DNA from: Acutalibacteraceae bacterium
GTDB taxonomy: Bacteria; Bacillota; Clostridia; Oscillospirales; Acutalibacteraceae
DNA: 64,000 nucleotides
Assembly (NCBI GenBank): GCA_045605125.1
Contig: JAZUPK010000036.1
Span: 4,945-68,944 of the forward strand
Reading direction: 5' to 3'
The position numbers and the translations under genes were made by a program. The notes under the pieces were generated by a model. The model was not told the DNA's origin. It saw nothing but the letters and a program-made list of their open reading frames with translations, and searched no databases. Positions 1-64,000 of the stretch are shown here, in pieces. Numbering within the stretch: position 1 is the first letter of the stretch; the number at the start of each line of letters is the position of its first letter.

Positions 1-2238
1 TTGAGCTTAGATTTTAATAAAAGTTTCAATATAATCTACGGTGATAACGAAAACGGAAAAACCACCATTATGAGCTTTATTAAAATGATGTTCTACGGTA
101 CTGAACGCTCGGGCGCGCAGTTAAGTAAAAACCTACGTAAAAAATATACCCCTTGGGATAACAGCGTTATGGCGGGAAGCATTGACTTTGAAAACAGCGG
201 TCATAATTACCGTATTGAGCGTATTTTCGGCAGTTCCAACTCAACCGATAAGGTAACCCTTTTGGATTTAGGACTAGGCACTAGAGAAGTTGTTGGCGCC
301 GATATAGGAATAAAGCTTTTTGGCCTATCACCTTTGGCTTTTGAACGCAGTATTTTTATTGGTCAGTTTGGCTTTCCTGAAAGCAATAACCTAGCCGCAG
401 GTGAACTTAACGGCAAGCTTTCTAACATTGCTTTAACCGGCGATGAAGTAGTTTCCTTCGATAAGGTTTACGAGCGCTTGTCATCTGCTAAGTTCGAACT
501 TATGTCCAAAAGCGGTAGAACAGGCATTTACGATAAAAATTTAAGACTTCAAAAGCAGTTGAGTGAAGAGCTTGAAAAATCCCTTTCGGCTGAAGAATCG
601 GTTAAAAAAGCCAAGCAAACAGCTGAACTTTTAACTACCGAAATTAAAGATTTGCAATCAAAAGCCAGCGTATTAAAGCAACAAATAGAAAGTGAGCAGG
701 ATGTACGCAACGCCGAAAAGTTAAAGGAACTTTTAAATTTAAAAGCTGAGCTTGACTTTGTAACAAAGAACCTCACTTTGGAAAACGGCACAGTAGCCGA
801 CGAAATGTTTGTAAGGAAGGTTGAATTTTGCCTTTCTAAAATTCAAAATATTAAGGCTAAAATTATATCGAAGCAAAACGAAAACGAGCTTATTAAAAAC
901 AATTTAGAGTTAGCGCTAAACCCTGTAAGCGATGCCACACCCGAAAAAGCGGAAGAGCTTACAAAAAAACTTAGCGATATGCAATGTGACAGTGATGCTG
1001 TCACAAAAGAAATAGAAGCTTTAGAAAACGCCACTCCTAAAAAACCAAATATTTTATGGTTTATATTAGCGGCGGTATTTGGCGCATTAGGCGGCGGATT
1101 ATACTCACTAAATCCGATAATTACCTTTGTTGGTATTGCTCTTGCTGTTATGCTTATAATAATAGGTGTTGCAAGCTTTAGTACCATTAAGGCTAATAAC
1201 TCTAAAACACAAAGCAAAATTTTAGATTTAAAGCTAAAACAAAACGAGCTTATATCAGTAATGGCTTCCGAAAAAGCAAATCTTACCGCTATAAACACCG
1301 CGTTAAACACAAATACCGCATTAATTGAAAAACAAAAAGAACTGCTAAAAAGCGGAGAATTAGAGCTTGAAAATCTAGATTTAGAACTTGAAAACGAAAA
1401 CGACATTTTAAGTGAGTTACTTTCACATTTAAACCAAGACTCTGCCCAAATGGAAATACCAACGCTGCTTGATAGCATAAAGCAAAAATCTGCCAAGCAA
1501 AAGGAATTAAAGCAAAATATTAACTACATTTTAAAGGATGTAGGCAACATTTCCTACAGTGAGGCTCAAGAAAAACTTGCTACGCTTAACACCAATACCA
1601 CTATAAATTTTGAGGCAGTTAAAAGTGAATATGACGCTATTTTGCAAGCTATAACTGACCGCAAAACCCAAATAGCAACCCTGCTCACAGAAGTTAAAGC
1701 CATAACTTCCGGTAATAAAAATAGTGATAGTATTAAAAAAGAGTTAGCAGAATTAAATAAGAAAATAGAATCACAAAAAAATTATGCCGACTGCTTAGAT
1801 ATAGCGCTAACAACCCTTACCGATTCTTATGCAGAAGTTCGCCAAAGCTACGGTAGTGAATTAGAAAAAAGCGCAAGTAAAATTTTTGCAGGCCTTACTG
1901 GTGGCAGATATGATGCGATGACGATTTCAAAATCATTTGATATTGCGGTAAACAAAACCGATACCTTTGGCAGTAAGGAACTTGATTATTTGTCGAGCGG
2001 TACTCAAGACCAAGCCTACTTGGCTTTAAGGCTTGCATTAACAAGACTTATTAACGAGGATAATCCCCTACCTATTATATTGGATGATTCTTTAGCGCAG
2101 TATGATGATACCCGCACCGCTATAGCACTTGAATTTTTAAATGATTATTCTAAAGAAGGACAAATTCTAATGTTCACTTGTCATAATTCTATAGTGGCAT
2201 CAAGTAAAGATTTAAATGCTAATGTAATAAGATTATAA
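1..2238 (+). CDS. YhaN/SbcC-like SMC-type AAA ATPase (5' end cut by window edge)
   Basis: ORF runs from base 1. Walker A GDNENGKTT near the N-terminus. Long coiled-coil stretches and two central hydrophobic helices (ILWFILAAVFGALGGGLY, ITFVGIALAVMLIIIGVASF). C-terminal LSSGTQDQ signature and ILDDSLAQYDD Walker B/D-loop. Confidence 0.7.
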   Translation: MSLDFNKSFNIIYGDNENGKTTIMSFIKMMFYGTERSGAQLSKNLRKKYTPWDNSVMAGSIDFENSGHNYRIERIFGSSNSTDKVTLLDLGLGTREVVGADIGIKLFGLSPLAFERSIFIGQFGFPESNNLAAGELNGKLSNIALTGDEVVSFDKVYERLSSAKFELMSKSGRTGIYDKNLRLQKQLSEELEKSLSAEESVKKAKQTAELLTTEIKDLQSKASVLKQQIESEQDVRNAEKLKELLNLKAELDFVTKNLTLENGTVADEMFVRKVEFCLSKIQNIKAKIISKQNENELIKNNLELALNPVSDATPEKAEELTKKLSDMQCDSDAVTKEIEALENATPKKPNILWFILAAVFGALGGGLYSLNPIITFVGIALAVMLIIIGVASFSTIKANNSKTQSKILDLKLKQNELISVMASEKANLTAINTALNTNTALIEKQKELLKSGELELENLDLELENENDILSELLSHLNQDSAQMEIPTLLDSIKQKSAKQKELKQNINYILKDVGNISYSEAQEKLATLNTNTTINFEAVKSEYDAILQAITDRKTQIATLLTEVKAITSGNKNSDSIKKELAELNKKIESQKNYADCLDIALTTLTDSYAEVRQSYGSELEKSASKIFAGLTGGRYDAMTISKSFDIAVNKTDTFGSKELDYLSSGTQDQAYLALRLALTRLINEDNPLPIILDDSLAQYDDTRTAIALEFLNDYSKEGQILMFTCHNSIVASSKDLNANVIRL

Positions 2239-2240
2239 AA

Positions 2241-2277
2241 AAACAGGCTTAATCACAAATTGTGATTAAGCCTGTTT
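2241..2277. terminator. bidirectional intrinsic terminator between convergent genes
   Basis: Perfect 17-bp stem AAACAGGCTTAATCACA / TGTGATTAAGCCTGTTT with a 3-nt loop. Flanked by an A-run and a T-run. Confidence 0.8.
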
Positions 2278-2289
2278 AATTCTATTTTA

Positions 2290-2907
2290 TTAACAATCAA
2301 TCTCTGCACCGATTACATCGATTATATCACTATAAACTATATTGTAGCCGAAAGCTGAATCTTCAGCCTGTAAAAATACAGTTTCACATTTTGCATTTTC
2401 GGTAGTATTATCTGCACCCGAAATTTCAACATTTGTAATTACGGTAAAACTGCCGTCATCATTATCGGTAACAGCTACGATTTCGTGGTTGTAATCGTTA
2501 TATCCTCTTGGAATGATGTAAACGTAGCCTTGCTCTTCAGGCATATCTTCGCCCAAGAAATCAAAACCATTATACTTTTTGCCGTACATATTGAAAATAT
2601 AGTCACCTAAAACAACTTCGTCTAAATAAGAACCCTCCGCCTTATCTAATAAAGCGAGCATAGAATCATTTACCAAAGCAGCATCATCGTAAAAAGCTTC
2701 ATTATAAACAAAGTTATGGTTAAGCATATTAAGAAAACGAGCATTCAAAGCATTATCGACAGTGTATGTGTTTTGAGCAACATTAAGCACTTCGCTGTTT
2801 CGAAGTTCGGGAGTTTCAACTTTAGGAGCATCGGTTTTTACGCAAGCAAATGCAAGTACTACAACACATAATACAAGTACAAGTGAAAATATAACATTTT
2901 TACGCAT
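2290..2907 (-). CDS. hypothetical secreted or membrane-anchored protein
   Basis: N-terminal signal/anchor MRKNVIFSLVLVLCVVVLAFAC. No domain I recognise. Confidence 0.5.
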   Translation of the reverse strand: MRKNVIFSLVLVLCVVVLAFACVKTDAPKVETPELRNSEVLNVAQNTYTVDNALNARFLNMLNHNFVYNEAFYDDAALVNDSMLALLDKAEGSYLDEVVLGDYIFNMYGKKYNGFDFLGEDMPEEQGYVYIIPRGYNDYNHEIVAVTDNDDGSFTVITNVEISGADNTTENAKCETVFLQAEDSAFGYNIVYSDIIDVIGAEIDC

Positions 2908-3156
2908 ATTACCGCCTCCTTTAATTTATATTCTAATTATACACATAAAGTTAGTAAAATACCAAAAACAATTCAGTTACAAATTATTTCAGCTTTGTAA
3001 TTTTTACGGTTAATTTTTAATGAGAAAATTTACATTTTGTAATTTTTAAAATGCTATATTTTATCTTTTTTATAAATATCCGAACCAAATTTACTGCAAT
3101 ATGCATATATTTGGAACATTTAAATAATTTTTTTAAAATTATTTTATAATTTTTAG

Positions 3157-3185
3157 TTGTATTTACTAAAAGAATATGATATACT
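3157..3185 (+). promoter_or_regulatory. sigma-A-type promoter candidate for the EF-G paralog
   Basis: TTGTAT (3157-3162), 17-nt spacer, TATACT (3180-3185). Lies 40 nt upstream of the TTG start. Confidence 0.4.
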
Positions 3186-3224
3186 AGAGATTGTAAAGAT
3201 ATTCACTTAAAGGAGTGCATCAAA

Positions 3225-5261
3225 TTGAAAGACTATTCACAAAATGCCGTACGCAACATTGCTCTTTTAGGACATGGCGGTTCCGGCAAAACAACATTAG
3301 CTGACGCTATTTTATTTTACGGTAAAGCTACTGACCGTATAGGTAAGATTAGTGACAGTACAACCATTATGGACTTTGATGCCGAAGAAAAGAAAAGAAA
3401 AAATTCAGTATCAACTTCGGTTTACTCGCTTGAAATAGGCAATAGTAAACTTAATATTATAGATGCTCCCGGTCTTTTTGACTTTGCAGCCGGCGTTCAC
3501 GAAGCTTTACAGGTAGCCGATAGTGCTATTATTACCATTTCGGGTAAATCCGGTCTTACCGTAGGCGCTAAGCAATGCTTTGAAAAGGCACGTGCTTTAA
3601 ATAAGAGCGTTGCATTCTTTGTAGGTAAGCTTGATTCTACACACGCTCACTTCTACCGCGTATTGTCAGCATTAGCGGGTCAGTATGGTACACTTATATG
3701 CCCTATTATTATTCCTTATATCGAAAACGAACAGGTAAAATGCTACATAAACCTTATCGATAATAAAGCTTACGCTTGCGAAGGCTTAGAGATTAAGGAA
3801 ATGCGTATGCCCGTAAGCGAAGAAATTGACAATATGAGAAGTATGCTATTAGAAGCTATCGCTACCGTCGATGAATCCTTGATGGAAAAATACTTCGCAG
3901 GTGAAGAATTTACCTGTGATGAAATCATACACGGTCTGGCTATAGGTGTTAAAAACGGCGATATTTGCCCGGTATATTGCGGTGTTCAGCAAAGTGGTAA
4001 TGCCGTTCCTATGATGGTGGATAACCTACTTGACATTCTACCCGCTACCGATGCTTGTACATACACTAACGCCGACGGCGAAGAATGTGCCTTTGATGCA
4101 TCGGGCGAGACTGCACTTTGCGTATTTAAGACAATCGCGGACCCGTTTGTTGGCAAGCTTTCATACTTCAAAGTTTTATCAGGTACTGTTAAAAATGATA
4201 TTCAGCTCATCAATAACCGCACCGGCAATAGCGAGCGTATATCTAAAATAATGTGGCTTAAAGCCGCTAAGCAAGAAGATGCAGCTGCTATTACCGCTGG
4301 TGATATTGGCGCAGTTGCTAAGCTTGGTAACGTTATTACAGGCGATACCCTTTCTCAAAAAGGAAATATTGCCATAGCTAAAATCAATTTCCCCAAACCC
4401 ACCTTATCCGTTGCGGTTTACCCCAAGGCTAAAGGTGACGAAGAAAAAATTGCGGGCGCGTTTAACCGTATGGCTGAAGAAGACCCCACCATCACTGTTC
4501 ATACCGACAAGGAAACCAAAGAACTTATACTCTCGGCTTTAGGCGAACAACACATTGATGTAATAATTTCTCGTTTAAAGAGCAAGTTTGGAGCCGAAGC
4601 AGAACTTAAACAGCCAAAAATTGCATACCGTGAAACTATCCGCAAGCCGGTTCAGGTTCAAGGCAGACATAAGAAACAATCGGGTGGTCACGGTCAGTTT
4701 GGTGATGTTTGGATTAAATTTGAACCTTGCGACAGTGAAGAATTAGTATTCTGTGAAGAAGTATTCGGCGGTGCCGTTCCTAAAAACTTCTTCCCTGCAG
4801 TTGAAAAAGGCCTTCGCGATTCAGCCGTTAGCGGCGTATTGGCAGGCTACCCAATGGTAGGACTGAAAGCAACCCTTTACGATGGTTCTTACCACCCGGT
4901 AGACTCTTCCGAAATGTCCTTTAAGATGGCAGCAAGTATCGCTTATAAAGAAGGTATACCGCAAGCATCTCCCGTGCTTTTAGAGCCTATAGGCACCCTT
5001 AAAGTATTAGTTCCTGATGAAATGCTTGGCGATGTTATTGGTGACATCAATAAACGCCGCGGTAGAATTATAGGCATGAATCCAACTGATAACAAAATGC
5101 AAGAAATTATAGGCGAAGTGCCCATTGCCGAAATGTCTGACTTTTCAACCGCAATGCGTTCTATAACTCAAGGAACCGCAACCTTTACTTTAGATATTGA
5201 AAGATACGAAGAAGTACCTGCACAAATTGCAAGCAAGGTTATAGAAGCAAGCAAAAAGTAA
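3225..5261 (+). CDS. elongation factor G paralog (EF-G2-type translational GTPase)
   Basis: TTG start 9 nt after AGGAG. G1 motif GHGGSGKTTL plus DAPG. EF-G domain IV/V blocks HKKQSGGHGQFGDVW and GYPMVGLKATLYDGSYHPVDSSE. G1 differs from the canonical AHIDAGKTT. Confidence 0.8.
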   Translation: MKDYSQNAVRNIALLGHGGSGKTTLADAILFYGKATDRIGKISDSTTIMDFDAEEKKRKNSVSTSVYSLEIGNSKLNIIDAPGLFDFAAGVHEALQVADSAIITISGKSGLTVGAKQCFEKARALNKSVAFFVGKLDSTHAHFYRVLSALAGQYGTLICPIIIPYIENEQVKCYINLIDNKAYACEGLEIKEMRMPVSEEIDNMRSMLLEAIATVDESLMEKYFAGEEFTCDEIIHGLAIGVKNGDICPVYCGVQQSGNAVPMMVDNLLDILPATDACTYTNADGEECAFDASGETALCVFKTIADPFVGKLSYFKVLSGTVKNDIQLINNRTGNSERISKIMWLKAAKQEDAAAITAGDIGAVAKLGNVITGDTLSQKGNIAIAKINFPKPTLSVAVYPKAKGDEEKIAGAFNRMAEEDPTITVHTDKETKELILSALGEQHIDVIISRLKSKFGAEAELKQPKIAYRETIRKPVQVQGRHKKQSGGHGQFGDVWIKFEPCDSEELVFCEEVFGGAVPKNFFPAVEKGLRDSAVSGVLAGYPMVGLKATLYDGSYHPVDSSEMSFKMAASIAYKEGIPQASPVLLEPIGTLKVLVPDEMLGDVIGDINKRRGRIIGMNPTDNKMQEIIGEVPIAEMSDFSTAMRSITQGTATFTLDIERYEEVPAQIASKVIEASKK

Positions 5262-5285
5262 ATTTAATATATTAAACATAAAAAA

Positions 5286-5322
5286 GCAGATTTTCTATTT
5301 AATAGAAAATCTGCTTTTGTTT
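5286..5322. terminator. bidirectional intrinsic terminator
   Basis: GCAGATTTTCTATT / AATAGAAAATCTGC palindrome. A-run before it and TTTTGTTTTT after it. Sits between convergent genes. Confidence 0.8.
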
Positions 5323-7194
5323 TTAAAGATTTGCCCACTCATCATATGCGATTTTAAGCTCTTCTTCTGCTGAATTAAGCTGCTGCGTAATTTCAGATAA
5401 CTTTAAATAATCCGAAATGTTTTCCGGAAGCTCGAGCGCAGCCTGAAGCTCACTGATTTTTTGCTCTAATGATTCAATTTGTTCTTCTTTTTTCTTTATT
5501 ACACGTTCTCTTTTGGCCTTTTCTTTTAAAGGAGTAGTGTAGTTTTTCTTTTCCTTTGGTTTCTCTTCTACTATGACTGAATCAACCGTTTTGGTTTTGG
5601 CTTTGGATAAATACTCTTCGTAGCCAAAGCGGTAATACGCCGTTTCGCCTTTTTTAAAGTCTAAAAGAGATGTAGATATTTCCTTAATAAAATATCTATC
5701 GTGCGACACAAAAATAACCGTACCCGAAAAGTTTTTTAATATATGTTCAAGCGTCTCCTTACCCACAATATCAAGGTGGTTGGTAGGCTCATCCAAAATT
5801 AAAAAATTAGGCTTTTTTCTGAAAATTTTACAAAGGGCTAAGCGAACACGTTCTCCGCCAGAAAGCATATCAACAGTTTTAAAAACATCCTCACCGCTAA
5901 AAAGAAATGCCCCTAAAGCCGAACGCGCTTCAAAATCGGTAGAACCCGGAAAAGCTTTCAAAAAGTCTTCTAAAACAGTATCTGAAGATGAATACTGCGC
6001 CATTTGCTGATCAAAATACCCAATACTAACACGCGGGCCGAATTTATAATCCCCCGAAAGTGCTTTTACTTGCCCCATAAGCGTTTTAATAAATGTAGAC
6101 TTGCCAAGCCCGTTACCGCCTATAATACCTACTTTATCTCCACGCTTAACCTCTAAATTTACAACTGATAAAACACTATCGTAGCCAACTGCCAAATCAG
6201 TAACCGATAGAACATCTTTGACTCCTATATCGTAAGGTTCAAAATCAGCGTGAAAGGTTTTAAGATTGTCACGTTGGGGTTCAAAAAGTTCATCCATTCG
6301 GTCAATTTGCTTTAATTTGCTTTGCACCATAGCCGCTTTAGTAGCCTTGTATCTAAAGCGCTCGGCTAAATCTTCCAAATGCTCTATTTCTTTTTGTTGT
6401 GCGATATATTTCTTTTGTTGTTGCTCTTTAAACGCTTTTTTCTCTTTCACAAATTGCGAATAATTACCGTTATATTTATAAGTTTTTCCGTACTCAATTT
6501 CGTAAACGGTATTAACGGTATTATCCAAAAACATACGGTCGTGCGATACCACCAAAAACGCCTTTTTATAATTTTTAAGATAATCTTCAAGCCATTCAGT
6601 TGCCTCAATATCCAAGTGGTTTGTGGGCTCGTCCAGCAGCAAAATATCAGGCTTAGATAGCAAAAGCTTTAAAAAGGCGATTTTAGTTTGCTGCCCACCG
6701 GAAAATTCGTTTAAAGGACTGTTTTTACTATTTGCAAAACCAAATTTCTTTATAGCGTTTTCATATTCACGTTCAAAGTAAAATCCGCCTAAATTAGTAA
6801 AAGTATCAAGTAAATTAGTATAGTTTTTAATATCTTCTTCACTATTTGTTTGCTCCATTTTAGCCTGTGCTTTTTTTAATGTGTCCTTTAATTCTAAAAT
6901 CTCGCTATATGCTGAACGCACTTCTTCCAAAAGAGTTTTATTATAATCCGAAAAAGTTACCTGTGATAAATAACCGACCTTAGGCTTACCTGAAACGGCA
7001 AAAAACATATCGGTATCGCTTTCGCGCTTTGTTATGCTGTATTCGCCTGCAATAGTTTTTAAAAGGGTGGTTTTACCGCATCCGTTACGACCCACAACTG
7101 CAATTTTACTTTGGTCGTTAATTTCAATATTAACAGAACTTAAAATTGTATCACCCGAAAGTTCAACAACACCGTTTTGTATTTTTAGCTGCAA
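5323..7194 (-). CDS. ABC-F family ATPase (two ABC cassettes, no TM domain)
   Basis: Walker A GRNGCGKTT and GGNGLGKST. Signatures LSGGQQ and LSGGER. C-terminal coiled coil. TTG start 8 nt after AAGGAG. Confidence 0.85.
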   Translation of the reverse strand: MQLKIQNGVVELSGDTILSSVNIEINDQSKIAVVGRNGCGKTTLLKTIAGEYSITKRESDTDMFFAVSGKPKVGYLSQVTFSDYNKTLLEEVRSAYSEILELKDTLKKAQAKMEQTNSEEDIKNYTNLLDTFTNLGGFYFEREYENAIKKFGFANSKNSPLNEFSGGQQTKIAFLKLLLSKPDILLLDEPTNHLDIEATEWLEDYLKNYKKAFLVVSHDRMFLDNTVNTVYEIEYGKTYKYNGNYSQFVKEKKAFKEQQQKKYIAQQKEIEHLEDLAERFRYKATKAAMVQSKLKQIDRMDELFEPQRDNLKTFHADFEPYDIGVKDVLSVTDLAVGYDSVLSVVNLEVKRGDKVGIIGGNGLGKSTFIKTLMGQVKALSGDYKFGPRVSIGYFDQQMAQYSSSDTVLEDFLKAFPGSTDFEARSALGAFLFSGEDVFKTVDMLSGGERVRLALCKIFRKKPNFLILDEPTNHLDIVGKETLEHILKNFSGTVIFVSHDRYFIKEISTSLLDFKKGETAYYRFGYEEYLSKAKTKTVDSVIVEEKPKEKKNYTTPLKEKAKRERVIKKKEEQIESLEQKISELQAALELPENISDYLKLSEITQQLNSAEEELKIAYDEWANL

Positions 7195-7215
7195 CTATAC
7201 CACTCCTTTCAAAAG

Positions 7216-7242
7216 TTTAGGCGGACAACCGGTCCGCCTAAA
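7216..7242 (-). terminator. hairpin terminator after the PPIase lipoprotein gene, directly upstream of the ABC-F RBS
   Basis: TTTAGGCGGAC / GTCCGCCTAAA stem. On the - strand it is followed by AACTTTTG. Confidence 0.55.
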
Positions 7243-7249
7243 ATAAAAT

Positions 7250-8269
7250 TTAAGAAATTTTTGCGTTTTTCTTTACTAACTCAAATACCTTTTCGCTTAC
7301 AAGTACCATTTCGATATAATACTCGCCGTACTGTTCAATAATATCCGCTCTTGTAACGCTTGAATCTCCACCGCTTGCAATAATTTCCTTAATGGTTTGT
7401 TCTTTTTCTTCATCGGTAATCTTTAATTCTTCCTTATCGAAAACAGCATACCAAACCATTTGCATATCCATAAGCGGCTTAACCTGACTTGTAATCATTT
7501 GTTCCTTAAGTTGTTCAGCTGTTTGACCTGTTGAAGTTAAATACTGCTCAACCGTTGTTTGATAGTTGTTTATAAGAGTATTTTGAAACTGTGCGTGATA
7601 TTTTTTATACAAGAATTCTAATTCTTCCTTTGGATAATCCTTTACCTTAGAAGCATTTAATAATGCTTGCTGTAAAGTTTCAACAATAGCGCGATCTTCA
7701 ACATTAGCTTCATAATCTTCTAATTTTGAGAAGCCTAAGAATGTATAAAAATCCTTCGGTTTTTTAGCTTCGTTAGTTGTAACATAGTTAATTTTAACGG
7801 TGAAAACTACATCCTGACCCTTTAAATCTTCGTTGTGATAATCTTTTGGGAAGGTAAGCTTAAGATCAACCGTACTTCCTATTTCTTTACCAATAAGTCC
7901 TTCTTCAAAGCCATCAATAAAGCTATTAGAACCTATAACTAAGTTATAAGCCTGCGCCGTACCGCCTTCGAAAGCAACGCCATCTTTTTTACCGGTATAA
8001 TCGATGTTAACATTGTCGCCTTCTTTAACCTTACCGGTGTTTTTAGTAACATATAAACCATAGGATTGAACATCACTTGCTATTATGTTTTCACTGGTTT
8101 TCTTAAACTCATCAGATTTTTTATCAACCTTTATGCCCTTATATTCGCCTAATGTAACATACTTACTAAGGTCAACATTATAAAGTTCTCTTTTTTCTTT
8201 TTTAGCACAACCTGCAAAACAAGTAAGCATTAAAATTAAAATTAGCACCAAACTTAAAATTCTTTTCAT
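7250..8269 (-). CDS. lipoprotein with trigger-factor-like FKBP-type PPIase domain
   Basis: Lipobox LTCFAGC. PPIase block GDNVNIDYTGKKDGVAFEGGTAQAYNLVIGSNSFIDGFEEGLIGKEIGSTVDLKLTFPKDY resembles the trigger factor PPIase domain. Confidence 0.6.
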   Translation of the reverse strand: MKRILSLVLILILMLTCFAGCAKKEKRELYNVDLSKYVTLGEYKGIKVDKKSDEFKKTSENIIASDVQSYGLYVTKNTGKVKEGDNVNIDYTGKKDGVAFEGGTAQAYNLVIGSNSFIDGFEEGLIGKEIGSTVDLKLTFPKDYHNEDLKGQDVVFTVKINYVTTNEAKKPKDFYTFLGFSKLEDYEANVEDRAIVETLQQALLNASKVKDYPKEELEFLYKKYHAQFQNTLINNYQTTVEQYLTSTGQTAEQLKEQMITSQVKPLMDMQMVWYAVFDKEELKITDEEKEQTIKEIIASGGDSSVTRADIIEQYGEYYIEMVLVSEKVFELVKKNAKIS

Positions 8270-8271
8270 TT

Positions 8272-9402
8272 TTATTCTCCTGTGTTGTTATTCAATTTGC
8301 CCGCCGAAGCAGCCTTTAGATATGCATTAATAAATCCGTCAAGGTCGCCATCCATAACGGCATTTATATTGCCCGATTCAAAACCTGTTCTGTGGTCTTT
8401 TGCAAGGGTATACGGCATAAATACGTATGAGCGTATTTGTGAACCCCAAGCAATTTCCTTTTGAACGCCCTTGATATCATCAATTTTTTCAAGATGCTCA
8501 CGTTCTTTGATTTCCAAAAGCTTTGACTTTAGCATTTTCATTGCTTTTTCGCGGTTTTGGAACTGACTACGCTCGTTTTGGCAAGCAACCACAATACCCG
8601 TAGGTATATGAGTAAGTCTTACCGCAGACGAGGTTTTGTTTATATGCTGACCGCCCGCACCTGACGAACGGAAAACATCCATTTTAATATCTTCTTCCCT
8701 GATTTCAATGTTATTATCATCCGAAATTTCGGGCATAACTTCAAGTGAAGCGAACGAAGTATGTCGCCTACCCGAAGCATCAAAGGGAGATACACGCACT
8801 AATCGGTGAACACCTGATTCACTTTTTAAATAGCCGTAAGCATTTTCACCTTCAATTGAAATGGTTGCGCTTTTATGGCCGGCTTCATCGCCATCTAAAA
8901 AGTCTAAAATCTGTGTTTTAAAGCCGTGTCTTTCGGTCCAACGGGTGTACATTCGCACAAGCATTGAAACCCAGTCCATAGCTTCAGTACCACCGGCACC
9001 CGCGTGAAAGGTTAAAATTGCATTGTTTTTATCGTATTCGCCTGTCAAAAGGGTTTGTAGTCTAAGGCTTGCAAGCCCTTCTTCATACTCTTTTATAGAA
9101 GTTTCAATTTCTTCTATAAGCGATAAATCGCCTTCTTCGTCTCCCATTTGAATCAGTACCTCTAAATCTTCAAAAAGGGTGCATAAATTATCATAGTTTT
9201 CGACAGTATTTTTAAGTTTACCCGTTTTTTGCAGTATTTTTTGAGAATTTTCTAAATCATCCCAAAAATTAGGGGCAGAGGCTTTGGCTTCAAGTTCTTC
9301 AATTTCTCTTAAAAGACTATCATATCCTAAAGCAGATTTAAGTTCCAAAAGCTCGTCCTTGCTGCCAGACAGCCGCAAGCTTAATTCCTCAAACTCAAGC
9401 AT
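8272..9402 (-). CDS. prfB: peptide chain release factor 2, uninterrupted reading frame
   Basis: SPF motif (VRVSPFDASGRRHTSF) and GGQ motif (SGAGGQHINKT). A single 376-aa ORF with no CTT TGA frameshift site. Confidence 0.9.
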   Translation of the reverse strand: MLEFEELSLRLSGSKDELLELKSALGYDSLLREIEELEAKASAPNFWDDLENSQKILQKTGKLKNTVENYDNLCTLFEDLEVLIQMGDEEGDLSLIEEIETSIKEYEEGLASLRLQTLLTGEYDKNNAILTFHAGAGGTEAMDWVSMLVRMYTRWTERHGFKTQILDFLDGDEAGHKSATISIEGENAYGYLKSESGVHRLVRVSPFDASGRRHTSFASLEVMPEISDDNNIEIREEDIKMDVFRSSGAGGQHINKTSSAVRLTHIPTGIVVACQNERSQFQNREKAMKMLKSKLLEIKEREHLEKIDDIKGVQKEIAWGSQIRSYVFMPYTLAKDHRTGFESGNINAVMDGDLDGFINAYLKAASAGKLNNNTGE

Positions 9403-9429
9403 ATATTCACTCCTACTAATATGTTGCAG

Positions 9430-10350
9430 TTAATTCTTTTGTAATACAAACGCGCACCAGTTATCCCTGTAGCATTCCTTTAAAACTATAAAGCCTTTAT
9501 CCTTCGCGGCTGCTAGGACATCATCCTTCCTAATATCTATAATACCTGATATTATAAACACCGCATCTTCTTCTAAAAACAGTTCTACATTCTCGAACAG
9601 CTTTATTATAACATCCGCCACAATATTAGCGCAAATAACATTGTATTTACCGCTTATTTTATCAGCTAAATCGCCAACCAAAAATTCGCATTTATCGGCA
9701 ATATTATTTATCTCGGCATTTTCTTTAGCAGTTTTTACCGACTGCGCATCAATATCTACACCAATTGCATTTTTAGCGCCCAAAAGCACAGACGCAATGC
9801 TTAGAATACCGCTACCGGTACCAATATCGAGCACACTTGTGCTATCGGTTATATAATTTTCCAATAAAGAAAGACAAAGCGAGGTTGTCGCGTGGGTACC
9901 TGTACCAAAAGCGGCACCGGGGTCAATACTAAGTATCGTTCTGCCATCTTTATTGTCGTATTTTTCCCAGCTTGGTACTATTACAAGCTTTTCGCCAATT
10001 TCCATAGAATGAAAATACTTTTTCCAATTTTCATTCCAATCCTTATCATTAACGCCTTTATTATCTATCTGGAATTCAATATTTTGGGCAGTAAGGCGCT
10101 CTTTTAAAAACTCAAGCGACTCTAGCGCGTTATCACATTCAGATATGTAAATATGAATAAGTGATACCGAGCGGTCCTTTGCCAAAAGCTGCTCATCAAT
10201 TAAATTTATGTGAGCAATCTCTTCTGCCTTTTCTTCCAAATCGGAATAATCTTCTATATAAATTCCGTAAGGCACCGTCATATTAGCGATAGCCGCAGCT
10301 AAATCGGTATCCTTTTGAGGCACCTTAATTGTAATTTCAGTCCAGTTCAT
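9430..10350 (-). CDS. prmA: ribosomal protein L11 methyltransferase
   Basis: PrmA-like N-terminal domain. SAM motif VLDIGTGSGILSI. Length is about 306 aa. Confidence 0.85.
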   Translation of the reverse strand: MNWTEITIKVPQKDTDLAAAIANMTVPYGIYIEDYSDLEEKAEEIAHINLIDEQLLAKDRSVSLIHIYISECDNALESLEFLKERLTAQNIEFQIDNKGVNDKDWNENWKKYFHSMEIGEKLVIVPSWEKYDNKDGRTILSIDPGAAFGTGTHATTSLCLSLLENYITDSTSVLDIGTGSGILSIASVLLGAKNAIGVDIDAQSVKTAKENAEINNIADKCEFLVGDLADKISGKYNVICANIVADVIIKLFENVELFLEEDAVFIISGIIDIRKDDVLAAAKDKGFIVLKECYRDNWCAFVLQKN

Positions 10351-11482
10351 TAATAACTCCTAATATTTGTTCCTTAGTGTTTAATACAGTACCCTGTACC
10401 ATACCATTACGGCCTCCACCGCGAACAGTAAGTTTACCCTTGAACTCTTTAAACCAAGGGTCAAGTCTTGTAGCATCTCCACATATTGCAAAAGCGTATT
10501 CACTGTCACATCCGCTGAAAACCGCCCTTATACCACCGTGTTCTTTACATAAAGAATCCGCCAAAACCTGTAAATCCTTAATATCAAAATCATCTTGGAA
10601 AACGGCAGATATTTCACTATCAGCTTCAAAAGTTTTCGAAAAACTTTCAATTATGCGCCTTTTAAGTCCACCTATTTGGTATTTAAGATTGTCTATATTT
10701 TCAAGTTGTTTTTTTACAGCAGCTGCTATTTCGTTTTGCGGACTGCAAAGAAGCGAAGAAATTTCTAAATCATTAAAATAGCGGTTATTATAATCTTTAA
10801 GAGCCCGCTTTCCGCATACCGCCCAAATACGAATGCCACCCTTGTTTTTAGCAAAATCAAGTATCTTTATAATACCTACTTCACTAGCGTTTTTAACGTG
10901 CGGTGCACAGCAAGCGCAACGGTCACAACCCTCAATTTCAACTATTCTTACACCGCTTTGCAAATCAAGCTTGCTGCGGTACTCTAAGTCCTTTAAATTT
11001 TCAGGATAATAGCAATTGATTTTAGCATTGCGGTATATTACCTCATTCGCAAGGGCTTCTATTTCCAACAAATTTTCACGAGTTAACATTCCGTCGAAAT
11101 CCATTGTCATTTCGGTTTCATTCAAATGAAAACCTACATTGTTATAGCCATAAAGCGAATTAACAATACCCGAAATTATATGCTCGCCTGTATGCTGCTG
11201 CATAAAATCAAAGCGACGCTCATAATCAATCGTTCCGCTAACGGTTTTCCCTTTTTCTAACTGCTTTGTGGTGTAATGGTAAATAATGCCGTCGTTTTCT
11301 CTAACATCATATACACGAACACCATCTAAGTAACCCGTATCAGACGGTTGACCGCCGCCTTCAGGGAAAAAAGCAGTTTTATTTAAAATTGTAAAATATC
11401 CATCCTCTTTTTCGTAACTATCAATTACTGTAGCGGTAAATTCCCTTAAATGGGAATCGTTATCGTATAATTTTTCGGTCAT
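10337..11482 (-). CDS. alanyl-tRNA editing protein (AlaX-L-like, tRNA_SAD plus DHHA1-like C-terminus)
   Basis: HTGEHI and CCAPHV zinc-binding motifs of the Ala/Thr-tRNA synthetase second additional domain. Confidence 0.7.
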   Translation of the reverse strand: MTEKLYDNDSHLREFTATVIDSYEKEDGYFTILNKTAFFPEGGGQPSDTGYLDGVRVYDVRENDGIIYHYTTKQLEKGKTVSGTIDYERRFDFMQQHTGEHIISGIVNSLYGYNNVGFHLNETEMTMDFDGMLTRENLLEIEALANEVIYRNAKINCYYPENLKDLEYRSKLDLQSGVRIVEIEGCDRCACCAPHVKNASEVGIIKILDFAKNKGGIRIWAVCGKRALKDYNNRYFNDLEISSLLCSPQNEIAAAVKKQLENIDNLKYQIGGLKRRIIESFSKTFEADSEISAVFQDDFDIKDLQVLADSLCKEHGGIRAVFSGCDSEYAFAICGDATRLDPWFKEFKGKLTVRGGGRNGMVQGTVLNTKEQILGVINELD

Positions 11483-12852
11483 CCTAATCTTTCCTTTACT
11501 ATATATGCCGCTTTATAAATATCGCCGCCGCCCATTGTTATTACAATATCGTTTTCCTTTGCGGTTTCGATTATTTTGTCTGCTATATTCGGAAAACCGT
11601 CTACAATGCAAACATCCTTAAGCCCTTTAGCCAAGTCTTCAGATGAAATACCATAAGTATTAATCTCGCGCGAGCCCATAATCGGGGTTAAAATAACCTT
11701 ATCCGCAATAGATAACGCTTTAATAAATTCATCCTTTAAAAGTGCGGTTCGTGAAAAAGTGAATGGTTGGAACACCGCAATAACATTGTTATAAGAAAGG
11801 TTTTTAGCGGCAGTAAGAGTTGCCGTAATCTCGGTTGGGTGGTGCGCGTAGTCATCTGCTAAGCAAAAACCGTTATACTCGCCCAAAAATTCGAATCTTC
11901 TGCCGGCTCCCGTAAATTTTTCTAGCGCATCCTTTATACCAATCACATCTACACCCATATCATAAGCTACCGCAAAAGCGGATAGAGCGTTCAAAATATT
12001 ATGGTGACCCGGAATGTGAAGCGCTAAATTTACAAGCTTTTCGCCTTTTCTATAAACATCAAATGAAAAACCATATTTGCCTTTTTCTATATTATCTGCA
12101 TAATAGTCATTGGACTTATTAAAACCAAAACTAACCTTTTCTACCTTTGCATTATTGCAAGCGGTAACCGATAATTCATCATCACCATTTACATAGCAAA
12201 GCTTACCCTTGGATATAAACTTTGTAAATGAATTTACAAGGTTTTCCATTGTTTTAAAATAGTCAAGGTGATCGTTATCTATATTAAGCAAAACCGTAAT
12301 ATCGGGAGAAAGCTGTAAAAAGGTATCCACAAACTCGCACGATTCGCAAACCATAGTCTCACTATTGCCTGCAATACCATTAGAATTTATAAGCGGAAGC
12401 TTACCGCCGATAACTGCTGTAGGATCGCACTTGTTTAAAATCAAAATTTGTGTTATCATAGATGTAACAGAGGTTTTACCGTGGGTACCGCACACACCTA
12501 TAACATTATCAAATTTACGGGTAAGCGCACCCAAAAGCAGGCTTCTCTCCATTGTAGGAATACCAAGCTCATTAGCTCTTAACAATTCAGGGTTATCTTT
12601 ACTGATGGCCGCCGAATAAACCACCAGTTCAGCGTTTTCTACATTTTCGGGATTATGGCCCATAAAAACCTTTATGCCAAGGTTTTTAACACGCTTTAAA
12701 GGGTCACTTTCGTTATTATCGGACCCTGTTAAAATATAACCCTTAGTATGCAAAATTTCGGCAAGCGGACACATACCGCTACCGCCGATACCTATCATAT
12801 GAATTTTTTTAACATTATCAATTATTTTATCTTCAAGTGACAGTTGTTTCAC
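11479..12852 (-). CDS. murC: UDP-N-acetylmuramate--L-alanine ligase
   Basis: IGIGGSGM Rossmann start. Mur ligase P-loop GTHGKTS. DDYAHHP motif. Confidence 0.9.
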   Translation of the reverse strand: MKQLSLEDKIIDNVKKIHMIGIGGSGMCPLAEILHTKGYILTGSDNNESDPLKRVKNLGIKVFMGHNPENVENAELVVYSAAISKDNPELLRANELGIPTMERSLLLGALTRKFDNVIGVCGTHGKTSVTSMITQILILNKCDPTAVIGGKLPLINSNGIAGNSETMVCESCEFVDTFLQLSPDITVLLNIDNDHLDYFKTMENLVNSFTKFISKGKLCYVNGDDELSVTACNNAKVEKVSFGFNKSNDYYADNIEKGKYGFSFDVYRKGEKLVNLALHIPGHHNILNALSAFAVAYDMGVDVIGIKDALEKFTGAGRRFEFLGEYNGFCLADDYAHHPTEITATLTAAKNLSYNNVIAVFQPFTFSRTALLKDEFIKALSIADKVILTPIMGSREINTYGISSEDLAKGLKDVCIVDGFPNIADKIIETAKENDIVITMGGGDIYKAAYIVKERLG

Positions 12853-12939
12853 TAAAAAACTCCCTATATTAAGAATATTATATATATTATACTACTATTT
12901 GTATAAAAAATAAACCATTTTTTGAAAGGAAACTAAAAA

Positions 12940-14052
12940 ATGTTTAAAATCCCTTCAAACGTAAGCTTTGTAATAGAAAATTTAATAAAAAACGGGCATA
13001 AAGCTTACCTTGTGGGCGGTTGTGTCAGAGATATGCTAATGGGCAAAGCTCCTACCGATTTTGATGTTACTACATCTGCCTTCCCAAGCGAAGTAATTAG
13101 CCTTTTTAAAAAGACAATACCTACAGGCATAAAGCACGGCACAGTAACAGTTATGGTAAACTCCACCCCCATTGAAGTCACCACCTTTCGCACCGAAACC
13201 GGTTACAGCGACTCGCGACATCCCGACGGGGTAAATTTTGTAAGAAATTTAGCACAAGACCTTTGCCGCCGCGATTTTACGATTAACGCTATGGCTTATA
13301 ACCAAAATGAAGGACTTATCGACCTTTATGGCGGAATGGCAGATATAGAAAATAAAATTTTACGAACCGTAGGAGATGCTAAAACTCGATTCACGGAAGA
13401 TGCACTTAGGATTTTAAGGCTTTTTCGCTTTGCTGCTACCTTAGGCTTTTCTATAGAGCAAGATACAAAAGCTGCCGCACTGGAATGTGGCCATCTTTTA
13501 GAAAACGTAAGCCGTGAACGCATTTTTGTAGAGCTTAAAAAAGCGGTAACAGGTGACAACTTCAAGGTTTTTGAGGATTTAATTTCATCGGGAAGTCTAA
13601 ACTTTATAAATTTTACAAAAACTCCCGATTTTGAAAAAATAAACACTCAAAAAGACCCTCTTGTCCGCCTATATCTGAGCATTACTACCGATACTTTAAT
13701 GCATTTTCACCCATCTAATAAAGAACGTGAATTTTTCACCACCTTTGACACTCTTTCAAAATTGCCTGCACCCGAAACTGACCGTGATATTAAAGAAATG
13801 CTAAACACTTGCGACTGCGACATTTTAAAAGCATTTTTCGAATATAAGGGATTAGATACCACTTTAATAGATAAGGTTTTACATTCAAAAGAGCCTTATA
13901 AAATAAGTCACCTTAAAATTGATGGAAAAACGCTTTTGGAACTTGGCTACAAGGGAGAAAAAATAGGCGAAATTTTAGAACATTTAAGAAAATCCGTAAT
14001 AAGTGACCCAAAGAAAAACACCAAAGAAAAATTATTAAAAGAAATACCGTAA
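12940..14052 (+). CDS. cca: CCA-adding tRNA nucleotidyltransferase (poly(A) polymerase family)
   Basis: GGCVRDMLMGKAPTDFDV nucleotidyltransferase motif and RRDFTINA motif. Confidence 0.8.
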   Translation: MFKIPSNVSFVIENLIKNGHKAYLVGGCVRDMLMGKAPTDFDVTTSAFPSEVISLFKKTIPTGIKHGTVTVMVNSTPIEVTTFRTETGYSDSRHPDGVNFVRNLAQDLCRRDFTINAMAYNQNEGLIDLYGGMADIENKILRTVGDAKTRFTEDALRILRLFRFAATLGFSIEQDTKAAALECGHLLENVSRERIFVELKKAVTGDNFKVFEDLISSGSLNFINFTKTPDFEKINTQKDPLVRLYLSITTDTLMHFHPSNKEREFFTTFDTLSKLPAPETDRDIKEMLNTCDCDILKAFFEYKGLDTTLIDKVLHSKEPYKISHLKIDGKTLLELGYKGEKIGEILEHLRKSVISDPKKNTKEKLLKEIP

Positions 14053-14062
14053 CAAACAACTT

Positions 14063-14126
14063 TAAGTGCCATAAACTGTATTAGTGAAAGAAATTCTCTA
14101 TAAGTTTTTGGCACTTATATTTTTTG
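14063..14126 (+). terminator. possible terminator after cca (long-loop hairpin plus T-run)
   Basis: TAAGTGCCA (14063-71) pairs with TGGCACTTA (14109-17), followed by TATATTTTTT. The 37-nt loop makes this weak. Confidence 0.3.
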
Positions 14127-14136
14127 GAGGGATTTT

Positions 14137-14934
14137 ATGAAAAAGGTTTGTATAGTAGGCGGAGACAGTAGGCTTAAAACGGTTAAGCACCACCTTGAAA
14201 AGCAAAACTTTTTTGTTAATACTTTGGGGCTTTACCCCGAAGATAAAGGCGATGTTGCTTTAAGCGATATACTGATTCTGCCCGTCCCCACTACACGTGA
14301 CGGTAAAACTGTATTTACACCGCTTACAAACCGCGTTATCCCTTTAGAAGATATTTATAAAAAAACACAGGACCAACTAATACTTTGCTGTAACTATAAC
14401 TTCAAAAATCGCAACTGTATAGATTATAACACCCTCGACAGCTATGCACTTTTAAATGCCGTCCCCACTGCTGAGGGTGCGATAAAAATAGCTATAGAAA
14501 ACACCGATTTCACCATTTGGCAGAGCAATATTTTGGTTATAGGCTACGGCCGAGTAGGAAAGATTTTAGCCGATAGACTTAAAAAACTTGGTGCTAATGT
14601 TACTGTAAGTGCTAGAAAACCTAAAGATTTTGCTGCACTGGAAGCGCTCGGGTTTAGTAGTATAAACACCGAAAAATTACCCGAGCTTTACTTAGGATAT
14701 GATATTATTTTTAATACAGTTGATGCTTTGGTTTTACCTGACAGCACCCTTAAAAACTTGCCCTGTAGCCTTTTAATGGATTTATCATCAAAAGGTGGAT
14801 TTGATTTAGAAAAAGCCAAATCATTGGGTCTTAATGCCTTAAATGCACCGGCATTGCCCGGCAAAATCGCCCCAAAAACCGCAGGAAGAATTTTAGCAAA
14901 AACTGTAAGCGAGCTTATTCGTTTTTATAACTAA
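14137..14934 (+). CDS. dpaA: dipicolinate synthase subunit A
   Basis: Dehydrogenase-like fold with VIGYGRVGK. Immediately followed by the B subunit. Sporulation gene context. Confidence 0.8.
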   Translation: MKKVCIVGGDSRLKTVKHHLEKQNFFVNTLGLYPEDKGDVALSDILILPVPTTRDGKTVFTPLTNRVIPLEDIYKKTQDQLILCCNYNFKNRNCIDYNTLDSYALLNAVPTAEGAIKIAIENTDFTIWQSNILVIGYGRVGKILADRLKKLGANVTVSARKPKDFAALEALGFSSINTEKLPELYLGYDIIFNTVDALVLPDSTLKNLPCSLLMDLSSKGGFDLEKAKSLGLNALNAPALPGKIAPKTAGRILAKTVSELIRFYN

Positions 14935-14946
14935 AAGGAGAATATT

Positions 14947-15519
14947 ATGCAAAATATAACCTTAGGCTACGCTATAACAGGCTCCTTTTGTACTATAAGG
15001 GAATCTATAGAAGCCTTAAAAGTTTTGAGTAAAGAGAATATTAAAATTCTGCCCATTTTATCCGAAACGGTATGCAGTACCGACACCCGTTTTGGCAAAG
15101 CAAAAGACATAATAAACGAAGTAGAAGAAATAACAGGTAATAAAATAATAAGCACAATTGCCACTGCCGAGCCTATAGGCCCTAAAGGTCTGCTTGATAT
15201 TTTGGTGGTTGCCCCCGCTACAGGCAATACGCTTGCTAAAAACGCTTTAGGTATTACAGATACCGCAGTCACAATGGCAATAAAAGCGCATTTGCGAAAT
15301 AATAAGCCTGTTGTATTAGGTATTGCTACAAATGATGCCTTAGGCGCCAGCGCTAAAAATATTGGAATGCTACACAACACTAAAAATATTTATTTTGTAC
15401 CCTACCGCCAAGATGACCCGCAAAAAAAGAGCACATCTTTAATATGCGATTTTACACGAATACCCGAAACGGTAGAAAAAGCTCTGCAAGGACAACAGCT
15501 ACAACCTATTTTAATTTGA
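14947..15519 (+). CDS. dpaB: dipicolinate synthase subunit B (flavoprotein family)
   Basis: GYAITGSFCT start and VAPATGNTLAK motif. About 190 aa. Paired with dpaA. Confidence 0.8.
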   Translation: MQNITLGYAITGSFCTIRESIEALKVLSKENIKILPILSETVCSTDTRFGKAKDIINEVEEITGNKIISTIATAEPIGPKGLLDILVVAPATGNTLAKNALGITDTAVTMAIKAHLRNNKPVVLGIATNDALGASAKNIGMLHNTKNIYFVPYRQDDPQKKSTSLICDFTRIPETVEKALQGQQLQPILI

Positions 15520-15582
15520 CATTTTTTATATATTGGTATATAATCTAACTCATTGAAACTATACTAATATGAGTGATTAAAA

Positions 15583-16164
15583 ATGGGAATTATAGAGCTT
15601 TTACTTTTAGCAATAGGTCTTTCTATGGATGCCTTTGCGGTATCTATATGCAAAGGCCTTGCTACATATAAACTTGAGAAAAAACACATGCTTATAACCG
15701 GCTTATGGTTTGGCGGATTTCAGGCATTAATGCCACTTATAGGCTACTTTTTAGGTACTACTTTTGAAAAATATGTAACAACGGTTGACCATTATATTGC
15801 CTTTGTGCTTTTAGCGGCAATCGGTGTTAATATGATTAAGGAATCCCGCGAAAAAGATGAGGCGGAAGAAGACTGCGGTTGTTCATCGTTTGCTTTTAAA
15901 ACAATGTTCGTGATGGCGGTAGCTACAAGCATTGATGCACTGGCGGCAGGTATTTCGCTTGCAATGGATTTAAAGGGTAACAACACCTACGCTTATTTAG
16001 CAGTAACGTTTATTGGTATTATAACCTTTACCCTGTCGGCAATCGGTGTTAAAATCGGCAATGTTTACGGTGCTAAATGGAAATCTAAAGCCGAGTTTGC
16101 AGGTGGTATAATCCTTATAGCCTTAGGTACTAAAATTTTAATAGAGCACTTATTCTTACAGTAA
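15583..16164 (+). CDS. mntP: manganese efflux pump MntP
   Basis: Six-TM protein with duplicated LSMDAFAVS / TSIDALAAG motifs. Confidence 0.8.
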
Positions 16165-16169
16165 AACTT

Positions 16170-16211
16170 AAATCCACTCCTAGGGGAGATACTCCGTAAG
16201 GAAGTGTTTTA
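16170..16211. repeat. left arm of imperfect inverted repeat bracketing the LRR gene
   Basis: AAATCCACTCC (16170-80) is the exact reverse complement of GGAGTGGATTT (18575-85). ACTCCGTA and GTTTTA are also shared with the right arm. Confidence 0.6.
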
Positions 16212-16233
16212 ACATTATAATTAAATAAAGTTT

Positions 16234-16267
16234 AACGGGGCAAGGAGAATTTTCTCCTTGCCCCGTT
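16234..16267. terminator. bidirectional intrinsic terminator between mntP and the LRR gene
   Basis: AACGGGGCAAGGAGA / TCTCCTTGCCCCGTT 15-bp stem with a 4-nt loop. Confidence 0.8.
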
Positions 16268-16274
16268 TGCTATA

Positions 16275-18443
16275 TTATTTAGTTTTTACATACTTGTAAG
16301 TAGACCAACCGGAATAATACTTTGTTTTATCAACAGTCTTATAGGTTCTTATTCTTACGTAGTACGTCTTTTTAGCACTAAGACTCTTCAAAGTATATTT
16401 CGTTGTCTTATAACTCGAAATGGTTTTTGTTTTAGCCTTTGTAAACTTCTTGGAAGTTGAATACTGAATTTGGTATCCACTAACTTGCGAGGATTTCTTT
16501 TTAATTGCTACTGTGATACTCTTCTTACCGGCAGTGAGTTTTGATACCGTTGTTTTCGCAGGGTTAATCTTAAAGGTCAGCGTTTTGGTACCGCTATACT
16601 TGCCCTTCATTTCAATCTTCACCTTGTAGGTTCCGACATTTTTTCTGCCCTTTGCGTAACTTACAGTGTAATCCGTATTCTGCTTAAGCACCTTTCCTGA
16701 ATAATCCTTAACTGTTACACTAGGAGTTTTTATCTTACCATTATATGTGTATGTTGTTGTAGACAACTTTAAAGATTTAACGTACTTAATAGTACTCTTA
16801 CTTGCAACCCTTCCACACACAGTACATTTCTTAACTACACTACCATTTTTAGAAAGCGTTGCTTTTGCTGTGGTTGTTTTGTAAGAGTGTGTGGTAAGTT
16901 TCGCTATGGTCGAAGTTTTTGTGCTTTTGCATACAGAACAAGTATACGTCCTAATACCTGTTGCCTTGCAGGTTGCATCTTTGGTTACTTTACCTGAATC
17001 GTACTTGTGGGTTATGGAGCGTGTTGCACCGCATACGTTACATATTGTATCACAATTGTTGCTGTAAGTATGGGTAGTAAGTTTTGCAATCGTTTCAGTT
17101 TTAATCCCCTTACATACGGAGCAGGTGTACGTTTTTACGCCTGTCGCCTTGCAGGTAGCCGCCTTGGTTACTTGGCCGGAATCGTAGTTGTGATTCAAAA
17201 CCTCACGAGTCTCACCACAGACGTTGCAAGTTGCATCACAAACGTTGGAATAAACATGAGATTCCTCACAACTGCTATAGTGCCACATTGCATTCAACAG
17301 TGGTTCATTGCTTTCCGCGATTACAATATAATTCTTAGCATCTTCCGAACCAGAATAATAAACATCAGTCAAAGCTGCACACTCATAGAACGCCGCTTCG
17401 CCAATACTTGTTACACTTACTGGAATGTTGATGTTTTCAAGTAATGGACAAATAAATGCTCCCGAGCCAATAGATTCCACACCATAAGGGATTACAATAT
17501 TTTTCAATGGAGTCCAACAAAACATTAAATCGTTAATATTTTTAATTCCGGAGCCTAAGGTAATTTCTCCAAGACTGGAATACCAAAACGCTCCTCGGCC
17601 TAAGCTTGTTACACTATCAGGGATGGTTATGCTTGTGATGTTTGTGCCCAAAAATGCCTCTTCACCGATTGCTTCAACTGAACCGGGGATGTTTATCTCC
17701 ATTAATCCATCATCATATCTAAAGGCTGCAGTACCAATTGTTTTTACACCGTTTGGAATAACAACTTTTTTGATAGTATAGCACTTATCGAACGCATAAG
17801 CCCCTATAACTTCAACCCCATCTGGAACAGTATATAAAGTTCCGCTATTGGAGTCAAGATACAGAATCAATTCTTTCTTGTTTTTACTAAACACAACGCC
17901 ATCTTCAAAAATAAAATAGGAATTATCTGCGCTAATGTTTATTTTCTCCAATTTTACATTGTTGCCAAACGCTACAATCATATCAGAAGAAGATACATTT
18001 TTGCCAAATGTCAATTCCTTAATAGGAGAATCCGTAAGGCCTGTTTCTCCTACTTCGGGTATATCGTTGGGACAAATAAGAGTTTCTAAAGCCTCGCATT
18101 CCGAAAAGGCAAATTTTCCAATGTTTTGGACACTACTGGGGAGCGTTACTTTTTTTAAGTCTTGATTAAAGGCAAACGCAAATTTTCCAATATATGTAAC
18201 ACCGTCTTCAATAACAATTTCGGTAATTCCCCTTCCCCACGGAGCTGTTACAAAGCCTCCTTCATCACCTACATTATAATCACCCATAGCGCCATTACCT
18301 GAAATGGTAAGAACTGTTCCATCAAGTCTCCATTCACAATCTCCGCTTATTCCACAAGTAGTGGACTCCGCAGAAACGGCCATACTCGGCAACACGCTCA
18401 ATAACATTGCTAAAGTGATAAATGTGATAAGAATCTTTTTCAT
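16275..18443 (-). CDS. secreted leucine-rich-repeat (BspA-like) surface protein with Cys-rich and Ig/FN3-like C-terminal repeats
   Basis: Signal peptide MKKILITFITLAMLLSVLPSMAVSA. Repeated IP.SV..IG..AF LRR units. Two 59-aa Cys-rich repeats. Lys/Thr-rich beta-repeat tail. Confidence 0.75.
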   Translation of the reverse strand: MKKILITFITLAMLLSVLPSMAVSAESTTCGISGDCEWRLDGTVLTISGNGAMGDYNVGDEGGFVTAPWGRGITEIVIEDGVTYIGKFAFAFNQDLKKVTLPSSVQNIGKFAFSECEALETLICPNDIPEVGETGLTDSPIKELTFGKNVSSSDMIVAFGNNVKLEKINISADNSYFIFEDGVVFSKNKKELILYLDSNSGTLYTVPDGVEVIGAYAFDKCYTIKKVVIPNGVKTIGTAAFRYDDGLMEINIPGSVEAIGEEAFLGTNITSITIPDSVTSLGRGAFWYSSLGEITLGSGIKNINDLMFCWTPLKNIVIPYGVESIGSGAFICPLLENINIPVSVTSIGEAAFYECAALTDVYYSGSEDAKNYIVIAESNEPLLNAMWHYSSCEESHVYSNVCDATCNVCGETREVLNHNYDSGQVTKAATCKATGVKTYTCSVCKGIKTETIAKLTTHTYSNNCDTICNVCGATRSITHKYDSGKVTKDATCKATGIRTYTCSVCKSTKTSTIAKLTTHSYKTTTAKATLSKNGSVVKKCTVCGRVASKSTIKYVKSLKLSTTTYTYNGKIKTPSVTVKDYSGKVLKQNTDYTVSYAKGRKNVGTYKVKIEMKGKYSGTKTLTFKINPAKTTVSKLTAGKKSITVAIKKKSSQVSGYQIQYSTSKKFTKAKTKTISSYKTTKYTLKSLSAKKTYYVRIRTYKTVDKTKYYSGWSTYKYVKTK
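16885..17240 (-). repeat. tandem ~177-bp coding repeat (two Cys-rich modules) inside the LRR gene
   Basis: CDATCNVCGETREVLNHNYDSGQVTKAATCKATGVKTYTCSVCKGIKTETIAKLTTHTY is followed by CDTICNVCGATRSITHKYDSGKVTKDATCKATGIRTYTCSVCKSTKTSTIAKLTTHSY. Confidence 0.8.
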
Positions 18444-18556
18444 TTACAACCCTCCAAAATTTCAAGGTTCACAATTTAATATTAGTCATATGACAACAAA
18501 TTAGGATTTGCAAATAGTATAACATAAACAAAATTGATTTGCAATATTCAAAAGCT

Positions 18557-18587
18557 AAAACGCGAAGGCAATACGGAGTGGATTTTT
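18557..18587. repeat. right arm of imperfect inverted repeat bracketing the LRR gene
   Basis: AAAACGCGAAGGCAATACGGAGTGGATTTTT. See the left arm at 16170-16211. Confidence 0.6.
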
Positions 18588-18661
18588 TATATCCTTTAAA
18601 TTTCGTAAATTATTGTTCTATATAGGACAACCACTTCATAAGATTTAGTGAGGTGAACAAA

Positions 18662-19597
18662 ATGCAAGAAATTGAAAGATTTTACGATGTGCTTTATGCG
18701 GTATCGCCGCGAATACGCTCGGTATTAGAAAAATTACCCGACAAAATTAAAATGAGCGCTACCGAAATTCGTATGCGAGCAGGACTGCCACTAGCCATTA
18801 CGGTTGAAAATGAAACTGCTTTTTTAAGAATTAACGGACTCACACAATTTTATATTTCTAAAGACCTTTTTACAGTTACAAAAGAAGATTTGGAAGAAAG
18901 CTTTAAAAGGCTTTGCAATAATTCAGTTTTCGCTCACGAAAACGAGCTTAAAAACGGATACATAGTTATGAAAAACGGCTCACGCGCAGGTGTGTGCGGT
19001 AATATTTATGAAAGTGGAGGTTTTCGCGATATTTCTTCTATAAATATTAGAATCGCTCGCGAAATTTTCGGGTGTTCCAACGAAATTATAAAAAACTACA
19101 CAGGTGGCGGCATTCTAATTGCGGGTGCCCCCGGTAGCGGAAAAACCACCATCTTACGCGACCTTATAAGACAGCTTTCAAATGGAGTTTTAGGCAAGCT
19201 TTTTAGAATTTCGGTAATAGACAGCAGGTGCGAAATATCGGGTAGTAGTTACGGCAAAAATGCCAACGATTTAGGAAATAATACCGATGTTTTAATAACC
19301 GAGCAAAAAGCAACAGGGATAGAAATTGCTCTACGCACTATGTTTCCCGAGATAATTGCATTTGATGAAATCGCCACCGTAGACGAACTCAAAAAGGTTA
19401 GTGATAGCTTTTATTCAGGTGTAAATATTATAACCACCGCCCACATAGGAAGTATCGACGAACTTAAAACCCGCAATGTTACAAACCTTTTACTGCGAAG
19501 CGGCGCAATAAGCCAAATCGCACTACTCCCCCGTTTGCATGGTGGGAAGATAAGAATAATAAACACAGAGGAGCTTTTTTGTGAAGCTTACATTTAA
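18662..19597 (+). CDS. spoIIIAA: stage III sporulation protein AA (ATPase)
   Basis: Walker A GAPGSGKTT. First gene of an eight-gene spoIIIA-like operon. ATG at 18662 lies 6 nt after GAGGTG; the ORF track starts at GTG 18653. Confidence 0.85.
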   Translation: MQEIERFYDVLYAVSPRIRSVLEKLPDKIKMSATEIRMRAGLPLAITVENETAFLRINGLTQFYISKDLFTVTKEDLEESFKRLCNNSVFAHENELKNGYIVMKNGSRAGVCGNIYESGGFRDISSINIRIAREIFGCSNEIIKNYTGGGILIAGAPGSGKTTILRDLIRQLSNGVLGKLFRISVIDSRCEISGSSYGKNANDLGNNTDVLITEQKATGIEIALRTMFPEIIAFDEIATVDELKKVSDSFYSGVNIITTAHIGSIDELKTRNVTNLLLRSGAISQIALLPRLHGGKIRIINTEELFCEAYI

Positions 19598-20006
19598 ACT
19601 TTTAGGATTATTTTTAATAATAGTTGTATCCGCCACTATAGGCTTTATAAAATCTGGAGAACTACATTTGCGATGTAAAAAGCTCGAAACCCTAAAAAAA
19701 GGTGTTTTAGAGTTTCAAGAACGGTTAAGGCTTTCTTACGGTGAACTTGACCGCATTAAAAGCAAATGCTTTGCAATTCCTATAGATTACAGCGGACTTT
19801 ATAGCAGTGACTGCGAAATAATTGAAAGTATGTTTCGCGAAATAGCGTTACTAGACCGCGAAAGTGCGTATAACCGATGCCTGCTTGCAGTAGAACTTTT
19901 AAATAAGCAACAAGCCGAAGCCGAAAGCCGATATAAAGACCTTGGAAAACTTTATAAAAGTATTGGTGTGCTTGGCGGTATTTTTATTTGTATTTTATTT
20001 TTATGA
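19581..20006 (+). CDS. spoIIIAB: stage III sporulation protein AB
   Basis: Position and size within the operon. N-terminal TM helix. GTG start 7 nt after GAGGAG. Confidence 0.7.
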   Translation: MKLTFKLLGLFLIIVVSATIGFIKSGELHLRCKKLETLKKGVLEFQERLRLSYGELDRIKSKCFAIPIDYSGLYSSDCEIIESMFREIALLDRESAYNRCLLAVELLNKQQAEAESRYKDLGKLYKSIGVLGGIFICILFL

Positions 20007-20015
20007 GGTTAAAAA

Positions 20016-20210
20016 ATGGATGTTGATTTTATATTTAAAATAGCAGCAATAGGTATTATTGTCACCGTTCTTAATCTTGTGCTTATACGTTCAGGCAGAG
20101 AGGAACAGGCTTTGCTTACTACCCTTGCAGGGCTTGTAGTAGTGCTTTTAATGGTGGTAAACTCTGTAGCCGAGCTTTTTGATACCGTAAAGGATTTATT
20201 CGGGCTTTAG
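20016..20210 (+). CDS. spoIIIAC: stage III sporulation protein AC
   Basis: 64-aa two-TM protein with IFKIAAIGIIVTVLNLVL. Operon position. Confidence 0.8.
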   Translation: MDVDFIFKIAAIGIIVTVLNLVLIRSGREEQALLTTLAGLVVVLLMVVNSVAELFDTVKDLFGL

Positions 20211-20211
20211 T

Positions 20212-20598
20212 ATGGATATTTTTAAAATATTAGGGTTTATTTTTATAACCGCAGTGCTCTGCATAATACTTAAAAGCTATAAAGCGGAATATTCACTCGC
20301 GTTAGCGGTTTGCTCCGCTTTAGTGGTGTTAATGCTTATCCTAAAAAACTTAGCCGCTCCCTTAAGCTTAATAAAAGACAAAATAGCAGAAAGCGGAATT
20401 GACGGCAGTTATTTTAAAGTGGCAGTTAAAGCATTAGGAATAGGATATATAACTTCTTTCATTGCTGAAGCCTGTCGTGATGCAGGACAAAATTCACTAG
20501 CGTTAAAGGCAGAACTCGCCGGCAAATGCGTTATTTTTATTCTTTCTGTTCCGCTTATTTTAAGCATTTTAGAAACTGCTTTAGGATTTTCAAAATGA
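20212..20598 (+). CDS. spoIIIAD: stage III sporulation protein AD
   Basis: 128-aa polytopic membrane protein following spoIIIAC. Confidence 0.8.
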   Translation: MDIFKILGFIFITAVLCIILKSYKAEYSLALAVCSALVVLMLILKNLAAPLSLIKDKIAESGIDGSYFKVAVKALGIGYITSFIAEACRDAGQNSLALKAELAGKCVIFILSVPLILSILETALGFSK

Positions 20599-21704
20599 AA
20601 AAATTATTTTTTATTATTTTATTTATCTTTTTATTTACAACTACCGCTTATGCCGAAGAACCAGACATTTATAAAGAGCAGTTAGAAAACAGTGGCATTT
20701 TGGAAATTGAAGACATGCTGCCACAAGATGTTCGCGAATACATAAATAAAAACGGACTGGATATCAGTGACTACAACTGGATAAACAATATAAAAACCGA
20801 AAACGTTTTTTCGCATATTCTTGCATTTTTAAAAAGTGGACTTAAAAAACCGCTCATATCCTTAGGCATAATAACTGCAATTATTATAATAAACGCGCTA
20901 CTTTTTGAAAAAGAAAATTCCGAAATAAGCCCTATTGTCACCTATGCCGCAACAATCTCTATTGCCGGGGCTATTATAACCCCAATTTTTGCAGCAATAA
21001 ATACCGCAACCGGTGCCATGAAAGCCTGCGCCGCCTTTATGACGGCATTTATCCCTATTTTTGCAGCAATAACCGCCGCTACAGGAAAAGCAGTTACAAG
21101 CGTTTCTATGAGTGCGCTGCTTTTGGGTGCTGCAAATGGTGTAAGTCTTCTTTCAAACTTTGGGGTTATCCCCTTTATTGGCGGATATTTAAGCCTAAGC
21201 CTTTCGGCAGGCGTTTCGCCATTTATGAACGGTGGCGGTATTTCACAAGCGGTTAAAAAATTAGCCTTATGGGTACTTTCTCTTATTACAACGGTGTTTT
21301 TAGGAATTTTAAGCATACAAACAGTAGTAAACGCTCATGCAGATAATTTATCTATGCGAACCGCTAAGTTTATAGTCGGCTCGGCAGTACCTGTTGCAGG
21401 GGGTGTTTTATCCGAAGCGCTAGGCACTCTTACTGCATCAATGTCGCTTTTAAAATCTACAGTTGGTATTTACGGTGTGGTTATATGTTGCCTTATTTTT
21501 TTGCCTATTATAATCGAGCTTGTTTTGTGGCGGATCACCCTCTGGATATCTGATTTTGTAGCACTACAATTTTCGCTTTCTAAAATTTCGGGCCTTTTGC
21601 AGTCGCTTGATACCGTACTTTCAGTACTTATAGGTATAATTTTGCTAACTGCCGCTATGTTTATAATCTCACTTTCGGTAGTTATGGGAAGTGTTAACGT
21701 ATGA
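20595..21704 (+). CDS. spoIIIAE: stage III sporulation protein AE
   Basis: ATG at 20595 overlaps the spoIIIAD stop (ATGA). Signal peptide MKKLFFIILFIFLFTTTAYA, then a polytopic membrane domain. The ORF-track start at 20526 is an upstream extension inside spoIIIAD. Confidence 0.8.
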   Translation: MKKLFFIILFIFLFTTTAYAEEPDIYKEQLENSGILEIEDMLPQDVREYINKNGLDISDYNWINNIKTENVFSHILAFLKSGLKKPLISLGIITAIIIINALLFEKENSEISPIVTYAATISIAGAIITPIFAAINTATGAMKACAAFMTAFIPIFAAITAATGKAVTSVSMSALLLGAANGVSLLSNFGVIPFIGGYLSLSLSAGVSPFMNGGGISQAVKKLALWVLSLITTVFLGILSIQTVVNAHADNLSMRTAKFIVGSAVPVAGGVLSEALGTLTASMSLLKSTVGIYGVVICCLIFLPIIIELVLWRITLWISDFVALQFSLSKISGLLQSLDTVLSVLIGIILLTAAMFIISLSVVMGSVNV

Positions 21705-22123
21705 CACAGTTTATAACAAGCTTTTGTGTAGGCTCGGTTTTAATAGGTTCATTATATATCATCTGCCCTAAAGGTAATATCTCCAAGCAGATAAAATATA
21801 TTTTTAGCCTTATATTTTTAATAATTATTATATCCGCTGCAAACGTTCCGCTTAAAAGTGTTGATTTTGATACCTTATCCCCTAAGGATATCCAAATTGA
21901 CACCGAAGCATTGGAAACTCGTGCTGCAGAGTATGTTTTTTCCTATACCCTAAAAAAGCAAAACATAAACTTTCAAAAAATTTCAATTTTTACGGATAAA
22001 ACTGAAGATGGTAGCATAGTAATTACTAAAGTGGTTGTTGTTACAAAAGAGCCACCACAAAAAGTAACAAATGCTTTAGCAGGACTTTTAGATAATCGAG
22101 AGGTTGAAATAATAAATGAATAA
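21701..22123 (+). CDS. spoIIIAF: stage III sporulation protein AF
   Basis: Operon position. Two N-terminal TM helices. About 140 aa. Confidence 0.7.
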   Translation: MTQFITSFCVGSVLIGSLYIICPKGNISKQIKYIFSLIFLIIIISAANVPLKSVDFDTLSPKDIQIDTEALETRAAEYVFSYTLKKQNINFQKISIFTDKTEDGSIVITKVVVVTKEPPQKVTNALAGLLDNREVEIINE

Positions 22124-22655
22124 CCTAATTTTAAAGTACAAGGATAAGCTAAAAAACCCTAAAGTGCTTGTAATAATAGGTATAATAGGCATTTTGCTTA
22201 TTTTTATATCATCACTTTTCCCAAAAAAGGAAGAACTTAAGGAAACAGGTGTCGATATGGGTATTTCTTCTACTGAATACCGCGAACAGTTAGAACAGGA
22301 TGTTGAAAAATTAGTCACAAAGATTACCGGCAGCAAAAATGTTACAGTAATAGTCACTTTAGAAAGCGGTATGCGGTATAAGTACGCCGATATTAAGGAA
22401 GACTCCACCCAAGATAAATCGGAAGAGCGGGTTAAGCTTTCGAGCAGCGAAACCAAGCAAGACTACATAACCGTAAAAACGGCAGACGGCGGTGAACAAG
22501 CTCTTCTTGTTACCACCCAAATGCCTGAAATTCGTGGTGTTGCGATAGTATGTATGGGCGGAGATAACGAAATAATTGCCCAAAAAATTGAAAATACCGT
22601 TACGGCGGCATTAAATATTACATCTCAAAGAGTATCTATAGCAGGAGGAAATTAG
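22116..22655 (+). CDS. spoIIIAG: stage III sporulation protein AG
   Basis: N-terminal TM helix. C-terminal block PEIRGVAIVCMGGDNEIIAQKIENTVTAALNITSQRVSI is typical of the SpoIIIAG ring-forming domain. Confidence 0.8.
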   Translation: MNNLILKYKDKLKNPKVLVIIGIIGILLIFISSLFPKKEELKETGVDMGISSTEYREQLEQDVEKLVTKITGSKNVTVIVTLESGMRYKYADIKEDSTQDKSEERVKLSSSETKQDYITVKTADGGEQALLVTTQMPEIRGVAIVCMGGDNEIIAQKIENTVTAALNITSQRVSIAGGN

Positions 22656-22656
22656 A

Positions 22657-23187
22657 ATGAAAAAAGGTAAGGTTTTAGGCAAAGGACAACTAGCAATAGG
22701 TGTTATGGTAATAGCCTTAATAGCGGCGGTATGGCTTAACACCAAATATATGCCAACCTCCACAAAATATTTAGGTGAAGCTTCCTTTGTATCCACAAGC
22801 TCCGGCAATGCGGTTGAAACATCGGCTAATGCATCACAGCAAGATTACTTTGCTTCAGCCAAGGCTGACCGCGAAAAGCAACTAAAAACCGCGACCGATA
22901 CCGTAAAAGAACTTTTAAAAAGTGAAGCCTTAACTGACAAGGATAAAGAATCCGCGCTAAAGCAAATTGAAGCCATTGCCGACACTATGAAAAAAGAAGC
23001 CAATATTGAAGCACTTTTAAAGGCAAAGGGTTTTAAAGAAGCAGTAGCAGTTATTGGTAACGACGGTATAAATATTATCGTAAAATCGGATGGTCTTACC
23101 ACCGCCAACACCATGCAAATACAGGATATTGCAGTTACTGAATCAGGTCTAGACCTTTCAAAAATAAAAATAATACCTATAAAATAA
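22657..23187 (+). CDS. spoIIIAH: stage III sporulation protein AH
   Basis: Last gene of the operon. N-terminal TM helix, then a charged extracellular domain. Confidence 0.7.
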   Translation: MKKGKVLGKGQLAIGVMVIALIAAVWLNTKYMPTSTKYLGEASFVSTSSGNAVETSANASQQDYFASAKADREKQLKTATDTVKELLKSEALTDKDKESALKQIEAIADTMKKEANIEALLKAKGFKEAVAVIGNDGINIIVKSDGLTTANTMQIQDIAVTESGLDLSKIKIIPIK

Positions 23188-23285
23188 AACAAGCGTTTTT
23201 GCCATATTTTATAATCTACATTTATTATCTGTTATCACCAAAATATATCAATAGTAAAAAAAACAACTAATAATTCAAAAAAAAG

Positions 23286-23314
23286 TTGTTTTCTATAAAA
23301 ATAAATGGTATAAT
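23286..23314 (+). promoter_or_regulatory. sigma-A-type promoter candidate for asp23
   Basis: TTGTTT (23286-91), 17-nt spacer, TATAAT (23309-14). Confidence 0.45.
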
Positions 23315-23358
23315 AATAAAAACTAATAAAAATGTTATTATATATGGAGGTTAAACCT

Positions 23359-23730
23359 ATGGCAAATACAAGCTCCGCTCTTTCTATCAATGTTGATGTT
23401 TTAAAGAAAATAACTAAGCTCGCCGCTACCGAAGTAAACGGCGTTATAGGTATTCCTAATAAGAATATTGACCTTAAAGGTATTGTAAAATCTAAAAACC
23501 CCTTTGCAGGCGTTAAGGTTGAAAATGTAAATGGCTCTTTAGAAATCAGCGTTTACATAATCGTAAGCAAGGATGTTAATGTTAAAACAATCGCCCAACA
23601 GGTTCAAGAAAACGTAAAGGACAAAATTCAAACCATGACAGGCAGTGCCGTTACTAAAGTGAATGTTATTGTTTCTGATATTAAGCTTAAGGAAGACGAA
23701 GTAGAACCCGAAGCAGAAGAAGAAAACTAA
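23359..23730 (+). CDS. Asp23/Gls24 family stress protein
   Basis: ATG at 23359 follows GGAGG. Matches LAATEVNGV and the rest of the Asp23-family pattern. Acidic C-terminus. Confidence 0.8.
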   Translation: MANTSSALSINVDVLKKITKLAATEVNGVIGIPNKNIDLKGIVKSKNPFAGVKVENVNGSLEISVYIIVSKDVNVKTIAQQVQENVKDKIQTMTGSAVTKVNVIVSDIKLKEDEVEPEAEEEN

Positions 23731-23784
23731 ACCCTTTAAAACTAGAAGCCAACCGATTCGTAATAGAATCAGTTGGCTTTTTTA

Positions 23785-24717
23785 TTATTCTACAAAAAAC
23801 GGCGTAGATAAATATCTCTCACCTGTATCAGGTAAAAGAACAACAATATTTTTGCCCCTATATTCAGGTCTTTTCGCAAGCTCTATAGCGGCGCTTAAAG
23901 CAGCACCCGAAGAAATACCCACAAGCAATCCTTCCTTTTTGGCTATTAGCTTGCAAGCAGAAAATGCGTCATCATCAGTAACGGCTATAATTTCATCATA
24001 AACGGATGTATCCAACACTTGTGGTACAAACCCTGCGCCAATGCCCTGTATTTTATGTGTGCCGGCAACACCTGTTGATAGCACGGCAGAGCCCTTTGGT
24101 TCAACCGCCACAACCTTAATATCGGGGTTTTTAGATTTCAAAAATTTGCCTACACCCGTAACCGTTCCGCCTGTACCTGCACCTGCAACAAAAATATCAA
24201 CCGTTCCGTCAGTGTCTTCCCATATTTCAGGGCCTGTGGTTTTAGTGTGTATAAGCGGATTAGAGGGGTTTACAAACTGCCCTGCAATAAAACTATTGGG
24301 TATTTCCTTTGCTAACTCTTCCGCTTTTTTAATAGCGCCCGCCATTCCTAAACTGCCGTCGGTTAATATAAGCTCGGCACCATAAGCTTTCATAAGTAAT
24401 CGGCGTTCTACCGACATTGTTTCAGGCATTACAATAATAATTTTATATCCCCTTGCTGCCGCAACCGCCGCAAGCCCAATACCCGTATTACCCGAAGTTG
24501 GCTCAATAATAGTAGAATCTTTTTTTAATATGCCCTTGCTTTCGGCATCATCTATCATTGATTTTGCAACGCGGTCTTTAACCGAACCCGCGGGATTAAA
24601 GTATTCAAGCTTTGCAAGAAGCTTAGCTTCAAAATTTAAATCCCTTTGAATATTCGTAAGCTCTACAAGTGGGGTTTTTCCGATCAACTCATCAACCGAT
24701 TTATATATTTTTGACAC
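23785..24717 (-). CDS. cysK: cysteine synthase (O-acetylserine sulfhydrylase)
   Basis: PLP-binding lysine context NPAGSVKDR. Also EPTSGNTGIGLA and GTGGT loops. Confidence 0.9.
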   Translation of the reverse strand: MSKIYKSVDELIGKTPLVELTNIQRDLNFEAKLLAKLEYFNPAGSVKDRVAKSMIDDAESKGILKKDSTIIEPTSGNTGIGLAAVAAARGYKIIIVMPETMSVERRLLMKAYGAELILTDGSLGMAGAIKKAEELAKEIPNSFIAGQFVNPSNPLIHTKTTGPEIWEDTDGTVDIFVAGAGTGGTVTGVGKFLKSKNPDIKVVAVEPKGSAVLSTGVAGTHKIQGIGAGFVPQVLDTSVYDEIIAVTDDDAFSACKLIAKKEGLLVGISSGAALSAAIELAKRPEYRGKNIVVLLPDTGERYLSTPFFVE

Positions 24718-24799
24718 AATAATTTGCTCCTTTGTGTAAGTGTATTAAGCGGTTATATTTATTATATCAACTTTTAATCTAAAATTCAATTATTCATTA

Positions 24800-24842
24800 A
24801 AAAGAATAGCACCCGACTTTATTTTCTCAAAAGTCAGGTGCT
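24800..24842 (-). terminator. intrinsic terminator after four-helix-bundle gene A
   Basis: AGCACCCGACTTT (24808-20) pairs with AAAGTCAGGTGCT (24830-42), with one mismatch. On the - strand it is followed by ATTCTTTTT. Confidence 0.7.
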
Positions 24843-24845
24843 AAT

Positions 24846-25193
24846 TTATTTTGATTTAGCAGTGTTGATAGATGATATAAGCATTACTCTTATACTTGTG
24901 CAAACGGTATCAAGTTGTTTATAAGTAATTTCATCTATATAATTTGTTTTATACAAAAGTTCAAGCCAATAACCTGTTTCATTCGACTCTTTAAGAGCAA
25001 TTTGTAGTTTAGAAATAAAATCTGCTTTCCCGTGCGCATATTGTGCTTCGCGTATATTCGCCCCTATTGAAGTTCCACTCCTACCAATTTGGTTAGAAAT
25101 AATATTTTCTTTTTTCAGTTTTAATTCTTTAACTAAATTTATAATAGAAACCGCAAACTCCAAAGACAAATTTCTCAACTTGCTTTCTGACAT
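24846..25193 (-). CDS. four-helix-bundle protein (23S rRNA intervening-sequence protein / Avd-like family), copy A
   Basis: About 115 aa. Family block RSGTSIGANIREAQYA and YWLELL. ATG at 25193 lies 6 nt after GAGGTG and aligns with the copy B start. The ORF-track start at 25223 would include the predicted -10. Confidence 0.75.
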   Translation of the reverse strand: MSESKLRNLSLEFAVSIINLVKELKLKKENIISNQIGRSGTSIGANIREAQYAHGKADFISKLQIALKESNETGYWLELLYKTNYIDEITYKQLDTVCTSIRVMLISSINTAKSK

Positions 25194-25211
25194 CATAATC
25201 ACCTCTTGCAC

Positions 25212-25240
25212 ATTATATAACATTTATCTGTGAAGTGCAA
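25212..25240 (-). promoter_or_regulatory. sigma-A-type promoter candidate for four-helix-bundle gene A
   Basis: On the - strand: TTGCAC (25240-25235), 17-nt spacer, TATAAT (25217-25212). TATAAT-N-AGAGGTGAT-ATG layout shared with copy B (6 vs 7 nt after TATAAT). Confidence 0.45.
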
Positions 25241-25401
25241 GGCTTCCCCTTGCGTGAAATTATGCTACGCACAATGAAGTATTTGCTTCGCAAAAGTGAA
25301 GTAAAGTGTGCCACTCACGCCCACAGGCGCTTCATGATGTACAACATCGCTTCACGCACCAAAGGTGTACTTATCGTGCCGTAAGGCACACTTAGTTCAC
25401 C
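25230..25401 (+). other. ornate repeat-plus-hairpin array A (candidate structured RNA or ssDNA element, function unknown)
   Basis: GTGAAGT-like 7-9-mers (25230, 25254, 25274, 25296) alternate with short GC-rich hairpins. CTTCAT/CTTCAC/ACTTA complements (25330, 25350, 25370, 25390) alternate with hairpins that include GTGCC[GTAA]GGCAC. Colinear with array B on the + strand. Confidence 0.7.
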
Positions 25402-25403
25402 AA

Positions 25404-25437
25404 ATAAAAAAGACACTCTTTCGAGTGTCTTTTTTAT
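25404..25437. terminator. bidirectional intrinsic terminator (3' of tRNA-Lys on -, 3' of array A on +)
   Basis: AGACACTC-TTTC-GAGTGTCT stem-loop. A-run on one side and T-run on the other. Confidence 0.85.
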
Positions 25438-25438
25438 T

Positions 25439-25514
25439 TGGTGATCCATCGGGGATTCGAACCCCGGACACCTTGATTAAAAGTCAAGTGCTCTACCGTC
25501 TGAGCTAATGAATC
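25439..25514 (-). tRNA. tRNA-Lys (anticodon UUU), CCA encoded
   Basis: The reverse complement folds as a cloverleaf. Acceptor GATTCAT/ATGGATC. D arm GCTC..GAGC. Anticodon arm CTTGA-CTTTTAA-TCAAG. T arm CGGGG-TTCGAAT-CCCCG. 76 nt long. Confidence 0.9.
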
Positions 25515-25532
25515 ATTTTTGACAGCCTTAAT

Positions 25533-25561
25533 ATTATATCAACTACTAATGCGATTGTCAA
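25533..25561 (-). promoter_or_regulatory. consensus sigma-A promoter for tRNA-Lys
   Basis: On the - strand: TTGACA (25561-25556), 17-nt spacer, TATAAT (25538-25533). About 18 nt upstream of the mature tRNA 5' end. Confidence 0.7.
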
Positions 25562-25570
25562 TAAAAATTT

Positions 25571-25846
25571 TTAATTTTTATAAATTTTTACAAAAACAAT
25601 CAATATTACCGCTATTTGCAGTAAAATAATTACAGGCAAACCTAGCATAAATTTAGTATGCTTTGTTTTGTGGCGTATTATGCGCATTGTAATATACATC
25701 GCCACCGCCCCGCCTATTACTGACAATAAAAGCAAGTTTTTTTCACTTATTCTTTGTAAATCTTTTTTTGCGGCAAATTTATCGTAAATGCAAATTATCA
25801 CACTAACTACGCTAATTGCCGCTAAATAATATAAAAAATATTCCAT
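25571..25846 (-). CDS. DUF1294 family small membrane protein
   Basis: 91 aa. Pattern YDKFAAKKDLQRISEKNLLLLSVIGGAVAMYITMRIIRHKTKHTKF is typical of DUF1294. Confidence 0.7.
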   Translation of the reverse strand: MEYFLYYLAAISVVSVIICIYDKFAAKKDLQRISEKNLLLLSVIGGAVAMYITMRIIRHKTKHTKFMLGLPVIILLQIAVILIVFVKIYKN

Positions 25847-25884
25847 TTTTAACTCTCTTTTTGTTTTTTACTATTTTACCACTA

Positions 25885-26577
25885 TTACACAACTTTTTCA
25901 ATTTGTTTTTTAAGCTTGTTTATTATCCGCTTTTCAAGGCGCGATATATACGATTGTGAGATTCCTAACGTGTCGGCAACCTCCTTTTGAGTATATTCAT
26001 CGTAGCCGTTCATACCAAAGCGCATTTCCATAATCTGCTTTTCGCGTACGGGAAGTCCCTTTACAAAACGGTTTAAAAGTTGTTTTTCATCCTCCTGCTC
26101 TACACCTCTGCCGATTTCATCACCATCGCTACCCAAAACATCAGATAATAACAACTCGTTTCCGTCCCAATCAACATTCAAAGGCTCATCAATAGAAATT
26201 TCGTGCCTTTGAGAAGAGCTTTTGCGCAAAAACATTAAAATTTCATTCTCAATACAGCGCGAAGCGTAGGTTGCAAGCTTTATATTTCTATCGGGACAAA
26301 AAGTATTTACCGCTTTTATAAGACCTATTGTACCTATAGAAATTAAATCTTCAATATTAGTATTAGTGCCTTCAAACTTGCGTGCAATATACACTACAAG
26401 CCTTAAATTATGTACTATTAAAGAATCGCGAGAAGATTTATCGTTTTTATTTACTAGCTCTACTTCTTCGTTGTATGTAAGCGGAGCGGGCAAAATTTCG
26501 GGCCCGTTAATATAAAAGGTTGGCTTTATTACGCCTAACTTTACAAGAATTTTATTAAAAATATTTTTTAGTGTCAT
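25885..26577 (-). CDS. sigE: sporulation sigma factor SigE (pro-sigma-E)
   Basis: [38 protein letters not shown] and [18 protein letters not shown] match SigE rather than SigK. Lies directly downstream of spoIIGA. ATG at 26577 is 5 nt after AAGGTGA. Confidence 0.85.
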
Positions 26578-26582
26578 ATCAA

Positions 26583-27413
26583 TCACCTTAAAATTTTTGG
26601 ATTTATAATTGCATTATAGTCTTCATTAAGCGGTACTTTAGATACCGCCAAAATAGGTTTTTTAAGAGGAATTTTTTTATCATCACATTCCACCAAAGCC
26701 TCTTCACATCGAAAACCGTCTAGACTACTGTACCCCGAAACAGTATTACAGGGCAAAAGCCTATAAAGGTGAGCGTGCTTATTATTTTCTAAAGAATCTA
26801 CATCACCAAATAAATACGCCACCTTAGATTTATCTGCTATAATAATTTCACTATCCGAAAAAGCATCTTCTAACGAATTTCCGGTATCAGCAATAGCTAA
26901 AAGTATAATCTCCCTACCATTTGCAGTAACCGAAATCTCGCACCGCGAAGCTAACGGACTGCTTTTTTTGAAGATTTTATAGCATAAAGTAAAAACAATA
27001 TACCCCACGGTGGAAAAAATAACCAACATAAGCGGCGAAATATTTAAATAAACTACCGAATTATTTATAACCATACCGTAAGGCGTGAATACCGTCCACA
27101 AAGCGAACATTATTCCGCCGTATCCACAACTGACAACTAAAAACACCACTACGTTTTTTAAATATTTTTTTACACCCAAAAACTTATAACAAACAAACGT
27201 TAAGAGAAAAGCAATGGAAGTTTTATATAAAAATTCTACTATTATTTTTTGTTGCGGTAAATATATGTAAATACTTGAAATACCACCTAAAAGTGCTGCT
27301 AAAACGGTCCTATAGGTTGTAGTCTTTTCTCCCGTGATTTTTGCTGTAGCCAAAAGCAAAAAGTAATCAACCAAGGTGTTTAGGAATATTAGCACATCCA
27401 TATAAACAATCAA
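26583..27413 (-). CDS. spoIIGA: sigma-E processing peptidase SpoIIGA
   Basis: Polytopic N-terminal half. DTGN aspartic protease motif ([11 protein letters not shown]). TTG start 5 nt after AAGGTGA. N-terminus [13 protein letters not shown] resembles Bacillus SpoIIGA. Confidence 0.85.
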
Positions 27414-27429
27414 TTAAATCACCTTATAT

Positions 27430-27463
27430 ATTATACCTTAAAGGGACTAAAAATTTTGTCGCT
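27430..27463 (-). promoter_or_regulatory. candidate spoIIG promoter with Spo0A-box-like element at extended spacing
   Basis: On the - strand: TATAAT (27435-27430). GCGACA, inside AGCGACA (resembles the 0A box TTCGACA), lies 21 nt upstream at 27462-27457. This recalls the long-spacer B. subtilis spoIIG promoter. Confidence 0.35.
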
Positions 27464-27510
27464 TATAGTTGCTGCAAATTAAAAAAGTGTACAAAAAAAT
27501 ACCGCTCAAA

Positions 27511-27712
27511 GGCGTTGTACCCGTAAGGATACAACGCCAGTTTTATTCGCCAAGGCGAGTTTTATTGCTACGCAGTGATATTTGAACTTCGTTCAAGTGA
27601 TATTCGCTTCGCGAGTTTAAGGGCGAATAAAATAACACTTAAACCGCAAGGTTTCAATATCACTATTGCCGAAAGGCAATAATATCACTCCAACTTTAGG
27701 AGGAATATAACT
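27511..27712 (+). other. ornate repeat-plus-hairpin array B (candidate structured RNA or ssDNA element, function unknown)
   Basis: 5' hairpin at 27511-38. Then AGTTTTATT x2 and AGTGATATT x2, each followed by a short hairpin (two capped CTTCG). Then GCAA- and GAAA-capped hairpins alternate with AATATCACT x2, the exact reverse complement of AGTGATATT. AATATAACT (27704-12) pairs 8/9 with AGTTTTATT. Confidence 0.75.
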
Positions 27713-27740
27713 TGAAAGTCAGTCTGTTTTTATGTATAAT
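27712..27740 (+). promoter_or_regulatory. sigma-A-type promoter candidate for four-helix-bundle gene B
   Basis: TTGAAA (27712-17), 17-nt spacer, TATAAT (27735-40). Then AGAGGTGAT and ATG at 27760. Confidence 0.5.
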
Positions 27741-27759
27741 AAATTTAGAGGTGATAACT

Positions 27760-28110
27760 ATGGCTGATAGTATTTTAAGAGATAAAGCAAAAGAATTTGC
27801 AAAGAAAGTAGTTTTTCTTTGCCGTGATATGAAAGCAAATCATAAAGAATCGGTTTTAATAAATCAACTACTTCGCTCATCAACCTCGATAGGAGCAAAT
27901 TTGCACGAGGCTCAATACGCTCAAGGAACTAAAGATTTTATTTCAAAACTTGAAATAGCCCAAAAAGAGTGCTACGAAACTGAATATTGGTTAGAACTTC
28001 TTTTTGAGACGGGTTGTATGACCGAAGAAATATACAAAGATATTCAAAACGAATGTGGTTCGATTCGCAGAATGTTGATTTCTTCGCTTAAAACTATAAA
28101 ATCAAAATAA
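27760..28110 (+). CDS. four-helix-bundle protein (23S rRNA intervening-sequence protein / Avd-like family), copy B
   Basis: 116 aa from ATG 27760, which lies 6 nt after GAGGTG. RSSTSIGANLHEAQYA and YWLELL. C-terminus MLISSLKTIKSK parallels copy A. An in-frame TTG at 27712 with an AGGAGG RBS is an alternative start. Confidence 0.75.
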   Translation: MADSILRDKAKEFAKKVVFLCRDMKANHKESVLINQLLRSSTSIGANLHEAQYAQGTKDFISKLEIAQKECYETEYWLELLFETGCMTEEIYKDIQNECGSIRRMLISSLKTIKSK

Positions 28111-28123
28111 GGAGCTTTATATT

Positions 28124-28501
28124 ATGAGTCAAAGAAAAAGATTAGAATATTTGATAATCACTTCTTGTGTATTGTTGTCAGGATTTATCATTTATGGTTT
28201 TGTGGGAAGTATTCAGCCACTAATTAACGATAGTAAAGTCGCTTCGTTTTTTGCATTTGGTGCTTTGGGTGGCTTGGGTTTTAGTCTTATTTTATCAACC
28301 ATAATTTTAAGTTCAAGATTTTTTCAAAAAAGAAGTTTAATATTTAAAATAATTGCGGCTGTTCTTTGGCCTATTACATTTGCTTGTTGTTTTTATGTTG
28401 GTGTTTTTATGTATATCCCCTATGGAATATACAATGTTGTAATGTTGATTAGAAAAGAGCCTCAAGTTGTAGAAAGTTCCGATGACGATTCAAATGAATG
28501 A
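28124..28501 (+). CDS. hypothetical four-TM membrane protein
   Basis: AAGGAG RBS 13 nt after the stop of gene B. Four hydrophobic helices and an acidic C-terminus. No family recognised. Confidence 0.5.
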   Translation: MSQRKRLEYLIITSCVLLSGFIIYGFVGSIQPLINDSKVASFFAFGALGGLGFSLILSTIILSSRFFQKRSLIFKIIAAVLWPITFACCFYVGVFMYIPYGIYNVVMLIRKEPQVVESSDDDSNE

Positions 28502-28610
28502 AAAATACACAATTTTTTATTTAGCTTAGATTAAAGGGTTTTAGGTTCTCCTAAAATGCGGAAAATGTGATATACATTTTCCCTGCTTGTTACGGTATGA
28601 GACAAAAGTA

Positions 28611-28645
28611 AAAGATGCACGAATTTTTTCGTGCATCTTTTTTTT
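28611..28645. terminator. bidirectional intrinsic terminator
   Basis: GATGCACGAA-TTTT-TTCGTGCATC stem-loop, followed by T8 and preceded by an A-run. Sits between convergent genes. Confidence 0.8.
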
Positions 28646-28697
28646 ACTGTCCTTTAGAGTACGACTCAAATTGAGCGGTATTTTAAGTATAATTTTG

Positions 28698-30116
28698 TTA
28701 TTCGCCAAACGGGAAGTTAAATGCGCCACCATTACCTTCATCATCACCAGGTAGTTGCGGTAATGGGGTACTGCTATCCGGTTTTTCTTGTGTGATATAG
28801 CTAGATTCACCAACATTAGCCTTTAATGTTGCCTGTACGGATTTAGATTTACCGCTCGCGTTCACAAAGGTAACCTTAACATTATCCCCTGCTTTTGATT
28901 TTTCAATAATATCAAGCACAATTTCATCATTTGTAACTTCGATACCGTTTATATGGGTTATAATGTCGCCCTTAGTAACCTTTCCTAAAAGGTCACTATC
29001 TTCTGCAACCGAATCAACATAAAGACCTTTATACTTATAGTCCCCAATTTCAGCCGAAACCGAATCGATTGCTCTATAGGTTATACCTAATTTTGCACGG
29101 CTTAAAACCTTACCGTTTTTAATAAGTTCTTCTGCGATGCGCTTAAGAGTAGTAGTGGGAATAGCATAACCCACAGCATCAATATCACTTGACGCTAGCT
29201 TTGAAGAGGTTATACCAATAACCTGACCGTACATATTAACAAGAACACCGCCAGAGCTTCCGGGGTTTATAGGACAGTCGGTCTCGATAAGGCGTGCAGA
29301 ATAGCTTGAAGTAGTTTGTACTCTTCTTGAAGTTGCCGAAATAATACCCTTTGTAACACTTGAGGCGTTTGTAGCACCACCGGGTCTGCCAATAGCTACA
29401 ACATTTTCACCAAAAATAATTTGATTAGAGTTACCGAACACAGCTGTTTTAAAGTTTGCATCTTTAACCTTTAAAACAGCAAGGTCTGATACCTTATCGC
29501 CTGCAACATAACGTGCATCATATTCTTTATTATCATAAGTGTAAATTTTAAACTTTGGAGAAGCAATTTCGGAATAGATGTGGTCGTTGGTTATGATATA
29601 TCCATCATTAGAGTAAATTACACCGCTGGCATTAGCAATCTTACCCGATGCATTATAAACAACAATACCTACAACACTTGCATTTACCTTTTCATAAACC
29701 TGTGCGGCAGTCATTTCATCAGTGTTAGTAGGTTTAGCCTCTAAACCAACTACCGCTTCGCCCTTAGTAAACGATTTTGATACCGAAATTTTACCTAAAT
29801 AGTAGCCACCTGCACACGCTGCCGTTAAAGCGATTACCAAAGCTAATAATAACGCAAAAAATTTAAGACCGCGACTCATAGGTTTTGTTTCCATAGGCTC
29901 TACCTTTGTATAGTTTATAGGGCTGTATGGAATATAAGGTGTTTCTATTTGGGGTTCAGGTTCTACTTCTTCAAACACTTCTTCATCAACTTGAGTATTG
30001 TTTTCTATTGGCTCGCTAGGTTCTAAAACAGGAACTTCTTCTATAGTATTTTCTATTTGTTCTTGTAACTCCTGCTCGTTTTCAGGGGTGCTATTTAAAT
30101 CTTTAAATTCTTCCAT
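28698..30116 (-). CDS. HtrA/DegP-family serine protease with PDZ domain, membrane anchored
   Basis: Catalytic His (TNDHI) and Ser (NPGSSGGVLVN). C-terminal PDZ-like domain. ATG at 30116 lies 1 nt after the kinase stop and is preceded by AAAGGAG. Confidence 0.85.
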   Translation of the reverse strand: MEEFKDLNSTPENEQELQEQIENTIEEVPVLEPSEPIENNTQVDEEVFEEVEPEPQIETPYIPYSPINYTKVEPMETKPMSRGLKFFALLLALVIALTAACAGGYYLGKISVSKSFTKGEAVVGLEAKPTNTDEMTAAQVYEKVNASVVGIVVYNASGKIANASGVIYSNDGYIITNDHIYSEIASPKFKIYTYDNKEYDARYVAGDKVSDLAVLKVKDANFKTAVFGNSNQIIFGENVVAIGRPGGATNASSVTKGIISATSRRVQTTSSYSARLIETDCPINPGSSGGVLVNMYGQVIGITSSKLASSDIDAVGYAIPTTTLKRIAEELIKNGKVLSRAKLGITYRAIDSVSAEIGDYKYKGLYVDSVAEDSDLLGKVTKGDIITHINGIEVTNDEIVLDIIEKSKAGDNVKVTFVNASGKSKSVQATLKANVGESSYITQEKPDSSTPLPQLPGDDEGNGGAFNFPFGE

Positions 30117-30117
30117 A

Positions 30118-31533
30118 TTAAATCTCCTTTGGTATAACAACTGTAAATGTGGTGAATTTATTTTCTTTGCTTTTTACTGAAATTTCGCCCTTATGGGCAT
30201 TAACAATAGTTTTTACTATATAAAGCCCTAAGCCTGTACTGTTTTTAACATTAGAGCGCGCTTTATCACCCTTATAAAAACGTTCAAAAACATAGGGCAA
30301 ATCACTTTCGGCAATACCCTTGCCCGTATTGGTTATAGTAAACATTATACTATCTGCATTTTGTGAAAGCAAGAAAGAAATTTTGCCTGCTTCGTTTGTA
30401 AATTTAATAGCGTTATCTACAAGGTTATAAACTACTTGATAAAGCAAATCCTTGTCGGCCTTAATATTTATACTTTGCATAGTGTCAAGCCCTACAATAG
30501 TAAGGTGCTTTTCTTCTATATGCTGCTCTCTGCTTATCATAATAGTACATAAAAGCTCGTAAAAATCGAAATCAGATATATTCAAAACCGATTCTCCCGA
30601 TTCAAGCTTGTTTACACTAAGCATACCATTAACTAATCGAGATAAGCGTTTTACTTCATCAGAAACAATTTTAAGGTAATATTCCCTATTTTCAGGTTTT
30701 ATAGTGCCATCTAATATGCCATCAATAAAACCACTTATAGTGGTCATTGGGGTTTTAAGTTCGTGCGAAACGTTACCCACAAAGCTTCTGCGCATACTCT
30801 CAAGGCGAGACAGCGAGTTTGTCATCATATTGAAGGATGCCGCAAGCTCACCAATTTCATCATCACTTGTAACAGGTACGCGCTTTGAAAAATCACCACG
30901 AGCCATAGCCTTTGCCGCTTCAGACATACTTTTAAGCGGTTTTGTAAGACGATAGGTCATAAAATAAATAGCAATAACCATTAAAACAAGTGGTATTACT
31001 GCCCAAAGATAGTAAATCCTTGAAATACGACTTAAAATACCTCCTGTTTCTGATACAGGCGAGGTTGTAAAAACAAAATATTTAGCATCTTCGTCCATTT
31101 GCTTTGCCGATACATACTGCGGAAACTTGTACATATTGAGGGTTGTTATTCTCGAAAAAGTTTCATTCTTTCCAATGTCTAAAAGTACACTACCCGGTAT
31201 TATATACGAAGAGTGCATACATTTACCGTTTTGCTGCCACTCATCACAAGCACACAAAACAACTGCACCGTAAGAATCGGCAATAAAGATATCACTATCG
31301 AGCACCTTAGATAAAGGAACAGATATATCCAAAAAAACTTCACCATGCTCTTGATAATTAAAATTGGTAAAGCTTTGGCTAATTTGCTCGCAACAGTGGG
31401 ACTGCCGTTTATACTGAGACTGCGCAATATGCCTATTAAGCACTACCGATAAAATCATCATAAGCGCAACCAAGCTTACACTGATTATACTAACCGTTAA
31501 AAGAAAGAATTTTTTAAAAAGCTTAAGCCTCAT
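30118..31533 (-). CDS. sensor histidine kinase (HAMP-HisKA-HATPase)
   Basis: Two TM helices. HAMP domain. H-box SHELKTPMTTI. N and G boxes (DNAIKFT, GLGLYIV). Confidence 0.85.
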   Translation of the reverse strand: MRLKLFKKFFLLTVSIISVSLVALMMILSVVLNRHIAQSQYKRQSHCCEQISQSFTNFNYQEHGEVFLDISVPLSKVLDSDIFIADSYGAVVLCACDEWQQNGKCMHSSYIIPGSVLLDIGKNETFSRITTLNMYKFPQYVSAKQMDEDAKYFVFTTSPVSETGGILSRISRIYYLWAVIPLVLMVIAIYFMTYRLTKPLKSMSEAAKAMARGDFSKRVPVTSDDEIGELAASFNMMTNSLSRLESMRRSFVGNVSHELKTPMTTISGFIDGILDGTIKPENREYYLKIVSDEVKRLSRLVNGMLSVNKLESGESVLNISDFDFYELLCTIMISREQHIEEKHLTIVGLDTMQSINIKADKDLLYQVVYNLVDNAIKFTNEAGKISFLLSQNADSIMFTITNTGKGIAESDLPYVFERFYKGDKARSNVKNSTGLGLYIVKTIVNAHKGEISVKSKENKFTTFTVVIPKEI

Positions 31534-32216
31534 TATTTAACCTCAAATTTATAGCCTACACCCCAAACGGTTTTAAGCGACCATTCTCTTGATATGTTTT
31601 CAAGCTTTTCACGAAGACGCTTTACGTGAACATCCACTGTTCTTGAGTCGCCATAGTAATCAAAGCCCCAAACCTCATCGAGCAACTGATCACGGGTATA
31701 AACTCTGTTAGGATTGCTTGCTAAATGATAAATCAGTTCTAATTCCTTTGGGGGTGTATCAATTTGCTTACCCGAAACCTCTAATTCGTAATTAGTAAGA
31801 TTAATACGCAGATTATCGTACTTGACTTCTTCAATCAGCTTTTTTTGTTTATCATTGCTACGCCGCAAGACCGCCTTGACACGTGCTACAACCTCTTTAG
31901 TGTCAAAAGGCTTTGTAACATAATCATCGGCACCTAATTCCAAGCCTAGAATTTTGTCAAAAACCTCACCCTTTGCGGTAATCATAATAATAGGAGTTTC
32001 TAAGGTTTTTCTTATCTCCCTGCAAACCTGCCAACCGTCAAGCGAAGGAAGCATTATATCAAGCAAAATTAAATCCGGGGTTTCTTTAAGGGCGAGCTTT
32101 ACCGCTTGGGCACCGTCATTAGCGATAAGCGTATCGTACCCTTCTTTTTGAAGGTAAAGTCTTAAAAGCTCACAAATATTTACATCATCATCTACTATTA
32201 AAATTTTATTTTTCAC
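31533..32216 (-). CDS. OmpR-family response regulator
   Basis: Receiver domain (DDD...D...K pattern). Winged-helix C-terminus TVWGVGYKF. Stop overlaps the kinase start (TAATG). Confidence 0.9.
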   Translation of the reverse strand: MKNKILIVDDDVNICELLRLYLQKEGYDTLIANDGAQAVKLALKETPDLILLDIMLPSLDGWQVCREIRKTLETPIIMITAKGEVFDKILGLELGADDYVTKPFDTKEVVARVKAVLRRSNDKQKKLIEEVKYDNLRINLTNYELEVSGKQIDTPPKELELIYHLASNPNRVYTRDQLLDEVWGFDYYGDSRTVDVHVKRLREKLENISREWSLKTVWGVGYKFEVK

Positions 32217-32311
32217 ATTATTCCCCTACCTTTGCTATCTATTCTATCACATATTTTGAATAATTATATTAAAAAAATATGAATATTTATTAAAAATTTT
32301 ACTTTGTTCAT

Positions 32312-32344
32312 TTAAAAGAAAAAGGCTGCCTTTTAAAAGGCAGC
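32312..32344 (-). terminator. intrinsic terminator after the zinc-ribbon gene
   Basis: GCTGCC / GGCAGC stem within CTGCCTTTTAAAAGGCAG. On the - strand it is followed by CTTTTTCTTTT. Confidence 0.7.
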
Positions 32345-32358
32345 ACATCAACTCAAAA

Positions 32359-32649
32359 TTATTCTTCAGCCGATTCTTCTTCCTTCATCTTTGCGAAGCA
32401 TTCACTGCAATAAACTGGGCGGTCATCACGGGGAATAAATGGAACCTTTGCTACACCACCGCAAGCAGCACATACTGCTTCGTGCAATTCTCTGGGAGCT
32501 CTACCTGCATTTTTACGCTTGTCACGGCAGGGCTTGCAACGTTGCGGTTCATTTACAAAGCCTTTGGATTCATAAAATTCCTGCTCTCTTGCAGTGAAAA
32601 CAAACTCCTCTCCGCAGTCTTTGCAAACTAGTGTCTTGTCTTCAAACAT
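32359..32649 (-). CDS. small zinc-ribbon domain protein
   Basis: Two CxxC...CxxC modules (CKDCGEEF...CKPCRDK and CAACGG...CSECF). Confidence 0.6.
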   Translation of the reverse strand: MFEDKTLVCKDCGEEFVFTAREQEFYESKGFVNEPQRCKPCRDKRKNAGRAPRELHEAVCAACGGVAKVPFIPRDDRPVYCSECFAKMKEEESAEE

Positions 32650-32755
32650 TTTTGTTACCTCTCTTAGGTTTTTATTATTGCCCCGGACGGTATCGCACCG
32701 TCTTCTTCTTTTAGAATGTTTTGCTTTTAAACTACATGGGCATGTTTATGCGGCA

Positions 32756-33322
32756 TTAAATAGCCGCTATTTTCTTGCGTATTCTTGCCAGTGCATTGTC
32801 AACCGCTTTTTCAGTTATTTGCATTTGCTTTGAAATTTCACTATAGCTTTTACCTCCCAAAAACAACTGCAGCACCGCGTATTCCATATTTGAAAGCTCA
32901 AGCTTTATATTTTCTTTAAGATTTTTAAGGTCTTCCTTTTCAATCAAAATACTTTCAGGGCTTTGTGCATACAAAACCTCAGCTTCTTCAATAGGAATAA
33001 GAAGCTCTTCGGGAATTACTTTTTGGGCATTGTTTTTGCGAAGCCTTGCAATCATTGAACGCTTTATACAAACATTTGCAAGCGACTGAAAACTGGATTT
33101 TTGGGGGTCGAAGCTTTTAACCGCGCTATAAAGGGCAATTGTTGCTTCTTGTACCGCGTCTTCGATTTCATTTTGGGGACAATATTTTTTAGCAGTACTA
33201 ATAATTATTGGTAAATATCGGTCAATAATTATCTGTAAGTTTTCATATTCACCATTATTTATTAGCAAAATAACCTCATTATCGGTCAATTTTTTGTTAT
33301 TTTCGACAAAATTTATTCCCAT
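32756..33322 (-). CDS. sigma-70 family RNA polymerase sigma factor (regions 2 and 4 only)
   Basis: Region 2-like EDAVQEATIALYSAVKSFD. C-terminal HTH SYSEISKQMQITEKAVDNALARIRKKI. No adjacent anti-sigma gene recognised. Confidence 0.65.
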   Translation of the reverse strand: MGINFVENNKKLTDNEVILLINNGEYENLQIIIDRYLPIIISTAKKYCPQNEIEDAVQEATIALYSAVKSFDPQKSSFQSLANVCIKRSMIARLRKNNAQKVIPEELLIPIEEAEVLYAQSPESILIEKEDLKNLKENIKLELSNMEYAVLQLFLGGKSYSEISKQMQITEKAVDNALARIRKKIAAI

Positions 33323-33415
33323 CTACACCCCAAAATAGTACTAATATCCAATTCTTTAAAAATATAATAACTCATAATATATATATTGTCAAGGAAAAAA
33401 TTTAGGCCTTTTTTA

Positions 33416-33444
33416 TTGCAAAATAACTAAATTGTGTGTATAAT
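33416..33444 (+). promoter_or_regulatory. sigma-A-type promoter candidate for the amidase gene
   Basis: TTGCAA (33416-21), 17-nt spacer ending in TGTG, TATAAT (33439-44). Confidence 0.45.
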
Positions 33445-33479
33445 TTAACCTAAGAAACATTTCTTTTAAGGTGAAATAT

Positions 33480-35147
33480 ATGAAAAATTTCTTAAAGCCA
33501 GTATTATGCGCTTTTTTAAGTATACTTTTTGTTTTTTTAACAGTTACCGATACGTTCATTTCGGCTGATGCTGCTACTTATACGGTCGCTAAATCCTATT
33601 CGCTTTCCAAAAAGGAAGCTTTCCCCGCAGGATATAAGCTTAAAGTATATGTGACAGCCCGAATAAAAGCTAAAGTGACTGCAACTTTAGACGGTGAGAA
33701 AATAGCCCTTACCCCAGCAAAGACAAAAGGAAGCGGTTTTACAAAATTTAGCGGAAGCTTCACTCTGCCTGAAAGGTACATAAAAGATAAAAACTTAGGT
33801 CCTATTAAATTCAAAGCGGCTTATAAAGGCTACCGCAAAACCTTTAAATCACGTGATATTATTTGCAAAAAGCCAACCTTTATTAAAAGCTCAAACAAGA
33901 AAGTTACTCCAACTTCTAAGGGGTATATAAATGTTGGTTCGGGGATTATTACTGAAGTTGTTGCTACTGAGGCTGAAACCTTTAGCGGAAGCGGTTCGAA
34001 AGATACTTCAAAGCCTTATTATAGTTATTTGCCGAAAGGAACAGTGGACTACGGTTCTTCCGATTATATTACTATAAAGCGTAACGGCAAAAAATATAAG
34101 CTTGTAACACTTCGTTGCGGTCAAAAGGTTTATAAAGCCACCTACGATATACCCACTTTAGAAAAAATCACCGTTACAAAGCAATACGCAGGAAAATTAC
34201 CTAACGATAACGAATTAGAATTTATCGCTTTTGATAACGGTACTTCCCATACAACATTAAAGCTAGGCACCCTTTGGAAAGCGCCCTTTAAATTTAAACT
34301 AGGCAAACAAGAATACGAGAGCGATTACTCAATTGATAAGGTTACATTTAGCTACATAGATATTAAATTTTGCTATGCAAACAAATTTGAAGGAAAAATT
34401 AAAATCCCTAAAGATAACCCCTTATTCAAAAAGGCTAAAATAATTAAAAATAAGGATGACTGTACTCTAAGGCTTTATCTTAAGAAAAAGGGCGCATTTT
34501 ACGGTTGGACTTCTTATTACGATTCTGAAGACTGTCTGTGTTTTGAATTTTTAAACCCCGCAAAAATCCAAAAATCCAAAAACAAATACGGTGCCAAATT
34601 AAAGGGTGTTAAAATTTTAATTGATGTGGGTCACGGTGGTAAAGACAGCGGTGCTGTAGGTTTTGGCAACAAAAAGAAAACCGAAGCCGAACGAAACCTT
34701 ACACTCGCTAAAAAAATCAAAAAAGAACTTACATCCATTGGTGCTACCGTTTATATGACCCGTAAAAGCGATACAACATCTACCACATACGATAAAACAG
34801 ATATGCTCCGAGATTTAAAGCCTGATTACTGTATTGCCATTCACCACGATGATAACGATTCTTCCCGACCTAACGGTTTCGGCGCGTATTACTACTATCC
34901 ATTTTCTAAAAAAGCAACAAAATATGTGTTAAACTGTACCGAAGACACAAAAATCTATAAAAAAGAAACTTTTAGATGGCATTACTACTATATGAGCAGG
35001 GTTTCTGTATGTCCCGTGGTACTAACCGAAAACGGATTTATGTCTAACTATTACGATTTTAATAATATCAAAAAAAGCAAGGTAAATACACAAAAAGCAA
35101 TTGCTATTACAAAAGGCATTGTCAAGTATTTTAAATCAATACAATAA
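33480..35147 (+). CDS. secreted N-acetylmuramoyl-L-alanine amidase (Amidase_3) with large N-terminal domain of unknown function
   Basis: Signal peptide. C-terminal ILIDVGHGGKDSGAVG and ...HHDD blocks of the Amidase_3 family. ATG at 33480 lies 6 nt after AAGGTGA. Confidence 0.75.
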   Translation: MKNFLKPVLCAFLSILFVFLTVTDTFISADAATYTVAKSYSLSKKEAFPAGYKLKVYVTARIKAKVTATLDGEKIALTPAKTKGSGFTKFSGSFTLPERYIKDKNLGPIKFKAAYKGYRKTFKSRDIICKKPTFIKSSNKKVTPTSKGYINVGSGIITEVVATEAETFSGSGSKDTSKPYYSYLPKGTVDYGSSDYITIKRNGKKYKLVTLRCGQKVYKATYDIPTLEKITVTKQYAGKLPNDNELEFIAFDNGTSHTTLKLGTLWKAPFKFKLGKQEYESDYSIDKVTFSYIDIKFCYANKFEGKIKIPKDNPLFKKAKIIKNKDDCTLRLYLKKKGAFYGWTSYYDSEDCLCFEFLNPAKIQKSKNKYGAKLKGVKILIDVGHGGKDSGAVGFGNKKKTEAERNLTLAKKIKKELTSIGATVYMTRKSDTTSTTYDKTDMLRDLKPDYCIAIHHDDNDSSRPNGFGAYYYYPFSKKATKYVLNCTEDTKIYKKETFRWHYYYMSRVSVCPVVLTENGFMSNYYDFNNIKKSKVNTQKAIAITKGIVKYFKSIQ

Positions 35148-35151
35148 CTGC

Positions 35152-35180
35152 TTGAATTTATTAAGATATTATCGTATAAT
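35152..35180 (+). promoter_or_regulatory. sigma-A-type promoter candidate for yhaM
   Basis: TTGAAT (35152-57), 17-nt spacer, TATAAT (35175-80). Confidence 0.5.
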
Positions 35181-35208
35181 TAAATAAAAATTAAGAAAAG
35201 AGTTTTTT

Positions 35209-36180
35209 ATGAATTTTACACCAATAGACAATAATTCCTTAGTAGAAGGTTTTTGCTTGATTAAAAGCTTGGACAAAAAGACCTCCTCAAAGGGCGACAC
35301 TTACCTTGATATAACCTTGGGCGATAGTGACGGTGAAATTAACGCAAAATTATGGCGTTATTCACCCCAGATTCACGGCGAATATGTTGCAAACCAAATA
35401 GTAAAGGTTAGGGGAACAATATCGCAATATAACGGTACCGACCAACTTCGTATAGAGCGTATACGCGCAAGCATCCCTGAAGACAACCTTAACCCATCCG
35501 ATTTTGTTAAAAGTTCGGGTTATTCAGCTGAAGATATGTTTGATGAGCTTTTGAACCTTTCTCTTAGCTTTTCGGATGAAAACCTAAAGCTATTAGTGAG
35601 CGAAATTTTAAAAGATAATCGCTTAAAGCTTTTATATTGGCCTGCAGCTTTTAAGCTTCATCACGCGGTACGCGGTGGTCTTTTAATGCACACCCTTTCA
35701 ATAGTCCGCTTAGCAGAAGGTGTTTGCAAAATTTACCCATTTGTTGACCGTGACTTGTTACTATCGGGTGCTATTTTGCACGATATTGCTAAGCTTTCCG
35801 AGTTCGAAGTAGCCGAGACAGGCATCGCTACCGGCTACTCTATAGAAGGTAATCTTTTAGGGCATCTCACAATGGGCGCTATGGTTATAAACCGCTATGC
35901 CGAAAAGCTTGGCACCGATAAAAATATCGCTATGCTTTTAGAACATATGGTGCTTTCTCATCATGGCGAGCCCGAGTTTGGCGCCGCTGTAAGACCTTCA
36001 TTTATAGAAGCCGAGCTTTTATCTGAGCTTGACTTAATGGATTCCCGCGTTTACGAGATGAAAGAAGCTATAGAATCAACCCCATCGGGCGATTTTTCGT
36101 CAAGGCTTTGGGCTATGGATAACCGCAAACTTTATAACCATAATCGCACCGATATGGATAAAACACCAAAATTATTTTAA
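35209..36180 (+). CDS. yhaM: 3'-5' exoribonuclease YhaM (OB-fold plus HD domain)
   Basis: N-terminal OB-fold. HD-domain motifs HHAVRGGLLMHT, ILHDIAK and SHHG. Confidence 0.8.
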   Translation: MNFTPIDNNSLVEGFCLIKSLDKKTSSKGDTYLDITLGDSDGEINAKLWRYSPQIHGEYVANQIVKVRGTISQYNGTDQLRIERIRASIPEDNLNPSDFVKSSGYSAEDMFDELLNLSLSFSDENLKLLVSEILKDNRLKLLYWPAAFKLHHAVRGGLLMHTLSIVRLAEGVCKIYPFVDRDLLLSGAILHDIAKLSEFEVAETGIATGYSIEGNLLGHLTMGAMVINRYAEKLGTDKNIAMLLEHMVLSHHGEPEFGAAVRPSFIEAELLSELDLMDSRVYEMKEAIESTPSGDFSSRLWAMDNRKLYNHNRTDMDKTPKLF

Positions 36181-36207
36181 TACTAATATCAAAAGGAGAT
36201 AATAAAA

Positions 36208-36408
36208 ATGAAAATTACAAAAGATATGCTTATAGGCGATGTACTTGATATTGATACCGGCTGTGCTGAATATTTTTTTGAAATTGGTATGCACTGCCTT
36301 GGTTGCCCTGCTTCACGCGGTGAAACTATTGAGCAGGCTTGTCAGGTTCATGGCACCGACTGTGACGCCTTAGTTGAAAAGCTTAACAAATATTTTGAGA
36401 ATAAATAA
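36208..36408 (+). CDS. DUF1858 small redox-disulfide-like protein
   Basis: 66 aa with a GMHCLGCP motif typical of the hybrid-cluster-protein-associated DUF1858 domain. Confidence 0.65.
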   Translation: MKITKDMLIGDVLDIDTGCAEYFFEIGMHCLGCPASRGETIEQACQVHGTDCDALVEKLNKYFENK

Positions 36409-37088
36409 TGGCAGAGCTTAGTTTACGGCTTAAAACAATTGCTTCCCTTGTGCCTATTGGTGCAAGGGTTTGTGATGTTGGTACCGACCACGCGCGTTTG
36501 CCGATTTATTTAAAGCAAAAAAATATTGCAAGCAGTGTAATCGCTACAGACCTTAATGAGAAGCCGCTTGAATTCGCCAAAGAAAACATAGTGCAAAGTG
36601 GCATTTCAAGCATTTCACTCAGACACTGCGACGGGCTTTCGGATGTTAAAAATGGTGAAGCCGATACTGTTATTATTGCAGGTATTGGCGGCGAAGTTAT
36701 ATCGGCTATACTTGAAAATTGTGACTGGATAAAAAGTACCGGTATAACCCTTATTCTGCAGCCCACAACTTCACCCGAGGTTTTACGCAAAACCCTAATT
36801 AATAACTGTTTTGATATTGTAACCGAAACACCTTTGCTTGAAAACGGTAAAATTTATTCTATAATCTTGGCTCGATTTTGCGGTACACTCGCCCCCTATC
36901 CTGAGCATTTTTACTACATAGGAAAAGTACCCAAAACCGACCATGGCATCATTTATATTAAAAAGCAGTTAAAGCGTATTGGCGACTATGTAGGCGCTTA
37001 TGAAAACATACCGACTAAGCAAAATGAATATACGCTTTTCAAAAATATCTATTTAGAAATTGAAAAAACACTGACGGAGAAACTCTAA
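36408..37088 (+). CDS. trmK: tRNA (adenine(22)-N(1))-methyltransferase
   Basis: VCDVGTDHARLPIYL and IIAGIGG motifs. About 226 aa. Confidence 0.8.
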   Translation: MAELSLRLKTIASLVPIGARVCDVGTDHARLPIYLKQKNIASSVIATDLNEKPLEFAKENIVQSGISSISLRHCDGLSDVKNGEADTVIIAGIGGEVISAILENCDWIKSTGITLILQPTTSPEVLRKTLINNCFDIVTETPLLENGKIYSIILARFCGTLAPYPEHFYYIGKVPKTDHGIIYIKKQLKRIGDYVGAYENIPTKQNEYTLFKNIYLEIEKTLTEKL

Positions 37089-38746
37089 TGGCATTTGATG
37101 GCGCATTTCTTCACAAAGTAATAGCCGAGCTTAAAGAGGCTATAGATTGTCATATTGATAAAATTTACCAACCCTCACGCGATGAGTTGGTTTTTTCCTT
37201 GCGCAAAAAAGGTTTCTCTAAAAAGCTTTTAATTTCGGCAAAAGCGGGTGCACAAAGAGTGCATTTTACCGAAAACAAATACGAAAACCCCGCTACACCG
37301 CCTATGTTTTGTATGCTTATGCGAAAGTATTTATCAGCAGCAAGACTTGTAGATATCACACAGCCTGATTTAGAACGTGTGGCAATTTTTATTTTTTCCA
37401 CCTCTAACGAAATGGGCGACATTGTAGAAATTAAATTAGTGTGTGAGCTTATAGGCGGTAAAGCAAATATTATTTTATTAAACGCCGATGGTAAGATTAT
37501 CGATGCACTCCGCCACAGCAGTGTGGAAGCAGGCGGCAGACTTATTTTACCAACCGCCACCTATACACTACCCGAAAAGATAGAAAAGTTAAACCCGTTA
37601 CTACTTTCCGCTAAGGAAATTGAACTAAATACCGAAAACCGCTCTCTATTATCGGCAGTTGAAGGCTTTTCTCCCCTTATCTGCCGCGAAATTGAAGAAT
37701 GTAACAATAAGGCCGCCGCTCTAGAAAAGATTTTAGGCGACATTAAAAGCAACAATACACCTGTTCTGCTTTATAATCCACAAGGAGAGCCGTTAGATTT
37801 TACCTATACCGAAATTAAACAGTACGGAAAAGAATATAAAAACACCGTTTTTGAAAGCTTCTCTGCACTTTTGGACGGCTTTTATACCGAAAAAGAAACT
37901 GCTAGCCGTATAAACACCGCCGCTCGTGACATTATTAAGCTTATAACAAGCCTTAAAAACCGTGCTGAAAAGCGCTTAGCTATGCGCCTTCAGGACCTTA
38001 AAAAGTGCGAAAACCGCGAAAATTTACGAATTTATGGTGAGCTTATTAAAGCAAATCTATTTAGTATTGAAAAAGGCGCTACCGTTGCGCGTGTACCCAA
38101 CTACTACAGCGAAAATATGGAAATAGTTTCTATTCCGCTTGATGCTTCACTTTCGCCCCAAAATAACGCAAATAAATACTTTAAAGAGTATAAAAAAACG
38201 TATACTGCCGAGCAAACCCTAAAAGAACTAACCCAAAAGGATAGTGAAGAAATAGTTTATTTAGAGTCGGTACTAGATAGTATTGAACGCTCGACATCCC
38301 TTTTTGATATTGCTCAAATACGCGAAGAATTAACCGAGGCTAAATATATAAAAAGCCAATTATCGCGTAAAAAACAAACCCAAAATACCAATACATTTAA
38401 AGAGTGTACATCCATAGAAGGCTATAAAATACTTATTGGCAAAAATAACCGCCAAAATGATTATTTAACAACAGTGCTTGCTTCAAAAACCGACCTATGG
38501 TTCCATGTTAAAAACATACCCGGCAGTCATGTTATAGTATTTTCGGGCGGTAATGTAGTATCAGAAGAAACTGTATTACAAGCTGCTTTACTGGCGGCAG
38601 AAAACTCAAAAGCTGCAAAATCTTCTAACGTAGCGGTAGATTATACCCCAATAAAGTATGTTAAGAAACCAAACGGTGCAAAACCCGGTATGGTAATATA
38701 CACTACAAATAAAACGGTTTATGTAACACCGAAGGGAGTAAATTAA
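37088..38746 (+). CDS. rqcH: ribosome quality control protein RqcH (NFACT / fibronectin-binding protein A family)
   Basis: NFACT-N start MAFDGAFL. Central coiled coil. NFACT-R block WFHVKNIPGSHVIV. Confidence 0.85.
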   Translation: MAFDGAFLHKVIAELKEAIDCHIDKIYQPSRDELVFSLRKKGFSKKLLISAKAGAQRVHFTENKYENPATPPMFCMLMRKYLSAARLVDITQPDLERVAIFIFSTSNEMGDIVEIKLVCELIGGKANIILLNADGKIIDALRHSSVEAGGRLILPTATYTLPEKIEKLNPLLLSAKEIELNTENRSLLSAVEGFSPLICREIEECNNKAAALEKILGDIKSNNTPVLLYNPQGEPLDFTYTEIKQYGKEYKNTVFESFSALLDGFYTEKETASRINTAARDIIKLITSLKNRAEKRLAMRLQDLKKCENRENLRIYGELIKANLFSIEKGATVARVPNYYSENMEIVSIPLDASLSPQNNANKYFKEYKKTYTAEQTLKELTQKDSEEIVYLESVLDSIERSTSLFDIAQIREELTEAKYIKSQLSRKKQTQNTNTFKECTSIEGYKILIGKNNRQNDYLTTVLASKTDLWFHVKNIPGSHVIVFSGGNVVSEETVLQAALLAAENSKAAKSSNVAVDYTPIKYVKKPNGAKPGMVIYTTNKTVYVTPKGVN

Positions 38747-38747
38747 A

Positions 38748-39524
38748 ATGAAAATAGGCGTTTCTACCGCATCCCTTTACCCAAACCTAACCGAAGTAGC
38801 CCTTGAAACCATAGGTAAATCAGGGGTTAAAACCTGTGAAATATTTTTCAATTGTGAAAGCGAGCTTAAACCAGAGTTCATAAAAGTGCTTCTTGATATC
38901 AAAAATCGGTATGATATGGATATCACGGCAATTCACCCAACAAACTCACTAGCGGAATCGTTTATGATTTTTTCAGAGTACGAAAGGCGTTTTTATGAAT
39001 CACTTGACAAATTTGCAAGATATTCCGAGGTTGCCGCAACTTTGGGTGCAAAATATATAAACCTACACGGCGGAAAGCCTAACGGACTTACAAGCGACTA
39101 CGAATACTGCGAGAGGTACATGGCACTAAATCGTGAAACCCAAAAAAACGGAGTCGCTGTCTTACAGGAAAATGTTGTAGGATACCGTTCGGGCAATATT
39201 GATTTTTTACGCAGTATTCGTGATATTTTAGGTGCTGATGCACAGTTTTGCTTTGATATCAAACAATCTATACGCTGTGGATATAACCCTATAGATTTAA
39301 TAAACGAATTTTACAAAAATATACGCCATTTTCATATAAGCGACCACACTATAAACTCAGATTGTCTTTTACCCTTTAATGGCAATTTCGATTTCAAAAG
39401 TTTTTTTGAAAAGCTGAAAATCAAAAATTTTACCGGCGCTTGCGTTATTGAGGTTTATAAAAATGCTTATAAAAATCCTTCCGAAATTTTTGATTCTTAT
39501 AAAAAACTGAAAAAATTATTATAA
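38748..39524 (+). CDS. sugar phosphate isomerase/epimerase (xylose isomerase-like TIM barrel)
   Basis: Size and pattern (IGVSTAS..., YINLHGG, ENV.., H.SD) fit the AP endonuclease 2 / TIM-barrel family. Confidence 0.55.
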   Translation: MKIGVSTASLYPNLTEVALETIGKSGVKTCEIFFNCESELKPEFIKVLLDIKNRYDMDITAIHPTNSLAESFMIFSEYERRFYESLDKFARYSEVAATLGAKYINLHGGKPNGLTSDYEYCERYMALNRETQKNGVAVLQENVVGYRSGNIDFLRSIRDILGADAQFCFDIKQSIRCGYNPIDLINEFYKNIRHFHISDHTINSDCLLPFNGNFDFKSFFEKLKIKNFTGACVIEVYKNAYKNPSEIFDSYKKLKKLL

Positions 39525-39530
39525 AATGTG

Positions 39531-39559
39531 TTGATTTATTATAGTTTTTAAGATATAAT
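39531..39559 (+). promoter_or_regulatory. sigma-A-type promoter candidate for the Wzz/BY-kinase genes
   Basis: TTGATT (39531-36), 17-nt spacer, TATAAT (39554-59). Confidence 0.5.
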
Positions 39560-39608
39560 ATAAGATGGACTGTTATTAAACTGTATGATTTGAGAAAAGA
39601 GGGCTATT

Positions 39609-40370
39609 GTGAACGAATTTTCTATTTACCATATTTTTCGCTTGGTTGTGAAAAACTTTTTAGTTATTTTCCTTTGTGCAATTCTTTTGGGTGTTGCAAC
39701 ATTTTGCTATTGCGAATTTAAGCTTGAAGAGCGTTATTCCGCTTCAGGCTCAATTATCGTTACTAACGGTGGTATGCTTGAAGAATTACCAAGCGACTCT
39801 CAATATGTAGGCGGCGATAAAATTAACAACTCTGATATTACCGCTTCCATAAATATGTTAAACACCGTTAAAGACTTACTTTCATCTAAAGACAGTATCT
39901 ATAAAAAGCTTTCCGACAAACTTGATGGTAAATATTCTGCCGCACAGCTTAAAAGATTAGTTACAATCTCAACGCGTGATGATTATTCGCTTTTTATTGA
40001 TATAAAATTCGAATTAAACGACGAAACAGAAGTTGTAAAAATTACCAATATGTTCTTAGAGTTAACTCCCGATGGTATAAAAGATGTTCTACCGTACTCG
40101 CGTACAAGTATAGTAACACTTAGCACCGGCGCTAGGAAAACATATCCCCGCACCCTTTCTTCAACTGCTATTGCAATGATAATAGGCGCACTTTTAGCCT
40201 TTGTTGTATTTTATATCATTTCCTTGTTCAACACTACAATTAAGTCTGAAGAAGACTTTAAGGAAAGATACAATATCCCTGTTGTAGGCGATATACCCGA
40301 CTTTGCTACTGCTAAATCAGGTAAGTATGCAAAATCCTATTATAAAGGAGGTAGTTATTATGGCAATTAA
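39609..40370 (+). CDS. Wzz-like polysaccharide chain-length determinant / tyrosine kinase modulator
   Basis: TM helix at each end with a periplasmic-type loop between. Tyr-rich tail AKSYYKGGSYYGN. Followed by a BY-kinase gene. Confidence 0.75.
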   Translation: MNEFSIYHIFRLVVKNFLVIFLCAILLGVATFCYCEFKLEERYSASGSIIVTNGGMLEELPSDSQYVGGDKINNSDITASINMLNTVKDLLSSKDSIYKKLSDKLDGKYSAAQLKRLVTISTRDDYSLFIDIKFELNDETEVVKITNMFLELTPDGIKDVLPYSRTSIVTLSTGARKTYPRTLSSTAIAMIIGALLAFVVFYIISLFNTTIKSEEDFKERYNIPVVGDIPDFATAKSGKYAKSYYKGGSYYGN

Positions 40371-41070
40371 AGCATTGAAAAATTCTTCTGGCGAAAAGGT
40401 TATAAACGCCGAATCTAGCAGAACCCCTTTTGCGGTTGTAGAATCATATAAAAACCTTCGCACAAATTTAATTTCAATCTTAGCAAAAACAGACGGTAAA
40501 ATTTTAGCAGTTACCAGTCCAAACGCTGCCGAAGGTAAATCCACTACTTCTTTAAATATTGCAATAACCCTTTCACAATTAAATAAAAAAGTTGTTATAT
40601 TGGATACCGACTCTCGCAAGCCGTCCATTCACAAAAAAGTTAAAATTGCCAATGAAACAGGCTGTATGGACTATCTTTTAGGCAACAATAGTTTAGACCA
40701 AATAACTATAAATTATAACCCATATTTAGACATAATTACTTCAGGCTCTAAGGTTAAAAACCCGGCCGAATTATTTAGTAGCGTTAAGTTCAAGGAGCTT
40801 TTGGAAGAATTAGAAGAGCATTATGATTTTATTGTGCTTGATACTCCACCTATCAACCTTGTATCAGACGTTTTGATAATTGCTCAACAATGCGATGCGG
40901 TTGTAATGGTTCTTCGTGCCAATACAACCAAGTATGAAGCCTTTGAAGCCGCCTACGATAGCCTTAAGGTTTTGGATATTGAACTCGACGGCATTATAAT
41001 TAACGGCTCAGGCGGTAAGGGCAGTTATAGATCTTATAAATCCTACGCTTCTTATAAAGAAAACAAATAA
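40360..41070 (+). CDS. CpsD/CapB-family protein tyrosine kinase (BY-kinase)
   Basis: ATG at 40360 follows AAAGGAGG. Walker A SPNAAEGKSTTS, A' ILDTDSRKP, B FIVLDTPP. C-terminal Tyr cluster YRSYKSYASYK. Confidence 0.85.
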   Translation: MAIKALKNSSGEKVINAESSRTPFAVVESYKNLRTNLISILAKTDGKILAVTSPNAAEGKSTTSLNIAITLSQLNKKVVILDTDSRKPSIHKKVKIANETGCMDYLLGNNSLDQITINYNPYLDIITSGSKVKNPAELFSSVKFKELLEELEEHYDFIVLDTPPINLVSDVLIIAQQCDAVVMVLRANTTKYEAFEAAYDSLKVLDIELDGIIINGSGGKGSYRSYKSYASYKENK

Positions 41071-41081
41071 TTTACTAAATT

Positions 41082-41107
41082 AACGGGAGATGCACTCTCC
41101 CGTTTTT
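41082..41107 (+). terminator. intrinsic terminator after the BY-kinase gene
   Basis: AACGGGAGA-TGCAC-TCTCCCGTT stem-loop followed by TTT. Confidence 0.75.
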
Positions 41108-41135
41108 AAATATCTAAAGTCTAGGAGGTGGCAAA

Positions 41136-41858
41136 ATGTATCTTGATATCCATTCACATATTTTATGTGATATTGACGATGGCGCAGAAGATTTATCGAT
41201 ATCTTTGGCGCTTTTAAGCGATGTTTACAATCAAGGCATTACCGATATTGTAGCCACTCCCCACTTCATACCAACTTCCGATAATTTAGAAGAATTTTTA
41301 GAAGACCGACAAAACAGTTTTCTCAAACTGAAAGAAGCTTTAAAAGATACACCCCACCCTAATATTTATTTAGGCTGTGAACTATACTATTATAGTGGTT
41401 TAAGCTATGCTTCCTCTTTAGAAAGCTTTACTATAGAAAACTCTAAATATATTCTTTTAGAACCGAATTACGAGCTTTTAAATGATAAATTTTTAGCTGA
41501 AATTTTACGCTTTAGAAAATTAGGCTTTGAGCCTATACTCGCTCATATTGAGCGTTATAAAAACGCCAAAGGCTTTAGAAAGCTTATTAAATTTATAAAA
41601 GCAAACCACATTTTAACCCAAGTTAATGCTACCGCGTTTTATAATAAAAAATACACAAGGCTAATTAAAAAGCTTTTTAAGGAAGACCTTATTACCTTTG
41701 TCGCTTCTGATACACATTCTATAGATGTGCGTCCACCTATGGTAGGGGGTGCTTTTGAAATAATCGAAGCCGATTACGGTAAGGAATATGTAAATAAACT
41801 AATCGATAATTCGCAAAAGTTACTTTCAAAAATTGCTAAAAAGGAAAATGCAGTATGA
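41136..41858 (+). CDS. PHP-family protein tyrosine phosphatase (CpsB/YwqE-like)
   Basis: DIHSHILCDIDDG N-terminal metal-binding motif. TPH, AHIERY and SDTHS motifs. Confidence 0.85.
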   Translation: MYLDIHSHILCDIDDGAEDLSISLALLSDVYNQGITDIVATPHFIPTSDNLEEFLEDRQNSFLKLKEALKDTPHPNIYLGCELYYYSGLSYASSLESFTIENSKYILLEPNYELLNDKFLAEILRFRKLGFEPILAHIERYKNAKGFRKLIKFIKANHILTQVNATAFYNKKYTRLIKKLFKEDLITFVASDTHSIDVRPPMVGGAFEIIEADYGKEYVNKLIDNSQKLLSKIAKKENAV

Positions 41859-42676
41859 TTTCACATACACTTGATATAAATAATAAAGACGGTGTTATGT
41901 ACATTACATTCCCAAGATTTGAAAAAACGGGGCTTGTAAACCTTTTGTTTTCTACCCGTATTGGCGGTGTGAGTGACGGTATGTGGTCTAGTATGAACCT
42001 AAGCTTCAACCGTGGCGACAAACGTGAACACGTTTTAGAAAACTATAGGCTTTTGTGTGGTTGTAAGGGTATTGATATAAATAATCTCGTACTGAGTAAG
42101 CAAACCCATACGAGCAATGTTAAAACCGTTACCAAGGCTGACTGCGGTACAGGTATTTTTAAAGAGAGTTTTTGCGATATTGATGGGCTTGTAACCAATC
42201 AAAAAGGTGTAGCCCTTGTAACCCAGTATGCAGACTGTACTCCCCTTGTATTTTTGGATACAAAAAATAAGGTAATAGCCACATCTCACGCAGGTTGGCG
42301 CGGCACAGTAAAAGAAATTGGCAAAAAAACCGTAGAAAAAATGGTAAATGAGTTTGGCTCTGACCCTAATGATATAATAGTAGGTATTGGCCCTTGTATT
42401 AAGGAGTGCTGCTACGAGGTTGATGACCCTGTTTATAACGAATTTTTAAAGCTTTCATACCTTGATTTAAGCAAGATTTTCACAAAAAAAGAAAATGGAC
42501 ACTATATGCTTAATTTGGTAGAGGCCAACAAACAAATTTTAATAAATGCCGGTATACCTGACAGTAATTTTGATTTATCGGATATATGTACTTGCTGTAA
42601 TGCGGATAAAATGCATTCTCACCGTAAGACTAAAGGCGAGCGCGGAAACTTAGCGCTTATAATAGAATTAAAGTAA
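41855..42676 (+). CDS. pgeF: peptidoglycan editing factor PgeF (YfiH / DUF152 family)
   Basis: QTHTSNV, YADCTPLVF and SHAGWRGT motifs. Confidence 0.85.
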   Translation: MISHTLDINNKDGVMYITFPRFEKTGLVNLLFSTRIGGVSDGMWSSMNLSFNRGDKREHVLENYRLLCGCKGIDINNLVLSKQTHTSNVKTVTKADCGTGIFKESFCDIDGLVTNQKGVALVTQYADCTPLVFLDTKNKVIATSHAGWRGTVKEIGKKTVEKMVNEFGSDPNDIIVGIGPCIKECCYEVDDPVYNEFLKLSYLDLSKIFTKKENGHYMLNLVEANKQILINAGIPDSNFDLSDICTCCNADKMHSHRKTKGERGNLALIIELK

Positions 42677-42677
42677 A

Positions 42678-42710
42678 AATCAAGGAACAAAGATGTTCCT
42701 TGATTTTTTT
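42678..42710. terminator. bidirectional intrinsic terminator (overlaps last codons of the gerB-like gene)
   Basis: AATCAAGGAAC-AAAGAT-GTTCCTTGATT stem-loop followed by a T-run. Confidence 0.75.
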
Positions 42711-43504
42711 ATTACGAATATTCCTACTGCGCATTTTGTAATAGATGTGGCTGAATACACAAAGTATAAAAAGCCGTCTAAACGAGTAAAAAGATTGCCA
42801 AAGGTTACCGTACTGCCAGCCATGGAATACGGGTAACTAAGCGAGCCTGCAAATTTTATACCAAAAAGCAAAACTGAGTTTAAAATAGTTATTGCCAGGC
42901 ATAAAATTCCCAGTGTTATCCCACCTAACAAAACGCTTTTTTTAAACCCTTCTTGTCTAGCAAAAACACCTAATAGAAATGCCGAAATTATAATGCTTTT
43001 AAAATAAAAAACGCTTTGTGATAATACGGTATCAAATGGGGGTAATTTGTATATAAAAATATTTTTAAATTCAAAATCTTTAAAGGTTGATAAAAAGAAA
43101 AATATAACTACCGCTAAAGATAAAATACCGCAAATTAGTGAAAATTTAAAAAGAGTATCTACCTTTTTTAACCCTAAATATACCAATATCAAAACGAAAG
43201 GTAAAAGTATATAAAAACGGGGCGTTTTTGGAAGTAAATTAGCACTTATAAATTTTATAAAGCTTATAAATGTATCTCCTATAGTAAATAAACAAAGCGC
43301 AAATAAAGGCAACGCCGTAAGCTTATTTATAGGTATTAAGTAGGCAAAAAAGGCGAAAATCAAAGATAAAAACCCACAAATTAAAAATACCAAAAAATTA
43401 TATTTATCAGCTGTTTTTGCGGGTGCTGTAATACAAGCATTACCTAGAACAAAAAGTAACGATAACATTAAAAAATGTTTACTGTAAAATTCCTTAAGCG
43501 CCAC
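42680..43504 (-). CDS. GerAB-like spore germination permease subunit (short, 274 aa)
   Basis: Polytopic membrane protein encoded last in an A-C-B germinant-receptor operon. Assignment rests mostly on context. Confidence 0.5.
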   Translation of the reverse strand: MALKEFYSKHFLMLSLLFVLGNACITAPAKTADKYNFLVFLICGFLSLIFAFFAYLIPINKLTALPLFALCLFTIGDTFISFIKFISANLLPKTPRFYILLPFVLILVYLGLKKVDTLFKFSLICGILSLAVVIFFFLSTFKDFEFKNIFIYKLPPFDTVLSQSVFYFKSIIISAFLLGVFARQEGFKKSVLLGGITLGILCLAITILNSVLLFGIKFAGSLSYPYSMAGSTVTFGNLFTRLDGFLYFVYSATSITKCAVGIFVIKKSRNIFVP

Positions 43505-44048
43505 CTAACATCAGTCCTCCGTTATTTATACTAAGGCTTGGCAAAGTGGTATTATATCCCTTATTCACAAACTCGAATAAGCGATTTTTATAGTTTTTAT
43601 TTTGTTCTAAAAGCCCCATAATATCAAACCCTACCGTCAAAGAAGATACCGGCTTTACCGACAAAAGTTTCTCGGCATTTTCGGTTTTTATAAGAAAAGA
43701 TGAAAGTGTGATTTCTTCATTTTTTACGCAAAATCTTGCTATATCGCTTAATTCGTTTTGACTTATATTCTCCCCCATCACCAAAACACCGCAGTGAGAT
43801 AATAAAAGTGGTTGGGTGCATTGTTTTTTGATTTGGTTTATTGCGCCTTTTAGTGTGTTCCCTTCGCCCTTTAAAAGTTTAACCGTTTGCTTAGTATCTT
43901 CACTATTAATTATTACCGATTCGAAGCAGACTTTATAATTATCGTTCTGTTTATCAAACCCTATACTCGACACTAAATATTCAGGACCGCGTTTTTCACA
44001 ACCGCACAAAAATAAAACCAAAAGTAAACTTAAAAAAAACCTTTTCAT
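43494..44048 (-). CDS. GerAC-like germination lipoprotein (short, 184 aa)
   Basis: Lipobox LFLCGC. N-terminal EYLVSSIGFDK resembles the Ger(x)C N-domain. Lies between the A and B subunits. Confidence 0.5.
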   Translation of the reverse strand: MKRFFLSLLLVLFLCGCEKRGPEYLVSSIGFDKQNDNYKVCFESVIINSEDTKQTVKLLKGEGNTLKGAINQIKKQCTQPLLLSHCGVLVMGENISQNELSDIARFCVKNEEITLSSFLIKTENAEKLLSVKPVSSLTVGFDIMGLLEQNKNYKNRLFEFVNKGYNTTLPSLSINNGGLMLGGA

Positions 44049-45547
44049 TTATTTCTCCCTTTGCGAATAATATTGCGGTTGAATTGTGGGCGCTTATTCA
44101 TATTCCTCCACGAAGCCCTGAAAATGGTATCCTTAAACGACTGAAAACTTGCTTTTTTAAGAGAAATAGTATAATCGGTCGAATAAGAACTAATTGACAA
44201 AATATAAATGCTTAAAAACATAGCTCCAATAATATAACCATAAAGGCCTAAAAAAGCCGAAAGTAATACAAACACTATTCTTAAATAAAAAACTGCAGTT
44301 TTAAGGCGCGGCAGCATTAGTCCGGCTATACCCGAAAGAGCAACCGTAATCAAAATAGGCGAGCTTATAATCCTAGCTTCAACCGCTGCCTGCCCCACAA
44401 CCAGACCGCCCACAATGCTTAAAGCGTGCCCTAAGTTCTGGCTCATACGAATCCCTGCTTCCTTTAGTATTTCGAAAACAAGTATCATAATAATGCATTC
44501 ACTAACAGGGGTAAATGGTACCCCTCCACGTAGCTGCATTACCGAAATTGCAAATGATGTTGGTAAAAGTTGTCTATGAAAGGTAGAAATCGCAATAAAA
44601 ACCGCAGGTATGCTAATGCTTAAAAAAAAGCAAAAGTAGCGAAGACTTCTTTCGGCAGAAGATAGTAAAAAATTTTGGTAATAGTCTTCATCCGACTGAA
44701 AATTTTCCGAAAATAAATAAGGTATTGTAGCAACTATAGGCGTACCGTCTACTACTATTGCAATTCTGCCCTCAAGCAGTCTTGCTGCTACAATATCGGG
44801 ACGTTCGGTAGAGCCGCTTGTTTTAAATAGCGAAAACCTTTTACCGCTTATTTGCTCCACGATATAATTAGTGTCAAGTATTCCGTCAATATCAATTTTA
44901 TTGATTTTTTCTTTTATTTTATCTACAGTTTTTGAGTCTGCAAGCGTACCTAAATAACACACAAAAACCGCAGTAGACGTGCGCCTGCCAACCCTTAGCA
45001 TCTCTATACACAAATCGGGTGTTAAAAGCTTTCGCCTTAGCATTGCAAGATTCAAAAGTGCCGCTTCTTCAAAACCTTCACGCGGGCCCTGTAAAATTCG
45101 TTCTTCTTGAGGTTCTGTAATGCCGCGTGTACGAAAGCCTTTCACATCCATCATAAGCGCTTTTTCACTGCCATTTATAAGCAACAACGCCTCGCCGTAA
45201 AGAATACCCTGCAAAATTTCGGCTACATTTTTTACGCTTTTTACATCACGCACAAAAAGCATCCGTTTACCTATAAAATCGGCAATGTCACCGCTAATAT
45301 CATCAATTCCAACAGTTATAAGCGGACGGATAATCGCTTCGTTAATTTGCTCGGAATCGGTCATACCGTCCATATATACAAGCGCGCAATCAATTGAGTT
45401 TTCTCCGCACGCCGTTATTTCTTTAATGCGTAAAATAACATCCTTTTTAAAAATATCCTTAAAAAGCGAAATATCTTTTTTAAGGTTGCCGCTTAAATTA
45501 AAATTTTTATAATCCGAAATCTTACCCGCCATATTTTCACCACACAT
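44045..45547 (-). CDS. GerAA-family spore germination protein (A subunit)
   Basis: About 500 aa. Soluble N-terminal half with family-typical blocks (VYMDGMTDSEQINEAIIRPL, GPREGFEE), then a five-TM C-terminal half. ATG at 45532 is an alternative start. Confidence 0.8.
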   Translation of the reverse strand: MCGENMAGKISDYKNFNLSGNLKKDISLFKDIFKKDVILRIKEITACGENSIDCALVYMDGMTDSEQINEAIIRPLITVGIDDISGDIADFIGKRMLFVRDVKSVKNVAEILQGILYGEALLLINGSEKALMMDVKGFRTRGITEPQEERILQGPREGFEEAALLNLAMLRRKLLTPDLCIEMLRVGRRTSTAVFVCYLGTLADSKTVDKIKEKINKIDIDGILDTNYIVEQISGKRFSLFKTSGSTERPDIVAARLLEGRIAIVVDGTPIVATIPYLFSENFQSDEDYYQNFLLSSAERSLRYFCFFLSISIPAVFIAISTFHRQLLPTSFAISVMQLRGGVPFTPVSECIIMILVFEILKEAGIRMSQNLGHALSIVGGLVVGQAAVEARIISSPILITVALSGIAGLMLPRLKTAVFYLRIVFVLLSAFLGLYGYIIGAMFLSIYILSISSYSTDYTISLKKASFQSFKDTIFRASWRNMNKRPQFNRNIIRKGRNK

Positions 45548-45587
45548 TATTTTTAAATATTGTGTGCAAAAATCCCCTTAAAATGCA

Positions 45588-45613
45588 AACAACCTCCCAA
45601 ATGGGAGGTTGTT
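45588..45613 (-). terminator. intrinsic terminator after the VanY-like gene
   Basis: AACAACCTCCC-AAAT-GGGAGGTTGTT stem-loop. On the - strand it is followed by TGCATTTT. Confidence 0.65.
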
Positions 45614-45630
45614 AAATTATAGCTTCAAAA

Positions 45631-46518
45631 TTATTTCTTATACTCTACATATTCTTCTAAGCACATCTGGAGCTTATTAATTTCCTTTGCAGCATTTATA
45701 CCCACAAAGCGCCAATGCCAAGATTCATGTATAACGCCTGTTTTTTCCTGCTTGTCCTTACGGTAACGCATTATAAAGCCGTAGTTTTCTGCATTCTTTT
45801 CAAGCCATTTATATGCCTTTGTTTTTTCAAAAGAGGAATTAGCGCAGTTAATATCAAGCGCCAAGCCTGTGTTATGTTCACTCGTTCCCGGTCGTGCTAC
45901 AACAGTTGCAGCCTTGTCTTCTGCTTCACTCTCAGGCACACCGTTTGCAAGTTGCTTTTTAACCTGTCTTTCAAACAGCATTTTTTGCGTAGCATAAGAA
46001 CGGTATGGTGACCAAACGCCAATATCAATACCCTCTTCTCTCGCATCGTCAAGCATTGCCTTTAAATAGGGCCAAACATCTTTATCTATTTGTGTAAGCG
46101 AACCTTTTATATACTTTTGAGGTATATTGGTAAGATGCCCCTCGTAATCAAAGTCTTCGGGCAAAGGATTCCAACCGTTTACTAGGGTTAAATTACTGTA
46201 TGAAGCATCTAATCCGCTAGGTGTTTCTTGTGAACTTGTAATTTCACTTTCACTTGAAGCTGGCTCTTCGCTTTCGATGCTCGAAGTATCTGCACTGGAA
46301 GTTTCTGTGCTAGAGCTTTCTTCGCTTGACGTCACTTGGCTGGAAGTTTGTTCACTCGAAATAATTTGGCTGGAGCTTATCGTACCAGAGCCTGTGTCCT
46401 TATCACCGCTAACGGTTGAAATCACATATATAATCAAAGCCAAAACTGCAATTATAACCAAAGCGCATGCCGATAAAAATATATTTCTTTTTAAAATCGC
46501 TTTTTGTCTTTTATTCAT
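45631..46518 (-). CDS. VanY/M15B-family D-alanyl-D-alanine carboxypeptidase, membrane anchored, Ser-rich linker
   Basis: N-terminal TM helix. Ser/Thr/Glu low-complexity linker. Catalytic block ARPGTSEHNTGLALDI and ESWHWRF. Confidence 0.8.
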   Translation of the reverse strand: MNKRQKAILKRNIFLSACALVIIAVLALIIYVISTVSGDKDTGSGTISSSQIISSEQTSSQVTSSEESSSTETSSADTSSIESEEPASSESEITSSQETPSGLDASYSNLTLVNGWNPLPEDFDYEGHLTNIPQKYIKGSLTQIDKDVWPYLKAMLDDAREEGIDIGVWSPYRSYATQKMLFERQVKKQLANGVPESEAEDKAATVVARPGTSEHNTGLALDINCANSSFEKTKAYKWLEKNAENYGFIMRYRKDKQEKTGVIHESWHWRFVGINAAKEINKLQMCLEEYVEYKK

Positions 46519-46526
46519 AAAATCAC

Positions 46527-48332
46527 CTATTCGTCAAGCTTAAGCACCGCCATAAATGCTTCTTGCGGTACTTCAACATTACCTAAGCGGCGCATACGCT
46601 TTTTACCTTCTTTTTGCTTTTCTAAAAGCTTTTTCTTACGGGTAATATCACCGCCGTAGCACTTAGCAAGCACGTCCTTACGCATAGCCTTTACGGTTTC
46701 ACGTGCTATTACCTTACCTGAAACTGCAACCTGAACAGGTACTTCAAAAAGCTGACGCGGTATATACTCCTTAAGCTTTTCGGCAATCTTACGGGCTCTT
46801 GCATAAGAATTATCTGTATGCACAATAAACGAAAGAGCATCCACCATATCGCCCGCAAGCAACACATCAAGCTTAACAAGCTTGGACTTTTCATAGCCCT
46901 TCATCTCATAATCGTAACTAGCATAGCCTTTTGTACGGGATTTTAAAGCATCGAAAAAGTCATAAACAATTTCGCCCATAGGCATAATGTAATGAATATC
47001 TACACGGTCGCCCATATATTTCATATCGGTATAAACGCCACGGCGCTCTTCACAAAGCTGCATAATAGTGCCAACATAATCGCTAGGTGAATATATATGC
47101 ACATCTGCTACAGGTTCAAGCGCTTCGGCAATTATTGCAGGGTCGGGGTAGTTTGTGGGGTTATCTACCGTAATGGTTTCGCCCGTAGTCAAAGTAAATT
47201 TATATTCAACGCTAGGTGCAGTTGTTACAAGGTCAAGATTATACTCTCGTTCTAATCTTTCCTGAATAATTTCCATATGCAAAAGACCTAAAAATCCGCA
47301 ACGGAAACCAAAGCCTAACGCATTTGAACTTTCGGGTTCAAATAAAAGCGACGCATCGTTTAACTGTAATTTATCGAGCGCATCTCTTAAATCAGGATAT
47401 TTTGCACCGTCAGCTGGGTAAATACCGCAGAAAACTACAGGATTAACTTTACGGTAGCCCTCAAGCGCCTGTGGTACAGGGTTTTCGGCTAATGTGATGG
47501 TATCACCTACGCGTGCTTCGCTAACTGTCTTAATAGAAGCCGCTAAATAGCCAACCTCGCCTACTTCTAAAACATCACAAGGTTCCATAGAAGTAGCGCG
47601 CTTGCGACCAAGCTCTACAATATCAAAGGTGGCACCTGTAGCCATCATTTTAACCTTATCGCCTGCTTTAATTTTACCGCTCATAACACGGAAATAAACT
47701 ATAACACCCTTATAAGGGTCATAATAGGAGTCAAAAATCAAGGCTGAAAGCGGTGCATCGGCATCTCCGGTAGGTGCCGGAATTTCGGTTACAATTTTTT
47801 CGAGAACTTCTTCTATATTAACACCTGTTTTAGCCGAAATTAGCGGCGCATTATCAGCAGGAATACCGATAACATCTTCTATTTCCGCCTTGACACGCTC
47901 AGGCTCTGCAGAGGGCAGGTCAATCTTATTAATAACCGGCAAAATTTCAAGCCCGTGGTCAACCGCCAAGTAGGTATTTGCTAAGGTTTGCGCTTCAATA
48001 CCTTGAGAAGCATCCACAATTAAAACCGCTCCCTCGCAAGCGGCGAGTGAACGCGAAACCTCATAATTAAAGTCAACATGCCCGGGAGTGTCTATTAAAT
48101 TAAGTTCGTAGCGTTCGCCATCCTTAGCATCATAGTATAAAGTTACCGCGTGGGCCTTAATGGTAATACCACGCTCTCTTTCTAAATCCATACTGTCAAG
48201 AATTTGCTCTTCCATATCACGTGTCGCTACCGACTGTGTATGCTCAAGCAATCGGTCAGCTAAAGTAGACTTACCGTGATCGATATGGGCAACAATACAA
48301 AAGTTTCTTATTTTATCAAGCGGAAATGACAC
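46527..48332 (-). CDS. lepA: translation elongation factor 4
   Basis: [15 protein letters not shown]1 motif, DTPGHVDF, and the LepA-specific C-terminal domain. GTG start 8 nt after AAGGAG. Confidence 0.95.
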
Positions 48333-49231
48333 TAATTTTTCTCCTTGTCTTTTGGTTTTTTAAAGTTTATAAGTTGAATAAAAATGCCTGCGACTATTAC
48401 ACAAAGTCCAATAAGTGAGTTTGGATTTTTTATGCCATCATCATAAAGGACAAGCCATGTCCATACAAGCGATAAAAACGGCGTTATGTAGGCTAGGTTT
48501 GATATTTTAGCTGTGTTGCCTTTATCAAGCGCTACAGCCCAAGTGGTACAAGCTATTGCCATAGTGAATATACCGTTCCAAGCAAAGCCGACAGTTTCTA
48601 TAACGCCCGGTAAAAACAAGTTACCGCTTATCGCATTTATAATACTTGTAAGAATAAACGTAACCAAGTAATTTGTCATCATAGAAAGCATTTTATCATA
48701 TTGGTATTTCTTATTAAAGGCCGTAAATAAACCATACGAAACCGCACCTAAAAAGCAGGCCAACATACCAATAATAACCGTTTTATCGGTAGAAGCGGAA
48801 AATAAGTCCTTAGCGTTAACTATACCTACACCCAAAAAGGAAACCGCAACCGCAATACCCTTTTTAATTGTCATTTTTTCTTTTAAAACAATACAAGCGA
48901 AAACCACACTCATAATAGGCCACATATAGTTAATGATAAACGCCTGCGAAGCCGAAAGAACGTCGGTACCCATATAGTAAAAAATGTAATAGAAAAATGT
49001 GCCGGGCAGACCTATAAGTATGGTTATTAAAAAATCCTTAGCGGTATACTTTTTGAGCTTTTTAATTTTTCCTGTAAAAATATTAGTAGCGAAAAGAAAT
49101 AAAAATGCAAAAAAGCTACTAACCCATAGAACCTGAAAATTATTAAATCCATTAAGTAATAATTTTGTAATGGTTGCAACGGTTGACCAAAAAAGTATTG
49201 AAACCGCCGCAAAGATGTATGATTTTTTCAA
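48332..49231 (-). CDS. EamA/DMT-family transporter
   Basis: Ten predicted TM helices in two EamA-like halves. Stop overlaps the lepA start by 1 nt. Confidence 0.75.
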
Positions 49232-49334
49232 AAAATCACCGCCATTTACCCTAAAGACATAATTATCTAAATTATTGTACCATAACTCAAAGAAATTTAC
49301 AAATAATTTATTTAATTTTTATAAAGTAATTTTC

Positions 49335-49363
49335 TTGACATGTAATTACTATTATGATAAAAT
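49335..49363 (+). promoter_or_regulatory. sigma-A-type promoter candidate for the pyr operon
   Basis: TTGACA (49335-40), 17-nt spacer, TAAAAT (49358-63). Confidence 0.55.
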
Positions 49364-49471
49364 ATATAAAGTTAAAATATATCTTTAAACACGGTGCTGT
49401 GACGCCGGCAAGATTGTTATATGGTTTTTAATAAGTATATCCCCAAGGGGTTATACCGTTTATTGTCATAT

Positions 49472-49500
49472 ACACCTTGCCTTACGGCAGGGTGTTTTTA
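49472..49500 (+). terminator. leader (attenuator) terminator upstream of pyrC
   Basis: ACACCTTGCC-TTAC-GGCAGGGTGT stem-loop followed by TTTTTATT, 56 nt before the pyrC ATG. Upstream GGCAAGATTGT (49407-17) mimics the 3' arm and could form an antiterminator. Confidence 0.6.
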
Positions 49501-49555
49501 TTAAGTAATCGCAGCATATATGTATGCTAAAACCTAATCGAAAGGCGGTAAAATA

Positions 49556-50755
49556 ATGAAAAGCGTAATTAAAAATGCCAAAGTTTATGAAAACGGCTCA
49601 TTCGTTTGTAAAGATTTTCCGCTAACTGTTAGCGGTAGTGTTTCTAATTTCAATAATTTATTTGTATTCCCGGCTTTTTGTGATGTTCATGTTCATCTTC
49701 GAGAGCCGGGTTTTTCATATAAAGAAACTATTGAAAGCGGCACAAAAGCATCTGCCAGAGGCGGATACAGTGATGTTTGCTCAATGCCAAACCTTAACCC
49801 CGTACCCGACAGTTTTGAAAACTTAGAAAAACAGTTAGATATTATAAAAACCAATGCGGTAATAAATGTTCACCCTTACGCTTCTATAACCAAAGGGCAA
49901 TTAGGGGAAGAGCTTTCGGATTTCGAGGAATTAAAACACGCTTTCGCCTTTTCGGATGACGGCAAGGGCGTACAAAACACCGAAATGATGAAAAGCGCCA
50001 TGTTAAAAGCAAAGAAGCTAGACAAAATAATTGTAGCGCATTGTGAAGATAATAGCCTACTTCTTGGCGGCTACATTCACGACGGCGAGTATGCGAAACT
50101 TCACGGTCATAAAGGCATTTGCAGTGAGAGCGAGTGGAAACCAATTAAAAGGGATTTAGAACTTGCAAAAATCACCGGTTGCAAATACCATGTGTGCCAT
50201 ATATCCACTAAAGAGAGTGTAGCGCTTATAAGAAAAGCTAAGGCCGATGGCGTAGATGTTACTTGCGAAACTGCTCCCCACTATTTAGTGCTTACTGATA
50301 ACGATTTAAAGGAAGACGGCAGATTTAAAATGAATCCGCCGCTTCGAAGTGAAGAGGATAGGCTTGCACTTATTGAAGGCATTAAGGACGGCACTATTGA
50401 TATGATAGCAACCGACCACGCACCCCACAGCGCCGAAGAAAAAAGCAAAGGTCTTGAAAAGAGTGCATTCGGTATAGTAGGAATAGAAACCGCTTTCCCT
50501 GTTATGTATACCCACCTTGTCAAAACGGGAATAATAACACTTGAAAAACTTATAGAAATTATGGCTATAAACCCGCGTGAGCGTTTTGGCATTAAGCAAA
50601 GCGGCTTCACAGTGTGGGATTTAGATAAAAAGTTCACCGTAGATACAAACGAATTTTTGTCAAAAGGTACTGCAACACCTTTCGAAAATTGCGAGCTGTA
50701 CGGCGAATGTAAGTTAACACTTGTAAATGATGAAATAAAATACATTAAGGAGTAA
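49556..50755 (+). CDS. pyrC: dihydroorotase
   Basis: DVHVHLREPG metal-binding motif, plus HVCHIST and TDHAPH. Confidence 0.9.
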   Translation: MKSVIKNAKVYENGSFVCKDFPLTVSGSVSNFNNLFVFPAFCDVHVHLREPGFSYKETIESGTKASARGGYSDVCSMPNLNPVPDSFENLEKQLDIIKTNAVINVHPYASITKGQLGEELSDFEELKHAFAFSDDGKGVQNTEMMKSAMLKAKKLDKIIVAHCEDNSLLLGGYIHDGEYAKLHGHKGICSESEWKPIKRDLELAKITGCKYHVCHISTKESVALIRKAKADGVDVTCETAPHYLVLTDNDLKEDGRFKMNPPLRSEEDRLALIEGIKDGTIDMIATDHAPHSAEEKSKGLEKSAFGIVGIETAFPVMYTHLVKTGIITLEKLIEIMAINPRERFGIKQSGFTVWDLDKKFTVDTNEFLSKGTATPFENCELYGECKLTLVNDEIKYIKE

Positions 50756-50760
50756 TTAAG

Positions 50761-53700
50761 ATGGCTAAGAGAAAAGACTTAAAAAAGATTTTGATTATAG
50801 GCTCAGGTCCTATTGTTATAGGTCAGGCTGCCGAGTTTGACTATGCAGGTACACAGGCCTGCCTAGCACTCAAGGAAGAAGGCTACGAGGTTGTACTTTG
50901 TAACTCTAACCCTGCTACCATTATGACCGACACCACCATTGCCGATAAGGTTTATATGGAGCCTTTAACCCTTGAATTTGTAGCAAAGGTTATCAGATAC
51001 GAAAGACCCGACGCTATTGTCCCAGGCATTGGCGGACAAACCGGCCTTAACCTTGCTATGCAGCTTGAAGAAAAGGGCATTTTAAAGGAATGTGGCGTTG
51101 AACTTTTAGGTACAAGCAGTAAAAGTATTGAACGCGCCGAAGACCGCGAATTATTTAAAGAACTTTGCGAATCTATTGGCGAGCCTACTATCCCATCTCA
51201 AATAACATACTCCTTAGAAGAAGCTAAAAAAGCAGCAGAAGAAATTGGCTATCCTGTAGTATTACGCCCCGCATTCACTTTGGGCGGTACAGGTGGCGGA
51301 TTTGCATACAATGAGCAAGACCTTATTGAAATCGGTCTAAATGCATTCAAGCTTTCCCCTGTACATCAAGTTCTTATTGAAAAGAGCGTTAAAGGCTATA
51401 AGGAAATTGAGTTTGAAGTTATGCGTGATGGCAACGATAACGCTATAACTATTTGCGGTATGGAAAACATCGACCCCGTTGGTGTTCACACCGGTGACTC
51501 TATTGTTGTAGCTCCTATTATGACACTTAACGACCATGACCTTAAAATGCTTAACGATTCAGCTATTAAGCTTATTCGCGAGCTTAAAATTGAGGGTGGC
51601 TGTAACGTTCAGTTTGCGCTTGACCCCAATTCTTCACAATATTATTTAATCGAAGTTAACCCCCGTGTTTCGCGTTCTTCGGCGCTTGCTTCCAAAGCCA
51701 GTGGCTATCCAATAGCTCGCGTTACCGCTAAAATTGCGGTTGGTATGACTCTTGAAGAAATCTCTATTGCCAATACCAACGCCGCATTCGAGCCAAGACT
51801 TGATTATGTTATTACAAAATTCCCACGCTTCCCGTTTGATAAATTCACTACCGCTTCCAACATTTTAGGTACTCAAATGAAAGCAACCGGCGAAGTTATG
51901 GGTATTGGTACCACTTTGGAAGAAAGCTTACTTAAAGGTATACGCTCACTTGAAATTGGTATCACTCATCTTTACCATCATAAATTTGACAATATGACCG
52001 ACCAAGAGCTTTTAGCATATATTAGTGAGCTTCGCGACGATAACCTTTTCGCTATTGCTGAGCTTCTTTACCGCGGTATTACTGTGGAACAAATTCACGA
52101 AATCACAAAAATTACCGCATTCTTCCTTGAAGCTATTAAGCGCATTATTGAGATGGAAAGAACCCTTAAAGAAAATAAGTTCGACCTTGCAACTTTAAAG
52201 GATGCAAAGAAAATGGGCTTCTCGGACAAGTACATTGCAAGACTGTGGGATTGCGATGAACTAAAGGTATACAACTTCCGCCGCGAAAATAATCTTTACC
52301 CCGTTTACAAAATGGTTGATACCTGCCACACAAATGCATATATCCCCTACTTCTATTCTTCTTATCACGATGAAAATGCTTCTATCCTTACCGATAAAAA
52401 GAAAATTGTGGTTTTGGGTGCAGGTCCTATCCGTATAGGTCAGGGTGTTGAGTTTGACTACTCTACCGTTCACGCTGTTACCACCATTAAAAATTCAGGC
52501 TATGAAGCAATTATTATTAACAACAACCCCGAAACTGTTTCTACCGACTATACAACAGCTGACAAGCTTTATTTTGAACCTTTGACACCCGAAGATGTTA
52601 TGAACATTATCGAGTTTGAAAAGCCTGAAGGTGTTATTGCTTCTTTAGGCGGTCAGACTGCTATTAACCTTGCAGAACCACTAAGGGATCGCGGTGTTAA
52701 GATTATCGGCACCGACTGTGACGCTATTGAGCGCGCCGAAAACCGCGACAGCTTTGAAAAAATACTTCACGAGCTTAATATCCCACAGCCGAAAGGAAAA
52801 GCTGTCACCAAAATTGAAGACGGTATCGCCGCTGCTAAGGAAATTGGCTACCCTGTGCTTGTACGCCCCTCCTTCGTTTTAGGCGGACGTGCTATGCAAA
52901 TTGTTGCAGATGAAGAACAGTTAAAGCACTACCTTAAAACTGCGGTTGAAATTGATGAAGACCGCCCTGTTTTAGTTGATAAATACATTCAAGGTAAAGA
53001 AGTTGAAGTTGACGCTATTTGCGATGGCAGAGATGTATTTATCCCCGGTATTATGGAATTGGTTGAGCGTACAGGCGTACACTCGGGTGACTCTATAAGC
53101 GTTTACCCTGCATTCAGTATTTCTGATAAGGTTAAGGGTACTATTTTACAGTATGCTAAGAAATTAGGTCTTGGCATAGGTATTGTAGGTCTTTACAACA
53201 TTCAGTTTATTGTTGATAAGGATGAAAATGTTTTCATTATTGAAGTTAACCCACGTTCTTCAAGAACTGTTCCGTTCCTTTCAAAATCTACAGGCTACAG
53301 CCTTGCAGATATTGCAACCGAAGTTATTTTAGGTAAATCCTTAAAGGAACAGGGTATTTTTGATATTTACCCACAAGAAAAAGACCGTTGGTATGTTAAA
53401 GTGCCGGTATTCTCTTTCAATAAAATCCGCGGTTTGGATGCTTATCTCTCTCCCGAGATGAAGTCTACCGGTGAAGCAATCGGCTATGACGACAAGCTTA
53501 ACCGCGCGCTCTCTAAGGCATTACAAGCTTCCGGTATGCGTGTTCAAAACTACGGTACTGTTTTTGCTACCATAAGCGATAAAGACAAGGAAGAAGCCTT
53601 ACCGCTTGTTCGCCGTTTCTATAACCTAGGATTTAATATTGAAGCAACATCGGGTACTGCTAAATTCTTAAAAGCAAACGGTATTAACACCCGTGTGCTC

Positions 53701-53934
53701 AAGAAAATTGAAGAAGACCCTGATGAAATCCATGATGCTTTACGCCAAGGCCATATCGCTTATGTAATCAATACCCGCGATATCGAGTCAAGCGGCACCG
53801 CTACTGACGGATTTAAAATTAGAAGCTACGCTACCGAAAATAACGTTACAATCTTTACAGCGCTTGATACTGTACGCGTGCTTTTAGATGTTTTAGAAGA
53901 AACTACACTTACAATTTCTACTATTGACGCATAA
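50761..53934 (+). CDS. carB: carbamoyl-phosphate synthase large subunit
   Basis: 1057 aa. Duplicated ATP-grasp halves (GSGPIVIGQAAEFDYAG and GAGPIRIGQGVEFDY). C-terminal MGS-like domain. Confidence 0.95.
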   Translation: MAKRKDLKKILIIGSGPIVIGQAAEFDYAGTQACLALKEEGYEVVLCNSNPATIMTDTTIADKVYMEPLTLEFVAKVIRYERPDAIVPGIGGQTGLNLAMQLEEKGILKECGVELLGTSSKSIERAEDRELFKELCESIGEPTIPSQITYSLEEAKKAAEEIGYPVVLRPAFTLGGTGGGFAYNEQDLIEIGLNAFKLSPVHQVLIEKSVKGYKEIEFEVMRDGNDNAITICGMENIDPVGVHTGDSIVVAPIMTLNDHDLKMLNDSAIKLIRELKIEGGCNVQFALDPNSSQYYLIEVNPRVSRSSALASKASGYPIARVTAKIAVGMTLEEISIANTNAAFEPRLDYVITKFPRFPFDKFTTASNILGTQMKATGEVMGIGTTLEESLLKGIRSLEIGITHLYHHKFDNMTDQELLAYISELRDDNLFAIAELLYRGITVEQIHEITKITAFFLEAIKRIIEMERTLKENKFDLATLKDAKKMGFSDKYIARLWDCDELKVYNFRRENNLYPVYKMVDTCHTNAYIPYFYSSYHDENASILTDKKKIVVLGAGPIRIGQGVEFDYSTVHAVTTIKNSGYEAIIINNNPETVSTDYTTADKLYFEPLTPEDVMNIIEFEKPEGVIASLGGQTAINLAEPLRDRGVKIIGTDCDAIERAENRDSFEKILHELNIPQPKGKAVTKIEDGIAAAKEIGYPVLVRPSFVLGGRAMQIVADEEQLKHYLKTAVEIDEDRPVLVDKYIQGKEVEVDAICDGRDVFIPGIMELVERTGVHSGDSISVYPAFSISDKVKGTILQYAKKLGLGIGIVGLYNIQFIVDKDENVFIIEVNPRSSRTVPFLSKSTGYSLADIATEVILGKSLKEQGIFDIYPQEKDRWYVKVPVFSFNKIRGLDAYLSPEMKSTGEAIGYDDKLNRALSKALQASGMRVQNYGTVFATISDKDKEEALPLVRRFYNLGFNIEATSGTAKFLKANGINTRVLKKIEEDPDEIHDALRQGHIAYVINTRDIESSGTATDGFKIRSYATENNVTIFTALDTVRVLLDVLEETTLTISTIDA

Positions 53935-53945
53935 GGTGAATTTTT

Positions 53946-54677
53946 ATGACAACACAAGGAATTTACGAAATTCTTTACAATTTTAAAATTGCTCCCGATG
54001 TTTACAGTATGGTGCTAGCAGGCGATACTTCTTCGCTTTTAGCACCGGGACAGTTTGTAAACATTAAATTAGAGGGCAAGTTTTTACGCCGCCCTATCTC
54101 GGTATGTGACTACAACGAAGAAACCATAACCTTAATTTACAAGGTTGTGGGCGATGGTACCGAGCAAATGTCCAAAATGAAAGCCGGAGAAAGATTAGAT
54201 GTTTTAGTAGGTCTTGGTAACGGCTTCAACCCTGAAAAAGGCGGCGACAAGCCCCTTTTAATAGGGGGCGGTGTTGGTATTCCGCCACTATATAACCTTT
54301 GTAAAGAGCTTTTGAAAATGGGTAAAACACCCACCGTTATATTAGGCTTTAACAAAAAGGAAGAAATCTTCTACGAAGATGCTTTCAAACAATTAGGCGT
54401 AAATGTTATTGTAACTACTGTTGATGGCTCTTACGGGGTAAAAGGCTTTGTTACCGATGCTATGGATATAGAATATTCATATTTCTTCACCTGCGGACCT
54501 ATGCCAATGTTCAAAGCAATTGAAAGCAAAGCAAAAACCAGCGGTCAGTATAGCTTTGAAGAAAGAATGGGCTGTGGCTTTGGTGCTTGTATGGGTTGTA
54601 GCTGCAAGACAAAATACGGCAACAAGCGTATTTGTAAAGATGGTCCTGTGCTTTATAGGGAGGAAATAGTATGGTAG
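53946..54677 (+). CDS. pyrK: dihydroorotate dehydrogenase electron-transfer subunit
   Basis: FAD/NAD-binding fold (RRPIS). C-terminal 2Fe-2S cysteines CGFGACMGCSC...C. Confidence 0.9.
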   Translation: MTTQGIYEILYNFKIAPDVYSMVLAGDTSSLLAPGQFVNIKLEGKFLRRPISVCDYNEETITLIYKVVGDGTEQMSKMKAGERLDVLVGLGNGFNPEKGGDKPLLIGGGVGIPPLYNLCKELLKMGKTPTVILGFNKKEEIFYEDAFKQLGVNVIVTTVDGSYGVKGFVTDAMDIEYSYFFTCGPMPMFKAIESKAKTSGQYSFEERMGCGFGACMGCSCKTKYGNKRICKDGPVLYREEIVW

Positions 54678-55588
54678 ATACAAGTGTAATCCTTTCGGGA
54701 ATTAAAATAGATAACCCCGTTATTCCCGCAAGCGGAACCTTTGGGTTTGGTTATGAGTTCGCTTCCCTTTATGATATAAACTGCCTTGGCACCTTCTCTT
54801 TTAAGGGCACTACACGCGACGAGCGTTTTGGTAACCCCACACCCCGTATTGCAGAATGTCCCGAAGGTATGCTAAATTCAGTTGGTCTTCAAAACCCGGG
54901 TGTTGAGCGTGTTATAAGTGAAGAACTTCCCAAGCTCAAAGAATGTTTCCACAAGCCTGTTATGGCTAATGTAAGCGGTTTTTCAATTGAAGACTATGCG
55001 TATACTTGCGAAAAACTAAACAACGAGAATCAAATTGGTTGGTTTGAAGTAAATATATCCTGCCCTAATGTTCACGGTGGAGGTTTAGCGTTTGGTACAA
55101 GCGCTAAAAATGCTGCCGAAGTAACAAAGGCGGTTAAAAAGGTTACAAATAAGCCTGTATTTATAAAGCTTTCTCCAAACGTTACCGACATTGTAGAGAT
55201 TGCAAAGGCTTGCGAAGCCGAAGGCGCAGACGGTGTTAGTCTTATAAATACACTTCTTGGTATGAGAATAGACTTGAAACGCAGAAAGCCTATTTTAGCA
55301 AATAAAATGGGTGGTTTTTCAGGTCCTGCGATTAAGCCGGTAGCACTCAGAATGGTTTATCAGGTTTACGATGCAGTTAAAATACCGATTATTGGTATGG
55401 GTGGTATTTCTACTGCTGAAGATGTAATTGAAATGATGCTTGCAGGCGCTACCGCAGTACAGGTTGGCGCTGCAAACCTTGTATCCCCCTTTGCTTGCAG
55501 AGATATTATAAATAATCTCCCAAAAGTAATGGAAAAATATGGAATCAACAGTTTAACTGAAATTATAGGAGGCGCTCATAATGGGTAA
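54671..55588 (+). CDS. pyrD: dihydroorotate dehydrogenase (class 1B catalytic subunit)
   Basis: [19 protein letters not shown] and GGISTAEDV motifs. Paired with pyrK. Confidence 0.9.
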
Positions 55589-56279
55589 GGACGTAATTAT
55601 CGCTTGCGATTTTGCAAGCAAAGAAGCAACACTTGAGTTTTTAGATAAGTTTACAGGGGTTAAGCCCTTTGTAAAAATCGGTATGGAGCTTTTTTATGCC
55701 GAAGGTCCCGAAATTGTTAAGGAAATTAAGGCTCGTGGTCACAAGATCTTCTTAGATTTAAAACTTCACGATATCCCCAACACAGTTAAAAAGTCAATGG
55801 CAGTGCTTTCTCGCCTTGACGTTGATATGACAAATCTTCACGCAGGCGGCACAATTTCTATGATGGAAGCCGCTTTGGAAGGACTAACAAGACCTGACGG
55901 CACAAGACCGCTTTTAATAGCAGTAACTCAGCTTACTTCTACCGACCAAGAGCGTATGGAGAACGACCTTTTAATCAAAGAACCTATTGACAAGGTTGTT
56001 ATGCACTATGCTAATAATGCAAAAATTGCAGGTCTTGACGGCGTTGTTTGTTCACCGCTTGAAGCAGGTAAGGTTCACGACTCTTGTGGTAAAGAATTTT
56101 TAACCGTTACTCCGGGTGTACGCTTTGCTGATGGTGATATAGGCGACCAAAAGCGCGTTATGACCCCAGCTGAAGCTAAGAAAATCGGCAGTGACTACAT
56201 AGTAGTAGGCAGACCAATTACCGCAGCTGAAGACCCCGTTGCAGCATATAAGCGTTGCTGTGAAGAATTTATTGGATAA
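55581..56279 (+). CDS. pyrF: orotidine 5'-phosphate decarboxylase
   Basis: [19 protein letters not shown] and VVGRPI motifs. Confidence 0.9.
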
Positions 56280-56302
56280 TTCGTAATTAAAGGAGAATAA
56301 AA

Positions 56303-56959
56303 ATGGAAACTTATAAAAGAGAGTTTATTGAATTTTTAGAGGGTGCGGGCGTTTTAAAGTTTGGCGATTTCACCGCAAAATCAGGAAGAAAAATCCCTTA
56401 TTTTATAAATGCCGGCGATATTAAAACAGGCGAACAAATTTGCAAATTAGGTGAATTTTATGCTAAAGCCTATTTTGAAAAAATCGGCAATAAAAAGACT
56501 GTACTTTACGGTCCCGCTTATAAAGGTATCCCGATTGCTGTATCGGTAGCAGTAGCTCTTGCTAAAAATGGCCTTGATGTTCCTTTCTTCTTTAATCGTA
56601 AGGAAGAAAAGGACCACGGCGAAGGCGGCGTTTTCGTAGGCTACAAGCCACAAGCAGGCGAAGAGATTGTTATAGTTGAAGATGTTATTACTGCAGGTAC
56701 CGCAATAAGAGAAAGTATGGAAATTCTTTCAGGTCTTGAAGGTACAAAGGTTGCAGCTACATTTGTTATGGTAGACCGCAAGGAAAAAGGAAAAACCGAC
56801 AAGAGCGCTATGGCAGAAGTTGGTGAAGAATTCGGCTTCCCTGTATACTCGGTAGTAGATGTTTACGATATTATCGAATATTTAGAAGAAGATGAGAAAA
56901 ACCGCGAAAATGTTGAAAGAATCAAAAATTATCTTGCTGTAAACGGCGCAAAAGAATAA
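56303..56959 (+). CDS. pyrE: orotate phosphoribosyltransferase
   Basis: PRPP-binding loop VIVEDVITAGTA. FTAKSGRKIPYF motif. Confidence 0.9.
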   Translation: METYKREFIEFLEGAGVLKFGDFTAKSGRKIPYFINAGDIKTGEQICKLGEFYAKAYFEKIGNKKTVLYGPAYKGIPIAVSVAVALAKNGLDVPFFFNRKEEKDHGEGGVFVGYKPQAGEEIVIVEDVITAGTAIRESMEILSGLEGTKVAATFVMVDRKEKGKTDKSAMAEVGEEFGFPVYSVVDVYDIIEYLEEDEKNRENVERIKNYLAVNGAKE

Positions 56960-56978
56960 TTTTGAAAGGTAAATTATA

Positions 56979-57890
56979 ATGAGAAGTTTAATAGATATTG
57001 CCGAGCTTTCTTTACAAGAAATTGACAGCTTGATTGCAACCGCAAACGATATCATTGACAATCCCAAAAAATATGCCACCAAATGCCAAGGCAAAAAGCT
57101 TGCAACACTATTTTTCGAACCTTCAACCCGTACCAGACTCAGCTTTGAAGCCGCTATGTACGAATTAGGTGGAAATGTTTTAGGTTTTTCGGAAGCGGCT
57201 AGCAGCTCTGCTGCAAAGGGTGAAAGTATAGCAGACACCGCAAAAACCGTTTCCTGCTATGCCGATATTATAGCAATGCGCCACCCTAAAGAAGGCGCAC
57301 CGTTGGTAGCAAGCATGAACGCAAGCATTCCTGTTATTAATGCAGGTGACGGCGGACACAACCACCCCACCCAAACTTTAGCCGACCTTTTAACCATTAA
57401 GCGCGAAAAAGGCAGTTTTGATAACCTTACCGTTGGTCTTTGCGGCGACTTAAAGTTTGGCAGAACAGTTCATTCTCTTATAAACGCACTTAGAAGATAT
57501 AAAAATGTTAAGTTCGTGCTTATCTCTCCAACCGAGCTTCGTATTCCCGAATATATTAGAGAATCGCTCAAAAAGGATAACTTCGAAGTAGTTGAAACTA
57601 CTGATTTAGAAGCCGCTATGAGTGACCTTGACATTCTTTATATGACACGCGTTCAAAGAGAACGTTTCTTTAACGAAGAAGAATACTTAAGGCTTAAAGA
57701 CAGCTACATTTTAACAACCGAAAAATTAGCCAACGCTAAACAAAGCCTTTCAATTCTCCACCCACTACCGCGTGTTAACGAAATAAGCGTAGCTATTGAT
57801 AACGACCCACGCGCTTGCTATTTTAAGCAGGTTTTAAATGGTAAATATATGCGTATGGCGTTAATTTTAATGCTTTTGGGGGTAGAATAA
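56979..57890 (+). CDS. pyrB: aspartate carbamoyltransferase catalytic subunit
   Basis: [13 protein letters not shown] and HPLPRV motifs. Confidence 0.95.
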
Positions 57891-58306
57891 TGACTATTGA
57901 TGAAATAAAAAACGGTATAGTAATAGACCACATTACCGCAGGTCTTGGAATGAAAATTTATTCCCTTTTAAAGCTTGATAAACTTGAATGCTCGGTAGCG
58001 CTTATTAACAACACTCCCAGCAGCAAAATGGGTAAAAAAGATATTATAAAAATTGATGCAGACATTGTACTTAATACCGATATTTTAGGTTATATCGACC
58101 CCGATGTAACCGTAAACATAATAAAAAACGGTAAAACGGTTGAAAAGAAACGTATCGCTTTACCCGAAAAGCTTACTAATGTAATTAGGTGCAAAAATCC
58201 GCGTTGTATCACTACAACCGAACAGGAATTACCCCAAATTTTCAAGCTAACAGACAAAGAAAACCGCGTTTATCGCTGTCTTTACTGCGAATCAAAAGCT
58301 AAATAA
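57890..58306 (+). CDS. pyrI: aspartate carbamoyltransferase regulatory subunit
   Basis: 138 aa. C-terminal zinc cysteines CKNPRC...CLYC. Follows pyrB with an ATGA-type overlap. Confidence 0.85.
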   Translation: MTIDEIKNGIVIDHITAGLGMKIYSLLKLDKLECSVALINNTPSSKMGKKDIIKIDADIVLNTDILGYIDPDVTVNIIKNGKTVEKKRIALPEKLTNVIRCKNPRCITTTEQELPQIFKLTDKENRVYRCLYCESKAK

Positions 58307-58310
58307 ATTG

Positions 58311-58346
58311 AAAAAACGGAAGTGAAATTTTCACTTCCGTTTTTTA
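58311..58346. terminator. intrinsic terminator closing the pyr operon
   Basis: ACGGAAGTGA-AATTT-TCACTTCCGT stem-loop, preceded by A6 and followed by T5. Confidence 0.85.
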
Positions 58347-58512
58347 ATGCTTGTTTTAGTTTTCATAAAATACGCTGTGGTTAAATACTTTCTTTTCGCC
58401 TGCTTCTAGCTTTAATATATCTTCCATTTGTTAACCGTAATTATTCATCCATATTTCAATCTCTATTTAACCTTTTTACACCTTTTACATAAAATAGTAA
58501 GAGGTGATTTTT

Positions 58513-59031
58513 TTGGATAAAGATTTATTAGAAAATTATAAAGCCCAAATGCTTAAAATGTATAATTCCGTAAAGGAGAGTAACCCTACATCAGCGCCCT
58601 CTCCCACAATACCTGAGCCTGAACCTATGCCACCGCAAAGCACAACTACAGGCAGTCTTATAGGAATAGTAACCGCCATTCGAAGCCTTTACCCAATAAA
58701 CAATGCCAAGGTGACAGTTTTTAAAGGTGACTATAACGGCGATATGCAGATAATTGATAGCGACCTTACAGATAATAGCGGGCGAACTAAAACCTTTAAT
58801 TTACCCACACCTGAGCTTGCTTTATCATTAGATGAAACCAACACTCAAATTCCCTATTCGCTTTACAATTTATTAATCGAAGCCGATGGATATATTAAAA
58901 ACATACATCTTAACATCCCTGTTTTCAGTAACGTAACATCGCTTCAACAATCAAATTTAATTTTAGAAGAAACCGCAGGCCAAGATAAAGGTCCCAAAGT
59001 GTTTGATGAAGCACAAAAATACAACTTGTAA
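58513..59031 (+). CDS. SleC-prodomain-like protein (carboxypeptidase-regulatory-like beta domain) encoded as a separate ORF
   Basis: TTG at 58513 lies 9 nt after AAGAGG; the ORF-track GTG at 58504 sits inside that RBS. The region GSLIGIVTAIRSLYPINNAKVTVF...DNSGRTKTFNLPTPE...YNLLIEADGY resembles, from memory, the N-terminal pre-pro region of clostridial SleC. Same reading frame as the next ORF. Confidence 0.5.
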   Translation: MDKDLLENYKAQMLKMYNSVKESNPTSAPSPTIPEPEPMPPQSTTTGSLIGIVTAIRSLYPINNAKVTVFKGDYNGDMQIIDSDLTDNSGRTKTFNLPTPELALSLDETNTQIPYSLYNLLIEADGYIKNIHLNIPVFSNVTSLQQSNLILEETAGQDKGPKVFDEAQKYNL

Positions 59032-59040
59032 GGTGATAAA

Positions 59041-60399
59041 ATGCCCGAAATTTTATATCCTGTAATCCCCGAAACTATAACTGTGCATTTAGGCGCTCCG
59101 GGTAGTAGCGCCAAAAACGTTACCGTTCCTTTTACGGATTACATTAAAAATGTAGCCTCAAGTGAAATATACCCCACCTGGCCCGAAAATGCACTGCGCG
59201 CCAATATCTATGCGATTATCTCTTATGCTCTAAACCGCGTTTATACCGAATACTACCGTTCCCGTGGGTATGATTTCGATATTACAAACACCACTCAGTA
59301 CGATCAGGCTTTCGTAGAAAACCGCGAAATTTTTGAAAATATAGGTTACATAGTAGACGAAATTTTTAATGATTATATAGTCCGCCAAGGTAGTATTGAA
59401 CCGCTTTTTGCTGCCTTTTGTAACGGCACCACTTCTACTTGCAACGGACTTTCCCAATGGGGTACGGTACAACTTGCCGAAAGTGGCAGAACCCCGTTTT
59501 CTATTTTGCAAAACTACTATGGTGATGATATAGGCATAGTAAACGATGCACCCGTAGCTTTTACCGAAGAATCCTACCCTGGTGTACCTTTGAAGCTTGG
59601 AGATTCAGGTAATAATGTGCAAATTATTCAAACCCAACTTAACCGTATAGCGCGAAATTATCCCGCCATACCAAAAATAGCGGAAGTAAACGGTATTTTC
59701 GGGGTAGATACCGAAGCTGCCGTACGCAAATTTCAAGAAATATTTAACCTTACCGTAAACGGCCAGGTAGACAAGGCAACATGGTATAAAATAAAGCAGT
59801 ACTACAACGGGGTTAAAAGTCTTTCTGACCTTGTAAGCGAAGGTATCTCTACCGCAGAAGCTACTGTACCTTTTCAAACCGAATTAAATGAAGGCGGCAG
59901 CGGTATACCTGTTACGACAATACAATATTATTTAAGCATTATCGCCTATTTTAACGGTGCTTTAGAGCCTGTACCACGTACTGCTTATTACGGTGGTGAA
60001 ACTGTAGCGGCGGTAGAGCGTTTTCAAGAGTTTTACGGTCTTCCCGTAACTGGTATAGTCGATAACGAAACTTGGAATACTATAAGCCGCATTTATACCG
60101 AAACTGTAGCCTCCTTACCCGAAGGTTATCAAGGCACTAATGCAAAGCTATACCCCGGTTATTTCTTAACCGAAGGTATGCGCAATGAAAGTGTGCGCGA
60201 TTTACAAAGTTACTTAACACTGATTTCACAAACCATACCCGAAATACCGCAGGTGTCAGTCACAGGGTATTTTGGTGAACAAACCGAAAATGCCGTGCGT
60301 GAATTTCAGCGCCTTTTTTCTCTTCCCGTATCCGGCGCTGTAGGGCCTGCCACCTGGTCCGCCATAGCTAATCAGTACGATTTTTTTAATAATCAGTAA
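59041..60399 (+). CDS. sleC: SleC-like spore cortex-lytic enzyme core with three peptidoglycan-binding repeats
   Basis: The block VPFTDYIKNVASSEIYPTWPENALRANIYAIISYALNRVYTEYYRSRGYDFDITNTTQYDQAF matches my recollection of the SleC catalytic region. Three PG_binding_1-like repeats (..VQIIQTQLN.., ..TIQYYLS.., ..VRDLQSYLT..). Confidence 0.65.
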   Translation: MPEILYPVIPETITVHLGAPGSSAKNVTVPFTDYIKNVASSEIYPTWPENALRANIYAIISYALNRVYTEYYRSRGYDFDITNTTQYDQAFVENREIFENIGYIVDEIFNDYIVRQGSIEPLFAAFCNGTTSTCNGLSQWGTVQLAESGRTPFSILQNYYGDDIGIVNDAPVAFTEESYPGVPLKLGDSGNNVQIIQTQLNRIARNYPAIPKIAEVNGIFGVDTEAAVRKFQEIFNLTVNGQVDKATWYKIKQYYNGVKSLSDLVSEGISTAEATVPFQTELNEGGSGIPVTTIQYYLSIIAYFNGALEPVPRTAYYGGETVAAVERFQEFYGLPVTGIVDNETWNTISRIYTETVASLPEGYQGTNAKLYPGYFLTEGMRNESVRDLQSYLTLISQTIPEIPQVSVTGYFGEQTENAVREFQRLFSLPVSGAVGPATWSAIANQYDFFNNQ

Positions 60400-60415
60400 A
60401 ATTTATTTTATCTCC

Positions 60416-60443
60416 TTGCATTTTTAAAATTTCGCGGTATAAT
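60416..60443 (+). promoter_or_regulatory. sigma-A-type promoter candidate for the Mrp/ApbC gene
   Basis: TTGCAT (60416-21), 16-nt spacer, TATAAT (60438-43). Confidence 0.45.
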
Positions 60444-60481
60444 AATAGTTATAATTTTAATTTTATATAGGAGTTTTAAAA

Positions 60482-61321
60482 ATGTCAGAAAAAACAAGCG
60501 GTTGTTCTGGTAACTGTAGTTCTTGCTCACAAAATTGTGGTTCCAGAACTGAGCAAAGCCTTTTAGAGCCAACAGGCGAATACAATAATATTAAGCATGT
60601 TATCGGTGTTGTAAGCGGTAAGGGCGGTGTAGGCAAATCACTCGTCACATCTTCCCTTGCAGTACTTATGCAAAAAATGGGTTATAAGGTTGGTATTTTG
60701 GATGCCGATATCACAGGCCCTTCTATTCCAAAAACCTTTGGTATAAATAGCCGTGCTATGCAAAACGAAATTGGTATTTTGCCTACCGAAACAAAAACAG
60801 GCATTAAGCTTATGTCTATAAATCTTTTACTTGAAGATAAGGAATCCCCAGTTTTATGGCGCGGTCCTGTAATTGCAGGTGCTGTAAAGCAGTTCTGGCA
60901 CGATGTGGTTTGGGGCGACCTTGACTATTTGTTTGTAGACTGTCCTCCCGGCACGGGTGATGTACCCCTAACCGTTTTCCAAAGCCTACCTCTTGATGGT
61001 ATTGTTATAGTAACCTCACCGCAAGACTTGGTTTCTATGATAGTTAAAAAGGCTTATAATATGGCTGATATGATGAAGATTCCCGTACTCGGTCTTGTTG
61101 AGAATATGAGCTTTGTTGTTTGCCCCGAATGCGGTGAAGAATTTAAAATTTTCGGTAGCGGCTCAGACAGCATTGCAGAAGAGTTAAATATTGATTTGCT
61201 CGGTAAAATGCCTATTGATATAAGCGTTGCCAAAATGGTTGATAACGGTAATTTTGAAATGTACGATAACCGCTATTTAGCCGATGCTGCAAAACAAATT
61301 GATAAAAAGGTTAATAAATAG
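60482..61321 (+). CDS. Mrp/NBP35/ApbC-family iron-sulfur cluster carrier ATPase
   Basis: Cys-rich N-terminus CSGNCSSCSQNC. Deviant Walker A GKGGVGKS. CPxC motif (CPEC). Confidence 0.85.
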   Translation: MSEKTSGCSGNCSSCSQNCGSRTEQSLLEPTGEYNNIKHVIGVVSGKGGVGKSLVTSSLAVLMQKMGYKVGILDADITGPSIPKTFGINSRAMQNEIGILPTETKTGIKLMSINLLLEDKESPVLWRGPVIAGAVKQFWHDVVWGDLDYLFVDCPPGTGDVPLTVFQSLPLDGIVIVTSPQDLVSMIVKKAYNMADMMKIPVLGLVENMSFVVCPECGEEFKIFGSGSDSIAEELNIDLLGKMPIDISVAKMVDNGNFEMYDNRYLADAAKQIDKKVNK

Positions 61322-61325
61322 TTTT

Positions 61326-61353
61326 AAAGACTCAGGGTGACCTGAGTCTTTTT
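61326..61353. terminator. bidirectional intrinsic terminator
   Basis: AAAGACTCAGG-GTGA-CCTGAGTCTTT stem-loop between convergent genes. Confidence 0.8.
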
Positions 61354-62185
61354 ACTTTAGATATTTCTCTATATTCGCGTTTATTTCTTTTACCAAATTA
61401 TGTTCGTTTATTTGGTGTTCAACTGCCGCGTAAAAGCTTTCGGGCAAGCGGCTTAAATTAGGAGTTATAAAAATTTTAGGGCTATTTTGCTTTACCGATT
61501 TTAAAAACTCCAAATACTCTAAATTAAGCGTGCAAAAATCCCTAAACACATCGGTTAAGGCGTTTCTTTTTACAGGTTTTCTAATAGAAGAAAGCCTATA
61601 ATTTATATTATTAAATTTGTTACAAGCATCGGTTAAAAATTCTTTCGAATAACCGTTTAAAGCATTATAAAAAGCATTGTTGTTCAAAAGCAAGGATGGG
61701 TGCATACCGCCTATAATACTCCAAAAATACATTTGGTTATAAAAACAGCTAAAACCGTTGTTCAAAAAAGGTAAAAAGTAGTTAGTTATAAGCACATTAC
61801 CTACCATATTTTTAACCCCGAAAATCGCATTCGTATAACGGCTTTCATATATGTAATGAAAGAGGGATTGCTGCATCACAGGATAACCCGAAAATGCTTC
61901 AAATTTTATACGCTCGAGCAAATTTATAAACCCCGAATTTACACGCAAAAATTCCTGATAATAAGCGAGTGTCCGCTCCCCCTTTTTAAAGTTTTCATTA
62001 AAGTTTATAAACTTTTTAAAATACTCCCTTAATTCCTCCTTAAAATAATCTTCTAAAACCGCTGTAGTACTAGGCACCGATTTTAAAAACGAATTTATAT
62101 GCTCGGCTATATTTTCACTCCAAAAAATTGCAGCTTTTCGCATAAGTGATGAAGTCCTTTCATTACCGCAATTTATAAAATTCAT
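61352..62185 (-). CDS. hypothetical protein, possibly DUF2935-like (two FW...H helical repeats)
   Basis: Two internal repeats, each with an FW....H pattern (IFWSENIAEHINSF and YFWSIIGGMHPSL). The assignment is tentative. Confidence 0.4.
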   Translation of the reverse strand: MNFINCGNERTSSLMRKAAIFWSENIAEHINSFLKSVPSTTAVLEDYFKEELREYFKKFINFNENFKKGERTLAYYQEFLRVNSGFINLLERIKFEAFSGYPVMQQSLFHYIYESRYTNAIFGVKNMVGNVLITNYFLPFLNNGFSCFYNQMYFWSIIGGMHPSLLLNNNAFYNALNGYSKEFLTDACNKFNNINYRLSSIRKPVKRNALTDVFRDFCTLNLEYLEFLKSVKQNSPKIFITPNLSRLPESFYAAVEHQINEHNLVKEINANIEKYLK

Positions 62186-62259
62186 AAAATCACACCCTTA
62201 CAATATATTAGTATGCCGGTGTGTCCTAAAAAATAATATAATTTACTGCTTAAAAAGCA

Positions 62260-62288
62260 TTGATATTTTATTTTAAATTAAGTATAAT
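62260..62288 (+). promoter_or_regulatory. sigma-A-type promoter candidate for murD
   Basis: TTGATA (62260-65), 17-nt spacer, TATAAT (62283-88). Confidence 0.5.
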
Positions 62289-62330
62289 ATAAAGATAGAT
62301 ATATTTAGTATAAAATTGGGGGTAATTAGT

Positions 62331-63710
62331 TTGGATTGCGTACAATTTTTTGAACAAATAAAGGGTAAAAAAATCGCTATGTGCGGTATTGGTGTTAGTA
62401 ACACTCCGCTTATTATGAACTTTTTAAATAAAGGTGCCAGAGTTTTTGCTTGTGACCGCCGTAGCCGCGAAATGCTCGGTGAAATTGCCGATACTTTAGA
62501 AAATGCAGGTGCAGAACTAAGACTAGGTGATGGATACCTTGATAATTTAGAGGTTGATATGATTTTCCGCACCCCTGGTATGAATTTTCATTTAGAAGAG
62601 CTTGATAACGCTCGCAAAAAAGGTATTGCCGTTACAAGCGAAATGGAAGTATTCTTCGATTTATGTCCTGCTACAATTTTTGCTGTAACCGGTTCAGACG
62701 GTAAAACAACAACCACCACCCTTATTGCCAAAATGCTTGAAGCAGAAGGCAAAAAGGTTTTCATAGGCGGTAATATTGGTGCACCGCTACTTCCCGAAAT
62801 TGAAAATATAACTAAAGATGATTTTGTTGTAGTAGAGCTTTCTTCTTTCCAACTTATCTCTATGCGTAAAAGTCCCGATGTTGCAGTAGTTACCAATGTA
62901 GCCCCCAACCATTTGGATGTACACAAAGATATGGATGAATATGTTGAAGCTAAGAAGAATATTATTCTCCACCAAAACGCTTTTTCGCGTACCGTGCTTA
63001 ATAAGGATAACGCTATAACTGAAGGCTTCAAAGACTACGTTCGCGGTCAGTCGCTTTCCTTTAGTATGGAAACTCCCCTTAAAAACGGTGCTTGGCTTGC
63101 TGATGACGGCATTATCCATATGTCCTACCGTGGAATTGATGCTCCCATAATGCACCGTGATGAAATTGCTATTTTAGGTGACCACAATGTTGAAAATTAC
63201 CTTGCTGCGATTACTGCGGTTTGGGGTTATGTTGGAATTGATTCCATTAAAAAAGTCGCAAAGGAATTTAAGGGTGTTGCCCACCGCATTGAACTTGTAC
63301 GCGAGCTAAACGGTGTTAAATATTATAACGATTCTATTGCATCCAGTCCTACAAGAACTATTGCTTGCTTAAAGGCTATGCCGCCAAAGGTTTGGTTAAT
63401 AGCAGGCGGTTATGACAAGCACATACCCTACGAACCTATGGTACCTTATGTACTCGAAAAGGTACAAAAGCTTATTTTATGCGGTGCCACTGCCGAAAAA
63501 ATCAAAAAGGCTGTCACTAGCGATAAAAATTATAAAGGACACCCCGAAATTGTAGATGTTGCCGATATAAGCGAAGCTGTAGAGTATGCTTATAAAAACG
63601 CAACTGAGGGTGACATTGTAACCTTATCCCCCGCATCAGCCAGTTTTGACTGTTTCCCTAACTTTGTAGCAAGAGGAAACTACTTTAAAGAACAGGTGAG
63701 CAAGCTTTAA
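62331..63710 (+). CDS. murD: UDP-N-acetylmuramoylalanine--D-glutamate ligase
   Basis: Mur ligase P-loop GSDGKTTTT. The rest of the MurD domain layout is present. TTG at 62331 lies 8 nt after GGGGG; the ORF track starts at TTG 62316. Confidence 0.85.
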   Translation: MDCVQFFEQIKGKKIAMCGIGVSNTPLIMNFLNKGARVFACDRRSREMLGEIADTLENAGAELRLGDGYLDNLEVDMIFRTPGMNFHLEELDNARKKGIAVTSEMEVFFDLCPATIFAVTGSDGKTTTTTLIAKMLEAEGKKVFIGGNIGAPLLPEIENITKDDFVVVELSSFQLISMRKSPDVAVVTNVAPNHLDVHKDMDEYVEAKKNIILHQNAFSRTVLNKDNAITEGFKDYVRGQSLSFSMETPLKNGAWLADDGIIHMSYRGIDAPIMHRDEIAILGDHNVENYLAAITAVWGYVGIDSIKKVAKEFKGVAHRIELVRELNGVKYYNDSIASSPTRTIACLKAMPPKVWLIAGGYDKHIPYEPMVPYVLEKVQKLILCGATAEKIKKAVTSDKNYKGHPEIVDVADISEAVEYAYKNATEGDIVTLSPASASFDCFPNFVARGNYFKEQVSKL

Positions 63711-64000
63711 TGAATATAAAAGAATTACTATACACTTTGTCAGAATTTGACTCAATCGGCTCTATAACCGAAGCCAGTGACAAAGCTTATGAAATTTTAT
63801 CGCAATATGCCGATACAAAAAAATACGATAATTTGAATGTTATTGGCACAATAAAGGGCAAAAGCGATTATACCATTATGCTTGATGCTCACATTGACCA
63901 AGTAGGCTTTATTGTAACCGATATCGACGATAACGGCTTTTTAACGGTAGCCACTGTTGGCGGTATTGACCTTCGAGCGTTGCCATCAAAGGCGGTAACG
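63710..64000 (+). CDS. M42-family metallopeptidase (3' end beyond window)
   Basis: My own translation from ATG 63710, which overlaps the murD stop: MNIKELLYTLSEFDSIGS...LDAHIDQVGFIVTDIDDNGFLTVATVGGID. This is typical of the M42 glutamyl aminopeptidase / YsdC-like N-terminus. Confidence 0.65.
   Translation, partial: MNIKELLYTLSEFDSIGSITEASDKAYEILSQYADTKKYDNLNVIGTIKGKSDYTIMLDAHIDQVGFIVTDIDDNGFLTVATVGGIDLRALPSKAVT

Follow-up and report, generated by a model that had tools for sequence, protein, structure and literature searches.

The window analysed here is a stretch of 64,000 nucleotides of contig JAZUPK010000036.1 from an Acutalibacteraceae bacterium (assembly GCA_045605125.1). Within it, two cassettes that each carry a gene for a four-helix-bundle (4HB) protein lie in inverted orientation, with tRNA-Lys(UUU), a DUF1294 gene, a sigma-70 family gene at the sigE position and the SpoIIGA gene between them, and cysK and the gene for an HtrA-like protease outside them. 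The features of the two cassettes are as follows.

~24800-25398, minus strand: element A (A-type, about 600 nt), with array, promoter, 4HB gene and terminator hairpin
24806-24841, minus strand: hairpin 3' of gene A, likely a terminator
24846-25193, minus strand: 4HB gene A, 115 aa
25212-25240, minus strand: promoter A, TTGCAC-17-TATAAT
25225-25398, minus strand: array A, short hairpins with linkers between them
25397-25444: perfect 22-bp palindrome, bidirectional terminator
25439-25514, minus strand: tRNA-Lys(UUU), the landmark for insertion of element A
27496-27509: left arm of the host palindrome (a terminator) that element B splits, AAAATACCGCTCAA; it forms a perfect inverted repeat with 28671-28684
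27510-28670, plus strand: element B (B-type, 1161 nt), at the apex of a terminator hairpin downstream of the htrA-like gene
27511-27538, plus strand: terminal hairpin H0, GGCGTTGTACCC-GTAA-GGATACAACGCC, which holds the left terminal inverted repeat
27539-27712, plus strand: array B, four units of AGTKNTAT(T) linker plus hairpin, the centre GGCGAATAAAAT, and four units of AATANMACT linker plus hairpin
27712-27740, plus strand: promoter B, TTGAAA-17-TATAAT
27760-28110, plus strand: 4HB gene B, 116 aa
28124-28501, plus strand: cargo gene for a four-TM protein, 125 aa
28560-28582, plus strand: tail hairpin with one linker motif inside it (GTGATAT)
28610-28641: element-borne bidirectional terminator with a 14-bp stem, found on both strands
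28646-28670, plus strand: right terminal inverted repeat, ending ACTGTCCTTTAGAGTACGACTCAAA, which in reverse complement can be aligned to the left end and H0
28671-28684: right arm of the host palindrome that element B splits, TTGAGCGGTATTTT

A previous sequence-only reading of this DNA had taken the two proteins for paralogs belonging to the family known from 23S rRNA intervening sequences (IVSs), and both points are borne out. The proteins share the blocks xSxTSIGANxxEAQYA and YWLELL, are 53% identical, and score 92 bits (A) and 97 bits (B) against PF05635 (cut-off 33.8 bits) and 104.6 and 107.8 bits, respectively, against TIGR02436 (cut-off 24 bits). The best structural match, given for gene B, is 2RLD (E 1.6e-29), an entry with five chains; the S23p/IVS protein is a homopentameric ring (PMC4990558). 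Both promoters were found downstream of their arrays. Promoter B matches the consensus at 11 of 12 positions, overlaps the last linker with its -35 and is kept in relatives; promoter A, read from the sequence and found in the same layout in relatives, has its -35 at 25240-25235, within the final array hairpin and linker, and its -10 at 25217-25212 (minus strand). The near-consensus layout first described for these two strong promoters stands, but the distance from TATAAT to AGAGGTGAT is 5 nt in A and 6 nt in B rather than 6 and 7. The tRNA-Lys gene was called by both ARAGORN and Rfam; rRNA was not found in the window, and no other Rfam family reached its gathering score there. Among the 41 window ORFs of at least 230 aa, none contains a reverse transcriptase (RT), integrase or transposase domain (within 21.7-31.5 kb the scan also covered shorter ORFs), in agreement with the earlier statement that neither an rRNA nor a diversity-generating retroelement (DGR) context is present.

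Arrays A and B, one beside each 4HB gene as originally noticed, are the sole dense clusters of hairpins in the window. Arrays of this kind are built from short hairpins and linkers of 7-9 nt, and the linker sequence is specific to the subfamily: array A, read on the plus strand, has GTGAAG/GTGAAA/ATGAAG/GTGAAG and then CTTCAT/CTTCAC, whereas the B-type linkers are those listed above. Array B folds much more stably than shuffled sequences (z of -6.9). The arrays, whose kind had not been recognised, belong in an extended and divergent form to Rfam Gut-1 (RF01706), a motif described as a non-coding RNA candidate (PMC2864571). Array A matches Gut-1 at 25228-25307 (plus strand, 39.7 bits) and array B at 27538-27608 (plus strand, 38.1 bits) and 27627-27713 (minus strand, 30.1 bits), all sub-threshold; related arrays score 51.9-59.2 bits against the gathering score of 50, and the flanks in the original Gut-1 alignment have the same two-halved layout. 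In our alignment A1, 97% of cells are paired and compensatory changes occur at 19 pairs, compared with 11.7±1.3 after shuffling and no more than 10 with the partners slid; loops on the sense strand are UNCG or GNRA. Covariation is also seen in the helix that the first linker forms with the centre, which is concordant in 107 of 110 cases (T/A 76, A/T 24, C/G 7). Covariation of specific linker pairs is weak, so pairing of one half of the array with the other is putative and the linkers could instead be double-stranded DNA sites for a protein.

Comparison of the interval from cysK through spoIIG to htrA with relatives, a check proposed in the sequence-only reading, gave empty sites for both cassettes in one syntenic relative (L161, about 88% identical from cysK to htrA). 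Where the window has the 1161 nt of element B, the L161 palindrome is intact with contiguous arms (AAAAAATACCGCTCAAtTTGAGCGGTATTTT; as a palindrome, ...ACCGCTCAAtTTGAGCGGT...), and 48 nt replaces window positions 24734-25429 (696 nt including element A). The 4HB gene is absent from L161 and also from L162. Both cassettes are thus insertions; the orthologous filled and empty sites come from a single pair, and precise loss in L161 is a less probable alternative. No target-site duplication was found.

In element B, H0 has 3-4 covarying variants among relatives, and one of its halves recurs inverted at the right end of the element; relatives retain the right terminal inverted repeat at their own right ends and also have an equivalent terminator hairpin just inside that end. 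The terminator of element B itself probably now ends transcription of the htrA-like gene. The tail (28532-28670, including the tail hairpin) is conserved in relatives with other cargo. The four-TM gene starts 13 nt past gene B, as reported, and has no match in Pfam or NCBIfam; it had rightly been called unrecognised, but it is cargo inside element B rather than a neighbour that follows it. Relatives L027, L030 and L033 carry the same four-TM cargo, and other copies have different genes in that place. In A-type elements the conserved block runs from window position 25398 to about 24850, and to 24800 in L081, L082, L093 and L104; the hairpin 3' of gene A is conserved with the element in a sub-lineage of four loci. 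The 22-bp palindrome fills the gap between tRNA-Lys and array A, one of its arms overlapping the final 6 nt of the tRNA gene. The window and L161 have its A and T tracts in common but differ in its GC core, and the A-type palindrome could belong to either the host or the element.

Relatives in genome contigs number at least 523 for the B-type and at least 312 for the A-type (Oscillospirales); a MAG has several of them, they often lie where a contig ends, and close homologues form at least 7995 clusters at 90% identity. Conservation stops at the array on one side and, on the other, at the stop codon or the tail; the flanking sequences are all different. About 30 B-type copies lie between locus-specific palindrome arms of 10-20 nt, an A-run to one side and a T-run to the other, and these copies have imperfect terminal inverted repeats and varied cargo. 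Fifty-four of 69 A-type copies lie downstream of a co-oriented tRNA gene, with 16 isotypes represented; the gap that separates tRNA gene and array at such loci is taken up exactly by a perfect palindrome (median 18 bp). Among the cargo within the element boundaries are an ion channel, a SAM methyltransferase, AraC+Cass2, GNAT, HAD, NUDIX and His-phosphatase proteins. Elements in different species are about 75-88% identical, a value similar to the genome background and therefore no demonstration of recent movement.

The association between gene and array runs one way. An array adjoins the 4HB gene in 67 of 69 A-type cases and in all 71 B-type cases with enough upstream sequence, but when the arrays themselves were scanned for, a 4HB gene accompanied only about 8 of 123. 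Solo arrays, about 90% of the total, are MITE-like, 290-400 nt long and have the same ends as gene-bearing copies; at least 14 solo copies of this length have the same end types and lie within palindrome arms or after a tRNA gene. The sequence-only reading had counted arrays occurring apart from the genes against its idea of a gene-plus-array module. Such arrays do occur, but the idea is not overturned: the array with its terminal repeats becomes the basic unit, and the 4HB gene is found in a minority of longer copies. That the gene and array are part of a small inserted selfish module, as that reading suggested, is borne out by the empty sites in L161 and the hundreds of unrelated contexts.

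The interpretation that we favour, with a probability of roughly 0.7, is that the cassettes were inserted independently and represent two subfamilies of a single family of small, chromosome-borne mobile elements in gut Oscillospirales. These elements are widespread in gut Clostridia and have been undescribed so far. The data above show the insertion itself, the element boundaries, the targets, the size of the family, the array structure and the one-way link from gene to array. The basic element is a unit of 290-400 nt with imperfect terminal inverted repeats, of which the left forms the hairpin H0, an array of about four plus four linkers (7-9 nt, direct and then inverted), each followed by a short stable hairpin, and a terminator near the right end; it is the Gut-1 RNA motif in its complete form, and the cassette family thus explains that orphan motif. 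A minority of copies, A and B included, have in addition a consensus promoter abutting the last linker and an S23p/Avd-like 4HB gene, and longer copies often one cargo gene, the four-TM protein in B. Integration takes place at structure-defined sites of intrinsic terminators, at the hairpin apex for the B-type and immediately 3' of the palindrome after a tRNA gene for the A-type. Since the elements bring their own terminators, host genes stay insulated. We suppose that the array works single-stranded, either as RNA (the sense strand of the gene) or as single-stranded DNA, and that a pentameric 4HB protein may bind its repeated linkers; such binding would autoregulate the protein's own promoter, and the protein could serve the spread or upkeep of solo arrays in trans. 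The elements themselves contain no transposase, recombinase or reverse transcriptase, and we know of no catalytic activity for the 4HB fold; catalysis might come from a host or unlinked enzyme, or from a novel activity of the 4HB protein.

The lack of an encoded enzyme is also what one would expect of non-autonomous, PATE- or MITE-like passengers of an unlinked HUH/Y1 single-strand transposase (IS200/IS605 or RAYT type), with the 4HB gene merely their commonest cargo. Subterminal hairpins at both ends, the absent target duplication, insertion at single-stranded hairpin apices and the excess of short over long copies all fit such an origin, which we consider a possible but rather unlikely one. 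In gene-bearing copies the first gene is always that for the 4HB protein, with a fixed junction to the array, whereas the remaining genes differ from copy to copy and, in this sample, none occurred without it; in addition, the element ends are inverted repeats, which those of IS200/IS605 are not known to be. It is less likely still that the arrays are free-standing Gut-1 small RNA genes, or REP-like terminator or mRNA-stabilising repeats, and that the 4HB genes are unrelated selfish genes which share a preference for terminator regions but have no functional link to the arrays. The predominance of arrays without a 4HB gene, the status of Gut-1 as an RNA candidate, the hairpin covariation and the RNA-type tetraloops would suit this, but nearly all 4HB genes have an array fused to the promoter at a fixed distance with the last linker over the -35, solo and 4HB-bearing copies have terminal repeats and insertion sites in common, each subfamily has its own linker sequence, and short-repeat arrays also surround the 4HB genes of eight distant taxa (below).

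Avd, the RT accessory protein, is homologous to the 4HB family (PMC10053308), so the 4HB proteins might be orphan Avd subunits that act with an RT encoded elsewhere, by a DGR-like mechanism or by retrotransposition, the array being an RNA template or primer. The resemblance of the arrays to structured RNA, and the TGGTGG at the end of some A-type palindromes, complementary to the tRNA CCACCA end, would be in keeping with this. We nevertheless judge it very unlikely: the window has no RT among the ORFs scanned, nor a TR/VR pair or adenine-mutagenesis pattern, the inverted-repeat ends are precise and tails and 5' truncations are absent, hundreds of copies per clade lack a linked RT, and no relatives were found in viral contigs. 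The inverted placement of the cassettes on either side of the operon could, finally, mean that they are regulatory modules selected to flank or control spoIIGA-sigE or tRNA-Lys. To this we give almost no credence, as it is contradicted by L161, which has the same operon and neither cassette, by the hundreds of unrelated contexts in which relatives of both cassettes occur, and by the terminators with which each cassette is insulated. The spoIIG operon is a bystander, and its bracketing, which had been pointed out, is a coincidence of two terminator-targeted insertions from two subfamilies and not design.

If our preferred reading of A and B as mobile elements is correct, the cassettes offer a testable handle on the long-unexplained 23S rRNA IVS proteins. 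An IVS is located in a 23S rRNA helix with complementary ends on either side of it, and a role of its ORF in mobility was proposed in 1993 but never tested (PMC4990558). A link to short repeats runs through the family: distant 4HB genes are bracketed by inverted arrays of tandem repeats of about 7 nt in all eight taxa of our set (Nostoc, Euhalothece, Planktothrix, Bernardetia, Chondrinema, Treponema, Chlorohelix and Monoglobus); in the clearest case 35 nt show 100% complementarity and 358 nt separate the two arms.

Genes A and B lie in two small elements with terminal inverted repeats that integrate at structure-defined points of terminators. Both genes are real open reading frames (ORFs), and the features that surround them are as follows.

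24846-25193, - strand: gene A, encoding protein A (115 aa)
25240-25212, - strand: promoter A, near-consensus TTGCAC-17-TATAAT
25225-25398: array A (short hairpins and linkers), directly upstream of promoter A
Between genes A and B: tRNA-Lys(UUU), a DUF1294 gene, a sigma-70 family gene at the sigE position, and spoIIGA
27511-27538: H0, the terminal hairpin that forms the first part of array B
27539-27712: array B, directly upstream of promoter B
27712-27740, + strand: promoter B, near-consensus TTGAAA-17-TATAAT
27760-28110, + strand: gene B, encoding protein B (116 aa)
Outside the gene A-gene B interval: cysK and an HtrA-like protease gene

This confirms the sequence-only reading in its description of two genes with promoters and arrays, apart from the promoter spacing, which was off by one. 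Its assignment of the two proteins to the four-helix-bundle (4HB) family also stands, since both exceed the curated cut-offs: proteins A and B score 92 and 97 bits against PF05635 (profile cut-off 33.8) and 104.6 and 107.8 bits against TIGR02436 'four helix bundle protein' (cut-off 24). They are 53% identical to each other, and the R-x3-S-x3-N-x2-E portion of the conserved family motif GxxRxxxSxxxNxxE (PMC3936711) is present in both (RSGTSIGANIRE in A and RSSTSIGANLHE in B), with the leading G off its consensus position in both. Structure 2RLD, whose entry holds five chains, is a match at E 1.6e-29, and S23p of Xanthomonas is a homopentamer (PMC4990558).

The comparison of filled and empty sites is made on one pair, the window and L161, a contig of a related Acutalibacteraceae MAG that is syntenic with it, 87-89% identical from cysK to beyond htrA, and without both cassettes; the idea that the cassettes had been inserted is thus borne out over the cysK-htrA interval. 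At site B, the htrA-like gene of L161 is closely followed by an intact palindromic terminator, AAAAAATACCGCTCAAtTTGAGCGGTATTTT. The corresponding window sequence is ...ACCGCTCAA/AGGCGTTG...(1161 nt)...GACTCAAA/TTGAGCGGTATTTT, so that element B (27510-28670) lies exactly at the apex of the terminator hairpin, between perfect 14-nt arms. Terminators are found at both ends of element B (H0 followed by AGUUUUAUU, and a 14-bp bidirectional terminator at 28610-28641), and the split host terminator is therefore functionally replaced. At site A, 696 nt of the window (24734-25429) correspond to 48 nt in L161, and these 48 nt consist only of the tRNA-Lys terminator and the cysK ribosome-binding region. 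No 4HB protein is encoded by L161 or by a second relative, L162, which is rearranged and cut at the tRNA and so uninformative as an empty-site reference. The spoIIG operon is therefore a bystander. No convincing target-site duplication was seen at the junctions, either between filled and empty sites or at the element ends of relatives.

Several smaller differences accompany these sites. The tRNA-Lys terminator (25397-25444) has the same A/T tracts as in L161 and a wholly different GC core (GACACTC/GAGTGTC in the window vs CCGGCC/GGGTCGG in L161); its 3' arm reaches as far as TTTGGTGA, a stretch that pairs with the tRNA 3' end, and similar TGGTGG extensions follow tRNA-Tyr in L085, L091, L097 and L104. 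About 66 nt separate element A from resumed L161 homology (24734-24799), a stretch that is not common to other A-type loci and holds a good cysK promoter, TTGAAT-17-TATAAT, at 24789-24761. The gap between the DUF1294 gene and sigE, 10 nt in the window, contains in L161 an extra gene-sized insertion of about 669 nt with an opposite-strand ORF.

At least 523 relatives of protein B are present in genome_contigs, the best 80 of which are 81-96% identical to it. Their hosts are many Acutalibacteraceae, Oscillospiraceae and 'Eubacteriales' MAGs from ruminant and human gut; one MAG has several copies, which are often located at contig ends. For protein A, genome_contigs contains at least 312 relatives. 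In the protein database, close homologues form at least 7995 clusters. Viral contigs yielded no relatives, and PADLOC gave no match to an anti-phage defence system. The copies diverge from one another about as much as the genome background does, a point against the mechanism proposed below. In the B-type cassettes, conservation extends from H0 or from the array (window 27508/27538) as far as the stop codon of the 4HB gene, and in a subset it resumes after a variable gene, in a tail equivalent to window 28532-28670. The upstream flanks all differ. About 30 B-type loci are bounded by locus-specific inverted arms of 10-20 nt, and these arms (an A-run with a GC-rich stem at one end, the stem with a T-run at the other) are the two halves of one terminator. 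The two ends of an element are imperfect inverted repeats, which fall into three or four types; left and right read ACTTCTCATAAGGA in one example and GTTGTACCCGTAAGGA vs GTCGTACTCTAAAGGA in another. The left repeat is half of H0, and close to its right end the element has an internal terminator hairpin. Gene-bearing copies in this sample always have the 4HB gene in first place, and their contents vary with length.

Contents of gene-bearing elements by length
724-810 nt: array and 4HB gene only
About 980 nt: plus an 86-aa zinc-ribbon protein
1098-1241 nt: plus small proteins, including the window's four-TM protein; also a NUDIX protein
About 1340 nt: plus a SAM methyltransferase
About 1435 nt: plus a HAD hydrolase
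About 1476 nt: plus an ion channel
About 1710 nt: plus an AraC-Cass2/GyrI-like regulator

An AraC regulator with a Cass2 'integron-associated effector binding' domain is a recurrent cargo (L032 3485-4393; L047).

The A-type cassettes are conserved from window 25398 to about 24850, and to 24800 in four loci. An array is present in 67 of the 69 A-type loci with enough upstream sequence, and in 54 of the 69 a co-oriented tRNA gene ends within 420 nt. Sixteen tRNA isotypes are represented (Tyr 18, Arg 7, Leu 6, Ser 5, and others), and a perfect palindrome, with a median of 18 bp, occupies exactly the space between the 3' end of the tRNA and the array's first base. Palindromes after different tRNAs (Ser, Arg, Gly, Met, Val, Leu, Lys) were seen to have a common inner core, TTTGTC(T)-ACC-(A)GACAAA, within differing outer stems (L101, L103, L105, L107-L109, L113, L114, L119-L121, L124, L126, L130, L131); this common-core palindrome may be the host's, the element's or a footprint. 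Two or three 4HB genes occur within 1-2 kb at some loci (L099 3001-4653, L092, L111, L147, L150, L037), some of them fragments and some only about 50% identical to each other, which suggests that elements accumulate at the same sites.

Arrays are also found on their own. A scan of genome_contigs with a pattern of three B-type linkers alone gave at least 123 matches in at least 119 stretches. A 4HB gene follows about 8 of the 123 matches listed, and 22 more are too near a contig end to tell. Of the others that were inspected, the majority are true arrays and a few are chance-like (for example L174, L194, L210). At least 14 such solo copies could be delimited; they are 290-400 nt long, have H0 and right-end types as in the gene-bearing copies, and are located within a pair of terminator arms or immediately behind a tRNA and its terminator. 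One candidate for a 1739-nt element with other genes and no 4HB gene (L277) turned out to be a solo copy about 330 nt long beside a convergent MFS gene. Since the 4HB gene is nearly always accompanied by an array and the array is usually without the gene, the association is one-way: the expectation that 4HB genes have an adjacent array is upheld in the A-type loci (67/69), and the reverse coupling fails, with a 4HB gene at only about 8 of the 123 matches listed. The pattern is one of short non-autonomous copies outnumbering longer protein-coding ones.

Arrays A and B are the only hairpin clusters of this type in the 64 kb. In array B, H0 is followed by a 5' half of four 9-nt linkers (AGTTTTATT, AGTTTTATT, AGTGATATT and AGTGATATT), each with a short hairpin after it, then by the centre, GGCGAATAAAAT, and by a 3' half of four complementary linkers (AATAACACT, AATATCACT, AATATCACT and AATATAACT), again each with a hairpin; the last linker overlaps the -35 box of promoter B. 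Array A follows the same plan with another linker, reading GTGAAG, GTGAAA, ATGAAG and GTGAAG and then CTTCAT and CTTCAC on the + strand. We rejected the idea that the arrays are 5' UTRs because consensus promoters lie between array and gene. Nor are they mutually inverted as the genes are: array A(+) aligns with B(+) at a score of 45 (shuffles 24±5) and A(-) gives no match, although each array is itself a quasi-palindrome, so that this alignment leaves the strand unfixed.

At a relaxed threshold, the arrays match the Gut-1 family (RF01706; gathering score 50 bits) at three places, each spanning model positions 1-77.

25228-25307, + strand: 39.7 bits
27538-27608, + strand: 38.1 bits
27627-27713, - strand: 30.1 bits

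The window arrays thus fall below the gathering threshold of 50 bits (30.1-39.7); arrays of the same architecture elsewhere exceed it (L170 with 59.2 and 52.0, L182 with 54.3, L101 with 53.7 and L165 with 51.9 bits). Because the Gut-1 consensus is three hairpins parted by GUGAAAU (Rfam RF01706; Weinberg et al. 2010, PMC2864571), each array can be read as a Gut-1-like unit plus an inverted Gut-1-like unit. The flanks of the raw Gut-1 alignment of 2010 contain an unmodelled second inverted half, as in our arrays, and that alignment also includes tandem copies, one copy after a tRNA and terminator, and one inside a long inverted repeat (PMC2864571). Judged by scores and architecture, the arrays are members of Gut-1 at the family level, the window copies being divergent ones. 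Both have three hairpins, a repeated GUGAAAU-like linker and an occurrence in human or animal gut bacteria. Gut-1 as modelled is, however, a 77-nt orphan sRNA from metagenomes only, whereas here it makes up half of a 170-200-nt array within a 290-1800-nt element with terminal repeats and defined sites of insertion, some copies of which also carry genes; the window linkers also differ from those of Gut-1 (GTGAAGT in A, GTGATAT/GTTTTAT in B). Tandem half- or whole arrays occur at L122 2368-2900 (about 202-nt spacing), L087 2513-2790 and L217 1987-2190, and recall the 240-nt tandem Gut-1 copies of the 2010 alignment. In L018, L019, L065 and L181 a further hairpin module (for example CTCTTTTGGAATATCTCGTCTGCGACGAGGTATTCCAAAAGA) is nested in array hairpin loops, as though still smaller units had been inserted at the tips of hairpins.

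We examined the single-strand structure of the array in an alignment of 63 B-type arrays, using a model of six local hairpins and one 12-bp long-range helix in which the first linker and the 5' arm of hairpin 1 pair with the centre. Under this structure 97.0% of cells are paired, and compensatory double changes occur in 19 pairs; shuffled controls give 11.7±1.3, and sliding the partners gives no more than 10. Over all fetched arrays, the variable base of the first linker agrees with the centre base that it pairs with in 107 of 110 cases (T/A 76, A/T 24, C/G 7). A-type arrays have the same helix in four or more sequence versions (AAGTGTGCC/GGCACACTT and AAGCGTTCC/GGAACGCTT among them), and it competes with hairpin 1, so that two conformations are possible. 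Loops on the sense strand of the gene are often cUUCGg, cUACGg, cGUAAg, cGCAAg or cGAAAg, loop types that would favour RNA, with stable DNA mini-hairpins as the alternative. We did not adopt a rod model with fixed partners among the 5' and 3' linkers, since covariation specific to such pairs is weak. The linkers form a single conserved motif in both orientations, as expected of a putative binding site.

The protein homologue search yielded close relatives only, and more distant contexts were drawn from plasmid and chromid records. Eight distant 4HB genes found there, 32-48% identical to B (Nostoc, Euhalothece, Planktothrix, Bernardetia, Chondrinema, Treponema, Chlorohelix and Monoglobus), are all, 8 of 8, tightly bracketed by inverted arrays of tandem repeats of about 7 nt. 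The repeats are (TAATTCG)n in Nostoc (35 nt, 100% complementary, arms 358 nt apart), (GATTAGT)n in Bernardetia, (GAAAGYG)n in Treponema (arms 54-72 nt), ACCAGTG/TGGTCAC in Euhalothece and of AAGGATG type in Chlorohelix; those of Monoglobus are 24 nt long and 92% complementary. These genes sit inside operons, between hsdS and hsdR, drmD and MmeI, an RND adaptor and permease, or a helicase and methylase, and upstream of recF. Several of the host operons (among L282-L289) are defence operons, namely type I R-M hsdS-hsdR, DISARM drmD-MmeI and helicase-N6-methylase, in agreement with the report of 18 4HB genes inserted within cas loci or operons (PMC3936711). The bracketed layout matches that of intervening sequences (IVSs) in the literature, where an ORF lies in the loop of a long stem that is cut by RNase III, and where the protein is a homopentameric ring of unknown function for which a mobility role of the ORF, proposed in 1993, was never tested (PMC4990558). 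Literature searches on Gut-1, S23p, heptamer repeats and Avd outside diversity-generating retroelements (DGRs) gave no paper that links 4HB proteins with short-repeat arms or Gut-1.

How do these elements relate to known systems? Avd, the DGR accessory subunit, is a pentamer that acts on structured nucleic acid together with another enzyme. It is a four-helix bundle homologous to the 4HB family (PMC10053308), but unlike in a DGR, reverse transcriptase (RT), template or variable repeats and a target gene are absent among the ORFs of 21.7-31.5 kb and all 41 window ORFs of at least 230 aa, which are housekeeping or sporulation genes; a profile scan of those 41 likewise gave no integrase or transposase, and no long direct repeat pair was found around the cassettes. 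The 23S rRNA IVSs with S23p (Leptospira, Coxiella and others; PMC4990558) share with the elements the same protein family, a position at the tip of a stable hairpin, complementary ends, a sporadic distribution that looks horizontally transferred, and a host function that is kept (rRNA is functional in the IVS; termination is replaced here). Element B likewise splits the apex of a terminator palindrome, and when its ends are joined and folded the host arms are predicted to re-pair into a 14-bp stem enclosing H0, the terminal repeats not being predicted to pair with each other. An IVS, however, occupies an rRNA helix (helix 25 or 45 of the 23S rRNA gene), whereas the window has no rRNA (Rfam at gathering score returns tRNA only) and the elements sit at mRNA terminators or after those of tRNAs, with their own promoter, a hairpin-linker array and cargo genes. 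The cassettes are thus neither DGRs nor rRNA IVSs, whose defining contexts are absent on testing, as had been read from the sequence in both cases.

Similar partial likenesses hold for other mobile elements. REP/BIME-REPIN with RAYT and IS200/IS605 with PATE share short palindromic units in alternating orientation, intergenic and terminator-proximal positions, many short versus few protein-coding copies, and hairpin ends (here hairpins near both element ends) with no target duplication; they differ in that the associated protein here is a multi-copy 4HB protein, not an HUH/Y1 enzyme, and in the conserved linker between units, the inverted terminal repeats and insertion at apex or foot. Membership of the IS200/IS605 or PATE type would call for a Y1 (HUH) TnpA somewhere in the genome. 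MITEs have terminal inverted repeats, as here (ACTTCTCATAAGGA at both ends, for example), yet neither a duplication at the junctions nor a cognate transposase in the elements or the large window ORFs was found. Group IIC introns insert after terminators, and IS1397/ISKpn1 in REP loops; this structure-defined choice of terminator or palindrome loops or their 3' side is shared, but there is here no ribozyme, RT, DDE transposase or target duplication. Integron cassettes are likewise small single-gene mobile units with a folded, recombination-site-like hairpin and similar cargo (GNAT, methyltransferase, NUDIX, HAD, Cass2/GyrI-like), whereas our elements lack attC, attI and IntI (no integron integrase among the window ORFs scanned), have their own promoter and occur one by one, scattered over terminators. 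In some respects, then, the elements resemble MITEs/REPINs and IS200/IS605-type elements, whose defining enzymes or duplications the elements themselves lack; we class them as IVS-like selfish elements encoding S23p, and there is a substantial chance that they represent a new class of mobile element.

A mechanism can be proposed in which the array is the cis-acting part and would work as a folded single strand. The 4HB pentamer may bind the four full copies and one degenerate copy of the linker in each half (the putative binding site), may repress its own promoter, since the last site lies over the -35 box, and could act in trans on solo arrays. Strand cleavage and joining would then be carried out by an unlinked enzyme or by an activity new for the 4HB fold, no mobility enzyme having been identified in the elements or the window ORFs scanned. 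In read-through transcripts, host arms and terminal repeats may form a long IVS-like stem. Our broadest reading, to which we give a probability of roughly 30%, is that S23p/IVP 4HB proteins are dedicated repeat-binding factors, for mobility or maintenance, of phylum-spanning mobile elements that target structure. The pentameric ring would grip four or five tandem 7-9-nt single-strand repeats; elements at hairpin tips or feet (terminators here, rRNA helices in the classical IVS), heptamer-armed operon genes (cyanobacteria, Bacteroidota, spirochaetes, Chloroflexota) and Gut-1 arrays would be one system, and Avd a domesticated offshoot of it, which suggests an origin for that DGR subunit. Apart from this broadest reading, Gut-1, an orphan since 2010, gains a concrete identity as half of a mobile element's probable cis-acting array, not a free-standing sRNA gene, and the 23S rRNA IVS proteins, whose structures are solved and whose function is unknown, are tied to short tandem or inverted repeats across phyla. 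The insertion behaviour is new, with gene-carrying cassettes placed at a terminator apex or after tRNA terminators and replacing the split terminator, and it bears on annotation, on assembly breaks in gut MAGs and on the spread of accessory genes in Oscillospirales.

Among the other genes of the window, a 277-aa ORF at 61352-62185 has no Pfam match, and a 722-aa BspA-type leucine-rich-repeat protein is encoded at 16275-18443, amid housekeeping and sporulation genes.

Follow-up and report, generated by a model that had tools for sequence, protein, structure and literature searches.

The window analysed here, a 64,000-nt stretch of an Acutalibacteraceae genome, raises the question of what the array of short repeated words and small hairpins between a tRNA gene and a gene for a four-helix-bundle protein is, which way it faces, and what might recognise it. 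Inspection of the sequence located all the modules that had been listed in the original prediction. On the plus strand the words GTGAAGT (25230-36 and 25296-302), TGAAGTA (25275-81), CTTCAT (25330-35), CTTCAC (25350-55), ACTTATC (25369-75) and ACTTAGT (25390-96) are separated by small hairpins. R1, a covariance model built on 33 related arrays, none of them from the window, matched the segment 25228-25409 (array A) on the minus strand with 98.2 bits and an E-value of 1.5e-25. Fold z-scores relative to dinucleotide shuffles were between -8 and -10 on both strands. Array A is a genuine conserved array of short words and small hairpins.

Read on the minus strand, the element consists of two arms around a central hairpin. 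The gene-distal arm (25330..25396, assigned from the sequence and by alignment to the R1 consensus) runs ACTAAGT, hp1, GATAAGT, hp2, GTGAAGC, hp3, ATGAAGC with a word spacing of 20 nt; hp1 is GTGCC-TTAC-GGCAC. The arm is enclosed by a closing helix, P1, detected in an inverted-repeat search as 9 nt of 100% complementarity. Its 5' strand (AAGTGTGCC on the minus strand, 25385..25393) can alternatively pair with the local GGCAC of hp1, and its 3' strand (GGCACACTT on the minus strand, 25304..25312), recognised also by R1, lies at the centre of the array. The central hairpin hp4 (25318..25329, minus strand; CGCC-CACA-GGCG when read on the plus strand) was identified from the sequence and from family alignments A2 and A3, in which its consensus is GCCTGCGGGC. 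The gene-proximal arm (25230..25303, minus strand), delimited by the R1 alignment and by a match to Rfam family RF01706 on the plus strand, contains the words ACTTCAC, ACTTCAT, ATTTCAC and ACTTCAC; a hairpin whose loop is of the GAA or GNA type stands before each of them.

As predicted, array A ends at a bidirectional intrinsic terminator (25397..25444; inverted repeat, sequence, folds on both strands), which is the terminator of a tRNA-Lys gene with anticodon UUU (25439..25514, minus strand; ARAGORN, Rfam tRNA 71.5 bits). The 3' end of the tRNA faces the array. The terminator is a perfect 22-nt inverted repeat (25397-25418/25423-25444) with the GC core GACACTC/GAGTGTC and an A-tract and a T-tract on both sides, and its stem extends into the tRNA 3' end (TCACCA). 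At the other end lies the promoter of gene A (25212..25240, minus strand; sequence and family conservation). Its -35 element TTGCAC (25240-25235) overlaps the last hairpin and word of the array, and an extended -10 element, TGtTATATAAT, is found at about 25222-25212. Gene A (24846..25196, minus strand) encodes a PF05635/TIGR02436 four-helix-bundle protein (Pfam 3.3e-26, TIGR02436 3.2e-30), whose N-terminus is MSESKLR if translation starts at 25193. The gene is followed by a terminator with a U-rich tail (24800..24840, minus strand, from the sequence), the stem of which, CACCTGACTTT/AAAGTCGGGTG, includes one G-U pair on the minus strand. Protein A matched PDB entry 2RLD, which has five chains, with 8e-31, and its AF2 model has four helices (pLDDT 94.6). 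The Xanthomonas homologue is described as a toroidal homopentamer in a passage of PMC4990558 that cites Lin 2006.

A similar element, array B (27527..27713, plus strand; R1, inverted repeats and near-identical relatives), lies upstream of a second PF05635 gene. Its words are AGTGATATT and AATATCACT, and its closing helix pairs 27541-27551 with 27622-27632. Gene B (27760..28110, plus strand; PF05635 and TIGR02436 profile matches) has a promoter at 27712..27740 (plus strand; TTGAAA, 17 nt, TATAAT; 11/12 matches in the promoter scan), and its product, with the N-terminus MADSILR, is 53% identical to protein A. PADLOC and PHROG model scans of the two proteins gave no match. In exact look-ups neither protein A nor the product of the neighbouring cysK was on record, and protein B was found on two short contigs only. 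Near-identical B-type arrays precede gene B orthologues in three loci (L327, L329, L332). At the distal end array B is preceded only by a terminator-like hairpin (27511..27538; inverted repeat, L327 sequence), not by the terminator of a tRNA or tmRNA gene; this hairpin accompanies B-type cassettes in another genomic context (L327). No further array copies were found in the 64-kb window besides A and B. The view that A is a second copy of the B-type element with a different repeat word was borne out, as was the joint change of repeat and complement between A and B, which extends across about 60 related arrays. In both copies the array adjoins the -35 element of the neighbouring four-helix-bundle gene, again in line with the prediction.

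The relative orientation of the two copies turned out differently. Array A had been regarded as colinear with B on the plus strand. R1 gave the opposite answer: A scored only 22.2 bits on the plus strand, against the minus-strand value given above, and B scored 23.6 bits on the plus and 9.9 bits on the minus strand. The pairwise alignment suggested at the outset was run in both orientations, and in a crude global alignment the raw score did favour the plus/plus arrangement (z 4.3, against about 0 for plus/minus), whereas R1 favoured A(-) with B(+). As a guide to orientation the raw alignment was rejected, being overruled by the mirror-symmetric module types and by R1. Both the GCTACGC segment and the N-CTTCG-N hairpins belong to generic types of module. 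GCTACGC, read on the gene strand, was found in distal arms only (6/59) and its complement GCGTAGC in proximal arms only (10/59), so that on the plus strand the proximal arm of A resembles the distal arm of B. The apparent plus/plus colinearity is thus explained by the dyad symmetry of the element. The asymmetric features, namely the closing helix, the arm-specific word spacing and the terminator at the gene-distal end, pair A(-) with B(+). A is the mirror image of B, and each array points the same way as its own gene. The related claim that A is inverted relative to gene A had to be abandoned, as the orientation relative to the gene is fixed: it is the same for both copies of the window and for at least 66 related loci.

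In these loci, at least 66 of 80 related PF05635 loci, the array lies directly upstream of the gene and on the gene strand. The recurring order is (tRNA or tmRNA gene), terminator, distal arm with long-range helix, proximal arm, extended -10 promoter, PF05635 gene, and the R1 score of the gene strand was always higher than that of the opposite strand. A same-strand tRNA or tmRNA gene ends 150-450 nt upstream of the PF05635 gene in 55 of 73 loci; in others one cassette lies between. Array A, directly behind the tRNA-Lys terminator, has the placement characteristic of the family. In the distal arm successive words are 16-28 nt apart, in the proximal arm 20-27 nt; some relatives (L046 and the Bacteroides loci) have contiguous words without hairpins. 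Inverted arrays of AATTGACA stand on either side of PF05635 genes in Bacteroides. Some arrays have no adjacent PF05635 gene: six lie upstream of lipoprotein or other genes (L041, L043, L065, L054, L008, L059), two are followed by a terminator only (L072, L033), and one is located between the terminase and portal genes of a phage contig (L203). Scans of metagenome and viral collections with the pattern GTGAAG-N-GTGAAG-N-GTGAAG were swamped by chance matches and coding repeats. Complementary words were nearby in 6 of 240 pattern-scan loci, and the four of those that match R1 are too few to estimate the share of gene-less arrays without bias.

The plus-strand match of array A to RF01706 connects it with Gut-1, which was described as a stand-alone small RNA of unknown function and without gene association (Weinberg et al. 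2010, PMC2864571). Array A scored 39.7 bits with this model (25228-25307, plus strand; 35.1 bits in the whole-window search) and array B 38.1 bits on the plus strand (27538-27608) and 30.1 bits on the minus strand. These values are below the Rfam gathering threshold of 50 bits, and all three alignments, including that on the minus strand of B, are full-length (model positions 1-77 for the two on the plus strand). Gut-1 and arrays A and B share three small hairpins split by a repeated UGAAAU-like word, and A and B each have three hairpins between four such words; human and animal gut Clostridia are the common source. The Gut-1 matches above the gathering threshold proved to be distal arms of GTGAAA-word arrays. 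Six loci with such an arm are also matched by R1 (L325, L326, L043, L041, L065, L047), and the threshold-passing arrays share the genomic layout of the A/B family. Two are directly upstream of PF05635 genes (L325, L326), and in two loci (L041, L065) the above-threshold matches form opposite-strand pairs, which makes Gut-1 matches poor evidence for a small RNA gene on the reported strand. The original Gut-1 seed alignment already contains a complementary arm downstream of the modelled part. The differences lie in the words, GTGAAG and GTGATATT in A/B against GTGAAAT in Gut-1, and in the setting. Gut-1 was described as stand-alone, whereas the A/B motif is one arm of a dyad-symmetric element with a closing helix and occupies a fixed position in the series terminator, array, promoter, PF05635 gene. 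Array A belongs, as a divergent relative, to the family of which Rfam knows the distal arm as Gut-1. Literature searches covering Gut-1, PF05635/TIGR02436, the IVS protein and the Bacteroides word turned up no description of the association of the array with the gene.

A discrete small RNA had been suggested also for array A, read on the plus strand and ending at the terminator at 25404-25437; it would be antisense to gene A and begin near 25225. In its favour, the bidirectional terminator has a good plus-strand U-tract, the best Gut-1 match of A is on that strand, and there are weak promoter-like sites at 25172-25199 and 25187-25216. However, both of these reach only 9/12, no better than shuffles, and the plus-strand Gut-1 match of A is accounted for by mirror symmetry. 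Among 59 loci no conserved antisense promoter was found: the best antisense sigma-A-like promoter scored 8.47, compared with 8.41 for shuffled sequences, and a score of 11 was reached in only one locus. With antisense promoter scores at the shuffled background the suggestion could not be sustained, and we regard such an RNA as very unlikely. By contrast, strong conservation was seen for the gene's sense promoter with its extended -10 element (11.4; at least 11 in 40/59 loci). No conserved promoter ahead of the array was seen on either strand in the family loci.

The pairing potential of the array was evaluated in alignment A3 (33 arrays). Hairpin positions were paired in 81.8% of cases (56% in shuffled alignments) with a covariation of 0.53 (0.18 shuffled); for P1 the values were 94.5% (76.6%) and 0.50 (0.21), and for the complementarity of the words 93.5% (82.7%) and 0.28 (0.12). 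Hairpins, closing helix and word complementarity all covary, which is evidence for function. The closing helix, formed by the first word and the 5' strand of hp1 with the array centre around the gene-distal arm, is present in both A and B. A hairpin-finder count of G-U and A-C pairs gave opposite preferences in the two arms, but these were not reproduced by an alignment-based count, and no consistent strand preference emerged. Neither did single-base variants of the words show a clear bias towards wobble-compatible changes.

Such covariation could indicate an autonomous structured RNA of the sense strand, made by read-through from the tRNA or an upstream gene, or as a 5' UTR, and acting without a dedicated protein. 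In such an RNA the alternative pairing of P1 and hp1, together with pairing between distal and proximal words, would create a ladder of junctions; the RNA might function as a leader, affect processing or stability, or insulate against read-through, similarly to the RNase III stems around PF05635 ORFs in 23S rRNA intervening sequences (IVSs). The multi-type covariation in the hairpins fits this explanation, as do the conservation of both of the mutually exclusive elements hp1 and P1 and the word complementarity that survives an arm swap in the Victivallales loci (L026, L069). In six loci (L002, L023, L028, L046, L124, L332) the array adjoins the ribosome-binding site with no promoter between. 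Other arrays occupy transcribed positions, in L072 behind an ORF and ahead of a terminator, in the phage contig L203 between cistrons; the Bacteroides arms flank the ORF within operons, and Gut-1 is classed as RNA by Rfam. Nevertheless, in 40/59 loci, A and B included, a strong terminator precedes and a conserved promoter follows the array, which places it outside the mRNA of the gene. G-U pairs are not favoured over A-C, unlike in usual transcribed structures, and the two arms carry mirror-image loops (TNC/TTGC versus GNA/GNRA), for which a single RNA has no need. Taken with the protein-word co-variation described below, which it leaves unexplained, an RNA acting on its own appears unlikely, though it deserves serious consideration.

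The words co-vary with the proteins encoded next to them. Base 1 of the word (G or A) tracked residue 4 (S versus N/D) in 62 of 62 pairs and residue 7 (R/K versus S/A/V) in 58 of 62. Base 5 (A or T) tracked the core residues 55, 58, 65 and 110 in all 62. Bases 1 and 5 were found in all four combinations, and GTGAAA and GTGATA arrays obey the base-1 rule by pairing with S4/R7. One lineage is exceptional, with G-words and P4/L7 in place of S4/R7 (L124, L323, L324). Residues 4 and 7, the 53-58 loop and residue 110 are all located at one end of the bundle in the AF2 model. Linkage could account for part of the N-terminal co-variation, given that in L046 a duplicated unit spans the array through the first seven codons.

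Beyond the architecture, orientation, covariation, genomic context and protein-word co-variation established for the arrays, we infer binding by the protein, a single-stranded bound form and a regulatory outcome. On sequence grounds we consider it quite possible, if somewhat short of probable, that array A is the recognition array of its cognate pentameric PF05635 protein. The A cassette, directly behind the tRNA-Lys terminator and with its array upstream of the small PF05635 gene, is read on the minus strand as terminator, distal arm, central hairpin, proximal arm, extended -10 promoter and gene. The distal arm has GTGAAG-type words, four or five in number, with a hairpin behind each, and is closed by P1; the proximal arm has five complementary CTTCAC-type words, the last of which is overlapped by the -35 element. 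The words would be recognition sites of the toroidal homopentamer encoded by the adjacent gene, the approximately five words per arm matching the five subunits. Probably the words are read in a folded single-stranded state, in which the hairpins fold out and bring neighbouring words together and the complementary arm competes for the words by base pairing; the variable word spacing and the relatives with contiguous words support the single-stranded form. Binding beside or over the -35 element, or beside the ribosome-binding site in the promoter-less relatives, may allow the protein to control or insulate its own cassette. Because the arrays are located between a strong terminator and the promoter of the gene, a single-stranded RNA of A or B would require terminator read-through. 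Recognition by the protein is favoured by the recurrence of repeated words beside PF05635 genes in other phyla, in Bacteroides and in the Coxiella IVS; the gene-less arrays and the lack of a G-U/A-C strand preference were counted against it.

The location of the array between the terminator and the -35 element, with the last word overlapping or adjoining the latter, its dyad-symmetric sites and the absence of strand bias would also suit an ordinary double-stranded DNA operator with phased B-form sites and merely incidental hairpin potential. Yet the spacers have no conserved sequence and still pair strongly, with up to five pair types per position; the word spacing is variable and out of phase with the DNA helix; and an arm may have either contiguous words or hairpin spacers, the two kinds being interchangeable. 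We consider this explanation very unlikely.

A further alternative is that the array is a DNA recombination or mobility site at cassette boundaries, comparable to a folded single-stranded attC or to composite terminal repeats, by which cassettes are gained, duplicated or shuffled behind tRNA and tmRNA genes. The same-strand tRNA or tmRNA genes upstream of 55/73 loci are compatible with this, and so are direct-repeat copies of arrays around genes (terminator plus array twice in L054; also L046, L332 and L325), the occurrence of the same lipoprotein cassette on one or the other side of the PF05635 cassette in different genomes (L041 versus L065 and L043), the many loci that end at contig breaks, covariation without strand bias, which suits DNA, and the resemblance of the Bacteroides copies to insertions within operons. 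On the other hand, the ORFs downstream of 25 loci, judged by eye only, look like housekeeping genes, proteins A and B are too divergent (53% identity) for recent transpositions, and neither a target-site duplication nor an empty site was found. A mobility function is in our opinion improbable.

If recognition of the array by the pentamer is accepted as a working model, PF05635 genes with inverted word arrays might constitute a widespread class, not described so far, of mini-cassettes that recognise themselves. Its members would occur behind tRNA and tmRNA genes in Clostridia, within operons in Bacteroides, and in 23S rRNA IVSs. We put this generalisation forward tentatively, as something that may but need not hold. 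In such cassettes a toroidal pentamer would read about five copies of its own word, the first turn of the N-terminal helix reading base 1 (Arg/Lys and Ser with G, Asn/Asp with A) and the region of the helix 2-3 loop reading base 5, and the orphan Gut-1 'RNA' would be one arm of the pentamer's binding site. The analysis connects two orphans, the Gut-1 RNA motif and PF05635: to our knowledge neither a function nor a gene association has been reported for Gut-1 since 2010, and we know of no function proposed since 1993 for PF05635 (23S IVS protein/Avd-like four-helix bundle) outside diversity-generating retroelements (DGRs). The link between them is regular, with a fixed layout in dozens of gut species and residue-to-base co-variation. 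If correct, the model would provide the first ligand and a simple recognition code for the 30-year-old 'IVS protein' family, and binding would explain why PF05635 genes are accompanied by repeats in rRNA, tRNA and operon settings and might offer a compact programmable word-recognition module. The recognition model is directly testable with two small proteins and two 180-nt arrays from one window.

Among known systems, a CRISPR-like array was considered and dropped, a type III toxin-antitoxin array was rejected because direct repeats of identical units are lacking and the fold does not resemble that of ToxN, and a group IIC intron or an IS200/IS605 end because there was no Rfam match. REP/BIME elements and attC sites share with A and B the arrangement of small palindromes in intergenic arrays at the 3' ends of transcription units, and attC sites evolve with conserved structure and variable sequence. 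REP/BIME units are near-identical palindromes, whereas every hairpin of A and B is different from the others, whether in its own array or in another, and just the words of 6-8 nt recur. No RAYT or integrase gene was noticed near the arrays.

A parallel is offered by the 23S rRNA IVSs, which reportedly carry a PF05635 (S23p) ORF (Ralph and McClelland, 1993). IVSs and the A cassette have in common the PF05635 protein, complementary repeats and a stable-RNA gene to which they are attached. The Coxiella IVS contains three tandem heptamers just upstream of its PF05635 ORF (PMC4990558). An IVS lies inside an rRNA gene and its arms surround the ORF, whereas array A is behind a tRNA terminator with its own promoter following and both arms of A and B are upstream of the ORF. 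The IVS forms a 28-bp RNase III stem, the arrays hairpin-interrupted helices of 6-11 bp; no long terminal inverted repeats enclose the ORF, the longest helix of A being 9 bp, and Rfam gave no rRNA match in the window.

In the Bordetella phage DGR, Avd acts together with a structured RNA beside its gene. Avd, a pentamer (PDB 4DWL), and proteins A and B are homologous four-helix-bundle pentamers, and the co-operation of Avd with the adjacent structured RNA has been described (PMC10053308). Among the ORFs listed for 22-31 kb no reverse transcriptase was recognised by inspection, and no reverse transcriptase, template repeat or variable repeat was seen near either gene in the window.

For the possible mode of action the analogues are of unrelated fold. 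The TRAP ring reads 11 GAG/UAG triplets on RNA, the omega repressor of pSM19035 reads contiguous WATCACW heptads on DNA, and both autoregulate. The words of A and B differ in being split by fold-out hairpins and in having a complementary arm; by analogy with TRAP and omega, the PF05635 pentamer may be an oligomer that reads a matching number of short words.

All modules that the original prediction had listed for 25230-25401 were found in the sequence exactly as described. On the + strand array A consists of four GTGAAG-like words (25230, 25254, 25275 and 25296) with a small hairpin after each, a central hairpin, CGCC-CACA-GGCG (25318-29), and four CTTCAC-like words (25330, 25350, 25369 and 25390), again each followed by a hairpin on this strand. 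Compared with shuffled sequences, it folded with z-scores of -9.8 and -8.1 on the two strands. The terminator of a tRNA-Lys gene (25439-25514, - strand) is a 22-nt perfect inverted repeat (25397-25418 / 25423-25444), whose stem (25397-25444) continues through the A/T tracts into base pairing with the 3' end of the tRNA itself (TCACCA with TGGTGA), as in the related loci L009 and L029 of other genomes. Between cassettes A and B lie a DUF1294 gene and an operon of sigma-E-like and SpoIIGA-protease-like products (25571-27413, judged by eye from translations), so the host would be a spore-forming Clostridium-like gut organism. Elsewhere in the window, a PyrR binding-site match (49378-49502, + strand) reached 52.3 bits against an Rfam threshold of 54, and a palindrome of about 50 nt (2235-2285) matched one miRNA model on both strands far under threshold (36-39 bits); the palindrome is probably no more than a terminator or other hairpin.

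Relatives were collected by scanning both window proteins against one genome per species. This yielded 80 loci, mostly from gut Oscillospirales with a few from Victivallales. Orientation was assessed with a covariance model built from 33 arrays in gene orientation, with the window left out, whose structure comprised six hairpins and P1, the long-range helix closing the distal (gene-far) arm. With filters off, array A (25228-25409) scored 98.2 bits (E 1.5e-25) on its gene strand (-) versus 22.2 bits on the other strand, and array B (27527-27713) scored 23.6 bits on its gene strand (+) versus 9.9. Over the 80 loci there were at least 66 clear gene-strand matches directly upstream of the gene and six more in which the match was weak, partial or truncated at a contig end; on the opposite strand the score was always much lower (e.g. 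169 vs 56 and 150 vs 34 bits). P1 surrounds the gene-distal arm in both window arrays (25385-93 with 25304-12 in A, 27541-51 with 27622-32 in B), and word spacing is about 18-20 nt in distal and 22-24 nt in proximal arms (20, 20, 20 vs 24, 21, 21 in array A). The strand scores and these asymmetric features indicate that A and B are chromosomal mirror images, each co-oriented with its own gene. The original prediction had made the two arrays colinear on the + strand and thus oppositely oriented relative to their genes, and must be corrected on both points. A simple alignment in both orientations did favour +/+ (z 4.3 vs about 0), but it is misleading because the modules are mirror-symmetric. 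On the gene strand, distal arms are built of word-then-hairpin modules with TTC, TNC or TTGC loops, and proximal arms of hairpin-then-complement modules with GAA, GNA or GNRA loops. GCTACGC occurred in 6 of 59 distal arms and in no proximal arm, GCGTAGC in 10 of 59 proximal arms and in no distal arm, and CTTCG in 53 of 59 distal arms. Given this polarity and symmetry, the proximal arm of A read on the + strand resembles a distal arm and has generic mini-hairpins in common with B.

Read in the direction of the gene, the 250 nt upstream of it show a striking resemblance among related loci. A terminator hairpin with T-tract is followed by a degenerate first word fused to hairpin 1, three further word-plus-hairpin modules, a centre that forms P1 by base pairing of its 3' part with the 5' half of hairpin 1 and the first word, five complementary words with three intervening hairpins, an extended -10 promoter (TGnTATAAT), and the ribosome-binding site and gene. 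The minus strand of array A agrees with this consensus at nearly every base, and the centre GCCTGTGGGCGTGAGTGGCACACTT is no exception. Of the 73 loci for which enough sequence was available, 55 have a tRNA or tmRNA gene on the same strand with its end 150-450 nt upstream of the four-helix-bundle gene; these neighbours comprise 13 tRNA identities plus tmRNA. Several further loci have one cassette between the tRNA/tmRNA and the four-helix-bundle cassette. In about a quarter of the loci (L001-L080) the gene lies less than 1 kb from a contig end, and close relatives of protein B are mostly on contigs under 2 kb, which suggests that the cassettes are multi-copy or variable and so break assemblies.

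The sense promoter between array and gene is conserved (mean score 11.4 vs 8.4 for shuffled sequences; at least 11 in 40 of 59 loci). In the remaining third (e.g. L002, L023, L028, L046, L124, L332) the array adjoins the ribosome-binding site, so a read-through transcript must carry it in its 5' UTR. The first word of B-type arrays (AGTTTTATT) also serves as the U-tract of the upstream hairpin, which moves with the cassette into other contexts, e.g. L327. It had been proposed that array A specifies a discrete small RNA from the + strand, antisense to its gene, with the caveat that no convincing + strand promoter was seen. The caveat applies to the whole family: over 59 loci the best antisense promoters scored at background (8.47) and only one reached 11. 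The antisense RNA is the least supported model.

Pairing was evaluated on the alignment of the related arrays against 500 shuffles, none of which reached the observed values; all slid controls were far lower. Seven hairpins were 81.8% paired (56.1% in shuffles) with a covariation of 0.53 (0.18), P1 was 94.5% paired (76.6%) with 0.50 (0.21), and nested word-to-word pairs were 93.5% paired (82.7%) with 0.28 (0.12). As many as five pair types occurred at hairpin positions; the word-to-word pairs vary at two positions only, so that a pairing register is not assignable. Since hairpin 1 and P1 use one 5' strand and both covary, two alternative pairings are conserved. Counts of G-U versus A-C were near parity (60:47 in distal hairpins, 15:10 in proximal hairpins, 25:15 in P1, 12:28 in words), an independent count gave a different pattern from the alignment-based one, and no clear RNA strand signal emerged from hairpins, P1 or words.

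Arrays of this orientation are also present ahead of other genes, coding for a lipoprotein (L041, L043, L065), a 104-aa ORF (L054), a HAD-like hydrolase (L008) or a membrane protein (L059); in L072 and L033 only a terminator follows. The lipoprotein cassette carries an array of its own with GTGAAAT words, a bona fide Gut-1 match; it lies downstream of the four-helix-bundle cassette in L041 (4873-5943) and upstream in L065 (256-1327) and L043 (207-917). In L054 terminator, array and promoter form a near-identical direct repeat around a gene (3100-3330 and 3740-3960), the first copy driving the unrelated 104-aa ORF and the second the four-helix-bundle gene. In L046 the array is directly repeated on either side of the gene (3834-3988 and 4343-4497), and after the second copy come the ribosome-binding site, codons 1-7 of the gene and a terminator; the repeat unit thus reaches into the coding region. 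Whole arrays stand in tandem upstream of the gene in L332 (2593-2781, 2799-2981; a third copy, 3414-3593, follows the gene) and L325 (2046-2235, 2259-2448). On a viral contig (L203, IMGVR_UViG_3300029305_011259) a GTGAAG/CTTCAC array (7198-7434) lies between large-terminase-like and portal-like phage genes, in their orientation and with no four-helix-bundle gene nearby. Two Victivallales arrays (L026 3696-3900, L069 4920-5100) have the arms swapped, the CTTCAC-word arm first and the GTGAAG-word arm second, and retain the closing helix, from first hairpin to centre, around the distal arm. L102 (600-830) and L223 (520-680) carry inverted sets of contiguous GTGAAG-type words without hairpins around a centre of about 90 nt, promoter-like in L223; they may represent a relative lacking hairpins or an unrelated operator.

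Bacteroides homologues 98% identical to 2RLD lie within operons of sugar and amino-acid metabolism (araD-4HB-araA; aminotransferase-4HB-DAHP synthase, 4HB being the four-helix-bundle gene). Four to five copies of (AATTGACA) stand directly 5' of the ATG and four of the reverse complement after the stop codon, without hairpins. Such inverted arrays, with the 8-nt word AATTGACA / TTGTCAAT in contiguous copies, were located in L334 (2437-2497 and 2893-2925) and L337 (2474-2500 and 2917-2950); in L337 the upstream arm overlaps the 3' end of the preceding gene. Across three phyla, PF05635 genes are thus accompanied by inverted sets of short tandem words. A literature search on Gut-1, PF05635/TIGR02436, the IVS protein and the Bacteroides word found no paper linking the two.

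The genes adjoining A and B encode PF05635 / TIGR02436 four-helix-bundle proteins with 53% identity to each other; among solved structures 2RLD (E 8e-31, five chains) is the nearest, and an AlphaFold model of protein A has four helices (pLDDT 94.6). Often a small gene for a membrane protein or ion channel, from varying families, follows within a few bases (window 28124-28501; L327 3361-4071; L026 4356-4731; L069 4325-4747) and looks like cargo of the same transcription unit. Words and proteins co-vary. The 62 gene-array pairs fall into the word classes ATGAAG (23), GTGAAG (16), ATGATG (12) and GTGATG (10), plus B with GTGATA words. Residue 4 is S with G and N/D with A at word base 1 in all 62 pairs, residue 7 is R/K with G and S/A/V with A in 58, and core residues 55, 58, 65 and 110 follow word base 5 perfectly. 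The two associations combine freely, all four classes being present. The rule extends to independent loci with GTGAAA (L325, L326) and GTGATA (B, L327, L329, L332) arrays, which have S4 and R7; the exception is one GC-rich lineage with P4 and L7 and G-words. Recognition of G by Arg/Lys and of A by Asn/Asp is the textbook pattern of direct readout. In the AlphaFold model residues 4 and 7 are on the first turns of helix 1, and the 53-58 loop and residue 110 are at the same end of the bundle. The duplicated unit of L046 extends through codon 7, so linkage contributes to the N-terminal co-variation. Because some nine words each carry both bases, module swapping alone cannot yield the pattern; at least once, all words must have changed in concert to suit a part of the protein.

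The most economical interpretation is that array A is a putative recognition array for its cognate pentamer. The pentamer probably sees it in a folded single-stranded state, because word spacing is variable and unphased and hairpin-spacer and contiguous-word arms are interchangeable. The bound form could be read-through or 5'-UTR RNA, or melted DNA beside the promoter, and the outcome could be autoregulation, insulation from tRNA read-through, or cassette mobility.

The only relevant Rfam family for arrays A and B is Gut-1 (RF01706), of which the 2010 paper states only that it occurs in human gut metagenomes (PMC2864571). All matches in A (25228-25307, +, 39.7 bits) and B (27538-27608, +, 38.1 bits; 27627-27713, -, 30.1 bits) fell below its gathering score of 50 bits. 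In the Gut-1 seed alignment complementary words are already visible downstream of the modelled half. In GTGAAA-word relatives above-threshold matches sit on the distal arm; in L041 and L065 the proximal arm has them as well, on the opposite strand. Gut-1 is therefore one arm of a dyad-symmetric element. Array A is a dyad array of divergent Gut-1 type that is read with its gene and conserved in position.

Follow-up and report, generated by a model that had tools for sequence, protein, structure and literature searches.

The Gut-1 motif (RF01706) was reported from human gut metagenomes only, and was rated as certainly RNA when it was described, without function or gene association (Weinberg et al., 2010; PMC2864571). 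Its seed alignment already holds GUGAUAUU-type arrays, in whose flanks an inverted half is visible (PMC2864571). The Gut-1 consensus consists of four GUGAAAU copies with three intervening hairpins; it has stood in Rfam since 2010 without a function, a gene association or a cultured host, and the literature searched contained no later treatment of it. PF05635 is a very common family of which structures have been solved; to our knowledge, the only role known for it is the one that Avd has in diversity-generating retroelements. The locus described here, which lies in a 64-kb stretch of DNA (the window, meaning the whole stretch analysed), and its at least 80 relatives connect Gut-1 and PF05635 and offer testable features: a two-half Gut-1 dyad, a covarying closing helix, a fixed terminator-promoter polarity and repeat words that track protein clades. 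The dyad, the pairing between first unit and centre, the framing by terminator and promoter, the PF05635 linkage and the array-specific words were not found in the literature searched, and the links to PF05635, to the terminator and promoter and to the closing helix appear to be undescribed before.

A mirror-image pair of Gut-1 motifs in the window

Array B consists of four direct AGTNNTATT nonamers and four inverted AATANNACT nonamers with short G+C-rich hairpins in between (Table 1). A sequence check placed every module of the original prediction at the positions given for it between 27511 and 27712, and a repeat search recovered the direct nonamers as well as the predicted exact 9-bp inverted pairs (27574-82/27681-89 and 27596-604/27656-64), the 11-bp pair (27541-51/27622-32) and the 12-bp hairpin (27511-38). 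One copy had been missed, the fourth of the inverted ones, AATAACACT, and GCTACGC, which had been listed without a fold, is a mini-hairpin too. The window contains 26 matches to AGTNNTATT, against 19 expected, and eight of these are packed into 174 nt of array B, four on the + strand and then four on the - strand, a clustering that is far above chance.

The region had been described as neither promoter-like nor terminator-like, but h0 with the following AGTTTTATT is terminator-like, and a TTGAAA-17-TATAAT promoter adjoins the last nonamer, which abuts the -35 box and is followed by the ribosome-binding site and start codon of gene B. As this promoter lies downstream of the array, array B is not part of the transcript leader of the gene; a 5' UTR or riboswitch of the four-helix gene was rejected on the same ground, the array being upstream of the promoter in other subfamilies as well. 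The supposed UUCG-type CTTCG caps proved to be C(TTC)G triloops in symmetric stems, not cUUCGg tetraloops. Nor do all good loops fall on the + strand, as had been claimed: the left loops TTC, TTAC and TTTC are the reverse complements of the right loops GAA, GTAA and GAAA, and array B is therefore a true dyad.

The array had been assigned to no described class. At the Rfam gathering threshold the window yields tRNA-Lys only, and Gut-1 matches emerge in a permissive scan, in which both halves of array B match Gut-1 over its full length: the left half with 38.1 bits (+ strand, 27538-27608) and the right half with 30.1 bits (- strand, 27627-27713). The promoter-proximal half of array A gives a further full-length match of 39.7 bits (25228-25307, + strand, opposite to the gene), and the E-values of the three matches range from 1e-5 to 3e-3. 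The window copies, at 30-40 bits, do not reach the gathering threshold of 50 bits; related arrays do, since those of the GTGAAAT type upstream of homologous genes score 64-75 bits (+ strand) and their right halves 51-53 bits (- strand), and one B-type array (L013) scores 46.9 bits. Four short-word copies and three alternating hairpins align to model positions 1-77, and the hairpins show compensatory change. Array B and Gut-1 thus have the same build of four words and three covarying hairpins and the same source in gut Clostridia, whereas the Rfam model spans one half only and the window arrays are dyads of two halves. Because the full-length sub-threshold matches go together with relatives above the threshold, we conclude that arrays A and B are divergent members of the Gut-1 class, array B being a divergent, mirror-image pair of this motif, in a known class that lacks an explained function.

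The gene B protein matches the four-helix bundle profiles PF05635 (Pfam) and TIGR02436 (NCBIfam), and the two window proteins score 97 and 92 bits for the former (cut-off 33.8) and 108 and 104 bits for the latter (cut-off 24). The closest solved structure to the gene B protein is 2RLD (E 1.6e-29), an uncharacterised protein with five chains in the structure. Divergent spoIIGA and sigE genes lie upstream of array B and gene B. No array copies or PF05635-related genes other than A and B were found in the 64-kb window, and a hairpin-rich region at 41521, considered as a further array, proved to be coding sequence. As to a defence context, PADLOC gave no matches for the proteins and PHROGs a single marginal one, to a family without an assigned function. 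The 22-bp terminator in the 25397-25514 region takes in the 3' end of tRNA-Lys, and array A begins directly after it. Coupled translationally to gene B is a 125-aa predicted membrane protein (28124-28501) that matches neither Pfam nor NCBIfam and stays with the cassette in three relatives only (L001, L002 and L011).

Table 1. Positions of the two arrays, their parts and their neighbours in the window
Feature	Position	Strand	Remarks
PF05635 gene A	24846-25196	-	53% identical to B
Array A, word GTGAAGT / ACTTCAC	25224-25396	-	architecture and gene-relative polarity as array B
Array A centre pairing AAGTGTGCC:GGCACACTT			
Array A promoter TTGCAC-17-TATAAT	25240-25212		at end of array A
Perfect 22-bp bidirectional terminator of tRNA-Lys(UUU)	25397-25444		role of h0 for array A
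tRNA-Lys(UUU)	25439-25514	-	Rfam at gathering threshold
h0, 12-bp hairpin, then AGTTTTATT	27511-27538	+	terminator-like; left boundary of cassette
Left half-array of B	27539-27613	+	repeat search; Gut-1 match; hairpin covariation
D1	27539-27547		unit of left half-array
h1	27548-27557		unit of left half-array
D2	27558-27566		unit of left half-array
h2	27567-27573		unit of left half-array; GCTACGC
D3	27574-27582		unit of left half-array
h3	27583-27595		unit of left half-array
D4	27596-27604		unit of left half-array
h4	27605-27613		unit of left half-array
Centre of array B	27614-27639	+	degenerate fifth direct copy AGTTTAAGG; GGCGAATAAAA; AATAACACT
GGCGAATAAAA	27622-27632		complement of D1 and 5' arm of h1 (27541-27551)
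First inverted copy AATAACACT	27631-27639		in centre of array B
Right half-array of B	27641-27712	-	second Gut-1-like copy; covariation; GNRA/GAA loops on + strand
h5	27641-27654		unit of right half-array
I2	27656-27664		unit of right half-array
h6	27665-27680		unit of right half-array
I3	27681-27689		unit of right half-array
h7	27690-27703		unit of right half-array
I4	27704-27712		unit of right half-array
Sigma-70-type promoter TTGAAA-17-TATAAT	27712-27740	+	11/12 consensus matches; fused to last inverted repeat
PF05635/TIGR02436 gene B	27747-28110	+	profile search; RBS AGAGGTG 27747-27753, ATG 27760, stop 28108-28110

The cassette and its PF05635 gene

Searching both PF05635 proteins against one genome per species gave 80 loci, all of them in MAGs classified as Clostridia, with animal or human gut samples wherever a host was named. 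Nearly all share one layout, in which a long or terminator hairpin is followed by about four units of word and hairpin, a centre, about four units of hairpin and inverted word, a promoter and the gene; the unit number of the arrays ranges from 3 to 7. The words differ by subfamily (for example AGTNNTATT, AGCTAAATT, GTGAAAT, ATGAATTG, TTGAAAT and GCGAAATT). Each is constant within an array and differs between arrays of the same genome, as in the window (A and B) and in L063, L074, L059 and L049, and where there are two PF05635 paralogues (window A and B; L063) each has its own repeat word. The protein clades are congruent with the word types.

Hairpin, array, promoter and PF05635 gene together form a cassette of ~0.6 kb that occurs at unrelated loci: the flanking genes are unrelated even where the proteins are 94% identical, and the similarity between cassettes of different genomes starts at h0. 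Housekeeping genes of ordinary kinds make up the flanks (119 Pfam families in 122 ORFs). Among these 122 ORFs there is no transposase, integrase, HUH nuclease or reverse transcriptase, and neither an empty site nor a target duplication of the cassette was found. Many of the related arrays follow tRNA genes, and one (L058) follows a tmRNA gene. The gene behind the four-helix gene varies as well, from the small membrane protein of the window to an ion channel, a methyltransferase, a GNAT acetyltransferase, a HAD hydrolase and a zinc ribbon protein.

To count arrays upstream of genes we used hairpin density, as an exact-6-mer array detector missed B-type arrays owing to their variable positions. 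At least five compact hairpins were present in the 260 nt upstream of 64 of 74 PF05635 homologues, compared with 18 of 194 control regions. In a gene-blind sample of 19 hairpin arrays of the GTGAAAT type, picked out of metagenomes by pattern, two had an intact PF05635 gene, one or two a remnant and ~15 none on the contig. The link between gene and array is thus asymmetric, in that PF05635 genes of this clade almost always come with an array and the reverse does not hold; since most gene-blind arrays have no PF05635 gene on their contig, the arrays do not need the gene in cis.

Several arrays depart from the common layout. L063 has, at 1388-1941, another PF05635 paralogue (48% identity with the first) that comes with its own array (word GCGATAT) and lies 1.1 kb from the first cassette, an arrangement that mirrors the two cassettes of the window. 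Extra arrays with the words ACATCATT, AATGATGT and TCGATAT (L074:3551-3693, L059:1408-1580, L049:3359-3533 and ~3600-3800, L081:3343-3507) follow terminators and precede promoters of non-PF05635 genes, which encode uncharacterised proteins and a GtrA-like protein, within 1-2 kb of a PF05635 cassette. Five metagenome contigs (L084, L090, L138, L139 and L170) carry direct-only Gut-1 arrays, in which at least four GTGAAAT copies and hairpins lack an inverted half; they have a common tail, GTGAGCG(C/G)G(G/T)GAGA, except L090 (GTGAACGGGTGAGGTTGTAAGG), and in most of them the tail runs on into TTGTAAAG. In L084, L139 and L170 the direct-only array sits between a CDS stop codon with a GC hairpin and an intrinsic terminator, a 3'UTR-like position, from which we infer that these three are transcribed in the Gut-1 sense.

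Further comparisons bear on the ends and the history of the cassette. Just after the PF05635 stop codon of some B-type cassettes (L010, L012-L019 and L021; for example L013:2849-2905) there is a ~55-nt non-coding element of two hairpins (GGGTTTGGGCTTAGCCC...GCATTTGTACATACAAATGCGATGCTGG), although the next genes differ. It may be the right end of the cassette; no Rfam family matches it, and it folds with a z-score of only -2.2. The near-identical cassettes of two IMG/VR contigs (L205 and L206) differ by deletions whose ends lie in repeated words (CGTGC; GTGAAGCGCC), and units are therefore lost by repeat-mediated slippage or recombination. Between the metagenome contig L001 and the window (27557-28770) identity is mosaic, with 99.4-99.7% at the DNA level in the four-helix and membrane-protein genes, 83% in the array, 87% in the promoter spacer and 78% in the downstream region, which suggests either that the coding block recombined recently or that the array evolves fast.

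Pairing and strand signals across related arrays

In an alignment of 32 distinct B-type arrays (A3), the predicted local hairpins had 34 of 42 pairs changed on both sides (264 cells), and their covariation score was 0.509, compared with 0.160 in shuffles and at most 0.086 in slid controls, which strongly supports the local hairpins as real conserved structures. All nine basal pairs of h0 covary, and its apical part is rich in U.G on the + strand. The pairing that had been offered as an alternative, TTTTATTCGCC:GGCGAATAAAA, was borne out, with 98.4% of positions paired over 12 bp and two pairs changed on both sides in the 32 arrays. The helix between first unit and centre also changes in step across subfamilies (GAAATTTGCCC/GGGCAAATTTC, GAAATAAATCCC/GGGATTTATTTC and GAATTGCGC/GCGCAATTC), and the complementarity of the centre is largely confined to the first unit, where this helix and the local hairpin h1 compete over the same bases. 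These alignments support a conserved pairing of first unit and centre that closes the array structure.

The nested 9-bp helices, proposed to fold into stacked four-way junctions, fared less well. They are paired in 91.7% of cells but show no specific covariation in one register, and the 91.7% is uninformative because the flanks of the nonamers are invariant. For two of the three helices, pairing at both variable central positions is absent from 25-56% of sequences, and in the third helix one position is unpaired in 2 and the other in 11 of 32; a shifted register pairs 89.3% of cells, near the original value, and the common second-copy variant AGTTCTATT is complemented by no inverted copy. A test of whether the variable NN of each direct nonamer follows any single inverted partner gave only a broad, non-specific association. 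A ladder of nested helices is possible, with weak and register-unspecific support. Kissing loops between left and right hairpins were dropped as a candidate, since close relatives alter one loop and leave the other unchanged.

Thermodynamic folding does not distinguish between these models, because the minimum-free-energy structures vary between loci and both strands are equally foldable as RNA or DNA. For array B, the folding energies against shuffled sequences correspond to z-scores of -6.7 and -6.3 as RNA and of -6.9 and -7.0 as DNA, for the two strands.

As to the strand and the kind of nucleic acid on which this structure would act, the dyad arrays start right after the T-run of a terminator and run up to a promoter directed away from them; in every subfamily examined this promoter is fused to the last unit, and in B-type arrays it is conserved. 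This placement between terminator and promoter argues against an array promoter of the array's own, and neither inspection by eye nor a promoter scan gave a convincing promoter for an array transcript that starts in the centre or comes from the right on the - strand. The array stems contain 1258 Watson-Crick pairs against 23 G.T and 10 A.C, and wobble pairs make up ~1-2%, compared with 5% in the adjoining terminator hairpin h0. Among the loops, triloops rather than UNCG or GNRA are the most frequent type, with C(TTC)G in the left half and C(GAA)G in the right. The almost pure Watson-Crick stems, the triloops, the loop symmetry and the framing by terminator and promoter speak in favour of a constraint on two strands or at the DNA level. 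In favour of RNA are the transcribed direct-only arrays and, in the right half read on the + strand, the presence of GNRA loops and an excess of G.U over A.C of 16 to 4. We regard RNA and structured DNA as having roughly even chances of being the bound form.

Readings of the array and known systems

The best explanation, which we put forward tentatively from the sequence comparisons, is that the array may serve as a multivalent binding scaffold for a pentameric PF05635 protein, the product of the adjacent gene. The repeated words would be putative binding sites and the hairpins rigid spacers, the two together forming a multivalent platform for an oligomeric reader. The likeliest candidate for this reader is the homopentameric PF05635 product of the neighbouring gene, each paralogue recognising the word of its own array. 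Bound beside the -35 box, the protein would be able to regulate the promoter from which it is expressed and, with it, the variable genes that are transcribed downstream. The protein might bind the array as RNA, in a read-through transcript of the Gut-1 sense, or as DNA, with the hairpins extruded upstream of the active promoter. A cognate reader is suggested by the word itself, because it is uniform in an array, differs within a genome and tracks the adjacent paralogue. Reading by a pentamer is suggested because the closest structure, 2RLD, has five chains and because Xcc0516 is described as five four-helix bundles in work cited in PMC3936711. Single-stranded structure appears relevant since the hairpins covary strongly and the first unit pairs with the centre in a conserved manner. 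Membership in Gut-1, the excess of hairpins upstream of PF05635 homologues over controls, the fusion of the promoter to the last unit and the spread of the cassette over unrelated loci also count in favour of this reading.

The main weakness of a PF05635 reader is the many arrays that lack the gene. Some arrays, moreover, precede other genes, arrays have between 3 and 7 units rather than a constant five, and simple co-inheritance would likewise produce congruence of clades and words. Binding to duplex DNA would leave the hairpins without an explanation, and binding to single-stranded RNA would do the same for the inverted half on the same transcript. If PF05635 does not bind, the array still belongs, as a well-defined member, to a motif class that lacks an explanation.

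Three other explanations compete with binding by PF05635. The array could, as the original prediction and Rfam take it, be a structured RNA of the + strand that arises from a read-through or independent transcript and works independently of protein, its hairpins and long-range helices (ladder or pseudoknot) serving as a small RNA, stabiliser, processing site or insulator, which we consider possible, if rather doubtful. Hairpin covariation, the rating of Gut-1 as certainly RNA by the Rfam curators, the position of the three direct-only arrays that places them on a transcript of the Gut-1 sense, the right-half GNRA loops with their G.U excess and a long-range pairing that requires a single strand all fit such an RNA; against it, the dyad arrays follow a terminator T-run with no room for a promoter while the end promoter fires away, wobble is rarer in their stems than in the neighbouring terminator hairpin, triloops prevail over UNCG and GNRA, left and right loops are reverse-complementary, and neither the constant word of each array nor the nested helices without specific covariation are accounted for. 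With a logic likened to that of REP/REPIN, attC and the ends of IS200/IS605, the dyad could alternatively fold as single-stranded DNA or a cruciform and be a site of recombination, insertion or maintenance that moves the cassette or forms a landing pad by terminators. We judge this unlikely, notwithstanding that the dyad symmetry includes the loops, that the stems are almost purely Watson-Crick, that transcription is not expected in the gap between terminator and promoter, that cassettes lie at unrelated loci, often directly after tRNA or tmRNA terminators, that solo arrays occur alongside gene-linked ones and that units are lost by repeat-mediated deletion. The C(GAA)G and C(TTC)G triloops would also suit DNA, in which d(GCGAAGC)-type minihairpins are exceptionally stable. 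Such a DNA site is opposed by the absence of transposase, integrase, HUH nuclease and reverse transcriptase from the 122 flanking ORFs, by the low copy number and divergent sequences of the arrays within one genome, by hairpins too short for unaided extrusion, by the 3'UTR-like positions of direct-only arrays and by the failure to find an empty site or target duplication.

The hairpin stacks might, finally, act as a passive bidirectional insulator that meets polymerases arriving from both sides and so protects the cassette promoter against those reading through from strong units upstream, such as tRNA genes. The array always lies between terminator and promoter, transcription entering from either side would read the half that it meets in the Gut-1 sense, and tRNA or tmRNA neighbours are frequent; U-runs, however, follow only h0 and h1, and insulation would explain neither the array-specific conserved word and the pairing of first unit and centre nor the direct-only arrays upstream of terminators, and we hold it to be very unlikely. 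Taking binding by PF05635 further, pentamers and their cognate arrays could make up an 'addressed' protein-nucleic-acid system, in which each paralogue has its own 7-9-nt word four to five times and a minimal mobile cassette of ~0.6 kb settles beside terminators or other stable hairpins. This extension is quite improbable; if true, it would account for the presence of PF05635 in rRNA intervening sequences and cas loci and beside genes for tRNA and tmRNA.

Of the known systems with palindromic or repeated units, several were compared and rejected. REP/BIME/REPIN elements resemble the array as intergenic palindromic units of alternating orientation after gene 3' ends or terminators, but in REP the palindrome is conserved, in high copy and linked to RAYT, whereas in the array the hairpin sequence is free and the linker word conserved; REP/BIME was rejected as there are only two arrays in 64 kb, the hairpin sequences vary freely and the flanks contain no transposase or RAYT. 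An integron attC site consists of one imperfect hairpin at the 3' end of the ORF in a cassette and is accompanied by a neighbouring integron integrase, unlike an array that lies 5' of the gene with multiple hairpins and no integrase in the 122 flanking ORFs. Type III toxin-antitoxin loci (ToxI) have ~36-nt tandem repeats, a terminator and an endoribonuclease toxin gene, and were rejected in view of ~20-nt units, a promoter and not a terminator before the gene and no PADLOC match. Membership of the array in CRISPR was rejected as well. The inverted nonamer has what we take to be a resemblance to the origin nonanucleotides of HUH nucleases and to the phiX174 origin, and TATCACT presumably resembles the omega-protein heptads; neither likeness bears any weight.

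Closer comparisons are functional. Avd of diversity-generating retroelements, a relative of PF05635, is a pentameric four-helix bundle that works with a structured nucleic acid partner, and the cassette protein would be like it in combining such a bundle with structured nucleic acid; a retroelement itself was rejected, as no reverse transcriptase family occurs in the 122 flanking ORFs and no template or variable repeats lie near the cassettes, and around 24-31 kb of the window we found no RT-like match and two PF05635 genes only. ParR-parC and the omega-protein heptads place direct or inverted short repeats at the promoter of the gene for a small oligomeric autoregulator, and the array likewise has short direct and inverted repeats by the promoter of a gene for a small oligomeric protein, but in those systems the duplex sites are contiguous, with no covarying hairpins as spacers, and the proteins are ribbon-helix-helix dimers. 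CsrB/RsmZ sponges and the TRAP-binding trp leader carry repeated short motifs on or between hairpins for an oligomeric protein. The array shares with them repeats presented with hairpins, a comparison of function and not of membership, and differs in that its motif is array-specific and not genome-wide, it has an inverted half, it lies upstream of a promoter and its binding is putative.
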